Shown in pieces: positions 1 through 64,000 of a DNA stretch of 64,000 nt. Made by a program: the position numbers and the translations under genes. A model generated the notes under the pieces. That model saw only the letters and a program-made list of their open reading frames with translations. It was not told the DNA's origin and did no database searches. Numbering within the stretch: the first letter of the stretch is position 1; each line of letters starts with the position of its first letter. This DNA is from Chiloscyllium plagiosum (taxonomy: Eukaryota), in contig NC_057751.1 in assembly GCF_004010195.1 (NCBI RefSeq), positions 7,516,446-7,580,445 on the forward strand, read 5' to 3'.

Positions 1-1500
1 GGAAAGCTATCTCTCTACTGACCCTCTCTGTGCCTCTCAGAGCTTTATACACCTCTTCTACACTCTGTCGTGGGATCACATCCCTCCTGCAGTCTGGTAG
101 TCAGAACTGTACCCAGTACTCCAGTTGTGGCCTAATTAAGCAGCATTATCATAACTTCTTTGCTCTGATATCGATTGCTTTGACTAATAAAAGCAAGTGT
201 CCATTACAGCTTCTTTATCACTTTATTCACCTGACTTGCTGCCTACAAGGACCCATGGACATGCACACCAAGGTCTTTCCGATCCTCTCTACTTCCATTT
301 CATGTCCTTCCATTTAATGTATATAGTACTCCCTTGTCAAGTGCACATTCATTTTTCTTAGTATGTGCTATTAGTGTTTTTTTTCACATCTCTTCATTCT
401 CCTCATCCATCACTTTCTATACTCAAGGAAAGTATCTGGTGTTCTGAACCTTTGGAATCTACCCGAAGTTACTTCCCTTTCCTCGTCCAATCTTGTACAG
501 TTATTGTCATCCAGAGTTCTCTGGACATATTGGACTCAACCTTCATCTTTACAGGAAGTTGTTGGCCCTGTATTCTCACTGTTACCCTTTAGAATGTGAT
601 CCATAGCTCTGATATGGATTTTTCTGCAAGTAGCTGTTTCCAGTCCACTTTGGCCAGACCCTTGTCTTCATCTGATTAAAATCAGCCTTCCTCAATTCAG
701 AACCTTGACTTCCAGTCCAGTTTTCTCCTTATCCATAATTACACTCAATCTTGCTGTCACTGAAATGCTCCTACATGACCAAATCTCCTACTTGGCTGGC
801 CTCGTTTTCTAAAATTAGATTCAGCATCTTCCCCTCTTTTGTATGTCCAACGTGCTAACTGAAAAAGTTCTTGTGGATGCATTTCAAGAATTCCACACTA
901 TTATCACCACTTTCATTTTTAGACCTCCCCATGATTTGCCCTCATACTTGTCTTTGCATCTCTCCCTGATTGCTTAGTGTTCTACCTAACACCCCAGCAA
1001 AGTGATATGTCTCCAGTTTGTTCTTATGTTCTGCCGACATGGCCTCATTTGAAGAATCTTGTAAGATATCATTCTTCCATCCTGCTGTTGCCTGTCTTGC
1101 CTGTTCCCCAACCTGCTTTCATACAGCATTGATACCATTTCCCCATGCGCTAATCAACACCCTCACTCACCCTAATCTGCCTTACTTGCAACATGCATTG
1201 AATTAAAATAAATACCATGCAACCTTGCCATGCTCCCTGTACCTTAACGTGACTATACTTAAACTGCCTTCCAGACTAACTTGGTTATTCTTCTATATTT
1301 GTCCATACATCACCCATTTTGTACCTCCACTTTGCATCCCATGCCTTGGCCAAATTAGTTGAAACCTCCAACAACTGCACGAGCAACCTCCCTGCAAGAA
1401 TGTTGGCTCCATTCTGATTCTGACTTGGACAGGTTCCACATTGCCCAAAAATAAAGCTGGTTATTCAACCTTTCAGTCATAAATGTGTCCATTTCATCCA
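1..1500 (-). mobile_element. Degraded CR1-type LINE, ORF2 (RT and endonuclease) fragments
   Basis: CR1 RT C-terminal motif on the minus strand at ~100-130 (plus-strand cagaactgtacccagtactccag, matching LEY-VQFW). Endonuclease-like fragments at 430-1000. Contiguous with the ORF1 below. Confidence 0.7.
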
Positions 1501-1564
1501 CCTATTCCTCTCCTCAAGCGCATGTGGTCCGGGTACTATGCAGACATTAAAATCTGCAACTGTC

Positions 1565-2158
1565 TCACTCTCTCAAACATTCTTCTAGGACTTCATCCTT
1601 CTTTTTGTCCATGTTGTTGGTCTCAATGTCAACCTTGATCTCCAAATGGTCACTTTCCCTCTTCAGAATGTCCTGCAGGTATTCAGTAATATCTTTCACC
1701 TTTGCCCCAGGGAGGCAACAACTGGAGTGACATCTGCAGCCACCAAAACACCTGACTATACACTTCACTATTGAATCTCCGACCACTTGTTCCCCCTTTC
1801 CTGATTCCACCATGTACAGCTGAAGTCTCTCTGCAGCCCCCAGAGAAACCAATGCAATCTGGGCTTTACTTACTACCTGACTGTCACCCTTCTTCCGACT
1901 GACGGTCACACGTTCCCTCTCTGACTGCATTTCTTTAAGCTGCACCATCATTATGTCAGGAAATCTACTATCAGCGTTATTGTTGATGCACTGGTCTGCC
2001 TCTAGCCAATGCTCAAGTTCCAAAACCCAGTGCTCAATCTGACCAGACACGTAACACTTCTTGCAGATGTGGTCATTTAGCCTCCCAGGAGCACTAAGAT
2101 TTCCCGCCAACTGTAGGTTGTGCAAAACACAGGATTGAGCTCGGCTGCCATGCTTCAT
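1565..2158 (-). pseudogene. CR1 LINE ORF1p remnant (zinc-finger/coiled-coil plus SGNH esterase-like domain)
   Basis: ORF contains DHICKKC...LELE, VVGDSIV, CCLPGAKVKDITEYLQDILK and IETNN. These match the CR1 ORF1 esterase blocks (GDS, CLPGA, HIGTND). Confidence 0.85.
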
Positions 2159-3099
2159 CTTGAGTCTGAAGCTTAATTCCCAGACCTTAACTTGACTCTA
2201 CTTTTGCTTACTTACACTTCTTTCTTATTATTGCTCCTGACAGTCACTTATTTATGGTGCGTAATAATACACTTTTCTGACTTACAACAAACAATAGATT
2301 GCCAGTGACAACAGATTCTTCCAAACCAGTGAACTCAGAGCAAAAACCTTGCTGATTCACTGATGTCCCCAGGACAGGAAGCAAGATCTATCATCCTGAA
2401 GTGGACTTGAACTGAGTAGCTAACTTTGGTCATTTCAATGAGTCAATAAGTCAGCCACACTGCTGCATATCTCACATCACATTTGGGCCAGACCAGGTCA
2501 GCAGCCTTAGTTTCTGGATTACCAGTCTCATGCATTTATCAGTAACACTACTTATTGTCTTTCAGTTGCCTTGTGTGAGGATTCTTTCTTAAGAACCTGA
2601 CTTGTTGAAGAAGTCTACGTGTACACTCATGGCCTCATATGTTCCAATGAGCCAGGAGGCATCACTACATTTTGAAGCTTCACCTATTTAATTGGAACAT
2701 AACTGGAGTACAGCAGAGATACAAATTAACCATGGTCAACCAGAATGTTGTCACAAGATTGAGAATTTAAATTACTTTTTCCTATTTCCTTTCTAACTTC
2801 AGGCCGAATTTCTGTCCACATTTTCCTCAGATTGTCTTCCATGATCCCAGCCATTTTCAACTTCTTTGTTGCTGATATATTAGAAACGGGAAGTGTTGGA
2901 AATCCTAAGCGGGACAGGCAGCATGTGAAGAAATACAAAAGCAACAAAAGAAAGATTACTGACCTGAAACTCCACTTTCCCTTTGCAGATGCTCGTAGAC
3001 CTCCAGAGAGTGTCCAGCTTGGCCTCTTGGTATTTCAAGATGACCAGCACCTGCAGTAATTTTGCGTTGGTTTCTCTTACAGATTTACACTTTGTTACA

Positions 3100-3560
3100 T
3101 GAGCACAGAAAAAAATAGCAGCAGCAATAGACCATTCAAACCATCATACCTGCTCCCTGAGTCAACACCATCATGGCACAAATGACGTGGCTTTAACTTT
3201 CCTGCCTGCTTTCGACAATCATGGTTGATGAAAAATGAGTTGAACTCACTGTTGGATACATTCAATTATCCAGCCTCCAACACCGTCTGGGCAAACAATT
3301 GCCCTACCCATCCCCCAGTTCTAGATCTCACACAACAAGGAAACATTCTTCCAGTATCTGCCCTGTGGATCTTGTATGCTTCAATAAGATTAACTTTCAT
3401 TCTTCCAAAATCCAATGAGTGCCGGCCAAACTTGCTTAACCATTCCTCACAGAGCAATCCCTGAATACCAGGAATCTTACGGCCTTGTGACTTTTCTTCA
3501 AACTGACTCCAATTTAAGTATATCTCTCCTTGACCAAGGAGTGGTAAATTATGCTTTGTT
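3100..3560 (-). mobile_element. CR1 LINE 3' fragment
   Basis: Translation LIEAYKI...RMFP...SRTGG followed by a CR1-type 3' tail. Confidence 0.7.
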
Positions 3561-3749
3561 GGATGCTTAAATCCTTTGCTTCAGTTAAGGATGTTCCAAG
3601 GAAACTCACTCTTATCTTTTTGCAGTAGATGACAGATCGTTACACTTTCTCGACTGAAACCTGTTGTCTCTTTTGTTCTCCATTTGTTTTGATTCCAGCA
3701 AGATTCTTGTTAAATGTTTCATGCATTTTCACTACAGTGCTGATGATAG

Positions 3750-4372
3750 TGTGACGATGCTGCTCCTTTAGCAAGGTTATGCTATCCTCGGCTTCTTTTT
3801 TCAGAGAGGTTGTAAAAGACTCAGAAACCTTCTGCCTGAGGCAGTATCTGTCAGCTATAAACAAATTGGCCCTAAAATCCTTCAACCTCAAACTTTTCAG
3901 AGTCTAAGTTAACAAAATGTTGTACAATGAAAGGGGAGTAGCCAGTTCTCCCAGCTCAGATTTTCTTTGGTTTGGTTTGGTTTTAACAGTGGAGAGAAAA
4001 AAAACTGCTGGACCCAAAGAAGCAAGTCCAGACTGGTATTGTCTGTCTGACTTTTCTCCTGTAAGACCCTGTGTTTGATTTTACCATTTATGCCAAGGAT
4101 TGTTTATGGGGATTATTGCAGGAGTTTGGAACAGCATCATTAAATTGAGATAATCTGTTAGTTTTTCAGATCGGTTAAGCTATTCTGTTCTCTTTTGTTT
4201 TGTTTCATTCAGTAATCTTGTACATAAATTCTGTTTTGCTTGAAACTAACTGGGTTGGCCAGCAGCATCACTCCTGGAATATCCACTTACACCTGCTTAA
4301 AACAACTAGCAAAGTTAGGATCCAGGCTCTCTTCTTGAAACGTTTTCAGGGGCTATGGCCTGATCCATAACA
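3750..4372 (+). mobile_element. Solo LTR (family LTR-A, probably Gypsy-like)
   Basis: Begins TGTGAC and ends CATAACA. Flanks are atag/gtag (4-bp TSD with one mismatch). A homologous copy lies at 30941-34908. Confidence 0.7.
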
Positions 4373-4384
4373 GTAGGATAACAT

Positions 4385-4580
4385 CTACAAGCAGGGCACT
4401 GAAAGAACACAGCAAGCCAGGCAGCATCAGGGGGTGGAGAAGTCAATGTTTCGGGTCTAACCTTTCTTTGTTGACCTGCCTTTATTCCCTCCAAATATTT
4501 TAGAAGACCTGCTGAATGGTTCCAGCTTTCTGGTTTGAAGTTTCCTTGTCGTATTTTCAGATCTGATTTCAGCTACTTCC
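4385..4580. mobile_element. Degraded Penelope-derived palindromic mini-element
   Basis: cagcaagccaggcagcatc...gtttcgggtc...gacctgctgaatggttccagc pattern shared with better-preserved copies. Confidence 0.5.
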
Positions 4581-4679
4581 CTTGGCAACTAAACTGGGCT
4601 TGTCTCTTCCATTTCTCAGATATGATCATATAAATGAGGAACAAGTCAGCAAAAGGACACTTGGATCTTCACATAGTGC

Positions 4680-4838
4680 CTCTCACAATGCCAGGATATT
4701 CCAAAGCCCTTTACGTCTGATAGAGTGCTATTGCTGTCACTATTGCCATGTTAGAAAAGTACCAACTCATTTGTACACAGGAAAATGTAACAAACAGCAT
4801 TGTATTCATGAACAGGCCAACAGTTTGTGTAATTTTTA
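4680..4838 (-). mobile_element. Deu-domain SINE (SacSINE1-like) 3' remnant
   Basis: Degenerate reverse complement of the DeuSINE 3' region seen at 27640-27820. Confidence 0.45.
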
Positions 4839-5252
4839 AAATAAATATATTTATTAGCAAATTTTTTTTAACTTTACCAACATATAAAATTATTGAAAAA
4901 TACAATCAATAACAACTATCAGTTTAATAAAAAGAAAAAACCCACAAATTACAATACAACTACTGTCTCCTAACTATTAACCTACCCTTTAATACAAAAC
5001 AAACCCTAACACTGTGCAAAGCAACACCAAAAAAAAAGAAAACCCCAAAAAAATCAAAAAAACACACAAAATACAGAACAGCTATGCTCAGCGCAAAGCT
5101 CCCAAACAAAGGAACGGAAGCATTGTATAGCCCAAGGCTTGACAAAACCATCCTGGTTAAACAAATGCCCTAGTTAAGACAACTGACAAATCTATATCCA
5201 AATAACTCAAGGAGGGCTGCCATGTCTTATAAAAATGGTCTGTTGTGTGGTT

Positions 5253-5568
5253 TGGATTAGATTACTTACAGTGTGGAAACAGGCCCTTCGGCCCAACAAG
5301 TCCACACCAACCTGCTGAAGCGCAACCCCCAGACCCATTCCCCTACATTTAACCCTTCACCCATCACTATGGGCAATTTAGCATGGCCAATTCACCTAAC
5401 CTGCACATTTTTGGATTGTGGGAGGAAACCGGAGCACCCGGAGGAAACCCACACAGACACGGGGAGAATGTGCAAACTCCACACAGAGAGTCACCTGAGG
5501 CGGGAATTGAACCCGGGTCTCTGGCGCTGCGAGGCAGCAGTGCTAACCACTGTGCCACCGTGCTGCCC
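5253..5568 (-). mobile_element. HE1-type tRNA-derived V-SINE
   Basis: A box TGGCACAGTGG, B box GGTTCAATTCC, V-domain body and (TAATC)n tail. Confidence 0.95.
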
Positions 5569-6016
5569 ACACATGGTGCACCATGTTTGTTAAAAAGCCC
5601 AAGGGAATGTGCTCCATAATTAATTTCTGCCATCCCAGCAAGCACAGCGGGTTCTCACACACCCAATTCATCAGAATATTCTTCCTTGCACAATATGCAA
5701 GAATATTAAATAGTTTCTTCCCATGCCCGTCTAAAGATGGTAAATTCAGTAGACCTAAGAAGAGAGATATCAGGTCTACTTTGACTTCAGTCCTCAATAC
5801 CCTCCCTATCTCTCCTTCCACAGCGCTCCAATAAATACGGAGCCTGTGGCATGTCCAGAAGCAATGGGCAAGAATACTTACATTTATTTTACATTTGGGG
5901 CACACTGAGGATGCCACTTTTTTAAACTTCATCAGACGGTCTGGTGCCAGATGAGCCTTGTGCAGCGTAGCGCATGTCCTATTATAGATTGAGATCTTTT
6001 GAGTATTCTCCCATAT

Positions 6017-6686
6017 TGTTTTAAAAAATTCTCAAGGTCAGGTTCGTAGGAGAGTAGTCTGACACAGAACAAACGACCAAGAGGCGAGTCTGCTAGAATA
6101 TGAGCATTTTATCCCCCGCAGCGTCGCCACAACCAGGTCTCATACTTACAACAGGTCTGGCTTATACTCACTCTACATGTTACCGGAACTGGGAGCCGTC
6201 AGTTCTCGTAGAGCGGTTGCCAACAACCCACGCTCGGCGGTTAAACGTAACCCCGGAGCAGACTCACCGAACTGGAGACTTTTCCAGCTGATATACTCTT
6301 TTCCAGATATAAACATTCATGTGAACAGCAGAGCAAGGCTAAAAAACACATTCCATTCTGGTTACATACAGATAAGAAGATTCACACGGGAAGGTGTATA
6401 ACAAGATTCACACGGGACTAAGCGACACCTTCCATTTTCGGTTAGAGCAGAGCAAGGCTAAAAAACACATTCCATTCTGGTTACATACAGATAAGAAGAT
6501 TCACACGGGAAGGTGTGTAATAAGATTCACACGGGACTAAGCAACACCTCCATTCCGGTTAGATTCACACATGTATTGGGACATAATTTTTAACCGTTTC
6601 ACCACATTCCACTGCTTGGCCCAATACATGTGTTACATTATTATTCACACATGTATTGGGACATAATTTTTAACCGTTTCACCACA
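6017..6686 (-). mobile_element. Young solo LTR (LTR retrotransposon or ERV), 670 bp
   Basis: TG...CA termini. Exact 5-bp TSD CATAT at 6012-6016 and 6687-6691. CpG-rich, with internal ~119-bp and 44-bp direct repeats. Orientation inferred from the order repeats, TATA-like, GATAAA. Confidence 0.9.
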
Positions 6687-7751
6687 CATATGTTCTCCCA
6701 TGTTTCAGAAGAGATCTCCACTCCTAGCTCTTGCTTCCAGACCTCATAACCAGTTAATATCCTGCCAGGCCCTGCCACCCAGCAGGTGATAGAGGGCACT
6801 AACCGAAAGGGTGCTTGTGGACCGGAGCAACAACCTCTCTGGATTAGGCTTATAGGGCTTAGTGAGAAGCGTAGTCTTCTTCTGGATGAAATCCCTAACC
6901 TGAAAAAAATGGGAAAGATCTCTGCTGGGTAACCCGTATTTGCAGCTCAGTTGCTCAAAAGACATCACAACCTCCCCCTCAAACAAGTCTCCCAAACTAG
7001 AAACTTCTCTCGTTGTCCATAGTTTGAACCCTGAGTCCATCATCCCTGGTCGGAACCTGGCAATGCCAACTATAGGAATAAGAAGCGAAGTCTTGGATAA
7101 ACAACCCTCACTCTGATGCATCGCCCTCCAATCCTTGAGTGTACTAATGACAATGGGGTTCCGGCAGTGGTCCATAATTGCCCTCATCTTATCCATGAAC
7201 AACAAGTTAATAAGAGGGCACAGTTTGTAATTTTCACCGATGAACAGATGTTGCGCAGTAGGCCAGTAGCCTGCTCTTCTTAGAAATAGGAGAATGGGCT
7301 CTTTCAGATCCACCTCAGAGAGTAAACAGGAGCTCAAACTAATACCTCAACTGAGAAATTTGGTATTTTTGACAGTGTGGCATTCTTGGCATTTACCTTG
7401 GGTGAGGACTGCAAACCATGACTATTTGATGCTTGTGTGCATTTCCCTTTTTTCATTAACAGCCACCCTGGGTCACTGTCAACAATGCCTCATCTTCAGA
7501 CAGGTTCAGACCAAGCTGAAGGATGCCATTTGGCTCCAGATAAAGTCACCCAAACCTGGCAGACTCGGCTAAACTTGCAGTGAGGAATTTGAGATGAGAA
7601 GTAACTCCAATCAAATCTTCACAACACATTCAGACTTGCAGCTTGGCCAGAGTGGAAATAAGAAGTGCTATGCACTAAGAAATCAGTAGGTGTAGCTGCA
7701 GTGCAAAGCATCTACAGAAGTCTTCAATTTTGTGAAGAAACTGCACAATGT

Positions 7752-7791
7752 TCAGTGGATGGCAAAGTGTTCTCTTGCTGCCATCTACTGA
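7752..7791. promoter_or_regulatory. Inverted pair of CTCF-like cores (13-bp inverted repeat)
   Basis: TCAGTGGATGGCA at 7752-7764 on plus, and TCAGTAGATGGCAGCA on minus at 7776-7791. Confidence 0.35.
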
Positions 7792-8189
7792 TAAAACAAG
7801 AAATATCCCGTACTTTTTCAATTGGACTTTACTGTTAAATTTGTAGCACAAAAACAGGCAATTTGGCTCAAATGGCCCATGCTATGCTCCTCCACCATGT
7901 ACTTCACTTATGCGATCAGCAAATGCTCGTAACATCTTTCTTCTACATGTTCTTATCCCAGTCCCTGGCAATGTTCTGAGTTATCTGCTCAGCTACTCCT
8001 TTTTAACAGATTTCACATTCCATCTATTCAGTGGGTCAAGAAGGGTGCCCTGAATTCTCAACCAGAGTCACGAGTGAACATCTTATATTGACGACTGATA
8101 ATCTAATTTCTTCACAACCAGAGATGTTCTCAATTATTACTGATGCCAAAGATTCTCATTGTATTTAATAAAGATTTATGTTCCAGCAG

Positions 8190-8815
8190 GTAATATCAAT
8201 TGCAAATGGAATGTTGGCATTTATTGCTGAAGGAATATAAAATTATGCACATTATCCTGCAACAATGAGGACTTCATGAACCCAAATTTGGAGTATTGCA
8301 TCCAGTTTTGGTCCCCTGCCTTGAGGGAGAAAGGGATGTGATTTTGAAGGCAGTTCATGAGATTCATTCCAGAAATGAGGCATTTGTTTTATGAAGACCA
8401 TGTCAGCAGTTTCAGCCAATACGCGCAAGAGTTGAGAAGAATGAAAGGAGATTTAACTGAGATATTTAACACGATAAAAGGGATTGGTACAGTGGATGTT
8501 GAGAGGATGTTTCCTCTTGTGGGGTATTCTCAAATGTTACAGTTTAAGCATAAAGCATCGCAGTTTTAAAAGAGAGATGATGAGAACGGATCACATATCT
8601 ATGCAATAATGGAATTTACAACCCTAGATAGCAGGAGATGCTGGGACATTGAGTAAATTTTAAGGAGGAGGTAGATTTTTCATTAGTAATGGCTTGAAGG
8701 ATTGTACAGAGTAGGGAGGAAAGCAGAGTTGAGACCAACTTGTGATTAGCCATGACAATATTAAATGGTGAACCAAGCTCAAGGGGCTGAACTGTGTATT
8801 TCTGCTCCCAGGTCT
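8190..8815 (+). mobile_element. CR1 LINE 3' fragment
   Basis: ttggagtattgcatccagttttggtcccc (LEYCIQFWSP), ELRRMKGDLTEIF and a CR1 3' tail. Confidence 0.85.
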
Positions 8816-11329
8816 TCGGTTCTTGTCCCAGGAGATTTTGTAGATGAACAGTCACGTCATAAAACAAGCGTTGAGCAAAACGATCAAAAGTCGTCAGATC
8901 AGCAAAAACTTGGTGAAAGATTTAGGATTTCAGAGTGGAGTTTCAGTGTTAAAGGAATGGCAGTGAATGAAGAATGCAAGTGTGGAAGTCAGAAAAGTGA
9001 GAGTGAGCCAAACCTCTTTCTAAAAGAAATTATAAGTCCTGCTTTATTCTTTCTTCCAGCCAATGTGTTGATAAAAAATTGGGAGAGCGAGGTGGTTTCT
9101 AGTCAGGTACCTCGACCAGGTGGTGAAGGCAGCACGGCACCCATGTTTTTGTTTGACATCAAATCTCCTGCCTCCCCCCCCCGCCTGCCCTGTTCAGATT
9201 CAAAGATGGAAAATCAAGGGGTGACCATCCCAGCACTACAGACGGACAGATGCCAAATGAAGATGAACCTTTAGTAAACACCTTTTCACAGAAGCAGCGC
9301 AATTCCTTTCAAGCCCTAAGATTGGCTTGGACTCAAATTTAGCTGCAACCTGAGCTCATGAAAGTATCGTCTTTAGATTTAACAGGGAATTGACACAACA
9401 AGAAATCAATTGGCCCAGGGTTTAAATGCAAAATCACAATCAGACTCGAAATATTTGCATTCTCTGCCACACAATAAATATTTGTTCAGATACGAATGCT
9501 CCGCTGAAGAGAAACACAATGGGACATTTCCAACCTAATAGGTTTACAAATGTAGTGTAATAAATCTCCATAATTCATTGAAAATAACTCAGAGGGAAGT
9601 CCCTTGTGCCTCAGCAAATTAATGTATCACCCAGAGTCTGATAAAAAAAAGGCAAGCAGATCACAATGACAATTACAGCAGAGGTAGGCAGTCATCTCAC
9701 CATTTTATATTTACCCATTAGACTCTGCCACAACAGTTAACAACATCCCCAGTGTATCCAAAAGGCACAACTGCAGTCGCACAGCTAGTCCTTCACTTTA
9801 AACATTTGTCTCTCATATGCTATCTTGGTTTCACTCTGATTCAGTGAGTCGATGTGACCCTGTGAAGACGTGTCACAAAGAGAGCTCCTCAGTTTCCAAA
9901 GTTGCAGGTCCACAGTCAGCATGAACCATGAATTATGGCAGATGGGTCCAGTGGACTGACCATAACAGACCACGACATTTATTAGGTTTGGGTCCGTCTC
10001 TGTGAAGCACCATTTTGCCAAAAAGTTGTTTAATGTTCTTTGTCTTGGTTGTCCTTCTGTCAATGAGAAGAGTTCAGAAGGGTGACAGACAAGAGGGAGC
10101 AGGAGAAACGAAGAGAGAGAGAGAAAGAAAGAGGGTAGCTTTTATTTGTCTTGTCTACCATATACAACTGATACAGTAGAAACGAGACAAAGTTCCTTCT
10201 AGACTAAGGGCGCTACATGGACAGCACAAACTACACAATTGTACATGGCATAAAGTGCAGAAGAAGTGCAAAACATGCAAGTTGCACTGCCATAGAAGAT
10301 TGGTAAATAGTAGACCTTTTTCTAGCAGCAATTCGAAGTTGTGCGAAGAATTTCAGATGGGAAAGAGTCCGATAGCAGTTGCATATTATCATTGAGGGAG
10401 ATGATTAAAATCTGGCAGGTTTTAATGTGACTCTTAAAGAAAGATGAGAGGAAGGTTTTGGGAACGGAGTCCACATGGTAGGCCCAACCTAAATTCCATA
10501 TTCCTCTCCAGGAGGAAATCTACCCCTTCACAAAATAAAAATTAATTTCCAACTGTAGCTGAGGTGAGAGTCTCAATGAGGAAGTGAGATTAAGGAAAAA
10601 GGTCGATGCGTAATATTGACTGACAGTTGAAGCAAGATCCTTATTGCCACCATAGCTTCAGGAATAATTGTGAAGCTTTGAACTGTGCAACTCATCTCAC
10701 TTCACTGTTTTGAAGTTGAAAGGATCATCACATTTTTAGTAGTGTTTCAGTTACCTTTCCCTGGTACAGGAGGTGTGCAAAGGGAATAAAATTGTGGATA
10801 TTAACCTCAAAGAGGAGATCAAGAGAAGCAAAGTCAGTTCCACAAATCATGAATATGACTTCAAGGCAACTTAGAAGATTTGCCTTTATTGAAAAAATTC
10901 AGAAAAGTGCTTTATAGCCATCTCAGTACTTGTCATCATTGGAATGCGGATAAAATGACACACGATGTACGCAGGAAGTTCCCACAAACAGATTCAAGAA
11001 TAAACACTGGCCTGGATCATGGAGAGGACTGTTTATCTTCAAAGTAATGCTCTGGCACCTTTCATATTCAACTAAGCTCCAGCTATGCATTTCTTTGTCT
11101 GCCCAACATTGAAACTGTTTCAGTACAGCTGGAAGGATGAATTATCAGACCAGCCAGCAAGAGTTGCATCAAACAGCCTTTACTTTCACTCTTCACTGAA
11201 GGAGACAACATTCTCGCCTGTCGAACCATAACACACAACTTTGTTGCAGTGAGCCAAACTCACAACTGCTAACTATATGGATTCTGCCCAACAGATCTGA
11301 TATCCCAGCATGCAATCAGGGAAGCTCTT

Positions 11330-11575
11330 GGAATGTTGCTGGTGAAATGTTTCCTCACAGAGAGGCATCAGTCTTTCAAACTCTGTCCTTGAAAATGCAG
11401 TTGAAACTTTGTTCTGGAATACTTTTAAGGAAGAGATAGAGAATCTATCCATCAGCAAGTGGGTGAAACATGATCAGTAGTATGTGGGAATGGGGAACTA
11501 AGGCTACAATCTGTCATTATCTTTTTGAATGGCAGAGCAGGCTCAAAGGGGCTGATTGGCATACTCTATATACTT
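11330..11575 (+). mobile_element. CR1 3' tail fragment
   Basis: gaatggcagagcaggctcaaaggggctga terminal motif. Confidence 0.65.
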
Positions 11576-11583
11576 GTCTCCAA

Positions 11584-11938
11584 GGGGAGGCCATGGCCCA
11601 GTCCTATTATCACTGGACTGTTAATCCAGAGACCCAGTTGTTGTTTTGGGGACCAGGTTCAAATCCCACCACAGCAGATGGTGGAATTTGAATTCAGTAC
11701 AAAAGTCTGGAACTGAGAGTCTAAAGATGGCCATGAACCCATTGTCAATTGTTGTAAAAATCCATCTGGTTCACTCATGTCCTTCAGGGAAGAAAAACTG
11801 CCATCGTTACCTGGTCTGACCTACATGTGACTGCAGACCCACAGCAATGTGTTGACTCTTGACTGTTCCATGGGCAATTAGGGATGGACAATAAACGCTG
11901 GTCCAGCTGGCAAGGCCCTCATGAATGAATAAACAAAG
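11584..11938 (+). mobile_element. tRNA-derived SINE, second family (SINE-B)
   Basis: B box GGTTCAAATCC, conserved body ...catctggttcact...ctacatgtgact..., and tail gggcaattagggatgg...aataaa shared with LINE-B fragments. Confidence 0.85.
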
Positions 11939-13602
11939 AAGAGGCCTCCCAGCTAGCAGTTCATGGCAGCCATTGGAGCTAATGAGGCCCAAATGTTCAT
12001 GTGGTTTCTTGCGTCAGACACCACTGTCAGTAAGATGCACTGTGATTGCTTTCCTTTATGTTAGATCCATCCAACATATATCATGGAGACTAAGTTCTTA
12101 TTTAGATTGGTGCCTGGAAATTTATGAATGACATTATCACAGGGTTTTAGACTTACACATTACATAATATGACTATAATGTAGAATCTCTGACTATTTTT
12201 CTTGTATTTTTCTCTCTTCTTTTCAGTTCGGACCTGAGAGTTGAACTTTGAACAGCAGCTTGTTTTGAAAGAGAATAGAACCAAGACAGATGTTTGCTTT
12301 TGGGAAAAGGCCTGGAACATCATGGAACATAATTGTTTTTCTAAGGATGAATCAGTACTGAGCTTTTGTTATGCTCAGGGCTGACAACTAGTCAGATGTT
12401 AAATTGGGCAAACAAATGTTCATGCTTTGGACACTCTGACCAGTTTATATATTCAAAACGCTTTACCCAAGTTCTCTTGTCGGTGAGGTGGAAAAAGGGT
12501 GACAGAACTCATTCATTTCTTCACAAAATATTGCTTATTATCACACTATGTCAACATTTGCCAAATTCCAACAATATGTATTCTCTATCTAGTTCTATCC
12601 ATCAGAGAAAATATATTACCCACAATGATTCATGTGTTTGAGCTGGACTGCTGGGATCTCCTTAATCACTGACGAAGATGGGTTTCACAGATCAGAGCAT
12701 ACTTTCACTTTCTCTCTGTCTCTCTCCCCAGATGGTTAGAGCTCTTGTTCTGGGCCTGGTTGAGTCTTTGCAGATTCTTCACTGACAGGATGAAATCCAG
12801 GTGTGTGTTCTTGTCTGTCTGCCCTCCCTCCCCCCACCCCTGGCTTCTCCCGATCTTCCTGTTCTGTTGCCTTTGAACAGTGGAGTAATGAGCCGGGTTC
12901 AAAGCATTCAAAGGGTTCGCCCCAACACCCTTCACAGTTGCTATGTTGTGAGGTGTACAGCACACATCCTCAGGCAGTCTGTCCAATGCATATTTCTCCA
13001 ATGCACTACGCTCGATCTGGTTGTAACTAATTTGATCTTGGTTTCCACTCTGCTCTGCAGCTGACAGCAACTGGCTGCTGTTTAATTTGACCAATTTTCT
13101 GTCAGGCCCAATATCTTCAGCTAGGCATCAATTTAGAATGTGAAATTTTAGGCCCATGGTCATTTGACTATATAAAGGAGCACTGGTGCTAACCAGAGAG
13201 AATGTTGACTGAGGAGAAGACAGTTCTGACTGGATTTTACCAAGACGCAGACTGATTTTTGACAACATCCACAGAGCATTGCTTTTTTTCCCCCCCTCTC
13301 TCTCGAATTTTAGAGTCATAGATTTACTGTGCAGAAAAAAACCCTTTCACACCAGCTTTCTGAGAAATGTGCAACAAGACATCAGTCATGACCCACATTT
13401 TGGGCAGTCTTTTGCAATGATTAAAACTGTACATTCAATTTGCAACACTTGGCTCACAATCCCATTTGCCTTCACATTGAAGAAGTCTTTTGCTGTGCAA
13501 TTGCAATGTTATGAAGGTTTCTACCTCTATCACCATTACAGACATTCCAGTGTTCTATCTAGTTAGTCAATGATCAAATGTTCTCAGAAAATAATCCCAG
13601 TC

Positions 13603-14092
13603 TGTAAGGAATAAGTAAACATTTGTCAGAGTCGACTGAAACTGTTTGTGTTAACAGGTGACTTCAGAAGACAAACAAAATAGACAAATCGACACGAACA
13701 TTGTCCAAGGATTTCATGACAGCCTGGTATCCATCATCGTAAACTGTTTATTGAACTGGCAAATTACAATTCTTTTATCTCTTTTTAAATTTTCCCCTTA
13801 ACTGTATTTGTCTGTCTGTCAGAGAGTGAGGGTTATGAGAGAAAAATAGGCTTTAAATTGTTTGATTAGATTACTTTGATACTTATCTCTGTTCTGCTAA
13901 AGTTACATAATTAAAATAAATCATTAATTTTTCTTTAAGTTACAAACCTGGTGTCCAAGATCTGTTATTCATGAAATCTAGTTAGGAACATTGGGCAATT
14001 TTGAGGGTCACTACATGTTTTAATTTCACAGTGTTGCAAATCCAATGGTAGTGAGACTGATTTGATTTGACTTGTTTCCCTGTATTGTAACA
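13603..14092 (+). mobile_element. Possible degraded solo LTR
   Basis: Starts TGTAAG, ends TGTAACA, with an internal AATAAA. No TSD found. Confidence 0.3.
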
Positions 14093-14974
14093 ATACCACA
14101 CATCGCTGACTGCAATGTATATACAGTGCACTGACTCCACTGCAATGTGACTGCTGAAAGGGACATGAGGACTTTCAAACTGGAAGTCAGATGCCAGTGA
14201 AACATCTTCAAGATACGCTGCCTTTCTAGGAATTATGCAACAATACAGTAGTCATGACCTACATTTTGGGTGGTCCTGCTCGAGAGAGTAGAAGCCCAGT
14301 ATCCTCAATCTCTCCTCAAAGGACAATCCTGCCATCCCAGCAATCAGTCCAATGAACCTTGGTCCCTCTTCCTCTTCAGCAAATATGGTGGCTGCTTGTA
14401 TATCTTGGAAAAGGCAAAACCTTGGTTGTGGTAATTGCCTTGTTTTTTTCAAACTTTTGAAATGATTGTTTCCTGAAGAGGAGGCAGAAAGTCTGTATTC
14501 ACATTTGCCAGAGTATTATGACGCTGTGAGATGTTGTAATGTGACCCATGTATCATGGCAGCAGTTTAGACAATGTGCACAGCTGAGAATGGCTTGACAA
14601 ACACACACAAAATTGGTTTGCCTTTAAATATAATAACAAGCAGAATATTTTATGATTGGGTTTTTAATATTTGATGACTCGGCGATGATTTATACAAGGT
14701 AATGCGTTGAACTACTGACGTTACTTTAATATTTAAAGACTCTTCTTAGAGTTTACTAAATTAATTTTTGAATCTTATTGCCTCTTGCTCACGTCCACAC
14801 CAAACTGCAGGCAGCATGAGAGGGGCCACGTTCAAACAGATGTCTCATTTGGGCAGTAGGTGTCAAAATCACAGCAAAGGTTTTCCTACCCCATTCACGT
14901 CAACCACTAATGCCGAACAATAAGCCATGGGGTGCGATCATTGGGCTCTGTACCATTCTCCTCCAGAGGAAGAG

Positions 14975-15330
14975 ATAGGCAGCTACATAGTGGCAATGTC
15001 AATTCATCTTAATCCCGATTCCCAGGCTAATCACCTGGGGGGCATGGATGCAAATCCTGCCATGGCAGCTGGTGGAATGTGAATACAATGACCTGAAATC
15101 TGGAATTTTAAAGCCAGTGTCAGTTTAAGTTGACACAGAACTGTTGTTAAAAACAAAGAGACCCATCTGATCAATCCACTTTTTTTTCAGGGAAGGAAAG
15201 CTTGTGCTTCTCTGGCCTGGCCCAGATACACAGATCAACTTCAAACCCATAGCAACACGGCTGACTTTTAAGTGCCCTGGAAAATGGCCAAGCTTGCCAC
15301 TGAATTGACCTTTGCAATGGGCAACACATT
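14975..15330 (+). mobile_element. SINE-B copy (degraded)
   Basis: gcaaatcctgccatggcagctggtggaat...acccatctg...gggaaggaaa body. Confidence 0.7.
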
Positions 15331-16404
15331 TTATTTGAGTTATTATGTCACGTACTAAAGTACAGTGACAATTTTTGATTTGCGTACAGTACAGACAGAT
15401 CATCCCATTCAAAGTGCATAAGGAGGGTATTAAGGTAAGTAAGAATAAGATCTGCTGTAGAGAGCTTGCAAAGAATTGCCATTCATCAGCACCACCTTGT
15501 CCAGTTCTGGCCTTGCTAGCGATGCCCAACATTCCACCAAGTGAGAAATCATGGAAAAGCAGACTCCTGAATGATTCATCTGCCCTCTCGTTTGACCGAA
15601 GGCACAAGCTTTAAAACTGCTGTTGTGTTAATTATATTATGCTGGTTACAGCTGAACAGGAGAGTGTTCGCACTGATCAAGTCTCTTGAGCACAAATAAA
15701 AAGGGGCTGAAGAAGTGACACTTCTACCAAAGAAGCTCTGGGTTCAAGGTCCACTTAAGGACTCGATGGCCACGGAAAGTATGTCAATGCTTATTGATTA
15801 TTAATCTGTAAATCCTCTCTATGTCCATGTCCTGGTCAGATAGAACTATAGCCCAGCTGCAGCGGAACACCCTACCCATATTAGGAGAGTTCACCTATGG
15901 GGCGACCACACACAAAAATCAGAACCAATCATTGGGGATCATTCATTTGCACAGAGAGTTCATTGATCATTGGGTGTAGAAAAGAGAAATATGCAATTAG
16001 AGGAAATTCAGAAAAATCAAGAGATAAAAAAAGACTTGGACAGTTCTTTTATCATGTGTTTGCATTCGTGACAGACTGGTGAGGAGAATGCAAAATTCAA
16101 CATCGTCTTCATGCCTAGACTTCAAGGTAACACTATTTATTGTATGTTAATAAGACCTACGGCTATGCATGTTCATACACTCTGATACATTGTTACATGA
16201 GCTTTGGATCAATATCTTCTTGGTGTGCTCATGTCCATGTGCTATGTGTTTCTTTCTGTGATTCGCACTCTTGTGTATCTCCCAAAGTGTTCCATCATTC
16301 CACAAGGCGCATCCAAATTACACCCACAAGTTGCAATATCGATCCAGTGATGCGTCTTCTGTGACATCACTGCAAGGTTGATCCAGGGTCTCAATTCCCC
16401 GACA

Positions 16405-17435
16405 GAGTCATAGAGATATTTGGCATGGAAATAGGCACTTTGGTCCAATTCATCCGTGCCGACCAGACATCCCATTTGCTCGCATTTGCCCCAAATCCCT
16501 CTCTGCCCTTCCTATTCATGTATTCATCCAGATGCCTTTTAAATATTGTAATTGTACCACCCTCACCACTTCCTCTGGCAGCTCATTCCATATGCACACC
16601 ACCCTCTGTGTGACAAAGTGATCCCTTAGGTCCGGTTAAATCTTTCCCCCTCACACTAAACCTATTTCCTCTAGTTTTGGATTCCCTCACCCCAGCCAAC
16701 CCCAACACCTTGGCTATTCACTCTATCCATGCCCCTCATGATTTTAAAAAACCTCTAAAAGGTCATCCTTCAGTCTCCAATGTTCCGGGGAAATAAACCC
16801 CAGCCTGTTCAGCCTCTCCCCAGAGCTCAAACCTTTCAGTCCCAGCCACATCCTCGTAAATCTTTTTAGCACCTTGAGGTTTTACAGCATGCTTCTGATA
16901 GAAGGCCACCAGAATTGTATGCAGTATTCCCAAAATTGCTTCACTAGAGTCCTGTACAGCCACCACATGACATCCCAACTCCTTTCCTCAATGTTATGAC
17001 CAATGAAGACAAACGTGGCAAGTGCCCTCTTTACCACCCTGTCTAGCTGTGACTCCATTTTCAAGGTACCAAGCACCTGCACCCATAGGTCTCTTTGCTT
17101 GGTCCAACAGTTAAGTCAAAAAGACCTGCCTTGGTTTGCCTTACCAAAATACAACACCTTGCATTTGTTTAAATGAAATTCCATCTGCCATTTCTCAGCC
17201 TCTTAGCCCATCCAGTAAGGTCCCATTGTACACTGAGATAATCTTCTTAATGTCCACTGCACTACCTACTTTGGTGTCATCTCCAAACTTACCCACCATG
17301 CCTCCTACATTCACATCCACATCCACATCCAAATCATTGATATAACTGACAAAAATCAGTGGACCCAGCACTGATCCTTGTGGTGCACCATTGGCCACAG
17401 GCCTCCAGTCCAAAAAACAACTCTCCACCATGTAA
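16405..17435 (-). mobile_element. CR1/HER1-type LINE 3' ~1 kb
   Basis: Translations GAPQGSVLGPLIFVSYINDLD, KFGDDTKV and EYCIQFW, with a tail ending (ctatgactct). Confidence 0.95.
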
Positions 17436-18089
17436 CAATTCTTTGGTAAATTCACTTGCGTTAAATTGCTTTTCAAAGTACTGTAAGGATGCGGGGGAGG
17501 GTGTATGGGTTGAGGTGATATTTAGGAAACAAGAGACATGGGATGCCACATTATATGAACAAACCAACTGCAAAGTTGGCCTTTACCTACTGTGATGGGG
17601 AGACAATGGGTTTGTGAGAGCAGGGTCCCATTGTAACAGGAACACAACTGATCTCAGTCAGTCACAGTTCCATGGAGTGATCACTAATGCTGCCCAATGG
17701 CATGTGGCCACAGCCTCCAGTGTGGGAAGCCTTGAACTACAACATTAAAAAGTGGATATGTGTCTCGTTCCCTACTTCCACCATCTGGCTTGGGAGTCAA
17801 TTGGCATCATGTTCCTGCACAACTTGCAATGAAGATCTCAGTGTCTAGATTATTATGACAACAATAACTTGCCTTCACACAGTATTTCAAATACAGTGTA
17901 ACATCCACAGTTACTTCACAGGACCTTTATCAAAGACACCAGGAGACATTCCACACACAAAGACACCAGGAACAAAATGCTCAGTCCAAGATGTTGTGTT
18001 CGGTTGCAGATTGGGGCAATTCACCTTCTGGTGCAAATACAAGAGGTCTTGATGATTGGCTGAAGTAAACTGCAAGATGTTTCTTCTCA

Positions 18090-18195
18090 GAAGAACAGAA
18101 ATTGCTGGAGAAACTCAGCAGGTCTGTCAGCAATTGTTGGAGAGAGAGAAACTGAATTCTTCATTTCTTCTGTGATGCTACAACCTGCACACAGT
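18090..18195. mobile_element. Penelope-derived mini-element remnant
   Basis: tgctggagaaactcagcaggtctgtcagca arm. Confidence 0.55.
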
Positions 18196-18529
18196 GATAT
18201 GAGTGGTTCCATCATGCTGCTCTTCATATAAGCAAGTGAATCAGGAGCAAGCGTGGGCCATTTGGACCTCCACTCTGCGCCACCGTTCAATAAGATCATG
18301 ATTGAATTGTTTGAATTCTTAATTTCACAACCCTAACTATGCCTTCCAGCACTCTCCACTGACTGTTTCAGATTGACTCTGTGATATGAACAGCAAGCTA
18401 TTAACCATTTCAGACTCACATGCAACACAAGATTGCCTTTAAGGAGCACCATAAAGAGTGAAACAGAATTGGAGAGGGAGGGAGTTTCTGAGATTGGGGC
18501 CTTGGCAGCTGCAAGTGTATCAGTGCAAC

Positions 18530-18870
18530 TCCCCCAAGATGCTTTGCAGTAACTCACCAAACACTCTGTGACAGCATCTTCCAATCCCTCAACCTCTATG
18601 TCGCAGAACAAGGGGGCAGGGGACACATAGAAGATTGCCATGTGCAATTTCCCCACCAAGTCATATGACATCTTAACTTAGAATTTTGTCACCGTTCCCT
18701 CTCTATCATGGGATCAAAACCCTGGAACTTTGTTGATTATCACACCATGGGTGTCCCTCCATGAAATGGACTCTAGCTGTCAAGACAATAGCATCCCAGC
18801 ACCATCTCAAGTATAATTAGGGTTGGACAACAATTGGTGGCTTCATCAGCAGCACCCAAAAGCTGAAAAT
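18530..18870 (+). mobile_element. LINE-B 3' end (non-LTR element, clade not determined)
   Basis: Homologous to 25260-25510, 46020-46435, 52060-52555 and 54040-54235. Ends in the tail shared with SINE-B. Confidence 0.7.
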
Positions 18871-20552
18871 AAAATTGGGGATGCACAAGAGGTTCAAGTT
18901 GGAGAAACACCTTGCAGAGTTGAACAGAATTACAGAGGTAGGGAGGGGCAAGGATTGGAGGAACACTAAGCTAACCAGGAGTCCAAATAGGTTGGTGAAC
19001 ATGTAGTTGCTTGCCATCCATGGATTTGCCAGAGAATCAAACTTGGATGACATCAAGCTTATGGAAGGTGCAAGGTGAGAGTCAAAACAGAAACGTGACT
19101 TATTTCTGACGCAGTATCATCTGATAGCATGGATGGTATTGATGCTTTTGTGGGGTCCCTAGGAATATGCCAATATTTTCTGAATGCGGGAAAAAGTGTT
19201 TCAGCGGGTGGGGGTTCTCCACACATACTCGCCCCTTCCCCTACACAAACCATCGACGTGGCAACCTTTTGAAGATCATCAGTAGAGATCTCCAAAAACA
19301 ATGCAGATCTAGGTTGTGCAGGTTTCAAGATTTGGACTTGGTGCCAGCCACATTCAGCCACTGCACCTAAGATAGGAGGAGAGAGAAGTGGGCCTCATCA
19401 AGGTGACATGTTTTGTCTTTCAATGCAATGCAAAGCAGGCACTTTCACTGGCATCGCCCTATCCTTGCATCTCTCTTCATCAACCATGGCCAATTGCTTT
19501 CCACAGGGATGCACACACAGTTTGCTCAGCAGCAGGCCACTATTTCATCAGGCAATGGGCTGCTGCTGGTGACTCAGATGTTGGTGACTCAGATGATGTA
19601 TAAAGAAACTGACGTGTTGCAGTAACGAAAATCAGGTCAGCTCCAATGGGAGACAAGACAATCGAAAAGCATTTTGTCTAGGAGGATGGATGAAGAGAGA
19701 TTCTTTACTCCTAACAGAGAGACATTCAAAGATCAGTTCTCTAATGATGCATACAATTGCAAAGCACAGACATCAGTCACAAGTACCTCGCTGACAAATG
19801 AAGACATCAGCTTGTTTTTAGTTCTCAATTCTATCTCCCAACTCCCCAGAGCATTTCTGGAACCAAGTTTCACAAACTACCTTGCCTCATCTTCATTTTC
19901 ATGCCCAGACTGAGGGTGACTGCACAATGCAGCGTGATCAAGACAGATCCTGTTATTCCCTTCTTAACATGTGTGGGTTGGTCAGTGCTGTGGGTGAAAA
20001 GCCGTCAACTCCCCTGTGGAAATACATTCAACTTCAGTCCAAATCAGTGACCTGGTAAGAATCAAATGCAAAATAACTCCAAGCCTGTAGCCCAGATCTG
20101 ACTGAAGTCTGGCCACACCGCACTTAAATCCATATTTTCCCCACTTTCAGAAATTATTTGTTGTGAATTGGCAGGCTGACTCAGCTGAGGATTGTTAATG
20201 CAGGGAAATGGTATACTTTCCAGTTTGGACACGAGCCACTTCAGGTCCAAGACCGCAATTCCAATCAGTGTCTCTAAAAATGCAATGCAATAAAATGTTG
20301 GGAAAAAAAAAATTGTACAATGCCTTTCCTGAGCTCGGGCCGCACCAAAGTGCATTCAATCAGCAAAATATGTTTGAAATGGAGTTTGAAATCGAAGAAG
20401 TATTGCAACCAAAAAGCACATAACAATCTCCCCCAAACAGAATGACAATAATTATCAGAGTATCAATTCCAGTCTTGGTGCAGGATCAATATTGGACAGG
20501 ACATGATGAAGAACATTGTGCTCCTCTTCAAAATGTATCTTGGTTCTTGTAT

Positions 20553-20735
20553 GTGTTGCTGGAAAAGCGCAGCAGGTCAGGCAGCATCCAAGGAGCAGGA
20601 GAATCCACGTTTCGGGCATGAGCCCTTCTTCAGGAAACTCGAAACGTCGATTCTCCTGCTCCTTGGATGCTGCCTGACCTGCTGCGCTTTTCCAGCAACA
20701 CATTTTCGGCTCTGATCTCCAGTCCTCACTTTCTC
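20553..20735. mobile_element. Penelope-derived palindromic mini-element with exact 14-bp TSD
   Basis: Long inverted arms. TSD CTTGGTTCTTGTAT at 20539-20552 and 20736-20749. Hammerhead-like core on minus at 20606-20633. Confidence 0.9.
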
Positions 20736-20844
20736 CTTGGTTCTTGTATATCTACAAGAGAGGCCAGATGGAGCTTCACCAGAATGTCTGACCTGAAAAT
20801 GACACCTTTACCAGAGTCTCTTCACAGAATTGTTACAGACAGGA

Positions 20845-21510
20845 GACGATTGACCTTATAATCTCTATACTTGCGCTCCAAATGAGCACCTCACCCAGTG
20901 CTGTTCTCCTGCCTTCTCCTCTTAGCTCTGCACATCTTTCTTTTTCAAATGTCAAATCAATTTGCTTTTTGAATGCCTCGTTCGAACCTTCCTCCACAAT
21001 ATTCTCATGCTGTGTATTCGAGAACCTTGCCACGTGCTGTGTGAAAAATACTTTCCTCATCTCAAGTGGGCTTGTTGTATCAATGATTTTTACTTGTGTC
21101 CTCTTGTTCTTGAGACTTTCATGCATGGGAACATTTTCTTCCTATTTACTCTGACACCATGACTTGTGGCTTTTCATAATCAGATCTCCTCTCCATGAAG
21201 TACATTTCTCCAATTTATCTTCACAACTCTTCTGCAGTTTCTCCAATTTATTCACTCTGCCTGCAACCACGGTGAAAAGACAGGATGCAAGACTTCCGTG
21301 GAGGCCAAATCAGGTGTGTTTTATACAATGTCCAACATAACATCCTTGCTCTTGTACTCCATGTCACTGTTAATGGAGCCAAGAACACTGCATGCTTCAT
21401 TAACAATGCTATGTCAAACTTCCCTGCCACCTTTAATAATTTACACTCAAATGGATCTCTCAGCTCTTGCACTCCCTTGTGGGTTGTACCCTTTATGTTA
21501 TAACTGCACT
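20845..21510 (-). mobile_element. Old CR1 LINE 3' fragment
   Basis: Translations RKVFFTQHVARFSN...EAFKKQID and LKVAGKFD...LYKT. Confidence 0.75.
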
Positions 21511-21974
21511 TGCTGACAACCAGAACCACCATTCAACAGAGTGGCAAATACGAAAAGAATATTAACAATAATGAACAACAAAATAATGAAAAACAAAATA
21601 ATGAAAATGTATACTGGCTAAGAGAAATAAAGTGCTAAACAACTTCAATTTTCAGAAAAATGGCTACATATTACATATGTGTGTGGTCATGTGTAGTTGG
21701 CAATCATCACTGGATCACTGGGGTCAATCAATTTTTCAGTATTTGACATTGTCTCTCCATGTGCTTCCTCCCCGAGTCTGTCGACTCACACTTCACCAGA
21801 TTGAATTTCATCTGCTACCTTTCCTTACTCCCATTAATCCGCGAATAATCTTCTGAATTTCTGTTTGTTGTCAATCACTCATGAATGCGTCTGCCTCAGT
21901 AAGTCCATCTCACTGGTTCAGTGGCAGCAAGAATTTAGGTGATGATCTTCAAGGCAATGGAGAGTAGGAAGATT

Positions 21975-22250
21975 ACGCAAAAGTTCTCACACTTCTTTTT
22001 GTCTCCTTTCTTGAAGACGGTCTTGATGCGCCGCATCTCAGAGGTCGGCAGGGATATCTTCATGGTCTCAGATTTTCAGCAACAGCTGACGGAGATAACA
22101 GGTCAACTCTGCTCTTCCAAATTTGGAAATCATGGCTGAATCCCATCTACTCTCACCACTTTTCCATTCTTCATGGAGCTAATGGAGGTGTCAATTTCTG
22201 CCTCACTCGATAGGAGTCAAGATCAGCTTTGATGGAGAGTTGGGGGAATT
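21975..22250 (-). mobile_element. RTE-clade LINE RT fragment (frameshifted)
   Basis: Minus-strand translation EAEIDTSISSMKNGK..DGI...TVFKKGDKKKCEN resembles the RTE RT N-terminal blocks. Confidence 0.6.
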
Positions 22251-22309
22251 CCTCAAATAAGTTTGTACTGTGGTTTAGGAGTTTTTATGCTGTCCTCCTG
22301 ATAATTTAT

Positions 22310-22730
22310 AAGCTGCCACCTTTTCCAGTCATCCACAAATTCTGATATTATACCCTGTACATCAAGGTACAGACCATTTCTCCATCAGATCACACTAAGG
22401 TCCCAATGCTGGCCACAATGGATTTCTAGATAAGGGGAGAACCCTACACACCTTTCTCCAGCCTGAAAACATCCAACCACCATCACATGCTGTTTCCTGT
22501 CACTCAGCCAATTTTGTCTCGCTGATGCTATTTTCCATTTTATTCCATGATCTCTAACATTTCTCAAAGATGTGCGGTGCAACATAGTATCAGATGCCTT
22601 CTGCGAGTCCAAGGCTATGCCATCAATGGCAATGCCCTGATCACGTATCCTCTCTGTTGCTTCATCCAAAAAAAAAATCCAGTAAGCTCAGCAAACATGG
22701 TTTCCTCTTGAGAAGTCAATGCAACATGTT
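22310..22730 (-). mobile_element. Old CR1 RT fragment
   Basis: Translation ALDSQKASDTMLH...HGIK...NWLSDRKQHVMV, matching DFQKAFDKVPH...NWLSDRKQRV. Confidence 0.75.
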
Positions 22731-23154
22731 TTCCCAGTTCAATTCAGTGCCACACTAAGGAATAAGGGCCTGTGATCGACAAAGATGTTTGTGTCCTGTT
22801 CCTGCATGTACGTCCATGCAAAGCTCCAAGCTGAGCACTTTGGAAGTTGAATGTCAAGAGTGTTGCGATTGGGTGTCTAATGGAGGGCCATGTGTCTGCT
22901 GTTTGTATTCAGTCAGGTGATCATTCCGAATCAAAACTTCTTAGATCTGTGTTCTAAAAACATTTGTGATTGCACAGGGAGCTCTGATGCCTGCCTGTGA
23001 CTGGGTCACATTACATTGTCCAGACAAACTTCTGAGGGAAGCTTTCAGAAATCTGTTTCAAACGTGTTATGGCTCCAATAAGCATATCCAAAGATGTAGA
23101 TGAATGCCTAGTGATAACCTAGATTTAAATGGCTGAAGAGAAAAGTTAATCCTT

Positions 23155-23470
23155 CATAGTTTCCCTGCAGCGGGGAAAGAGGCCATTCGGCCCATCGAAT
23201 CTGCACCATCCCTCAGAAGAGCATCCCATCTACACCCAATCCTCATAACCCAACATTTATCAGAGCTGACACATCCAGTCACCCTGGACACTACGTGCAA
23301 CTTCACATGGCCAATTCACCTAACCTGCATATCTTTGGACTGTGAGAGAAAACCCACGCAGACACAGAGAGAATGTGCAAACTTCACACAGACAGTCGTC
23401 CATGGCTGGAATCGAACACGAGTCCCCGGCGTTTTGAGACCGCAGTGCTAACCATTGAGCCACTGCGCTG
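23155..23470 (-). mobile_element. HE1-type SINE
   Basis: V-SINE body and tRNA head. Confidence 0.9.
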
Positions 23471-24008
23471 CTATTCCCATGGGTTATGGCTTGGAAATGT
23501 ACTCAGTCACCTAGTTTGTATGAGAAGCAATATATCATGTCTGATTCATCACTTTGTGCATCAAACAGTGAATGTGATTTCCAGCACGTCCTGTCAACAC
23601 ACCAAGTCAAGCTGCAAATGGAGGTGGTACCATTCATTTATCACCTCAGTATATTCACTGTCATCCCACCATTATGTAGTGAAATATAACCCATATTCTC
23701 TGCTGTGAAGTGGAAAACTGAAGGGACTCAAGGTCTGACATGAAGATGTCTTGCTGTCAATTCTTGCAGCCTCAGCATTTGAAAGTGACAATGAGCGAGA
23801 GAGCAAGAGGGAGGCAGAGACTGAAGGAAAGGAACCATTGCGCGAGAGAGACAAAGAAATGAGGTAGAAAGAGAGGCAAGCAAGGAAGCAGAAAGAGAGT
23901 TACAGAAAATTTAGCAGACACAAAGATAGAAAACTAGGAAGAGTGCTGACAGGAAAATCAGCAAAGAAATGAGCAGCAAACATGGAAATGGGTCTTGAAC
24001 TCAACAAA

Positions 24009-24332
24009 GGGGCAGCTCGGTGGCTCAGTGGTTAGCACTGCTGCCTCATAGCATGAGGGATTTGGGTTCGATTAGTCTGCATGGAGTTTGCACATCTCCT
24101 CATGTCTGTGTGGGTTTCCTCTGTTTTCCTCCCACAGTCCAAAGATGTGCAGGTTGGGTGGTTTGGTCTTGTTAAGATGTCCATAATGTTCAGGGATGTA
24201 TAGGTTAATTGCATTAAGTTAGGGGTAAATGTGGAGTAATAGGACAGGCGAATGGGTCTGGGTGTGTTACTCTTCGGAGAGTCAGTGTGGACTTGTTGGG
24301 CTAAATGGCCTGTTTCCACACTGTAGGGAATC
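24009..24332 (+). mobile_element. HE1-type SINE
   Basis: A box TGGCTCAGTGG, body and CR1-like tail. Confidence 0.92.
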
Positions 24333-24414
24333 GAAGCTCTAATTGCCATGCACACGTATTTAACCAGTGTGTCCCTTTCAGGAATCACACCATAGGTGCA
24401 GTATGTGATTGAAA

Positions 24415-24985
24415 ATATACATATTGTGAATGCTGGAGATCTGAAGTGAAATATGAACAAGCTGAGATGTGGTGGTGGATGGGGACTGTTCAGGCTGACT
24501 TTCAAGGAAGAAGAAGAGACCTTCAGATTATCACCGTGGGGGATGGATGTGGGGAGGGACTGCGCATTGGTGGTGAAGAGATGGCAGACTGGGACCATTC
24601 AAGTGGAATTTGTAGAACCAACATCAAGGGTCAGCAAAATCATGAATCGAAGTCGGAAGACACTGAAGAAAGAGTCAAGGTAGGAAGAAACAAGTTCACT
24701 GGGGCAGGAACAGGCTGAAATGATGAGCCTGTGAGCCAGTCCTCTTTGTGCATTTTGGGATTTTGTATCAGGAGAACAGATCTATTTTGGACCATTCACC
24801 CTGATTTTACATCCCAATCTCTTCCCTACCATCATTTGCACTCACCATCTGTTCCACTCGCTCCTCCATCCCCTTTGTGAACAGCATAAAAACCTTTGTT
24901 TTCTCGCCCCCTTCAATTTTGAAGAACAGCCACAGGGTTTGAAACATCAAGTCTGTTTTTCTCCCCTCTCAGCAGTTTATTTTTA
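24415..24985 (-). mobile_element. Penelope-like element remnant: RT fragment (minus) flanked by pseudo-LTR pieces
   Basis: Minus translation PKMHKED...IISACSCPSELVSSYLDS and LFTTNAQSLPTSIPHGD, matching Penelope RT PKIHK..RPIVS and FTMDVQSLYTSIP. A degenerate hammerhead-type tail lies at ~24918-24960 on plus. Confidence 0.8.
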
Positions 24986-25145
24986 TTGCGTGTGTTAAGT
25001 GTTGGTAATGCAAAATGGTACGTTGAACAGGACTTCACAAACAAGGCAGAGAAGGTGAGGACTGCAGATGCTGGAGATCAGAGTCGAAGAGTGTGGTGCT
25101 GGAAAAGCACAGACGGTCAGGCAGCAACCAAGGAGCAGGAGAATC

Positions 25146-25173
25146 GACGTTTCAGGCATAAGCCCTTCATCAG
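25146..25173 (-). ncRNA. Minimal type I hammerhead ribozyme motif
   Basis: CTGATGA-A-GGGC-TTAT-GCCT-GAAA-CGTC on minus. Confidence 0.7.
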
Positions 25174-25183
25174 GAATGGTTTC

Positions 25184-25211
25184 CTGATGAAGGGCTCATG
25201 CTCGAAATGTC
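25184..25211 (+). ncRNA. Minimal hammerhead ribozyme motif (slightly mutated)
   Basis: CTGATGA-A-GGGC-TCAT-GCTC-GAAA-TGTC. Confidence 0.6.
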
Positions 25212-25259
25212 AATTCTCTTGGCTGCGCTTTTCCAGCACCTCACTTTTCACAAACTAGA

Positions 25260-25510
25260 CTACAGGGGCAGATGATGTGTGGGAACACCACCACAACCAG
25301 AATACTCCCCTCCAAGCCCACACACCACACTGACTTTGAACTATGTCCCCACAAATCCTTCACTATTACTGAGTCCTGACATTGGAATTGCCTTGCAGAT
25401 AGCACCAAATGGACTGCTGTGGTTTAAGAAAGACAGTTCACCACCACTTTGTCAAAGACCCGTGAGGTTTGGACAAGAAATGTCACCCAAATCAGCATCA
25501 CACAAATCTG
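25260..25510 (+). mobile_element. LINE-B 3' fragment
   Basis: gggaacaccacca...cccctccaagcccacaca...ggactgc...tcaccaccac. Confidence 0.7.
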
Positions 25511-26139
25511 TCAAAAGAATTTTATTACACGATGCTGACAGATGGCAAGACTGAAGAATGGGACAATTTCTGAAGGCACAGACAGAGAGAACAAAGTGAA
25601 GTGAAGGCATGGATGGACTAACATAAAACACTCTCTCAGCAGAAGGTAATTGCCCAAACTTGTGTGGTATGACCGGAGAACCTTTCTCCCATTCTGGGAA
25701 GATAAGTTTTTATCACAAAGGAACAGGCTGCAGGGCTCTTCTGGACAGCCGCAACTAAGATAATCACAAAACTAAGTACATTCTCAGGGAAATTATGATC
25801 AAAATGACTCAGTACAATGACTTCTCACTCCTCACACTCACCACCTTGGTGTAATCACAAAATATCACGGACAGCAACGGTTCAAGAAGGTAGCTCATCA
25901 CCACTTCTCGAGGGCAACTTGGGATAGGCAATGAATGCTGGGCCAGCCAGCCACACCCACATCCCATGAGAGAATTTTTTTAAAAATTACTGCTTGCCCC
26001 AGGGAAGCAGATAGGAGATAAAAGAGCAGGAGTTGGAGTTTTAAGGAAGAAAAGGGAGAAAGTAAAGAGAAGCGGGTAAATAAATAATTGCATGACAATG
26101 TCAGTCCACTCTGTTGAACAATTTTTATGTATTTTTATA

Positions 26140-27065
26140 ATACTCATTCAAGGCCACGTCAGCATTTATTACCCAACCCAAAGGGCAGTTGAGAGTCAAC
26201 TACATTACTGTGGGTTTGGGGTCTCTGTAGGCCAGACTACGTAAGGATGGCAGCTTCCTTCCCCAAGGACGTCAGTGAATCAGATGGATTTTTCCAACAA
26301 TCGTAAATTATTTCATACTCACCAACAGACCCTTATTTCCAAATATCTGTTGAATTCAAATTACACCGTCTGCCACAGCTGGAATCAAACCCGGGTCCCC
26401 AGAACATTGCCAAGACCTCTGGAGTAACAATCTAGCAGTAACATTGCTAGGCCTTCACCTCTCCTGAATTTTAAAAATTCTCACATGGGATGTGAGCATC
26501 AACGGGCAGGCCAGCAGTTATTGCCCACAGCGAAGTTAAGAGTCGACCACATTGCTATGGGTTTGGAGTCACATGTAGCTCATACTAGATAAAGGACATT
26601 TGTGAACCAGGTGGGTTTTTATGACATTTGGCAATTGTTGCCATCAGGCTAGCTTTTCATTCCAGATTGTACTTCAGAGAGTTCAAGTTTAACCATTGGC
26701 ACCATCATGGCATTCGAACCTTTACCCCCAAGGTATTAAGCTCGGATTCTGGATTACTCCCATGAAGCCACTGCTTTGTTGCACATGAGTCCACTTCAGA
26801 GGTCAGCTAAGAGTCAGCTACAACATTGCTGTGCATCTGAAGTCAAGTGGAGGCCAGATCAGGTAGAGGGAAGATTTCCAACTCTGAGGGCCCCCAGTGA
26901 ACCAGATTGGTTTGCACAATGACTGACAACCACTTGACCAGCTTTTAATCAAGTTCACATGTCACCATTTGCTATGGTGAAATTCAAACCCATGTCTCTC
27001 ACACATTAGTCTTGGACCCTGAATTACCATTCCACTGACACAACCACTCTCCACTGCCTCCCCAT
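26140..27065 (-). mobile_element. Three consecutive SINE-B copies
   Basis: The body motif (cacattgct/g...gagtcaca/tg...gtgaacca) recurs at ~26140-26465, 26470-26775 and 26790-27065. Confidence 0.75.
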
Positions 27066-27639
27066 CACCAATTAAGTCTTCACCTTGGGTCATCATTGTT
27101 GTGCAGCAGGGACTGCGGCAGAGGGGTCAATCTGCACACAGCAAGGTTCCACAAATACCCATGGCATCTTCCAAAGGGAAACACAGAGTGCCCAGCTTCC
27201 ACGAAAATAGAAAGGATACACTTCTGATTGCTAGCATGGTGAAGACATGCATTTCCATAATTCAGGTCTTACATTTCAAACAAAGGCAAGAAACTTGTTC
27301 AATTTACCAAAACTCAACTGCAGGAAATGCATTCAACGTGATGAGCACTCACGACTGAAGAGTCTGTGAGTCAGTGCAGTCAAGGTCTGGGATTTGCATG
27401 AAATTCCCTGGCGAAGGGTTTCACCGATTTCTGGACAGTGACCAGTCTCATGGCCTGGTACTGGGTCACATTATGGGAGGCTAACTTTGCAAAGCAGCCA
27501 TGGGGAAAATATGTTCCAGTTTTGGGAGCAAACGTATTCTGGTTGAATTGGCCCCTTCTGACAGCACCATTGCGTTGTGCAAAAGCCTGTGGCACTGTGT
27601 CAAATAAGAGCAGATGAGTTATCCTGGTCTCTCGGAACA

Positions 27640-27820
27640 AATTCATCCTCGAACAACATGACAAAAACTCGATTACCTTACCACAATCATATCGCTGTTA
27701 GCAGGCTTTGGGCAAGACTAGTTTCATTTACAACAGTGACTACACATCAAAAGTACTTCATCGACTGTGAATAAACATCTGAATGTCACAATAGGGATCG
27801 TACAAATGCACGCCTTTCTT
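27640..27820 (+). mobile_element. Deu-domain SINE (SacSINE1-like) 3' part
   Basis: cattacaacagtgactacacatcaaaagtacttcatcgactgtgaa...aaatgca tail. Confidence 0.7.
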
Positions 27821-28129
27821 CATTATCATGTTTCAATTGTCGAACATCTCACAATGCTAAAATACATGTCTTGTCAATCCTTCTTATTCTGTACATAAGA
27901 ATCATCCAACTGCAATGCCAAGACAAGAAATTTGTCCCCAGATTTGAACTTCTTAATGGGTTTGCCCTGAAGTGTCGTTCATTGGCAATGTCTGTTTGTG
28001 GAAATGGTTGACGATTTATCCCTTGACCACTAGCATGTATCCTCAGATGCCTCACACAGGGTTTGTTCTCTGTGTGATGCTCCCAGACAATGAGAAAAAG
28101 TAAACTCCATTACTTGCAATGGTTGTGGA

Positions 28130-28560
28130 ACCAGGGCAGTGCAGACCCTTCAGCCCCACCATGTCTGTACCAACCATGATGCCATTCTAAATTGATCCCA
28201 TTGGCCTTCACCTTTGTATCGTTTGACTCCCTGCCTTTTCACCTGACTATCTGAATACATCTTAAGCATTGTTGTCATCTCTGCTTCGAGCAGCAGCCCC
28301 CGCCCTAACCCCCCACCCCCCTGACAGCACGTTCCATGCACCTACCACCCTTGATGCAGAAAACTTTGCCTCATGCATTTCCTTTAAATGTCCCTCTTTC
28401 ATCTTTAGACCCATGCCCTGAGTATTTGATTTCCACCCTGAGAAAGAGACTCCCACTATCCACCCTATCCATGATTCTCATAATAATACATATTTCTATC
28501 AGGTCACCCCTCAGCGTCCAATGCTGTGGTGAAAACAATCCAAGTTTGTCCTCACTTTCT
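28130..28560 (-). mobile_element. CR1 3' fragment
   Basis: Translation LGLFS...LRGDLIEICIIMRIMDRVD. Confidence 0.85.
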
Positions 28561-28609
28561 GGGGCCAATTTCTATTCAAGACCTGCCAAGGGGGAAACTG
28601 AGTCACATA

Positions 28610-28880
28610 ACAGCACTAACGGTTTTCTGTGATGTTGATTAAGGAACAATTATTGGGCCAACAGACAGGGAAAACTCTCTTGTTTTTCCTCAGAATAGTG
28701 CCGTGGGTTTTCCCACGTTGAATTAATTCAGGCAGAGGATGCCTCGTTCTGATGTACTTTTTGAAAGATGGCTCCTCCAGAAGAACAGCACTCGCTCAGT
28801 GCTGCACCAAAGTGAAAGCCTTGGCTTTACATTCAGGTCCCTGGAGTGGGATCTTAACCTGCTGGTTCAGAGGGGAGAAT
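28610..28880 (-). mobile_element. Deu-domain SINE remnant
   Basis: gaatagtgccgtggg...cagcactcgctcagtgctgcac...ctggagtggga pattern (reverse complement of head plus Deu domain). Confidence 0.65.
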
Positions 28881-31347
28881 GTGACCAAGGCTGAGACTTG
28901 GAACATTTTAATAGGGTCACAGATACCCCAACAATGAATGCATGAGTGTAAGGCAATTGGGCAAGGATTGGCTCCTATTTGGAACCATGGACCATCAAGG
29001 CATGGAAAGAGAGGGTAATTGGACCGGGGATTGTGAGGGAGTCAGAGTCAAGCAAAGAGATCATTTCAGACACACAGAGCAGGGTGTAGCCCTGGGTGAC
29101 ATGCAGCAAACAACAGTTTGTGCTGCTGGTGAACAATGTAAGAGATGACAGGAGTCCCTGGAAGCTGCTGCTGCAGCAACAGAGACGCAAATCATTCCAG
29201 GAGGAAAATGAATCTGTCAAGCTTAGTACAGTACAATCTGGCCAGGAGCTGGATTGATCAGCTCCCCTCCAATTCCATTCCTCTCACGACACTATGAAAC
29301 ACTTGATTCCAATTTACGGGCTGGTGCAGTTATCACAACATCCAAAGCTGTGATTACTGAATACAAGTTCCACAGAGATGCCACAGAGTTGTGCAACAAT
29401 CACTGCTTAGTTAGAAACATGTGATTTCCGGGTTTATGTCAAGTTGTAGATAAGAGATGTGAACAGTAGGGCAATAGACCATTATCTCCTTAAGGCTCTA
29501 TCTGTCAGCACTTATCTAAGCTGACTGCAGTACCTTAAGTTAAATAAATGTGTACTGCTCCAACAATGCCTCTCTGCCTCTAAGAACACAGGAACTGGAC
29601 TGAGGCTCCAAATTCATTTGACAAGCTCCCCACAGCTTTCGTACCTTTGGTTTGGGCGGGACTGGAACTGAGAATCCATAAATGAGAAACATGGTCCCTG
29701 GACCTTCTGCAGGTCTGGTCTGTCATGCCCCAGCACAATGGGTCCTCTGTTCTTCTTAATATTTTCTGATGTCAGTTTTTCCAGGAAATAGTTCAGGGTC
29801 TTTTGTGGAGATGGCTTGATTACTAAGAACAGGCGTCAAGATGAGTCAACACTTTGAACAGATAAAATGGAATGGATGGAGTCACAGTCAGGTCACTGGA
29901 ATAATAATTCTGAGACTCAGGGTCTGGGATATTTCTGGAAAGATGGGCTGAGGCCCTTCCACAGTAGCTCATGAAACCTCAACACAATGAATAAAACACA
30001 ATATTGAAAGCTAGGCTCAGTCACAACGACCACAAAAATATCATCCGCTGTTGTAAAACGTCCACTCGGGGAGGACATTTGCCATCCTAACCTGCTCTGG
30101 CCTACATGTGGCTCCAGACCCATAGCAATTTCACTGCATCTGATTTGGGCCACTGAAATGGCACCATTCAGTCCAAGTATAGGGATCAAATGCTGAGCTT
30201 GTCAGTGACACTCACTTCCCATGACAGAGTTAAGAAGAACAAGGTGTTGCATCAGACTTGCAAGGCACAGTTCTTCTCAAGTATCAGCTGAAATGAATCA
30301 GCTGAGTGCCTGAAGTGCCGTCTGTATAGCAAAGGGCAGTGAGACTGAACAACATATAGGGTCGCAGTGGCCCACTGATTCAAATCCCACCTTGGCAACT
30401 GGTGAAATTTGAAGCCAATTATTAAATTCCAAATAAAACAATGAACTACAGATGCTGTAAATGTCATGACTACAGATGCAGGACTGTCAACATCTCGGGA
30501 GAGAGTTCATAAAGAAGAGTGAAGGTTGTGAGTCTAGTGAACATGTGTCAAAACTGCAAGCAGCTGGGAAAGGGTGCGATTTATGCTGATGTGTGTGCTA
30601 GCATCAGGGTGAACAGAAAGGAGTGAATAGAGAGTAGACGGAGATAGTGCTGAGAGAGAGAGAGGAAGGAAAGGAGGCAAACAAAGGAATTGTTAATGAT
30701 GCAGTGAGAAGTTGAATACTCCCAGCATAACCAACCCATTTTCCACCATTCACATTTCTTAAAAGCACTCAACTCAACAATTATCTCTCTCAGCTTACCA
30801 TCAGCAATCATTCATTTATTCTATCTGATACTGAGAATACTCATACTGGGAACTGGGTAAAACAATTACACTTAGACTGTGAGCGTTCTGAGGAAGGGTC
30901 ACTTGACCTGAAGCGTTAATCTGATTTCTCTTCACAGATGTGTGATCACGCTGCTCCTTTAACAAGGTTATGCTGTCCTTAGCTTTTTTTTCCCCCAGAA
31001 AGGTCAGAAAAGCAGCAATTCCAAAAAGTCTAGGTTTAAAGGGTTTTAGGGCCAATTTGATTATAGCTAACATATACTGCCTCAGGTAAAAGGTTTTCGA
31101 GTTTAAAAAAGACACTCGGACAATGAAAGGGGAGTGGCCAGTTCTCCCAGCTCAGCTTTTCTCTGGTTTGGTTCGGTTTTTAGCAGTCTGTTCACTGAAA
31201 GAGTGCAATCAATGAGTGAGGCTGCTGGTCCAAGAAATGGCTACATGGAAGAAGGTGTTCCATGCTAAATTTCTCTGTCATCTCTCTCTCTCTCCTATAA
31301 GAGCCTGTGTTTGATTTTACCTTTTGTGCCAAGGCATGTTTCTGGGG

Positions 31348-34347
31348 CCTCAATGTTGTACCAACCTGCGAAACCAATCTGAAGCCCATCTGTCCTACAC
31401 TATTCCATTCTCATCCATGCCCTTTAAATGCCCTTCTACACTATTCCATTCTCATTTAAATGCCCTTAAAGTTGCCGAGTCTACTACTGTTTCAGGCAAT
31501 GCGTTCCATGCCCCTACTACTTTCTGAGTTAAGAAACTACCTATGACATCTGTCCTATATCAATCACCCCTCAATTTAAAGCTATGTTCCCTTGTACTAG
31601 CCATTGCCATCTGAGGAAAAAGGCTCTCACTGTCCAACCTACCTAATCCTCTGATTATCTTATATGTCTCAATTAAGTCACCTCTCAACCTTCTTCTCTC
31701 CAAAGAAAATAGCCTCAAGTTCCTCAGCCTTTCCTTGGGAGACCTTCCCTCCATACCAGGCAACATCCCAGTAAATCACCTCTGAACCGTCTCCAAAGCT
31801 TCCACATCCTTCCTACAATGCGGTGACCAGAACTATATGCAATAATCCAAGGGTGACCGCACCAGAGTTTTGTACAGCTGCAATATGACCTCATGGCTCT
31901 GAATCTCTGTCCCTCTACCAATAAAAGCTCAAACACCATATGCCTTCTTATCAAGCCTATCAATCTGGGTGGCAAATTTCAGGGATCTATTTACATGGAC
32001 AGCAAGATCTCTTGCTCATCTACACTACATTAGCCCAGTACTCTTTATTCCTGTTACTCCCTGAATCACCTCACACTTTTCTGCATTAAACTCCAATTGC
32101 CACCTCCTGGCCGAGCTCTGCAGCTTATCGATGTCCCTCTGTAACCTACAACATCCTTCGGCACTATCCACAACTCTACCGACCTTCGTGTCATCTGCAA
32201 ATTTACTAACCCATTCTTCTACGCCCTCACCCAGGTCATTTATAAAAATAACAAACAGCAGTGACCCCAAAACAGATCCTTGAAGTACACCACTAGTAAC
32301 TAAACTACAGGATGAACATTTCCCATCTGTCTTCTTTCAGCAAGCCAATTTCTGATCCAAACCACTAAATCACCCTCAATCCCATGCCTATGTATTTTGT
32401 GCAGTAGCCTCCCATGGGAACCCTTATCAAACGCCTTACTGAAATCCCTATGCACCACATCAACTGCTTTACCCTCATCCATCTGTTTGGTCACATTATT
32501 AAAGAACTCAATTATGTTTGTGAGGCACGACCTACCCTTCACAAAACCGTGTTGACTATCCCTAATCAACTTTCTAGATGATTATAAATCCTATCTCTTA
32601 TATCCTTTTCCAACACTTTACCCACAACCAAAGTAAGGCTCACAGGTCTATAATTTCCAGGGTTGTCTCTACTCCCCTTCTTGAACAAGGGAACAACATT
32701 TGCTATCCTCCAGTCTTCTAGCACTATTCCAGTAGACAATGATGACATAAAGATCAAAGCTAAAGATTCTGCAACCTCCTCCCTGGCTTCCCAGAGAATC
32801 TTAGGATAAATCCCATCCAGCCCAGGGGACTTATCTATTTTCACACTTTCCAGAATTGCTAACACCTCCTCCTTGGAAACCTCAATCCTATCCCTAGTAG
32901 CAAGTATCTCAGCATTCTCCTCAACAACATTGTCTTTTTCCTATGTGAAAACTGATGCAAAATATTCATTTAGCACTTCCCCTATCTCTTCTGATTCCAC
33001 GCACAATTTCCCACTATTCCAGTTATTCTTTTATTCCTGATATACCTATAGAAAGCCTTGGGGTTTTCCTTGATCCTATCCACCAATGACTTCTCATGTT
33101 CCCTCCTGGCTCTTCTTATCTCTCTCTTTAGGTCTTTCCTGGCTAACTTGTAACTCTCAAGGGCCCTAACTGAGCCTTCACATCTCATCCGAACATAAGC
33201 CTTTTTCTTCCTCTTGACAAGAGCTTGAACTTCTTCAGTAAACCATGGCTCCCCCGCTCAACAACTGCCTCACTGCCTGACAGGTACATAATTATCAAGG
33301 ACACACAGTAGCTGTTCCTTGAATAAGCTACACATTTCTATTGTGCCCATGCCCTGCAGTTTCCTTCCCCATCCTATGCATCTTAAATCTTGCCTAATCG
33401 CATCATAATTGCCTTTCCCCCAGCTATAACTCTTGACCTGTGATATATACCTATCCCTTTCCATCACTAAAGTAAACCTAACCGAATTGTGGTCACTATC
33501 ACCAAAGTGCTCACCTACTTCCAATTCTAACACCTGGCCAGTTTCCTTACCCAATACCAAATCTAATGTGGTCTTGCCCCTTGTTGGTCTGTCTACAAAC
33601 TGTGTCATAAAACCCTCCTAAACACATTGGTCAAAAACTGACCCATCTAACGTAATCGAACTAAAGTATTTCCATTCAATAGTTGGAAAGTTAAAGACCC
33701 CGTAACAACTACCCTGTTACTCTCACTCCTATCCAGAATCGTCTTTGCTATCCTTTCCTCTACATCTCTGGAACTATTCAGAGGCCTATAGAAAACCCCC
33801 GATAGATTAGATTAGATTACATTACATTACAGTGTGGAAACAGGCCCTTCGGCCCAACAAGTCCACACGGACTCGCCGAAGCGCAACCCACCCATACCTC
33901 TACATTTACCCCTTACCTAACACTACGGGCAATTTAGCATGGCCAATTCACCTGACCTGCACATCTTTGGACTGTGGAGGAAACCGGAGCACCCAGAGGA
34001 AACCCACGCAGACACGGGGAGAAGTGCAAACTCCACACAGTCAGTCGCCTGAGGTGGGAATTGAACCCGGGTCTCTGGCGCTGTGAGGCAACAGTCCTTT
34101 CCTATTTCTAACCTCAGCCCTTACGACCTCAGTAGATGAGTCCTCAAACGTCCTTCCTACCACCGTAATACTGCCCTTGACTAACAATGCCACACTTTCC
34201 CTCTTTTGCCATCTTTTCTGTTCATACTGAAACATCTAAATCCCGTAACCTGCAACAACCATTCCTGTCCCTGCTCTATGCATGTTTCCAAAATAACCAC
34301 AACATCAAAATCCCAGGTACCAACCCAATGCTGCAAGTTCACCCACA
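31348..34347 (-). mobile_element. CR1 LINE, most of ORF2 (APE endonuclease plus RT), frameshifted
   Basis: Translations LDLVLG...HFGDSDHN (EN), KSPGLDGIYP, NYRPVSLT, QHGFVKGRSCLTN, DFSKAFDK, KFADDTK and RRLRGDLIETYKI. Confidence 0.97.
33802..34092 (-). mobile_element. HE1-type SINE (5' end clipped) nested in the CR1 endonuclease region
   Basis: (TAGAT)n tail, near-consensus body and B box. A box missing. Confidence 0.95.
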
Positions 34348-34409
34348 ATTGTTACAGGAATTTGGAACAGTGTCATTAAGTTGGGATGATCTGTTTTTAG
34401 ATCTGTTTT

Positions 34410-34708
34410 AAATCTTATTCAAGATTTCCTACAGTGTGGAAACAGGCCTTTCGGCCCAACTAGTCCACACTGACCCTCCGAAGATAACCCACCCAGACCC
34501 ATTTCCCTCTGACGAACACAATGGGCAATTTAACACGGCCAATTTACCTTAATTGCACATCTTTGGACTGTGGGAGGAAATCGGAGCACCCAGAGGAAAC
34601 CGGAGAATGTGCAAACTCTACATAGACAGTCATCCAAGGATGGAATCGAACCTGGGACCCTGGTGCTGTGAGGCAGCAGTGCTAACCACTGTGCCACCGT
34701 GCCACCCC
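34410..34708 (-). mobile_element. HE1-type SINE nested in LTR-A
   Basis: Full head and body. Confidence 0.93.
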
Positions 34709-35364
34709 TTAAGTTACTTTGTATTCTGTTTTGTTTGTTACGTTCAATAGTATTGCAAATAAATTCTGTTCCATTTAAAACCAAGTTGTTGGGTCAGCTG
34801 CATCATTCCTGGAATATCCACTCTATACCTGCTTAAAACAACTAGCAAAGTTTGGGTCTGGGCTACTTTTTTGAAATGTTTTGAGGGGGTCTAGCCTGGT
34901 CCATAATAGGTACTACCAGACCAGCTGAGCTTTTCCAGCAATTTCTGTTTTGTTTTTTTTTTGGCATCTGCATCTTTCAGTTTTCATTAAATTTATGTTG
35001 TGGTCCATGGAGTAGCAGGACCCGAGAGAAACAGTGACATTTTCCCATTTTGGTTGGAACACAGGTGGCAATGATAGCTATAAGAACAATCTTCATGGAA
35101 CACGGAAACACTCCCAATGTCACATTCCTTTTGGTATTCTTCTGTGATTGGTCAGTGGGCTGTTAGGAATTTCAGACAGGTCTGACTTCCTGGTCATCAT
35201 CATTTCTACCTTCAGACAAAGCTCATGTGATTTACAGTGCTGTGGAAATGGGATTTGAGTGGAGAATGGTCTGAAATATCCTGATATTTCAGATAATTGA
35301 GAGACAAGCTAAGTTGACAGAATGTGTTTGCGTGTGTGTGTGAGAGAGAGAGAGATAGAAGTTG

Positions 35365-36075
35365 CTGTAGAGTCAGAGAGTCATACAGCGAGGAAAGAGA
35401 CCCTTCAGTCCAACCAGTCCATGCCAACCATAATACCAAACTAAACTCATCCCACTTGCCTGTGCTTGGCCCAGTTCTCTCCCAAAATTTCTTATTCATG
35501 TACTTATCCCAATGTCTATTCAAAGTTGTAACTGTACCCACATCCACCACTTTCTCTGGAAGTTTATTCCATACATGAAACCACTCTCTGTGTAAAAAAA
35601 TTGCCCCTCATGTCTTTTTAAATATTTCTCCTCTCACCTGTAAAGTATGCCCCTTAATCTTGAAATCCTCACCCAAGGAAAGAGATGCCTGCCATTCACC
35701 TTGCTGTACACCTCATGATTTTGTAAACCTTTATAAATCACCTCTCAACCTGCTATGCTCTGATGAAAAAAGTCCCAGCCTAGCCAACCTCTCCTTCGAC
35801 CTCAAACCCTCCCTTTCCAGATACATCCTGGTAAATCTTTTTTGAGCCCTTTCAAGTTTCACAACTTTTCTCTTAGAGGGCGGCCAGAACTGTGTGCGGT
35901 ACTCCACAAGAGACCTCACCAATGTCCTGCACAACCTTAACATAACGTCCCAGCTCTTTTACTCAAAGGTCTGAGCAATGAAGGCAAGCTTACGAACTGC
36001 CTTCTTCACCACCCTTCTGTGTGTGGTGCAAACTTCAAAGAACCCCTCGGTCTCTTCATTCTACAACACTCCCCA
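35365..36075 (-). mobile_element. CR1/HER1 3' fragment
   Basis: Translation LVEYRTQFWPP...LERAQKRFTRM...RLRGDL, followed by the tail. Confidence 0.92.
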
Positions 36076-38395
36076 TTTTGATAGCAACATGCTGTGGTTC
36101 ACTATACAGGATGGTGGGTGGGAGTTCACAATCAACCAGGAGGTTGATTAAAACGGGTCTGGAAGATTCGCGTAGCTTGTGTTAGGGGAACAATCTCCGG
36201 GGGAGAAAACTCAACGTGAAAGATCAATGAGATTACATTTTCCAAGGCTGGAGAAGAAGAACAACAACAAAAACATAAACCCTCAGGCTCTAAGGTGGTT
36301 CATGGTGAATCGGATGTCCAATTAAAAGTGTGTGAGAGTTTTGATGTTCTGAATGAGAATGTTCTGTGGTTTGAGTCTAAGTCGCCTTACAGAATTGGTC
36401 TTTGGACAACAATGCATTCAGCCTTTTGCTGCAACACAAGTTTTACAAAAACAAATCTCATCATGTCACGCTTTCAGCTGTTAACTGGAAGTTCACATTA
36501 CTTTCAAAAGGTTATTGGTCTCTGTGGAGTTTGTAAACATTTATTTGAACTTGAATATCAGATCTTCAAGCCCTGCGATAGATATTTTCAGACACCTGCA
36601 TCAGTGCAGATATCCAATAAATGATTGCGAATTTCTGCTTTTGGCTCTGTGGTTGATAGAAGTGTTTGAAGAGTGTGTTATTGGCCAAGATTAGATATAG
36701 AACCAGTTGGAACCATGAAAGTGAATAACCTTCAGTGCTCCCTTAGCAACCTGCTCCAAACCCGCTGGGCTTCTCAAGCACTGTGTGTTCTTAGTTCAGG
36801 CATTAAAAACTTGAATTCCATGAGAGACCCGAGAAACTAAAGTGTTCTTCAGAGAGTGGAGGAGGATAATCTTCATCAAGCACCAGATATATTCTGCCAT
36901 GTGACCAGAAAAGGCAAAAAGAGTATCGGATGAAGATTCAATAATAACTTGCAGAAACGAATAATTTAGACCTTTATGAGTAAAGGTTTGCAGAGCTATG
37001 GGTAAGGAGTGAGGGGACGAATGGGATAGTGCTTTCCAAGATCCTATGCAGGCACACAGGGCTGAACAGTCTCCATCTCTGCTGCATCATTCACTGCAGA
37101 GAGACAGAACCCATGCTCACATCCAGAGGCCTCACTTGGATGTGCGTCATCACACATGTCAATGTAAGTGAAGGCTCATTTGCCAAAAGGATTTGCAAAG
37201 TGGTGGTTGACGTGCAATCAATCGCAATAAGGCCGAGCGATAACATACTGCGCCCTCTGACCCGCCTTACCACCACTTGGGCCAGGGACAGGTGCACAAC
37301 ATCAAAAGAGATTAAGTCTGTTTCTTCTCTCCATTCTGTCTGCGAACACGCACTAAGCAATGTTCAGTCGCTCTCAGTGTCAGATCACTTGCCTTTAGCA
37401 GACAAGGCAAACCCAGTGAAAATGCATTCTGAATTTCACCGACTTTCCCACTGCTGCTTAATTATTAATGGACAGTATAAATTCCATCTCCTCCTTAAAC
37501 ATACACACGATAGAGGGTGGGTATTAGACTAAATTATTATTAAATCCATGATTCCTTCAATACATTAATTTTTTATCAGGAATTCAAAACTAGAAAAATT
37601 AGCCATGGGGGAAGAGAGCAAGTAAAAGCTCTAATCTATAACCACAGGCTTATGAATATTTTATGGTGATCTGGGTCTGACTGTAGCCCCAGGATATGGT
37701 TGACATATAACTCACGGTGGCTTTATTCAAAGCAAATGTATTTCCAAACAACCAGAATCAATAGAGTTTCCTTAATGTTAGCAATCACGTTAGCTCTGAT
37801 TGTTATTTAACGTAACTGGCAAAGGTTCTGTTAACACACAAGAATGCGTTTACTTCTGGTAGTAAATGCAATGAAAACATAGCTGTGTGTGTGTCCCTTT
37901 CTGCACTTTCCCCTGCTCACACTCGGGCGTTCCTCCTATTCTTCACTGCACCATTGCTGCCTGCTTTGCCGCCTTTTGTAATCCTCAGAAGTCCTTTTTT
38001 TTGATACGCTTTTCTGCTGATTTTATGTGCATTGCCCACTCTGTCTATTGCTCACAAAGATCTCCTTGAACACCAGGAACACGAGAGATATTTGTTGCTG
38101 TGTTGACTCAGGTCATAAGTATCTGACCAACACCCCAATCTGATTGATTCTGCTTACAAAATGGAAAAACAATAATATACTCATAAAGAATAAGAAACAT
38201 ACAAACAATACTAAGATTGCAATTAAAAAAAGCCCGTCAGCTCTGTGGTCCACACACACCTCCTTCCACTCTTCCTGGTCCAATCCTTTCAGCATATCCT
38301 TCAGTTCATTTCTTCCTTGTGTGTATTTAGTTTCCCATTCACTGTGCCTATATTGTGTGAGTGAGTTCCATATTCTGACAACTATCTATTATTAG

Positions 38396-38718
38396 GGCAG
38401 CGTGGTGGCTCAGTGGTTAGCACTGCTGCCTCTGAAGGAACCGGGTTTGATTCCAGCCTCAGGCCAGTGTGTGGAGTTTGCACATTCTCCCCGTGTTTGC
38501 GTCTGGGTGCTCCAGTTTCCTCACAGTCCAAAGATGTACATGTGAGATGGATTGGCCCTGCTAAATTGCCCACCGTGTCCAGGGATGTGTGGGCCAGATG
38601 GATTAGCCATGGGAACCGTGAGGTTACATTGATAGGGTGGGGAGTGGGACTAGGTGGGATGCTGTTCAGAGGGTCTGTGCAAACTCGATGGGTTGAATAG
38701 CCTCCATAGGGATTCTAT
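38396..38718 (+). mobile_element. HE1-type SINE between two CR1 tail fragments (38210-38395 minus, 38720-39040 plus)
   Basis: A and B boxes, V-domain. Confidence 0.9.
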
Positions 38719-39064
38719 AATACTAGGAGAAAATCTAGAACTAGGGGTGTCTGTTTAATAATCACGATTCATCCATTTAAGACTGTGATGAATTGAAATC
38801 TTTTCTCCTGGAGTTTTGAGAGTCTTTGAAACTTTCTTCCTGAAAATTATTGAGGGGGTGGGGAATGGTGGTGTTGGTCAGCAAAGCTCTGGTGTCTTTA
38901 AAGCAGAGGTGAATTGATTTTTCAGAAGCATGGAGGTGAGAGCTTATCAGGGATGGATAGAAATGCAGATTTCAATTAGATCTTCTAAAATGACAGAGCA
39001 GGTTCAAAAGGCTGAAAGGCTTCACGTCTCTATGTTTGTGTGTACCACAGTATTTCAGTTAAAA

Positions 39065-39235
39065 TAAACAGCTGCAGATGCAGAAGGTCTGAAGCATAAC
39101 CAGAAATTGCTAGCAAAACTCAGTAGACCTGTTGGCATCTGTGGGAAGAAAGTCACTGGACACAAAATATTAATTCTGCTCTCTTCCCACAGATGCTGCC
39201 AGATCTGCTGAGTGTCACTGGCAATTTTTTTTTGT
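39065..39235. mobile_element. Penelope-derived palindromic mini-element (degraded)
   Basis: Arms aaattgctagcaaaactcagtagacctgttggcatctgtgggaaga and tcttcccacagatgctgccagatctgctgagt. Confidence 0.75.
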
Positions 39236-40117
39236 TAGAGTGTTTATTTCACCTATCCTTGTGGATTTTAACCCCACTGGTGAGAACTGGTCAATTCAGT
39301 TTGACCGGTAACCTGTCAAGTCCAGCAAACTGAGGCTGATAGTCTGAAGCCAGTCAACCTAATCAAGTTAACAGTGGAACACTTCCAGGTTTCAATAACT
39401 TTTTATTCTGTCTCACCAACATTTGGCTTCACCACTTGCTCTGTGACTGGTAAATTCAGTTTATTATCCACATTACGGAAGCCTCATTAAATAAAACCCA
39501 GCTTCTGACATTTTTCATTCATAACTTCAGGACAATTTGCACTGAGTCCAATGGCAATACATTTCTTTTTATGTTATGAAGTGCAGACCAGTGCCCAGCA
39601 CTCAGAGATCTGACTGAAGTTGAATGTAACTTGGCAGCTTTTCAATTTCACCCTCCTGGAAGTGAAACCCCATTCTCTTGTTTACTCTTGTTCTTCACCT
39701 GATTTCCTTGATTCCTCTGGAAAAACTGGCAAAATGAATTTTCCATACTTCCTGAGTCATGACGACAATGATGAAGACAATCTTCCCAAAATACAGTGTG
39801 AATCAGGGTTGAATAAACACATCCTTCCAAATTAGCTACAAAGGGCGCTCCACATTATTCAAGATGATCCAATTGGAAGGTGAAGAGACTCTGCAGAGCT
39901 CTTGTTCTCCGAGCTGAAAAATCCCAGGTTCGAATCCCACCCCAGGACACCATGGCCAATGAAGGTGTGTTTATAATGTAGGTGAACAAATTGGCAAAAC
40001 CTTCAAACACACCATGATGTTAGGCACCTAGAGTGGATGATATTCCAGGTTAGCCAAGTGATGGCAGAATGGTGAATTCACGACCATCACTATCCTTAGC
40101 AGCAAATGACAATATGC

Positions 40118-40655
40118 ACAGAGTCATAGAGGTGTACACCACGGAAGCAAACCCTTCGATCCAACTTGTCCATGCTGATCAGATATCCAAACCCAATCTA
40201 GTCCCACCTGCCAGCACCTGGCCCATATCCCACCAAACTCTTCCTATTCATCTACCCATCCAGATGCCTTTTACATGTTGCAATTGTACCAGCCTCCACC
40301 ACTTCCTCTGGCAGCTCATTCCATACACATACAACCCTCTGCATGAAAACGTTGCCCCTTAGATCTCTTTTATATCTTTCCCGTCTCACCCTAAACCTAT
40401 GCCCTCTAGTTCTGGACTCTCCCACCTTAGGGAAAAGACTTTGTCTATTTACCCTATCCATGCCCCTCATAATTTTGTAAACCTCTATAAGGTCACCCCT
40501 CAGCTTCCGACGCTCCAGGGAAAACAGCCCCAACCTGTTCAGCCTCTCCCTGTAGCTCAGATCCTCCAACCCTGGCAACATCCTTGTAAATCTTCTCTGA
40601 ACCCTTTCAAGTTTCACAACATCTTTCCGACAGGAAGGAGACCAGAATTGCATGT
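40118..40655 (-). mobile_element. Young CR1/HER1 3' fragment
   Basis: Uninterrupted 133-aa ORF QFWSP...LERVQRRFTRMLPGL...RGHRFRVR...WNELPEEVV. Confidence 0.97.
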
Positions 40656-40939
40656 GTTCATGTTCTTAAAACAGATTAGAGGTCCTGAGTGATCTGTGAC
40701 TCAGTACCACGACCTTGTACAGTACAATGAACAGAGGAATTGCAATACAGCACTTTAACCTGTTCCACCATCCAAATAGATCACAGTTGATGTGCAACCT
40801 TGTTCTGACCACCCACATTGGCTTTGAAGAATCACTGTGTTTTTCTTTGAGAAGTGCCATAGCATCTTCTGCATCCACCTGGGAGGCTAGACACATCTCA
40901 CCCAAAGACTTTGAGCAGGTACAACAGAAGTTAAATTAA

Positions 40940-41810
40940 AAACAAAGCTTCCTTTCCACTAACCCCTTCAGACACTTCCAAAGTATGGAACCCACAGGGT
41001 TGAATACAGAGTGATGGTTCCTTCGACACTGTTTGCATCAAACATGCCTGGACAGGTACAGCATGGGATTAGACACAGAGGAAAGCTCGGTTTACATTGT
41101 GCCCACCAGAAACTCTCAGGACAGGTATAGCACAGGGTTAAGTACAAAAGTTGGGGTGGCACGGTGGCTCAGTGGTTAGCACTGCTGCCTCACAGTGCTC
41201 GGGACTTGGGTTCGGTTCCAGCTTCGGGTGACTGTCTGTGTGGAGTTTGTACGTTCTTCCCATATCTGTGTGGCTTTCTGCCATGTGCTCTGGTTTCCTC
41301 CCACAGTCTAAAGATATGCGTTAGGTGGATTGGACATACTAAATTACCCATAGTGCTCAGGGATGAGTAGGTTAGGTGCATTAGCCACGGGGAATGCTCA
41401 GTTGCAGGGATAGGGTGGGCAATGGGTCTGAGTAGGATGCACTTCAGAGGGTTGAAGTGAATTATTGGGCTGATCATTCTGTTTCCATACTGTCGGGCTT
41501 CTATATAACAAGAAATAAAGCTTCTCTCAATACCATCCCCATCAAATACTCCAAGGCTAGTTACAGCACAGAGCTAGATACAGAGTAAAGCTCTCTCTCC
41601 ACTGTCCCCAACTAACATTCCTAGGACTGGTGCAGCACAGGGTTAGATACAAATTGACGCTTCCATCTCCAGTGTTTGCATCAAGCATTCCCGGGAGATG
41701 TCCATCCCGGGCTAGATAAAGAGTAAATCTGCCGCTACACTGTCCCTAACAAACACTCACAGGATATGTATAGCATGGGGTTAAATAGAGAGCAAAGCTC
41801 ACTCTATATT
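40940..41810. repeat. Degenerate ~65-bp minisatellite interrupted by an HE1 SINE
   Basis: Unit approximately caggtacagcacagggttagatacagagtaaagctcyctctacactgtccccatcaaacact, repeated on both sides of 41153-41505. Confidence 0.85.
41153..41505 (+). mobile_element. HE1-type SINE
   Basis: A and B boxes, body. Confidence 0.92.
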
Positions 41811-42814
41811 GCCAGAACTCATGTTGATATCAAGTACTTCCTGAGTAATGAAGACAATGATGAAGATAATCTACCCAACAGACAATGTTAATCAGGATGT
41901 CATAAACCTCCCTTCCCACTGCCCTCAACACACGCTTGAATGTTAGCTTCAACAAACGAGCTCCAATACATCACATTTCAACTTCTGCAGCCGTTTTCAT
42001 TGTGGTTGGTACCTAAACAGATTATTAATAATTGTAAAATACATTGTGAACCTTGAAAACTCTATTCTAATGAGATCAATTATTGGATGCAGAGAATATT
42101 GAAGTTGAACAGAAATTCATCATTCAATGATTTCGGCGGCGAGAGATTCGGGGTTGTTATCTTTTCAGTGCAGCTTGTAATAGCAGACAATAATCTTTTA
42201 TGTGTTTAATCTAAAATTAATACTAAAAAAATTAATTAACAACAATCTTGCAAGTCGGACATTTCGTGAAGCAGCGCTACCACACACTGTGATGGTCAGA
42301 TGTTATCAGAGGAGAGCACAGCTGGGTTCCCACAATAGGCACAGCAATCTGTGAGGTTTTCAAACACAAGCCGAGTCACTGTTTCCTGATTTGCCTTATG
42401 GTGTATTCTGCTGCTGTACTGAACCTTGGCAGAGTTCTGCCCTGGAAGATTCTTGGCCCAGATTTTCCTGCAGACCTGCACTTTTGTGATGCCAATCATC
42501 ACCCATGACCCATCAACCAAGGTAAGGTGAGAATGAGGTAAAAATTACTCAGGGAGTGACTCACACCTCACTCGTGAAGCAGTGTAGTTTCACTACATCT
42601 CTACCTCTGACAATTTGTTCCACGTATTCCTCCTTTTGCCCTGTCCACTGCATGAAAAGCACCATTTTTCAGCCCGTCAGTAGCTAAGAAGAGGCACACT
42701 GGACTTGGAATGTTAACTCTGTTTCACTCTCCACAGAAGCTGCCAGACCTGCTGGGTTTCTTCAGGATTTTCTGTTTTTATGTGTAATTTCTCCCTCAAG
42801 GTTGAAATGGCTTC

Positions 42815-43995
42815 AAGATTGATGAGGTCAGAGCAGCAGATGTTGTTTACTTGGACTTCAGTAAAGCCTTAGACAAGGTTCCACATGGTAGACTAATTAG
42901 TAAAGTTAGATCACATGGGATTCAGGATGACCTTGCCAATTGTATACAAAATTGGCTTAATGGCAGGAGACAGAGTGATTGTGGAAGCTTTTCTTTTGAA
43001 TTGGAGGCCTGTGACCAGTGGTGTTCCACAGGGATCGGAGCTGGGTCCACTGTTGTTTGTCACTTATATAAATCATTTAAATGAGAATATAGAAGGCACG
43101 GTTGGTAGATGACACCAAAATTGGTGGCATAGTAGAAAGTAAAGATTTTCTAAGGTTACAAAGGGATCTTGTTCAAATGGATCCATGGGCTGAAAAATAG
43201 CAGATAGAGTGGAATCTGGATAAATGAAAGGTATTGTATTTGGTACAACAAACAAGAGTAGGACTTTCCAATCAATGGTAGGGCCTTGGGTAGTGTTGGA
43301 GAATAGAGGGACCGAGAGGTTCAGGTGCATAATTCTTTGTAGTTTGCAGAATGATTAAAAAGGCATTCAGCATGCTTGCCTTCATTGCTCAGACCTTTGA
43401 GTGTGATGGGGCATAATGTTGAGGTTGTAAAGGATTTTGGTGAGGCCCCTTCTGGAGTATTGTGTCCAGTCCTGGTCATCCAGTTAAACGGAAGGATATT
43501 ATTAAGCTGGAGATGGTTCGGAAAAGATTTACCAGGATGTTGCCAGGTGTGAAGGGTTTGAGTTATAAGGAGAGACTGGACTGGCTGAAATGTTTTGTGT
43601 TGGAGCTTAGGAGGTCGATGGGTGACCGAATAAAAGTTTATAAAATCATGAGGCTATCGGTAAGGTGAATGGCATGTTTTTTTTCCCTATGGTGGGAGAT
43701 TTCAGGACTAGGGACGTATTTTTAAGGTGAGAGGAGAAAGTTTTAAAAAGGACACGATGGGCAACTTTCATACACAGAGTGTATCATGTGCAGAATGAAC
43801 TTCCAGAGGACGTTGTGGATGTGGATAAAGTGACAACATTTAAAAGACATTTGGATAAGCACATGAATAAGAAAGGTTGGGAGGGATATGGGCTGAACTA
43901 TGGGTGGGACTAATTTAATGTAGGATTATGGTTGGCATGGACTGTTGAACTGCAGGGTCTCTTTCTGTGCTGTGTGACTCTATGACTATGACTCT
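42815..43995 (+). mobile_element. CR1 LINE 3' ~1.2 kb
   Basis: Translations DFSKALDKVPHGRL, SGVPQGSELGPLLFV and IKLEMVRKRFTRMLPG, with a (gactctat)n tail. Confidence 0.95.
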
Positions 43996-44052
43996 GTCAT
44001 TTATAATTGGTCACTTGCAGACAAACCAATCAGCATCACTTGTAAACAATTT

Positions 44053-44094
44053 ATAGGAACCATTGCTAAAGAAAAAAAAATAGGAACCATTGCT
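44053..44094 (+). other. A-rich 12-bp insert flanked by an exact 15-bp duplication
   Basis: ATAGGAACCATTGCT-aaagaaaaaaaa-ATAGGAACCATTGCT. Confidence 0.75.
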
Positions 44095-44854
44095 GGTATC
44101 AATAGCCTCACATGCAGAGTTCACAATCGGCATCAATTTTTTTTTCTTTCTAAACTTGGGCCCATCCTTGTAAATACCTGGCTTAAAACAGAAATTTATA
44201 ACTTCAGCTTTTGGAATCCACAACATTAGACACTGTCTTTACACCCCAAACAGTGACTCTCAGCAAGATCACTCTGTCCACCTTCCTTAATATTGGATGC
44301 TTTATTGCTGGTTGCAGCTAAATGGGGAAAATTCCTGCACAGTTACAGGTGAACCCATCCAGCTCCACTGCTTAAAGTCCAGGCACCCCCAATTTGAATC
44401 GCTGTCACTTTCAGCTGCCCATTCCCTGAATTTCCTCCCACACCCTCTCCACCCATCTTCCTTGAATATGCCCTGACCTCGCCTCTTTTTAATCACTTGT
44501 TCTGCTTTCTCCTCCTCCAACTCCATGTTGAATTCTGTCAGTCATGTTCCTGTGAAGAAGCTCCATCAGTGTCTGTCTTCCAACATAGGCGCCACACAAA
44601 CGCAAATTAGTCTTGCTGACAAACCTCTCGCACTTATGAAACAAACACCAACTGGTCAATCTCGTTAATAGACTGAGTGCTCCTCCTAACCAGGCACAGT
44701 GAACTGCAGAGTAGACTGTAAGTATTAATTGGCCCCTGCCTCTTTTTCCTTCAGTTCTGAGTTTACATTTCTCACTAGAATTTGTCATAGCAGTGCAGTG
44801 AGCACAAAGTGCTTCCTTTGGAGAGTCTGTGGTGCTAAGCATTGTAACCCTTCA

Positions 44855-45204
44855 TCATGGAATCCCTACCGTGTGGAAGGAGGCCATTCGGCCCATTAAT
44901 TCCACAATGACTCTCTGAAAAGCTTCTCACTCAAACCCCTTCACTATATAACGCTGCATTCCCCATGACTAATCGACCTAGCCTGCACATCCCTGGATAC
45001 AATGGGCAATTTAACATGGCCAATCCACTCTAACCTGCACACCTTTGGATTGTGGGATGAAACCACAGCACCTGGAGAAAACCCACACAGACACAGGGAG
45101 AACTTGCAAACTCCGCACAGACAGTCACCCGAGGCTGGAATTGAATCCAGGTCCCTGGAGCTGTGAGGCAGCAGTGCTAACCACAGTGCCACCGTACTGC
45201 TCCC
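44855..45204 (-). mobile_element. HE1-type SINE (a second 3' fragment lies on plus at 45281-45437)
   Basis: Head, body and tail. Confidence 0.9.
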
Positions 45205-46019
45205 ACTTCATGGAAGTGCCCAGATGAAGGTTCAGAGTCCATCACAATCCAGACGCCCTAATTCAAGGTACTGCATGTTATAGTCCAAAGATGTGCACGT
45301 TCGGTGGATTGGCCATGCGAAGTGTGGGGTAAAAGAGATTGGGTGGAGGGGTTGGGTCTCAGTGGAAAACTCTTTGGAGGTCAATGCATTTTTGATGGGC
45401 CAAATGGCCTCTTTCCACCCTGAAGGGTTTCTATGATTATGGGTGTGAAGGTACATTCCCTAAGATGAAAGATGAAGAAATGCAGCTCATTTGTACGACT
45501 GCAGATTTTTTTTTGTGTGTGTGTGGTTCCGATTGCCAGACGTTGCATGGCAACCACATCAAAAGCGCTGTGATTGACAAGTGTGCCACGGTGACACCTT
45601 GCAATGTGCACTCTAAATTCGACTCCTGTTTTGCATCCTGGAATCGACCACTGCCAAAAACAAAATACACTCTTCCTGTGTTTGCAACAAGCAAAAGTGT
45701 TGCCACTGTTGATTTACCAAAAAGAGAAAACACTCAGCACCTCTTCTGTGAAGCAGAACAACTGTTCTGAAAAACAGAGGTGCCTTAGTTTCACTCAAAC
45801 ACCACAACCGACTGTTAATGATCTGCTGTAACCCTTTTTTACCCTGGGACTTTCAGCCTTGCAGCCATGTATCTTAACAGAAAATATTGTGAGCTTCAAG
45901 TAATTTCATTTCGCTGGCGACAAGTTAGTTTCTTCTTCAGAGAACAGTTCTTGCTCATTATACATTGACGCAATATCATCCAGTGATGCTCACTGTTCTG
46001 AGAATGTGTCAGCATTTGA

Positions 46020-46435
46020 AAGCTTAACGTCAACGCTTGATTGGCACCACATCCACACCTTCCACCACCGAAACTCAGTGGCAGCAGTGAGTACTGTCGA
46101 CAAGGTGCACTGCAAAAAAAATTCACGAAAGATCCTTAGATGGCACCTTCCAAACCCACAACCACTTCCAACAACAGTGGCAGCAGACAGATGGGAACAC
46201 TATCACCTGCAAGCTCCCCCACCGAGCCACTTGCCATCATGACTTGGAAATATATCGTTGCTCCTTCACTGCCGCTGAGTCAAAATCCTCATCAGGGTCA
46301 TTGAGGGTCAACCCACAGCAGGTGGACTGCAGTGGTTCAAAAAGGCTGCTCACCACTCAAGGGCAACAATGGACGGGTAATTAACGCTGGCCTAGCCAGC
46401 AACACGCATGTCCCACAAGTGAACAAAAACAAAAA
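46020..46435 (+). mobile_element. LINE-B 3' end
   Basis: cagcagtgagtactgtcgacaaggtgcactgca...ggaaatatatcg...gggcaac...ctggcctagccagc tail. Confidence 0.8.
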
Positions 46436-47179
46436 TTCACAAGTACCTTAAGGACCAGACACAATGATGTGGTCATCTCACTTGTGTCAAAGAGCTTAAG
46501 GTCTCAAAGGAGGAACAGTGAACATCCAGGTACCCCTCCAAGTCTGTGTAATTATATCGAACATAATCTATGCAATCGACAACAGTCTGTAAATAATTAC
46601 TCTTATTCCTGTAATACAGAAGCCTCTTCCACTTAATCCACAAAGTACATCTTCTCTCCCCAACTGAATCCAGTTGGTCCCTGTAGGCCTAAACAGGATG
46701 ATCGGAGAAAACCTTCCAGATGATAAGGTGCAGCTTTGATTCAGTTTTACACATATCTACAGCAGTTCAAGAAGGCAGCTCACCGCCACCTTCTCAACAG
46801 CATCCAAGGGATGGGCAAAAAGTGATGGCCCAGCCAACAAGAGCCATGTGCTATCAATGAATAATAAAAAAATAACGTAGTAGACAGTGGGACAGGTTTG
46901 ATCGGACTGTCCACGCAACACTCACAACGCTTTCCTGCAGCTCTATGCAGTAACACTACCTTCTAGGACAACGCGTAGCAAAACATCTGAGAGTCACTGC
47001 ACATCAAAACCGATTTGACAACACAAGGGATATTGAGAGACAAGTGCCCTGAAGCCGGGCTCTCCAAAGTATGGTTTGCAAGTTGAAATTTTGGGGTCAT
47101 GAGCTCTGAGGCATCAATGGCAGAGTTACATCAACAGCTGTCCCCTCATTCTAACAGGCCTTCCCTGCATTGTAGGAGC

Positions 47180-47385
47180 AAATTACTGCAGATGCTGGAA
47201 TCTGTACTGAAAACAGAAAATGCAGGAAGTCAGAGTGGGTCAGGCAGCATCTGTGGAGAGAGAGAAAGAGAGAAAGCAAACTAACTAGCTCTGATGAAGA
47301 GTCATCTAGACTCAAAAGGTGAATTTGTTCTCTCTCCACGGATGCTGCCTGACACACTGTGATTTCCAGCATTTTTCTTTTTTTT
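47180..47385. mobile_element. Penelope-derived palindromic mini-element with a decayed hammerhead
   Basis: Inverted arms. CTGATGA-A-GAGTC-ATCTA-GACTC-aAAA at 47291-47317. Confidence 0.8.
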
Positions 47386-47429
47386 CCACGCTGCCCCCCA
47401 AAACCCACTCTGTCGGTTTTCAATGAGGG

Positions 47430-47710
47430 GAGTCTCAACAATTTTCAAGCCTTCAGTTGTGGTCACACTGGGGAGGAAGGCACCAGAGAAAACTACCCAA
47501 TCTGGTATCTTGACTGTCGACCCACGAGGGAAATGTAGAGAGGGGAGACCTCAGTTTTACGTCCTCTTCCAAAAGATGATACCTCCAATATTGGAATACT
47601 CCCTCGGTATTGAATTGGAAACCCTGTGTGGTTTGTGTGTTCAAGGCTCTGGAACGTGACTTGAAGCCACAAGCTGAACAACATGGTGGTGACTGTGCTA
47701 CACACAGAGG
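47430..47710 (-). mobile_element. Deu-domain SINE remnant
   Basis: cctcagttttacgtc...aaaga...acctccaata...actccctcggtattg...tcaag...gacttgaa. Confidence 0.65.
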
Positions 47711-47801
47711 CAGAGCTGTAAGCTTGCAGAACACGTTTCAGCTGGGAGGGAAATATGAAGGAAGTTAATGCGCACAGCAGGTGAAGGAAAGCAAGTACCT
47801 C

Positions 47802-48115
47802 TGGCACAGTGTTAGCACTGCTGCCTCACAGCGCCAGAGACCCGGGTTCAATTCCCGCCTCAGGCGACCGACTGTGTGGAGTTTGCACGTTCTCCCCGTG
47901 TCTGCGTGGGTTTCCTCCGGGTGCTCCGGTTTCCTCCCACAGTCCAAAGATGTGCAGGTCAGGTGAATTGGCCATGCTAAAAAATTGTCCGTAGTGTTAG
48001 GTAAGGGGTAAATGTAGGGGTATGGGTGGGTTGCGCTTCGGCGGGGCGGTGTGGACTTGTTGGGCCGAAGGGCCTGTTTCCACACTGTAAAGTAATCTAA
48101 TCTAATCTAACCTAA
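47802..48115 (+). mobile_element. Very young HE1-type SINE
   Basis: CpG-intact body, B box GGTTCAATTCC and (TAATC)n tail. Confidence 0.97.
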
Positions 48116-48352
48116 ATCACAGCTCCGATAACCAGAGGAAGAACTGAGAAGATCAGAGAACGGTTCTTGATGAATTGTGACAACTGGCTGCTGATGAGTC
48201 AAGTTACAAATAGCAGGATTCCCTGCTCTGATAGGGATGTTAATCATTTTCAGAGGAAAATGAATGTCAAGTTTAATGCAGCACGTGCAAGTGACAGACT
48301 TAGCTCCTCCACTTTGTTCAAGTGATCATTCATCCACTGACATTCTCAAAGT

Positions 48353-48655
48353 CCCTCTTTCAATGCTTTTGGCTGACGAATCAAGTTTATTCGATGTTGC
48401 CTGTTGAGCAGGATAAGAAGAGAAATTTAGAAGAATGAGAGGGGGTATGATAGAGACACACGAAATTATGAAGGGAATAGATAAGATAGATGCAGGGAGG
48501 TTATTTCCACTGGCAGGTGAAAGTAGAACGAGAGGGGAATCGCCTCAAAATGAGGGGGAGCAGATTTAGGGCTGAGTTGAGGAGGAAATTCATCACCCAA
48601 AGAGTTGTGAGTCTGTGGCATTCCCAGCCCAACGAAGAAGTTGAGGCTTCCTCGT
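48353..48655 (+). repeat. Paralogue of 53357-53658 (unique ~70-bp head fused to a CR1 3' fragment)
   Basis: Both begin ccctctttcartgcttttggctgacgaatcaagtttattcg and join CR1 at the same point. Confidence 0.9.
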
Positions 48656-48710
48656 GATCCCCATCCACAGTTATCACTGTTATCACAGCAGTCAGATACA
48701 AGCTTATAAC

Positions 48711-49494
48711 TGTGATGAAAACTGTGCTATTTATACCTAGTTTCCTAACGAGTGGCTTATGGATGTTGGTTACATTTTGTGAAGGTGGCTAAGAAAGGTC
48801 AAAGAGTCCTTTATGAGATCCAAGACATCTCAGACAGCAGATGAATGCAGGTTTTTTTAAGTGGTCATGGAAACTTGTTTGTTTATACTCGCGTTTATGA
48901 CAGGCAGTAAATGTTTCAAGACATGACCTTGCTTTTGGTTTAGAATAACAAAGGATTGGGGTTTTAGCTTAGTAAACCCAAAGATTCAGGGCAGCTTGGA
49001 GAGACCCAAGTGGGGTCAAAAGGAAATGTAGTTTCTCTTCTGGGAAGGAGTACTGGAAATGTCAGGAAAGGCTTGGTGGAAAAGTTTAGCTTGTGAAACT
49101 TCCAGGACAGGAGTATCTGGTTATAAATTGGTGGATTATTAAAAGACCGGGAAAATCTACGCTTTCAGTTCCATGGAAGCAGACTTGAATGTTCCCCGGA
49201 CACAGCAGTGGAGATACAATTCAATCAAACCTAAAGATGGAGAAGGGTAATTTCTCTGGATTAATAATTATCACTGCACAATGATAAAGTTCAAGAACAG
49301 ATGAGGCTTTGTTTTGCTTGTGTGTTTTTAAATGTTCTAAACTGCGTTCTACATTTAGATAGCTTGTTTTGTTTATTTTTCCTTTCATGTAATAAACTTG
49401 TTCTTTGACTGGACAAAATCCACAGTCTTGTGCAGCAATGTTTCAGTGAACAACCACCTCTTTCAAGAAAACAAACATGATTTCCCAAGTCACA
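48711..49494 (+). mobile_element. Probable degraded solo LTR
   Basis: Starts TGTGATG. AATAAA followed by U5-like sequence near 49390. 3' end and TSD unclear. Confidence 0.4.
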
Positions 49495-49689
49495 AAGCAT
49501 CAAATAACTAGAGCTGGAGAAATAACTTTAAACAATTTGATGAAAGGCAATGTTCCACAGAATCGTTACAGTGTGGAAACAGGCCTTTCAAGCCCAAAAA
49601 GTCCACACCGACCCTCTGAGGAGCATCCCACCCAGACCACCCTCCCACCCTATCCCTGAACCCTGTCTTACCCATGGCTAATCTACCCA

Positions 49690-49785
49690 GGGATTCCTGA
49701 AGAAGGGCTTATGCCCGAAACGTCGATTCTCCTGTTCCCTGGATGCTGCCTGACCTTCTGCGCTGTTCCAGCAACACATTTTCAG
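49690..49785 (+). mobile_element. 96-bp Penelope-derived monomer with 18-bp TSD
   Basis: TSD ccatggctaatctaccca (49672-49689) / ccatagctaatctaccca (49786-49803). Confidence 0.9.
49691..49730 (+). ncRNA. Minimal type I hammerhead ribozyme, intact core
   Basis: ggattc-CTGAAGA-A-GGGC-TTAT-GCCC-GAAA-CG-TC-gattct. Predicted cleavage after C49724. Stem I has one mismatch. Confidence 0.75.
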
Positions 49786-50254
49786 CCATAGCTAATCTAC
49801 CCAATCTGCACAACCTTATACACTATGGGCAGTTTAGCACGGCCAATCCAGCAAACCTGCACATCTTTGGACTGTGGAAGGAAACTGGAACATCCAGAGG
49901 TAACCCACACAGACTTGGGGAGAACATGCAAACCCCACACAGATGGTTGCCCGAGGCTGGAATTGAACCTGGGTCCCTGGCGCTGTGAGGCAGCAGGGCT
50001 CACCACTGACCCACCATGCTAACAAAGCAAAACGATATAGCAGCAGAACAATAAAAAATCAGTCTATCCCCGAGAGGAAGGACTCGTAAAAGGGGATAAA
50101 CTGACTACAATTAACCAAGAGGTTAAGGATAGCATCAAACAGAAAGAAAGAAAATGCAACCTGGAGAAGATTAGTCGTAAGACAGAAAACTGGGAAAATG
50201 CCATATACAAAAAAAAACACAGGTTCAAGGCATCTGTAATTATAGTCCCTGTTA

Positions 50255-50605
50255 GGGGAGGCAATGGTCTAGTGGTATTGTCACTGCACTGTTAATTCAG
50301 AGAGCCAGATAAGGATTTGGAATCCAGGTTTGAATCCTGCCATGGCAAATGGTGGAACTTGAATGCAGTAAATATCTGGAATTGAAAGTTTACCGATGAC
50401 TGTGAATCTATTGCTGATTGCTGGGAAAACCCAACTGGTTCACTAATGCTCTTGAGGGAAAGAAACTGGAGTAGTTATCTAATCTGGACTACATGTGACT
50501 CCAGACCCACAGCAATGTGGTTAATTCTTAACTGCCCTCTGGGTAATTAGGAGTGGGCACTAAATGCCAGCGACTCCCTCATCCCGTGAATGAAGTTTTA
50601 AAAAT
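50255..50605 (+). mobile_element. SINE-B full-length copy
   Basis: A box TGGTCTAGTGG, B-box-like GGTTTGAATCC, body and LINE-B tail. Confidence 0.88.
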
Positions 50606-50828
50606 CAGGGAGAAACGTGGCTCTGAGGGGAAACCAGGAAGTGACATCAAAATGCTCAGCAAGTGCTTCTTTGGACAAACATGATTTACCAAGTCATCAA
50701 GAATCAAATAACTCAATTAAACGGAAGAGAGAGGTCAAAGTAAGCACCGGGGTACCCCAAGAACAAGGCAAGGCAAGTAACAATAGGGAACCAGGAAATG
50801 GCAGAGACGTTGAACAAATGTGGCTCAT

Positions 50829-50947
50829 CTCTGATGAAGAGCTTATGCCGGAAATGTCGATTCTCCTGCTCCTTGGATGCTGCCTAACCTGCTGTGTTTT
50901 TCCATCGACTCTGATCTCCAGCATCTGCAGTCCGTCCTCACTTTCTC
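50829..50947 (+). mobile_element. Penelope-derived monomer starting at a hammerhead core
   Basis: TSD caaatgtggctcat / caaatatgcctcat. CTGATGA-AGAGC-TTAT-GCCG-GAAA-TGTC at 50831-50858. Confidence 0.8.
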
Positions 50948-51059
50948 CAAATATGCCTCATTAGCCTTCTAAATGGAAGCATTGCAAATACACGAGAAAA
51001 CCAAGGGTTGAAAGCAGGGTGGGGGGGGATGAAATAAAATGACTATCATTCGAGAAAAT

Positions 51060-52040
51060 TTATGATGGAAATCCATGGTACGAAAGGTCGAAAAGTTCCT
51101 GAATCCTGATGGATTGCACCCTGGAATATGAAACAAAGTAGCAACAGAGATAATTGATATACTGGCTGCAATCTTCCAAAATTCCTGAGACTATGGAAAA
51201 GTCTGAGAGCACTGGAAAACTGCCAATGTAAGGGAAGAAAACATAAAAAGAAAAGCTAACTGTAGGCCAGTGAGGGTAACATCTGTCAAAGGGAAAATGA
51301 AGATGTAACAGCACAATATTTGGAAATGCAAAATGCGATCAACCAAAGTCACCAGGGCTTCACAAAAGGAAATCATGTCTGATAAATTAATTATAACACT
51401 TTGCAGAGGTAAACAGGATCGATACCGCAGAACACACAGGTATAATATAGTTGGTTTTCTATATATTTGGTAATATATACCACACAGTTATCTACTTAAT
51501 AAGTCAACAGCCTAAGGAATTGAGAAGGTACAGAAGCCTGAACACACGCACCAGCTGGTTTTGAAACAGTTTCTACCCTGTTGTTATAATATTGAATAGA
51601 CTCACAAACTCTTAACATTCGCCTGTACCTGTCTTTGTTTTTACCGCTGTTTACTTATCGATGCTACTTAACTCTGTGATCTGCATGTATTGCTTGCAAG
51701 ACAAAGCTTTTCACAGTGCCTATGACAATAAATTCAATGCAATTCAATATGTTAACATTCACAGAGGATCAGCTAACTGGTAGAAAACAGAGATATAGGG
51801 TAAAGGGAGCACTTTCAGGACGCCAGTATCTGATCGACAGAGTGCCCATCGTGTCAGTGCTGGGGCCACAATTGCTTACAATGTGTATTAATAACTTGGA
51901 TGAGGAAAGTGTAAGTACTATGAACAAGTTTGCTGGTGACACAAAAGTAGTGGGGAGAAGGCATGTGATAATGATGACACAGAGTCCTCAGAGGATACAG
52001 TCAGGGTTAAGAGAGTGGGAAAACATCTTGGAAGATTCAA
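51060..52040 (+). mobile_element. Old CR1 RT fragment interrupted by a Rex1/Babar-like 3' end (51525-51748)
   Basis: CR1 translation SVLGPQLLTMCINNLDE..KFAGDTK. The insert reads RYRSLNTRTS..NSFYP and ends in (caatt)-type repeats. Confidence 0.7.
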
Positions 52041-52059
52041 CATACTGTTTCACCTAAAA

Positions 52060-52555
52060 GGCACAGATTTGGAGCATGGCAGAATACTCTCCACTTGCCT
52101 GGAAGGGTGCAACTCTGACAAAACTCAAGAACCTCAATACCATTCGCTTGACTGACACCCTATTGATGATGTTAAACATCCACTCCCTCCATCACACCTA
52201 CCGCAGCAGCAATGTGTATCATCTGCAGGACGCACTGCAGAGATTTAGCAAGATTTCATCGACAGCACCTTGCAAAGTTCTGACTTTTACAATTGAGAAG
52301 GACAAGGGCAGCAGAAGCAAGAGAACATCAGAGCCTGCCAAATCCCCGCTGAGATGCACACCATCCCTATTCTGAACCAATTCGCCGTCCCTTCGCTGAT
52401 GCTGGGTCAAAACCCTGGAACTTCCTTCCTGACTGCACTATGTGCATACCTACACGAGAAGAACTGCAGCAGATAATGAAGGCAGCTCACCACCACCTTC
52501 TCCAGGTCAAATGGAGATGGGCACCATCCCTTTCATAAAGAAAATAAATAAATAA
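52060..52555 (+). mobile_element. LINE-B 3' end
   Basis: Translation EYSPLAWKGA..T.LKNLNTI...NIHSLHH, with the shared tail. Confidence 0.8.
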
Positions 52556-53356
52556 ATACACGTAAACCAAAGCATGTGGACCGAATGAACTTTTCGTGCT
52601 CTGAGGTGTCCTTTCTTTGCTTGCTGTGAAAAAAGACCTGCAATGACTTTGGCTCATCTCCAGAATGCTCACCTTTCTCTGACAGAGACACACGCTGCTC
52701 CTGCTTAATACTCAGCAACACTCAATGACATACGCATGGCATGGAACTCATGTGAAGACTGAGACAAGCTCAGCAGTGATGACTCTTAATTCTCAACAGC
52801 TTGCCAGGACGGAAAGGATGAAGTACTTGGGACAAGGTCACAAAAGATCGTTGAGAATTCACAGCTAAGTCACCATAGATTGGAGCAGTGAGACGAGATT
52901 CAGCGAAAGGTGAGCCAGGTAAATCTCGCAAAGTACTGAGCACAATGGCTTGACGACAATCAGGACTCCAGAAGAATATAAAAACCAGGGCTTCAATGTA
53001 ATACAGCAAACAAACTGGAAAGCTCTATTCATGTCACTCTTGAGAGCAAGTGCAAAGAAACTGGAACATATCACATTGTAATCTCCATGGAAAAGCAGGT
53101 CCGTGGTCTGTGAAGGGGACACATAGCCTACCTTCAAAGACTTCTTTGATACTGCATTTTGTTAGCCCTGCTGGCACATTAAGATTCATAACAGGGAATC
53201 AAACTTAATTATACATGAATCACGAATCTAAAAATGAATTGAAATATTACTTTGTCAATTTACTTTTCTCTCTTGCTGGTTTCTCAGCAGTTTGAGATTT
53301 TATGATTTCATACTTCAACAAGGCTGTTTTAGCGAAATAAATTTCAGGGAATGACA

Positions 53357-53845
53357 CCCTCTTTCAGTGCTTTTGGCTGACGAATCAAGTTTATTCGGCA
53401 TTGCCTGTTGAGCTGGATAAGTGGAGAAATTTAGAAGAATGAGGGGAGTATAATGGAGACATATAAAATTATGAAGGGAACAGATAAGATAGAAGCAGGG
53501 AGGTTGTTTCCACTAGCGGGTGAAACGAGAACGAGAGGGTCATAGCCTCAAAATGAGGGGCAGCAGATTTAGGGCTGAGTTGAAGAGGAAATTCATCAAC
53601 CAAAGAATCTGTGAATCTGTGGCATTCCCAGCCCAGCAAAGCAGTTGAGGCTTCCTTGTTGAATGTTTTTAAGGCGAAGATAGACAGATTTTTGAACAGC
53701 GAAGGAATTAAGGGTTATGGTGAGTGGATGTGTAAGTGGAGCTGAGACCACACACACATCAGCCATGATCTTATTGAATGGCGGAGCAGGCTGAAAGGGC
53801 CAGACGGCCTACTCCTGTTCCTGTTTGTCATGCTCTTATGTTCTC
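53357..53845 (+). mobile_element. Unique head plus CR1 3' end with complete tail
   Basis: See 48353-48655. Continues to the gaatggcggagcaggctgaaagggcc tail. Confidence 0.88.
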
Positions 53846-54305
53846 CTCCAAGGACACGTGCAAGCGAGCCATGATATCGATGGACATCGACGCAACAAAG
53901 GTAGCCACCAAAGGTTGTGGTCTGTGCAGACTGACTGTTAGGAGGAGAAACATAAAACTCAGCTGGCTGAGCAGAGGGCCCCAGAGTAACAGGGTCTGGA
54001 GAATCCTTAAGATTCCCAGTCCACGGCCTTCCTCCACTGCTAGTCACCTTTGACAGCACCTTCCAAACCCAGAACCACAACCATGTAGAAGTATAAGGAC
54101 AGCAAATGTGTGCAAGGATCAGCACCTGCAAGCCCCACCCACTCCAAGTCAATCGCCATCCTGAATCTGAAATATCTCACCTCCCCTATTGTTGGGCCAA
54201 AATCCTGTAAGTTCCTTTCGCACAGCACTGTGACACATGGTAGGTTAAGATGCCAGGTGGATGAGGGGTATGGATGGGCAAGGGGTAGGGTTCCAGACGG
54301 ATGAG

Positions 54306-54387
54306 GGGTAAAGTGACAATCAGACGGGTGAGGCTACAGAGGATGAGGGTAAAGTGACAATCAGACGGGTGAGGCTACAGAGGATGA
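54306..54387. repeat. Exact 41-bp tandem duplication in a G-rich tract
   Basis: gggtaaagtgacaatcagacgggtgaggctacagaggatga x2. Confidence 0.95.
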
Positions 54388-54764
54388 GTCTGCAGAGGGA
54401 GTCAGGAGTTGGAAGAAGGGCCAGAACCAGTCAGTGGGGGTTGTGGCGATGGGGATGGTTGAAAGTTGGAGGTCAGGTTGGATTGGACCATGTCTGCTGA
54501 TGTCGGGTGTCTTTGGGGTTTAGGGCTGGGGACTGGCTCGGGTCTGGGGGAAGAGACATTTCAGTCACCCATGCACAGTCAAAGTTGGGGAAGGATGGGG
54601 GCATGGTGTTGCATGCTTAAGGGAAATGTGTGGGAATCCGGCGCGTACAGTCAGCTCCAAGGACTGTAGCAATTATAACATCAGCTTCCGCTGCCCTTTC
54701 AGGGATTGCGATGGAGAACACAAGAACTCACTGGGCTCAAAAAGAACGCTTCTCTCCTGACGAA

Positions 54765-55483
54765 GTCAGATAACATGGAATCAGACCCTTTGGTCCAACC
54801 AGTCCATACTGACCATGTTCCTACACTAAACTAGTCCCACCTGCCTGTGCTTGGCCCAAATGCCTGTAAATCTTTACAATTAATGTACTGATTCAAATGT
54901 CTTTTAAATGTCATAATGTATCTACATTTACCACTTGCTCTGGCAGTTCATTCCACACGTGAACCAATCTGCATAAAAAGTTGCCCCTTGTGTCCTCGCA
55001 CCCTAAAAAATATGTCCCCTAGTTTTGAACTCCCCCACCCTAGGGAAAAGATCCTTGTCATTCACTTTATCTATGTCCCCACATGATTTAATAAGCCTTA
55101 ATAAGGTCACCCCTCAACCTCTAAAACTTCAGTGAGAAAAGAACCAATCTGTCCAGTCTATTTTTATATCTCAAACCCTCCAAACCTGGCAATATCCTGG
55201 TAAATCTTTTGTGAACCTTCTCCAGTTAATTAATACCCTCCCAACAAAAGAGCAGCAAAAACTACACAAAGTAGTCCAGAAACGGCCTCACTGACGTTCT
55301 GTACAACTTCAACACGACGACCTAACTCCAATACTCAAAAGGTCTCAGGAACGACAGCACGCGTGCTGAATGTCTTCTTGACCACCCTGTCCACCTGTGA
55401 TGCAAACTTTAAAGAATTATGTACCTGCACCCCTAGGTCTCTCCCTTTTACAACACTCTCCAGGACCCCATCATTAATTGTAT
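54765..55483 (-). mobile_element. CR1 3' fragment
   Basis: Same family as 35365-36075. Confidence 0.9.
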
Positions 55484-55705
55484 AAAGTTAAAAATCACAC
55501 AACACCGGGGCTGTTGTCCAACAGGTTTATTTGAAAGTACAAGCTTTCGGAGCACTACTACATTGCATCAACTGTTTATCTTTTACTATAAATTCTGTGT
55601 TCAATGATCCTGCCCTACAAGCCACCTGACAAACAAGCAGAGCTCCAAAAGCTTGTACTTTCAAATAAACCTTTTGGACTATAACCTGGTGTTGTGATTT
55701 TTAAT
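55484..55705. mobile_element. Palindromic mini-element, second Penelope-like family
   Basis: Arms ttaaaaatcacacaacacc...aggtttatttgaaagtacaagct and agcttgtactttcaaataaacc...ggtgttgtgattttta. Homologue at 61921-62116. Confidence 0.8.
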
Positions 55706-56550
55706 TGTTAACTCCAAAGTGCAAGTGAGCAATTACTGGTTGTGCATCAAGTTGTGTCTTGGTGAGTCCCAAAACAAACTGCCTGGTTTTAGATAGTGCC
55801 ATGCACATTTCCTCCTGATATCTAAGCTACAGCTGGCTTGTGCTAATTAAGTTGGCGCGAGCAGGAAAAAAACTGAACAAGACTTCCCAGATTCACATGT
55901 AAAAGACAAGTTGAAGACAATGTTATTCTTGCACAGTCTGGAGAGAAGGGAGGGAGGGAGAAGGGAAACAAGAAGAAGATGAAATAAGATTCCTTAAAAG
56001 ATAGCTTGCCGGTGGTTCACAAGACAAAAACAGTTTCCACTTTTCTCCAATGCTTTGTTGTCAGAACATCTGCATAGTGCAGTTTCCCAACCCACGCTTG
56101 TGTTTCTCTTTGTTTGAAGGAATAGTCTCCCAGAGGGGGAGGTGCATAGAATTCTTGACAAAACTTCCAAAACTCTTCACACGTGACAGCGGAGAGCGTC
56201 AGCAGTGCAGTTCCTCGTGGAGAAGTCACCGTCCCTCATTAACACTCTATCGGATTGCAAGTGAGAGTGAACACAACTGGAGAATAGGGGACAGCTGTCA
56301 ACCTGTCAGAGTTTTAATTGCTTCCTTGACCGCCCACTGAGATTTCCACAATAGCTCCAGCGAACGAACAGAAGGACTTGATCTGTCTCTTCATCTTCAG
56401 AGAAACATGCTCCTTTTGTCATTCTGCAGTTTAATCTGGCTTACTTTCTTCACTCCGAACTTGATATTTTCTAATCAACCTGTTCAGAGATGTTATCGCA
56501 CAACTCGGGAGAAGGTGGGACTTGGATTCAGGCAGCTGGGCTGAGAGGTA

Positions 56551-56864
56551 GGGGCAGCACGGTGGCTCAATGGTTAGCACTGCTGCCTCACAGCACCAGG
56601 GTCCCAGGTTCGATTCCAGCTTCGGGCGACCGTCTGTTTGGAGTTTGCACATTCTCCCTGTGCCTGCGAGGGTTTCCTCCAGGTGCTCTGGTTTCCTCCC
56701 ACAGTCCAAACATGTGCAGGTTAGGTGAATTGGCCATGCTAAATTGCCCATGGTGTTAGGTGCATTCGTCAGAAGCAATTGGGTCTGGGTGGGTTACTCT
56801 TCAGAGGGTCGGTGTGGACTTGTTGGGCTGAAGGGCCTGTTTCCACAATGGAGGGAATCTAATC
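56551..56864 (+). mobile_element. HE1-type SINE
   Basis: A and B boxes, body and tail. Confidence 0.95.
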
Positions 56865-57584
56865 TTACCATGAAACCACAAGAGTCATTCTCACCCAATT
56901 CACCATTCCTTTCTCAACCCGTGTCAGCCGTGGCTCAGTGCTTAGCAGGCTCATCCCTTAAGACAGAAGGTTATGGGTTCAGGTTACACTCCAGAAAATG
57001 GAGTACAGGTTATTCTGTCATAATATCTTTTTGTTCATGCAAATTCACTCTCTGTAAAGATTCACTTTCAGACAATAGGGATCATTTCCCAAAGTCAATA
57101 AAGAAACAGTGTATGGTGTAGGATGTTCATGTGGCTTCCAGTCTCACATTCTGGTGGACCAAGGTGGATGCCACCAAGTACAAGCACATAATTCCAGCAT
57201 CTGTGGTTACACACTTGCTCGGGAAACACAGTCATGAGGGGACACGGACACACACACTTCAAGAGTGTGGTCAGGAGGTGGACTGGTCCCAAGGTGCACC
57301 CTCAACAAGAGGTTTTCTCAGGGACGGGAGAGCTGGGCTGTGAAGCTCATTTCCCACCAACCCCCACTGTCCCCAGCACGAACTGGAACATCCTATCAAC
57401 GTCCAAAGCAGCAGATGCACCCTAAGAATAGTAAACCCAGGCGAGAGGTTTGCAGTGAACAACCTCTGCAATAACAACTCTGAACAGGTTGATTCAAAAA
57501 AAGAGGTTAAATTTTACTCTGTACATTACCAAGACTATAGAAAGACAGTGCACTTCTTCCATCTCGTTTGCAGCAAAAGAAATG

Positions 57585-58790
57585 GAACATAGTAAAAGAA
57601 AAGGACAGCACAGAACAGGTCCTTCGGCCCACAATGTTGTGCTGCGGATGATTCCTAATCTAAATTAAAATAACCTAACCTACGCACCCCTCAATTCACT
57701 GCTGTCCATGTGCACGCCCCTAATGACTCTGCTTCCACCACCACCACTGGCAACGCACTCCATGCATTCACAACTCTCTGCATAAAGAACCTACCTCTGA
57801 CGTCTCCTCTATACCTTCCTCCTAATACCTTAAAGCTGTGACCCCTCGTGCCACTCAATCCTACTCTGGGGAAACGTCTCTGGCTATTGACTCTATCCAT
57901 GCCTCTTATTACCTCAATCAGGTCATCTCTCTTCCTCCTTCTCTCCAGAGAGAAAAGTCCAAGCTTAGTCAACCTCTCTTCGTAAGACAAGCCCTGGAGT
58001 CCAGGCAGCATCCTGTTAAACCTTCTTTGGACCCTCTCCATAGCCTCTGTATCTTTCCTATAATTGGGCGACCAGAACTGGACACAATATTCCAAGTGTG
58101 GTCTCACCCGGGACTTGCAGAGCTGCAGCAAAACCTCACGGCTCTGAAACTTGATCCCTCTGTTATTGAAAGCCAAAACACTATATGCTTTCTGAACAAC
58201 CCTATCCACATAGGTGGCAACTTTGAGGGATCTATGTATTTGCATACCCAGATCCCTCTGTTCCTCCACACTGCCAAGAATCCTGTCTTTAATCCTATAT
58301 TCAGAATTCAAGTTTAACCTTCCAAAATGCATCACTTCACATTTATCCAGGTTGAACTCTATCTGCCATTTCTCAGTCCAGCTCTGCATCCTGTCTATGT
58401 CGCGTTGCAGACTGCAGTAGCCCTCAATACTATCAACGGCACCTCCAACCTTTGTGTCATCGGCAAATTTACTAACCCACCCGTCAACCTCCTCATCCAA
58501 GTCATTTATAAAAACTACAAAGAGCAGAGGACCAAGATAAGAGCCCTGAGGGACACCATTCACCACTCATCTCCAGGCAGAATACTTTCCATCTACAACC
58601 ACTCTTTGCCCTCTGTCAGCTAACCAATTCTGAATCTAGATAGCCAAATTTCCCTGTATCCCATACTTCCTGACTTAATGAATGACCCTAACCTGGGGAA
58701 CCTTCTCAAATGCCTTGCTGAAGTCCAGATACACCACATCCACTGCTCGACCTTGGTCGACCTGTCTCGTCACCTCGTCAAAGAACTTAC
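57585..58790 (-). mobile_element. Young CR1 LINE 3' ~1.2 kb with a 291-aa open RT stretch
   Basis: ORF 57691-58566: GVPQGSYLGPLLF, FADDTK, LEYCVQFWSP and RGHSFKV. Confidence 0.97.
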
Positions 58791-59194
58791 TGTGACTGTC
58801 AAAGAAGGACTGCCCTATTGAAAACAAGTGCATTCATGAGTTTGCTGTCTTTCTGAAATGTATCTCTCAGGATGACACCAGTCCTAAATCTGCAATAGGT
58901 TTTTGTTTTACAGCACTTTAAAACATTTGAGAACTGACAGGAATTTCTACACAGCCCCAATCCTGGAGTTTCCTTGCACCTTCCACGTGGTATTAATTAC
59001 CTCAGGATCGAGCTGTAACCACAGTTGAGCAATTCATACAGTGAATGTAGATTGCCCACAGTTCAAACATAAATGAATTAAACCATGAAACAGAACAGGA
59101 ACTGCACTTTCGGAAGGCAGGAATGGTAACAGGAAACGAGGGACTCAAGCCATGTAATGTTTGACATTGTAACTTCATTTCTTTACTTTCCTAG

Positions 59195-59522
59195 TATTAG
59201 GTGCATTAGTCAGGGGTAAATGTCGGGTCTGGGTGGGTTACTCTTCGGAGGGTCAATGTGGACTTGTTGGGCTAAGTGGCCTGTTTCCACACTGGGAGAA
59301 AGTGAGGACTGCAGACGGTGGAGATCAGAGTTGAAGAGTGTGACACTGGAAAAGCACAGCCGGTCAGGCAGCACCCAAGGAGCAGGAGAGTCGAAGCTTC
59401 GAGTATAAGTTCTTCATGAGGAATACTGCCTGATGCTCAGATGCTGCCTGACCAACTGTGCTTTTCCAGCACCACACTCTTCAATACTGTTTCCTCATTG
59501 TCGGAAATCTAATCTAATCTAA
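59195..59522 (+). mobile_element. HE1 3' fragment interrupted by a Penelope-derived palindromic element (59295-59486)
   Basis: Degenerate TSD ctgtttccacactg (59281-59294) / ctgtttcctcattg (59487-59500). Confidence 0.85.
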
Positions 59523-59669
59523 AGACTGTCGTGCTAAACTTTGAAACGTACTTCTTCATTTCCCTATCTCTGTAACTAAGATTTTGGACCTAGTTACTTT
59601 GGAACTAAGATGGTGCCTTGTGTGGTTCAGTACATGCTACAACAAAATCCAAATCTAAATGTGCAGAGA

Positions 59670-60017
59670 TTTAGGTTAGTATCCCTACAGTGTGGAAACA
59701 GGTCCTTCAGCCCAATAAGTCCACATTAACCCTCCGAAGAGTAACCCACCCAGACCCATTCCCCTACCCTGTATTTACCCCTGACTAATACACCTAACAT
59801 ACACATCCCTGAACACTATGGGCGATTTAGCATTACCAGTTCACCTAACCTGCACATATTTGGATTGTGGGAAGGAACTGGAACACCCGAAAGAAACCCA
59901 CACAGACACAACGAGAACGTGCAAACTCCACACAGACAGTTGCCTGAGGTGGGAATTGAACCTGGGTCCCTGGCGCTGTGAGGCAGCAATGTTAACTACT
60001 GAGCCAGCATGCCACCC
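59670..60017 (-). mobile_element. HE1-type SINE
   Basis: Full head, body and tail. Confidence 0.95.
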
Positions 60018-60517
60018 CAGAGACTGGAGAATATGCTGTTATTTCCATTATAGCAGAATAGATCATAAGATCCTGCAGTTGAGCGTTCCACTCAGTTCCC
60101 TGAATCTTCCCCTCCACCAACTCCCGAAGATTGTGGGCTGATCCATTCGTAACCTTCACTTCACTTTCCTGCCTGTCTCTCAAAACCTTAGCTTCCTTTG
60201 TTCATGAGGAGGGAAAGAAGATTCAACAATTCTCTTTAAAATCAGTAAGGTTCTGATTGGGTAAATAAAAATAAACCATTTTCAGTAGTTAAAAAAGTCA
60301 GTGACCAGATGACAGAGATTTAAGATGAGTTGCAAAAGGGGCGACAGAAGGTAACTTATTTTTCAATCTCGCAAGCTGCAGTGACCTCACTGAAAGGATA
60401 TTTGCAGGTCAGTAATAAACTTAAATGAGCGAAGTAAGCAGAAAGCATTTCTAGGATCGGGAGAAAAGAACAGGGCAGCCTGAACAATGATCGAGAACAG
60501 CTAATGTAGAATACTGG

Positions 60518-61025
60518 TGTCATAGAGATGTACAACATGGAAACAGACCCTTCAGTCCAATTCATTCATGCTAACCAATTATCCTAAATTAATCTAGTCC
60601 CATTTGCCAGCTTTTGACCCATATCCCTCTAAACCCTTCCTATTCATGGACCCATCCAGATGCATTCTCAATGTTGCAATTGTACCACACTCCACCGCTT
60701 CCTCTGACAGCTCATTCTATACACGCACCACCCTCTGCATGAAAAAAGTTGCCACTCGGGTCCCTTTTTAAATCTTTCTCCTCTCACCCAAATCTATGCC
60801 CTCTCGTCGTTGACTCTCATACCAAGGGGATAAAGATCTTGGCTATTCACCCTTTGCATGCCGTTCAAGATTTTATAAACCTCCATGTGGCCACCCCTCA
60901 GCCTCTGACATTCCAGGGAAAGATCACCCCAGTTTTTTGGCCTCTCCCTATAGCTCAAACTCTGCAAGTCCGGAACATCCTTATAAATCTTTTCTGCACC
61001 CTTTCAAGTTTAACAACATCTTCGT
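60518..61025 (-). mobile_element. CR1/HER1 3' fragment
   Basis: Same family as 40118-40655. Confidence 0.92.
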
Positions 61026-61029
61026 TTGA

Positions 61030-63543
61030 ACCAGGTTGGTCAGGATAACCTTGAGGAGGAGTTCACCAAATGTATCCGCAATAGTTTTCTTGAACAGTAT
61101 ATAATGGAACTGATGAGGGAGCAAGCTATCTTAAATCTGGTCCTGTGTAATGAGACAAGAATAACTGATGATCTCATAGTTAGGGATCCTCTTGGAAGGA
61201 GCGATCACCGTGTGGCTGAATGTAGAATACAGATGGAAACGCAAAGCTAAATTGAGGTGAATTGGCCATGCTAAATTGCCCGTAGTGTTAGGTGAAGGGG
61301 TAAATTTAGGGGAATGGGTCTGGGTGGGTTGCGCTTCGGCGGGTCGGTGTGGACTGGTTGGGCCGAAGAGCCTGTTTCCACACTGTAAGTAATCTAATCC
61401 AATACCAGGCTCCTGTGTTTAAACAAAGGAGACAACAATAAGATGAGAGAGGAGTTGGCTGAAGTAGACTGGAAGCAACAACTTTATGGTGGGACAGTTG
61501 ATGAACAGTGGAGGACTTTCAAGGCAATTTTTCAAAGTGCTCAGCAAAAGTATATTCCAGTGAAAAGGAAGGGCTGTAGGAAAAGCAGTAATCTGTCATG
61601 GATTCCTAAGGAAATATGGGAAGCTGTCAAATTAAAAGCGAAGGCACACAAAATGGCAAAGACTAACAGCAAACTAGAAGATTGGGAAAACTTTAAAAGT
61701 CAACAGAAAGCCACAAAAACACCTATAAAGAAAAGTAAGATTATGAGAGTAAACTAGAATATAAAGATAGGTAGCAAAACAGTGGCTAAGTTAAACATTG
61801 GTCCTTTACAGGATGAGAAGGGGTATTTCGTAATGGGATATGAGGAAATGGCCAAGATACTGAACAGGTAATTTGTGTTGGTCTTCACAGTGGAGAACAC
61901 AAATAACATGCCAAATACTGTTAAAAATCACCCAATATCAGGCTATAGTCCAATAGGTTTATTTGGAAGTACAAGTTTTCATAGTGCTGCTCCTTTGTCA
62001 GGTAGCAACGCTCTGAAAGCTTGTATTTCCAAATAAACCTGTTGGATGATAACCTGGTGTTATGCGATTTTTAACTTTGTCCACCCCAGTCCAACACCAG
62101 CACCTCCACATCATAGATGGCAGATACTGACAAGCAGACAAAGATTGGTGAGGACCTGGAGACAATCAATATCACAAAAGAGGTAATGTTGGGCAAACTA
62201 ATGGAGCTAAAGGTAGACAAGTCTCCTGGCCCTGATGAAATGCATCCCAGAGTACTAAAAGAGATGGCGAAGGAAATACCAAATGCACTTGTGGAAATTT
62301 TCCAAAATTCGCTGTACTCTGGGGCAGTTCCAACGGATTAGAAAACAGCAAATGTGAAGCCACTGTTTTAAAAGAGAGGTAGACAAAAGATGGGGAGTTA
62401 TCGGCAGGTAGTGGGGAAAAAGCTTGAATCTACTATGAAGGAAGAAATAGCAAGCTATCTAGATTGAAATTGTCCTATTGGGCAGAAGCAGCATGGTTAA
62501 TGAAGGGCATGTCATGCTTAGCTAATCTACTGGAATTCTATTAAGACGTTACAAGCATGGTGGACAATGGGGTCCCAGTGGATGTGGTGTACCTAGATTT
62601 CCAAAAGACATTCCAAAAGTTCTGCACAAAAGGCTGCTGCATTAGATAAAGATGCATGACGTTACAGGGTCATGTAGTAGCATGGATAGAGGAATTGGTT
62701 AACTGACTGGAAGCAAAGAGTGAGAATAAATGAATGTTTTTCTGGTTGGTGATCGGTGACTAGGGGCATGCCTCAAAGGGATCAGTGTTGGGATCACAAT
62801 TATTCACAACTTATACAGATGATTTGGAGTGTAGTGTGTAGTGTAGTGTGTTAAAGTTTGCGGATGACACTAGGATGAGTAGTAGGGCAAAGTGTACAGA
62901 GGACTGTGAAACTTTTCTGAGGGTCATAGATAATGTAAGTGAGTGGGCAAAGATCTGGCAGAAGCAGTACAACATGAATAAATGTGAAGTCATCCATTTT
63001 GGTAGGAATAATACTAAAAAGGACGATTATTTGAATGGTAACACATTGCAGCATGGGAACTGGGTGTCCTTGTGCATGAATCACAGAAGTTTGGTCTGCA
63101 TATGCAACAGGTAATTCAGAAGGCAAATGGAATTTTGTCCTTCACTGCTAAAGAGATTGAGGTTAAAATCAAGGAGGTTATGTTGTAGCTCTATATGGTG
63201 CTGGTGAGGCCACACCCCTGGAATACTGTGTGCAGTTTTGGTCTCCTTACTTGAGAAAGGATGTACTGGCACTAGAGGGGGTGCAGAGGAGGTTGATTCC
63301 AGAGTTGAGAGGGTTGGCTTATGAGGACAGACACTGAGTAGACTGGGATTACATTCATTGGAATTTAGAAGAATGAGGGCGAATCGCATATAAATACATA
63401 AAATAATGAATGGAATATATAAGATAGAGGTAGAGAGGATGTTTCCACTGGCAAGTGAAACTAGGACAAGAGGGCATAGCCTCAAAACTAGGGAAGTAGA
63501 GTTAGGACTGAACTGAGAAGGAAATTCTTCATCCAAAGGGTTT
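61030..63543 (+). mobile_element. CR1 LINE ORF2 (EN end through RT), degraded; interrupted by an HE1 fragment (61254-61399) and a palindromic element (61921-62116)
   Basis: Translations ILNLVLCNE...PLGRSDH, KSPGPDEMHPRVLKE, KFADDT and NKCEVIHFGRNN. Confidence 0.95.
61921..62116. mobile_element. Palindromic mini-element, second Penelope-like family
   Basis: Inverted arms. TSD atgccaaatactg / atggcagatactg. Confidence 0.8.
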
Positions 63544-64000
63544 TAGACAATAGACAATAGGTGCAGGAGTAGGCCATTCGGCCCTTTGAGCAAGTACCAC
63601 CATTCATTATGATCATGGCTGATCATCCACAATCAGTATCCTGTTCCTGCCTTATCCCCACAACCCTTGATTCCATTATCTCTCAAAGCTCTATCCATCT
63701 TTTTTTTTAAAACATCCAGAAACTTGGCCTCCACTGCCTTCTGGGGCAGAACATTCCGTATATCCACTACTCTCTGGGTGAAGAAATCTCTCCTCAACTC
63801 TGTTCTAAACGACTTACCTCTTATTTTTAAACTGTATCCTCTGGTTCTGGACTCACCTGTCAGCGGAAACATGTTTCCTGCCTCCAGAGTGTCCAATCCA
63901 TTAATAATTTTATGCATCTCAATCAGATCCCTCTAAATTCAAGTGTATACAAGCCCAGTCGCTCCAATCTTTCAACATATGATAGTCCCGCCATTCTGGG
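63544..64000 (-). mobile_element. Young CR1 3' end inserted into the preceding CR1, running off the window
   Basis: (tagacaa) tail. Translation ESRTRGYSLKIRGKSFRTELRRDFFTQRVV. Confidence 0.93.

Follow-up and report, generated by a model that had tools for sequence, protein, structure and literature searches.

A 96-bp insertion headed by a hammerhead ribozyme motif interrupts a SINE at this locus, raising the question of what kind of element was inserted and by what route it was copied. The insertion is considered here within the whole 64-kb stretch of DNA that was analysed (the window), which, judging from its SINE and CR1-type fragments, is probably non-coding and from a cartilaginous fish. 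The preferred reading, to which a probability of about 70% is assigned, is that the insert is a retroposed stub representing the pLTR end of an endonuclease-bearing Penelope-like element (PLE), likely generated by target-primed reverse transcription of uncut RNA into the SINE.

Insertion within a SINE

The insert lies between 18-bp duplicates that are identical at 17 bases and differ at one (Table 1), and the score of this duplication is reached by 1 of 300 random site pairs. The host SINE was compared with other SINE copies in the window after deletion of the insert and one duplicate. The junction is spanned by 8 of 16 non-self matches, at 70–77% identity; the insert is absent from all eight, and the target is present once in five of them and gapped in the remaining three. 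The random control and the empty SINE copies bear out the original prediction that the insert splits a SINE and is flanked by a target-site duplication matching at 17 of 18 positions, and the comparison supports the conclusion that the 96-bp insertion came after insertion of the SINE. This tRNA-headed host is taken to be HE1-like, and the description of HE1 in the available text of PMC2911107 agrees with it. A 3-kb stretch was found, whole or in part, in 20 of the 24 sequencing runs listed, under three organism labels, and no RNA run is among those listed as holding it.

A Pfam search of 120 of the 194 open frames of at least 75 residues in the window yielded no GIY-YIG match; it did yield six pieces of reverse transcriptase, whose motifs we take to be of CR1 type. 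Broken remnants of reverse transcriptase from CR1-type LINEs lie at 57694–58566 (−), 32028–32581 (−), 17198–17521 (−), 42806–43081 (+), and 62842–63111 (+). Within the window, no PLE coding sequence linking to the insert family was found, a point against its PLE origin. Tandem duplications are present at 6327–6563 (119 bp, 2 copies, 95%) and 54294–54388 (41 bp, 2.3 copies, 96%).

Table 1. Positions of the insert, its parts, its host, and its sister copies in the window.
Feature	Position	Strand	Evidence
Left copy of target-site duplication, 18 bp	49672–49689	+	17/18 vs 49786–49803
Right copy of target-site duplication	49786–49803	+	17/18 vs 49672–49689
96-bp insert: probable PLE end piece headed by hammerhead, short (tail-less) 3' class	49690–49785	+	boundaries, target-site duplication, 3'-end comparison
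Host tRNA-headed SINE, HE1-like, split by insert	49559–50020	−	70–77% identity, 8 window copies spanning junction
Stem I 5' strand; insert starts at its first base	49690–49696	+	pairs with 49725–49731 in minimum-energy fold, one U-U mismatch
Catalytic box C3–A9, followed by the additional unpaired base usual in minimal hammerheads of PLEs	49697–49704	+	sequence; consensus in PMC4209133 supplement
Stem II, 4 bp, 4-nt loop, with G10.1-C11.1 pair	49705–49716	+	pair probabilities 0.99–1.0
GAAA box, stem III shrunk to palindrome ACGU, C17; predicted cut after 49724	49717–49724	+	sequence
Stem I 3' strand	49725–49731	+	minimum-energy fold
Terminal-repeat body, A/C-rich at its end, putative proximal reverse-transcription start	49732–49785	+	stops where 35-nt tail of sister copies starts
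Sister solo copy with long tail; hammerhead decayed, 14-bp duplication weak (12/14)	50829–50947	+	
Sister head-to-head pair, 14/14 duplication, tail on + arm only	20553–20735	.	
Sister head-to-head pair, tail on − arm only; second intact hammerhead on − arm, core at 25173	25049–25246	.	
Sister head-to-head pair, tail on − arm only, decayed	59296–59486	.	

The minimal hammerhead of the insert

The hammerhead core begins 7 nt inside the insert and is intact, as originally predicted and with the same letters, and the first base of the insert is the first base of stem I. Both boxes of the minimal hammerhead, CUGANGA and GAAA..UH, are present, as are the single extra base (A49704) following the core at 49697–49703, the G49705-C49716 pair, and the palindromic 15.2-16.2 position formed by C49721/G49722. 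The insert matches the consensus of the minimal hammerheads of metazoan PLEs (Cervera and De la Pena 2014, PMC4209133), a point in favor of PLE origin: CUGANGA with one extra base, a stem II closed by G-C, GAAA, a palindromic stem III, a short stem I, and occurrence as dispersed singles and opposite-strand pairs are common to both, whereas stem II of the insert has only 4 bp. Dispersed minimal hammerheads of truncated PLEs have been known since 2014 in many animals, including fish, coelacanth, and frog, and no shark entry occurs in the available content of two supplementary files of the same study (PMC4209133). The sequence supports the assignment of the motif as a type I hammerhead of the minimal form seen in PLEs. 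Both its motif and the anatomy of the insertion would place the insert among the minimal hammerheads that truncated PLEs leave as solo copies.

A search for the hammerhead pattern gave two sites in the window, where 0.01 are expected. Both sites, and no others, were recovered with a minimal-hammerhead descriptor designed after the published consensus, which gave one match in 40 resampled windows. Rfam gives no match at gathering score across the window, and around the insert it gives only two chance matches (E 0.37 and 1.4), neither of them a hammerhead. A strict motif has no metagenome matches. A looser motif has no viral, seven prokaryote-genome, and six metagenome matches, and all 13 were rejected because the core is missing and about 5.7 are expected by chance in the genome set.

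In the minimum-energy fold, stem I consists of six pairs and one U-U mismatch with pair probabilities of 0.42–0.65. Folding energy gives no support for the hammerhead, because the stability of the 96-mer is that of its shuffles (z −0.10). The 5' and 3' strands of stem I (49692–49696 and 49725–49729) share an identical near-palindromic 5-mer, which is hence also a direct repeat and could act as junction microhomology. On its own, a genomic copy is probably inert: stem III would form only with a partner, and cutting would need a partner or PLE protein. The dimeric fold (−23.9 kcal/mol) is possible although it is not the predicted ground state, given that two monomers score −25.0 and the best co-fold −28.0. 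Published minimal motifs are inactive alone and weak as dimers, according to the available text of PMC4209133.

Related copies and their ends

Related copies were sought with an iterated profile built from the window copies themselves (E<0.001), with the reversed window as a control. This search identified 17 related arms at 12 loci in the 64-kb window, together with three weaker ones, against a best E of 0.29 in the reversed window, in agreement with the roughly ten copies originally predicted. The arms occupy ∼2.6% of the window; head-to-head pairs make up five of the 12 loci, whereas the insert is a solo copy. The hammerhead descriptor is matched by only two of the 17 arms, and two intact motifs per 64 kb correspond to 4–113 per Mb (95% range from one window). 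The very high genomic density of ribozyme motifs originally anticipated should accordingly be viewed with caution. About 4,000 and 9,000 such motifs have been counted in coelacanth and Xenopus tropicalis, respectively (PMC4209133). A weak (E 0.008) diverged copy at 30888–30940 (+) keeps the core; its stem II has 6 bp, and the C-G pair at the base of its stem I is replaced by U-A.

The youngest family comprises five insertions, namely the insert and the four sister copies of Table 1, with eight arms in total. The pair at 59296–59486 also lies inside the same type of tRNA-headed SINE, near its 3' end, at a site different from that of the insert. Among nine loci examined, target-site duplications are strong at two (17/18 and 14/14), weak at three, and absent at four old loci. 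No copy in the window extends into coding sequence. The arm at 25049–25177 (−) is a single open frame of 43 codons throughout, with an ATG in loop II, and recalls the Anolis PLE frame that starts in stem II; a weak search with the 43-residue peptide found no longer protein relative. In older subfamilies, at 47251 (−), 39139 (−), 42736 (+), and 59440 (+), the hammerhead is followed by a pyrimidine tract and then CAG immediately ahead of a conserved ATGCTGCC box, an arrangement that in sequence resembles a splice acceptor and start codon. In the youngest family, GG is mostly found at this position.

Comparison of six young arms with their majority sequence gives 2 differences in 66 core positions and 33 in 357 of the remainder (p=0.14), so that the core is not significantly better conserved than the rest, as expected for copies that decay after insertion. 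Across 11 arms from several subfamilies, mostly decayed, 75.8% of cells are paired, a value reached by 15 of 500 shuffles and compared with 4.5–50% when the pairing is slid. Three of six tested pairs are altered on both sides in these arms, which 249 of 500 shuffles match. The data from the 11 arms are thus compatible with the hammerhead fold, with covariation at shuffle level. Transcripts of inverted pairs are predicted to form long hairpins that bury the motif.

The 3' ends of the young family fall into two classes, with four of the eight arms sharing a distal end within 1 nt and the other four, including the insert, ending before a 35-nt tail. Measured from the start of stem II, the long 3' ends lie at 116 nt and the short ones at 72–80 nt. 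The tail is present on one arm only in all three young inverted pairs, and two older pairs look alike in this respect. The description of the insert as a discrete 96-bp unit is not supported, given that half of the young arms are 35 nt longer at the 3' end and that three of the five young insertions are inverted pairs.

At the 5' side, six of the eight young arms start 2–7 nt before the core, as does the longest arm in each of the five young insertions, and the remaining two young arms begin inside or beyond the hammerhead. Among the older arms, the one at 47283 (−) starts near the cut site and others start downstream of the hammerhead. Together with those two young arms, they speak against a simple rule. 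The upstream flanks of five solo or + arms have no shared similarity (scores 11–18; null median 14, 95th percentile 20). Under uniform truncation the rough odds of such clustering range from 0.003 to 0.000001 depending on the assumption, for a small sample in which paired arms share one junction. The random 5' ends expected of ordinary truncation were accordingly not found, and the evidence from five insertions, with paired arms sharing one junction, supports a non-random 5' end. Clustering of 5' ends at stem I was not found described in the literature on PLEs and hammerheads, a set of partly available texts that includes few subscription papers and is weak evidence of absence.

The shared 5' edge and the absence of any window copy reaching coding sequence are also what a discrete non-autonomous, SINE-like family would produce, having a 95–130-nt RNA that starts at stem I, master copies of its own, and the PLE enzyme supplied in trans; pLTR sequences can indeed drive insertion in trans (PMC3846280). 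Such a family is nevertheless unlikely: its members would vary in length, three of the five young insertions are inverted pairs with different centers, and neither strand of the insert contains the internal Pol III A and B boxes of a Pol III SINE, as judged by simple patterns. It is doubtful, in addition, that the stubs form a PLE-dependent SINE-like family with an RNA of 95–130 nt that starts exactly at stem I and is amplified from short master copies, and in which the uncut hammerhead serves the retrotransposition complex as a 5'-end and recognition module and not as a cutter. If the SINE-like reading were true, thousands of genomic copies would constitute a fossil map showing where the template begins and, for both sites, where reverse transcription is initiated in vivo.

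Alternatively, the 5' edge could be a preferred truncation on a long PLE template, caused by a halt, a template switch, or endonuclease resolution past the hammerhead. PLE insertions are heavily 5'-truncated (PMC8557442, PMC8969392), and the inversion junctions likewise fall at or inside the hammerhead; a structural block, however, would be expected to stop synthesis before the fold has been passed, either at its 3' side or inside it, whereas six of the eight young arms end just past it, and this origin appears improbable.

Self-cleavage did not create the 5' end and was rejected as its cause, because the insert retains 35 nt on the upstream side of the predicted cut site. The position of this end and the lack of a head-to-tail array in the window also tell against the retrozyme-like character originally proposed. 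It is highly improbable that the insert is a monomer of a non-LTR retrozyme, self-cleaved from a tandem array, circularised, and reverse-transcribed. Non-LTR retrozymes (PMC7229834; 10.64898/2026.07.22.740005) resemble the insert in being non-coding, in having a type I hammerhead, and in their probable dependence on PLEs, and a preprint derives animal retrozymes from pLTRs, with dispersed monomers and families in Chondrichthyes (10.64898/2026.07.22.740005). Their head-to-tail arrays give rise to circular RNAs, however, whereas the copies here are solo or head-to-head and have ends off the cut site; within the window there are no head-to-tail copies, and the nearest same-strand arms are 1,139 bp apart in separate insertions. 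The hammerhead is likewise of the minimal PLE type and not the canonical retrozyme type (PMC7229834), which has a formed stem III in place of the ACGU of the insert, for which there is no Rfam match.

Proposed copying from uncut PLE RNA

Mobilisation by PLE machinery after the HE1 insertion, a further element of the original prediction, is supported by the optional 35-nt tail, the head-to-head arms, and the long duplications. PLE insertions have as their hallmarks a tail of 30–40 bp, which is optional and confined to one end, and an inverted copy next to it (PMC8557442, PMC3846280), and the copies described here resemble insertions of endonuclease-bearing PLEs in having the 35-nt tail on one arm, head-to-head arms, and target-site duplications of variable length. 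They differ in that whole insertions span 96–200 bp with no coding part and that duplications measure 12–18 bp compared with 8–10 bp in rotifers. The 18-bp duplication, which exceeds the rotifer cases in the available text of PMC3846280, counts against the PLE reading.

A mechanistic parallel is provided by Poseidon PAc of Anolis carolinensis (Frangieh et al. 2024, PMC11167929). In vitro, cDNA of this PLE starts internally, 111–118 nt past the start of stem II of the hammerhead; its tail is the stretch between two start sites; and ribozyme-dead RNA inserts equally well, with the ribozyme cutting only in the presence of protein. The insert family would share an internal reverse-transcription start ∼115 nt past stem II, and presumably also uncut RNA as the substrate and a tail between two start sites. 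PAc differs in being autonomous, with a frame that starts in stem II, whereas no such frame is tied to the insert family. The correspondence between 111–118 nt and the 116 nt measured here may be partly due to chance, and the available text of PMC11167929 does not state whether 111–118 nt represents the distal site. PLE transcripts begin in the upstream pLTR, and in Drosophila virilis the intron extends as far as the 5' end of stem I (PMC4209133). The role of the PLE hammerhead in vivo is stated to be unclear (PMC8557442).

In the reading of the insert as a PLE end piece, the PLE protein would bind RNA downstream of the hammerhead and nick the target, and cDNA would then start internally at the proximal of two start sites, the distal one having been used by the sisters with a tail. 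Copying would run through the uncut hammerhead and end just where stem I begins, most likely since the template RNA starts at this point, like a transcript from an upstream pLTR, and a second nick 18 bp away would generate the duplication. A transcript beginning just before the hammerhead and primed at the first tail copy would give products of 95–130 bp. We infer a link between template start at stem I and internal initiation. Because the stub would be copied from uncut PLE RNA, this reading needs neither a separate non-autonomous RNA nor cleavage.

The class of element is already known, and the clustered 5' edge is the one feature that deserves a genome-wide test; in this high-copy family, tabulating 5' ends, inversion junctions, and tail use across the genome would directly probe the template start at stem I. 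With its exact boundaries, the nested insertion would be a natural record of reverse transcription that passed through an uncut hammerhead and ended at the front edge of the motif, in agreement with the in vitro finding of 2024 that insertion occurs without cleavage (PMC11167929).
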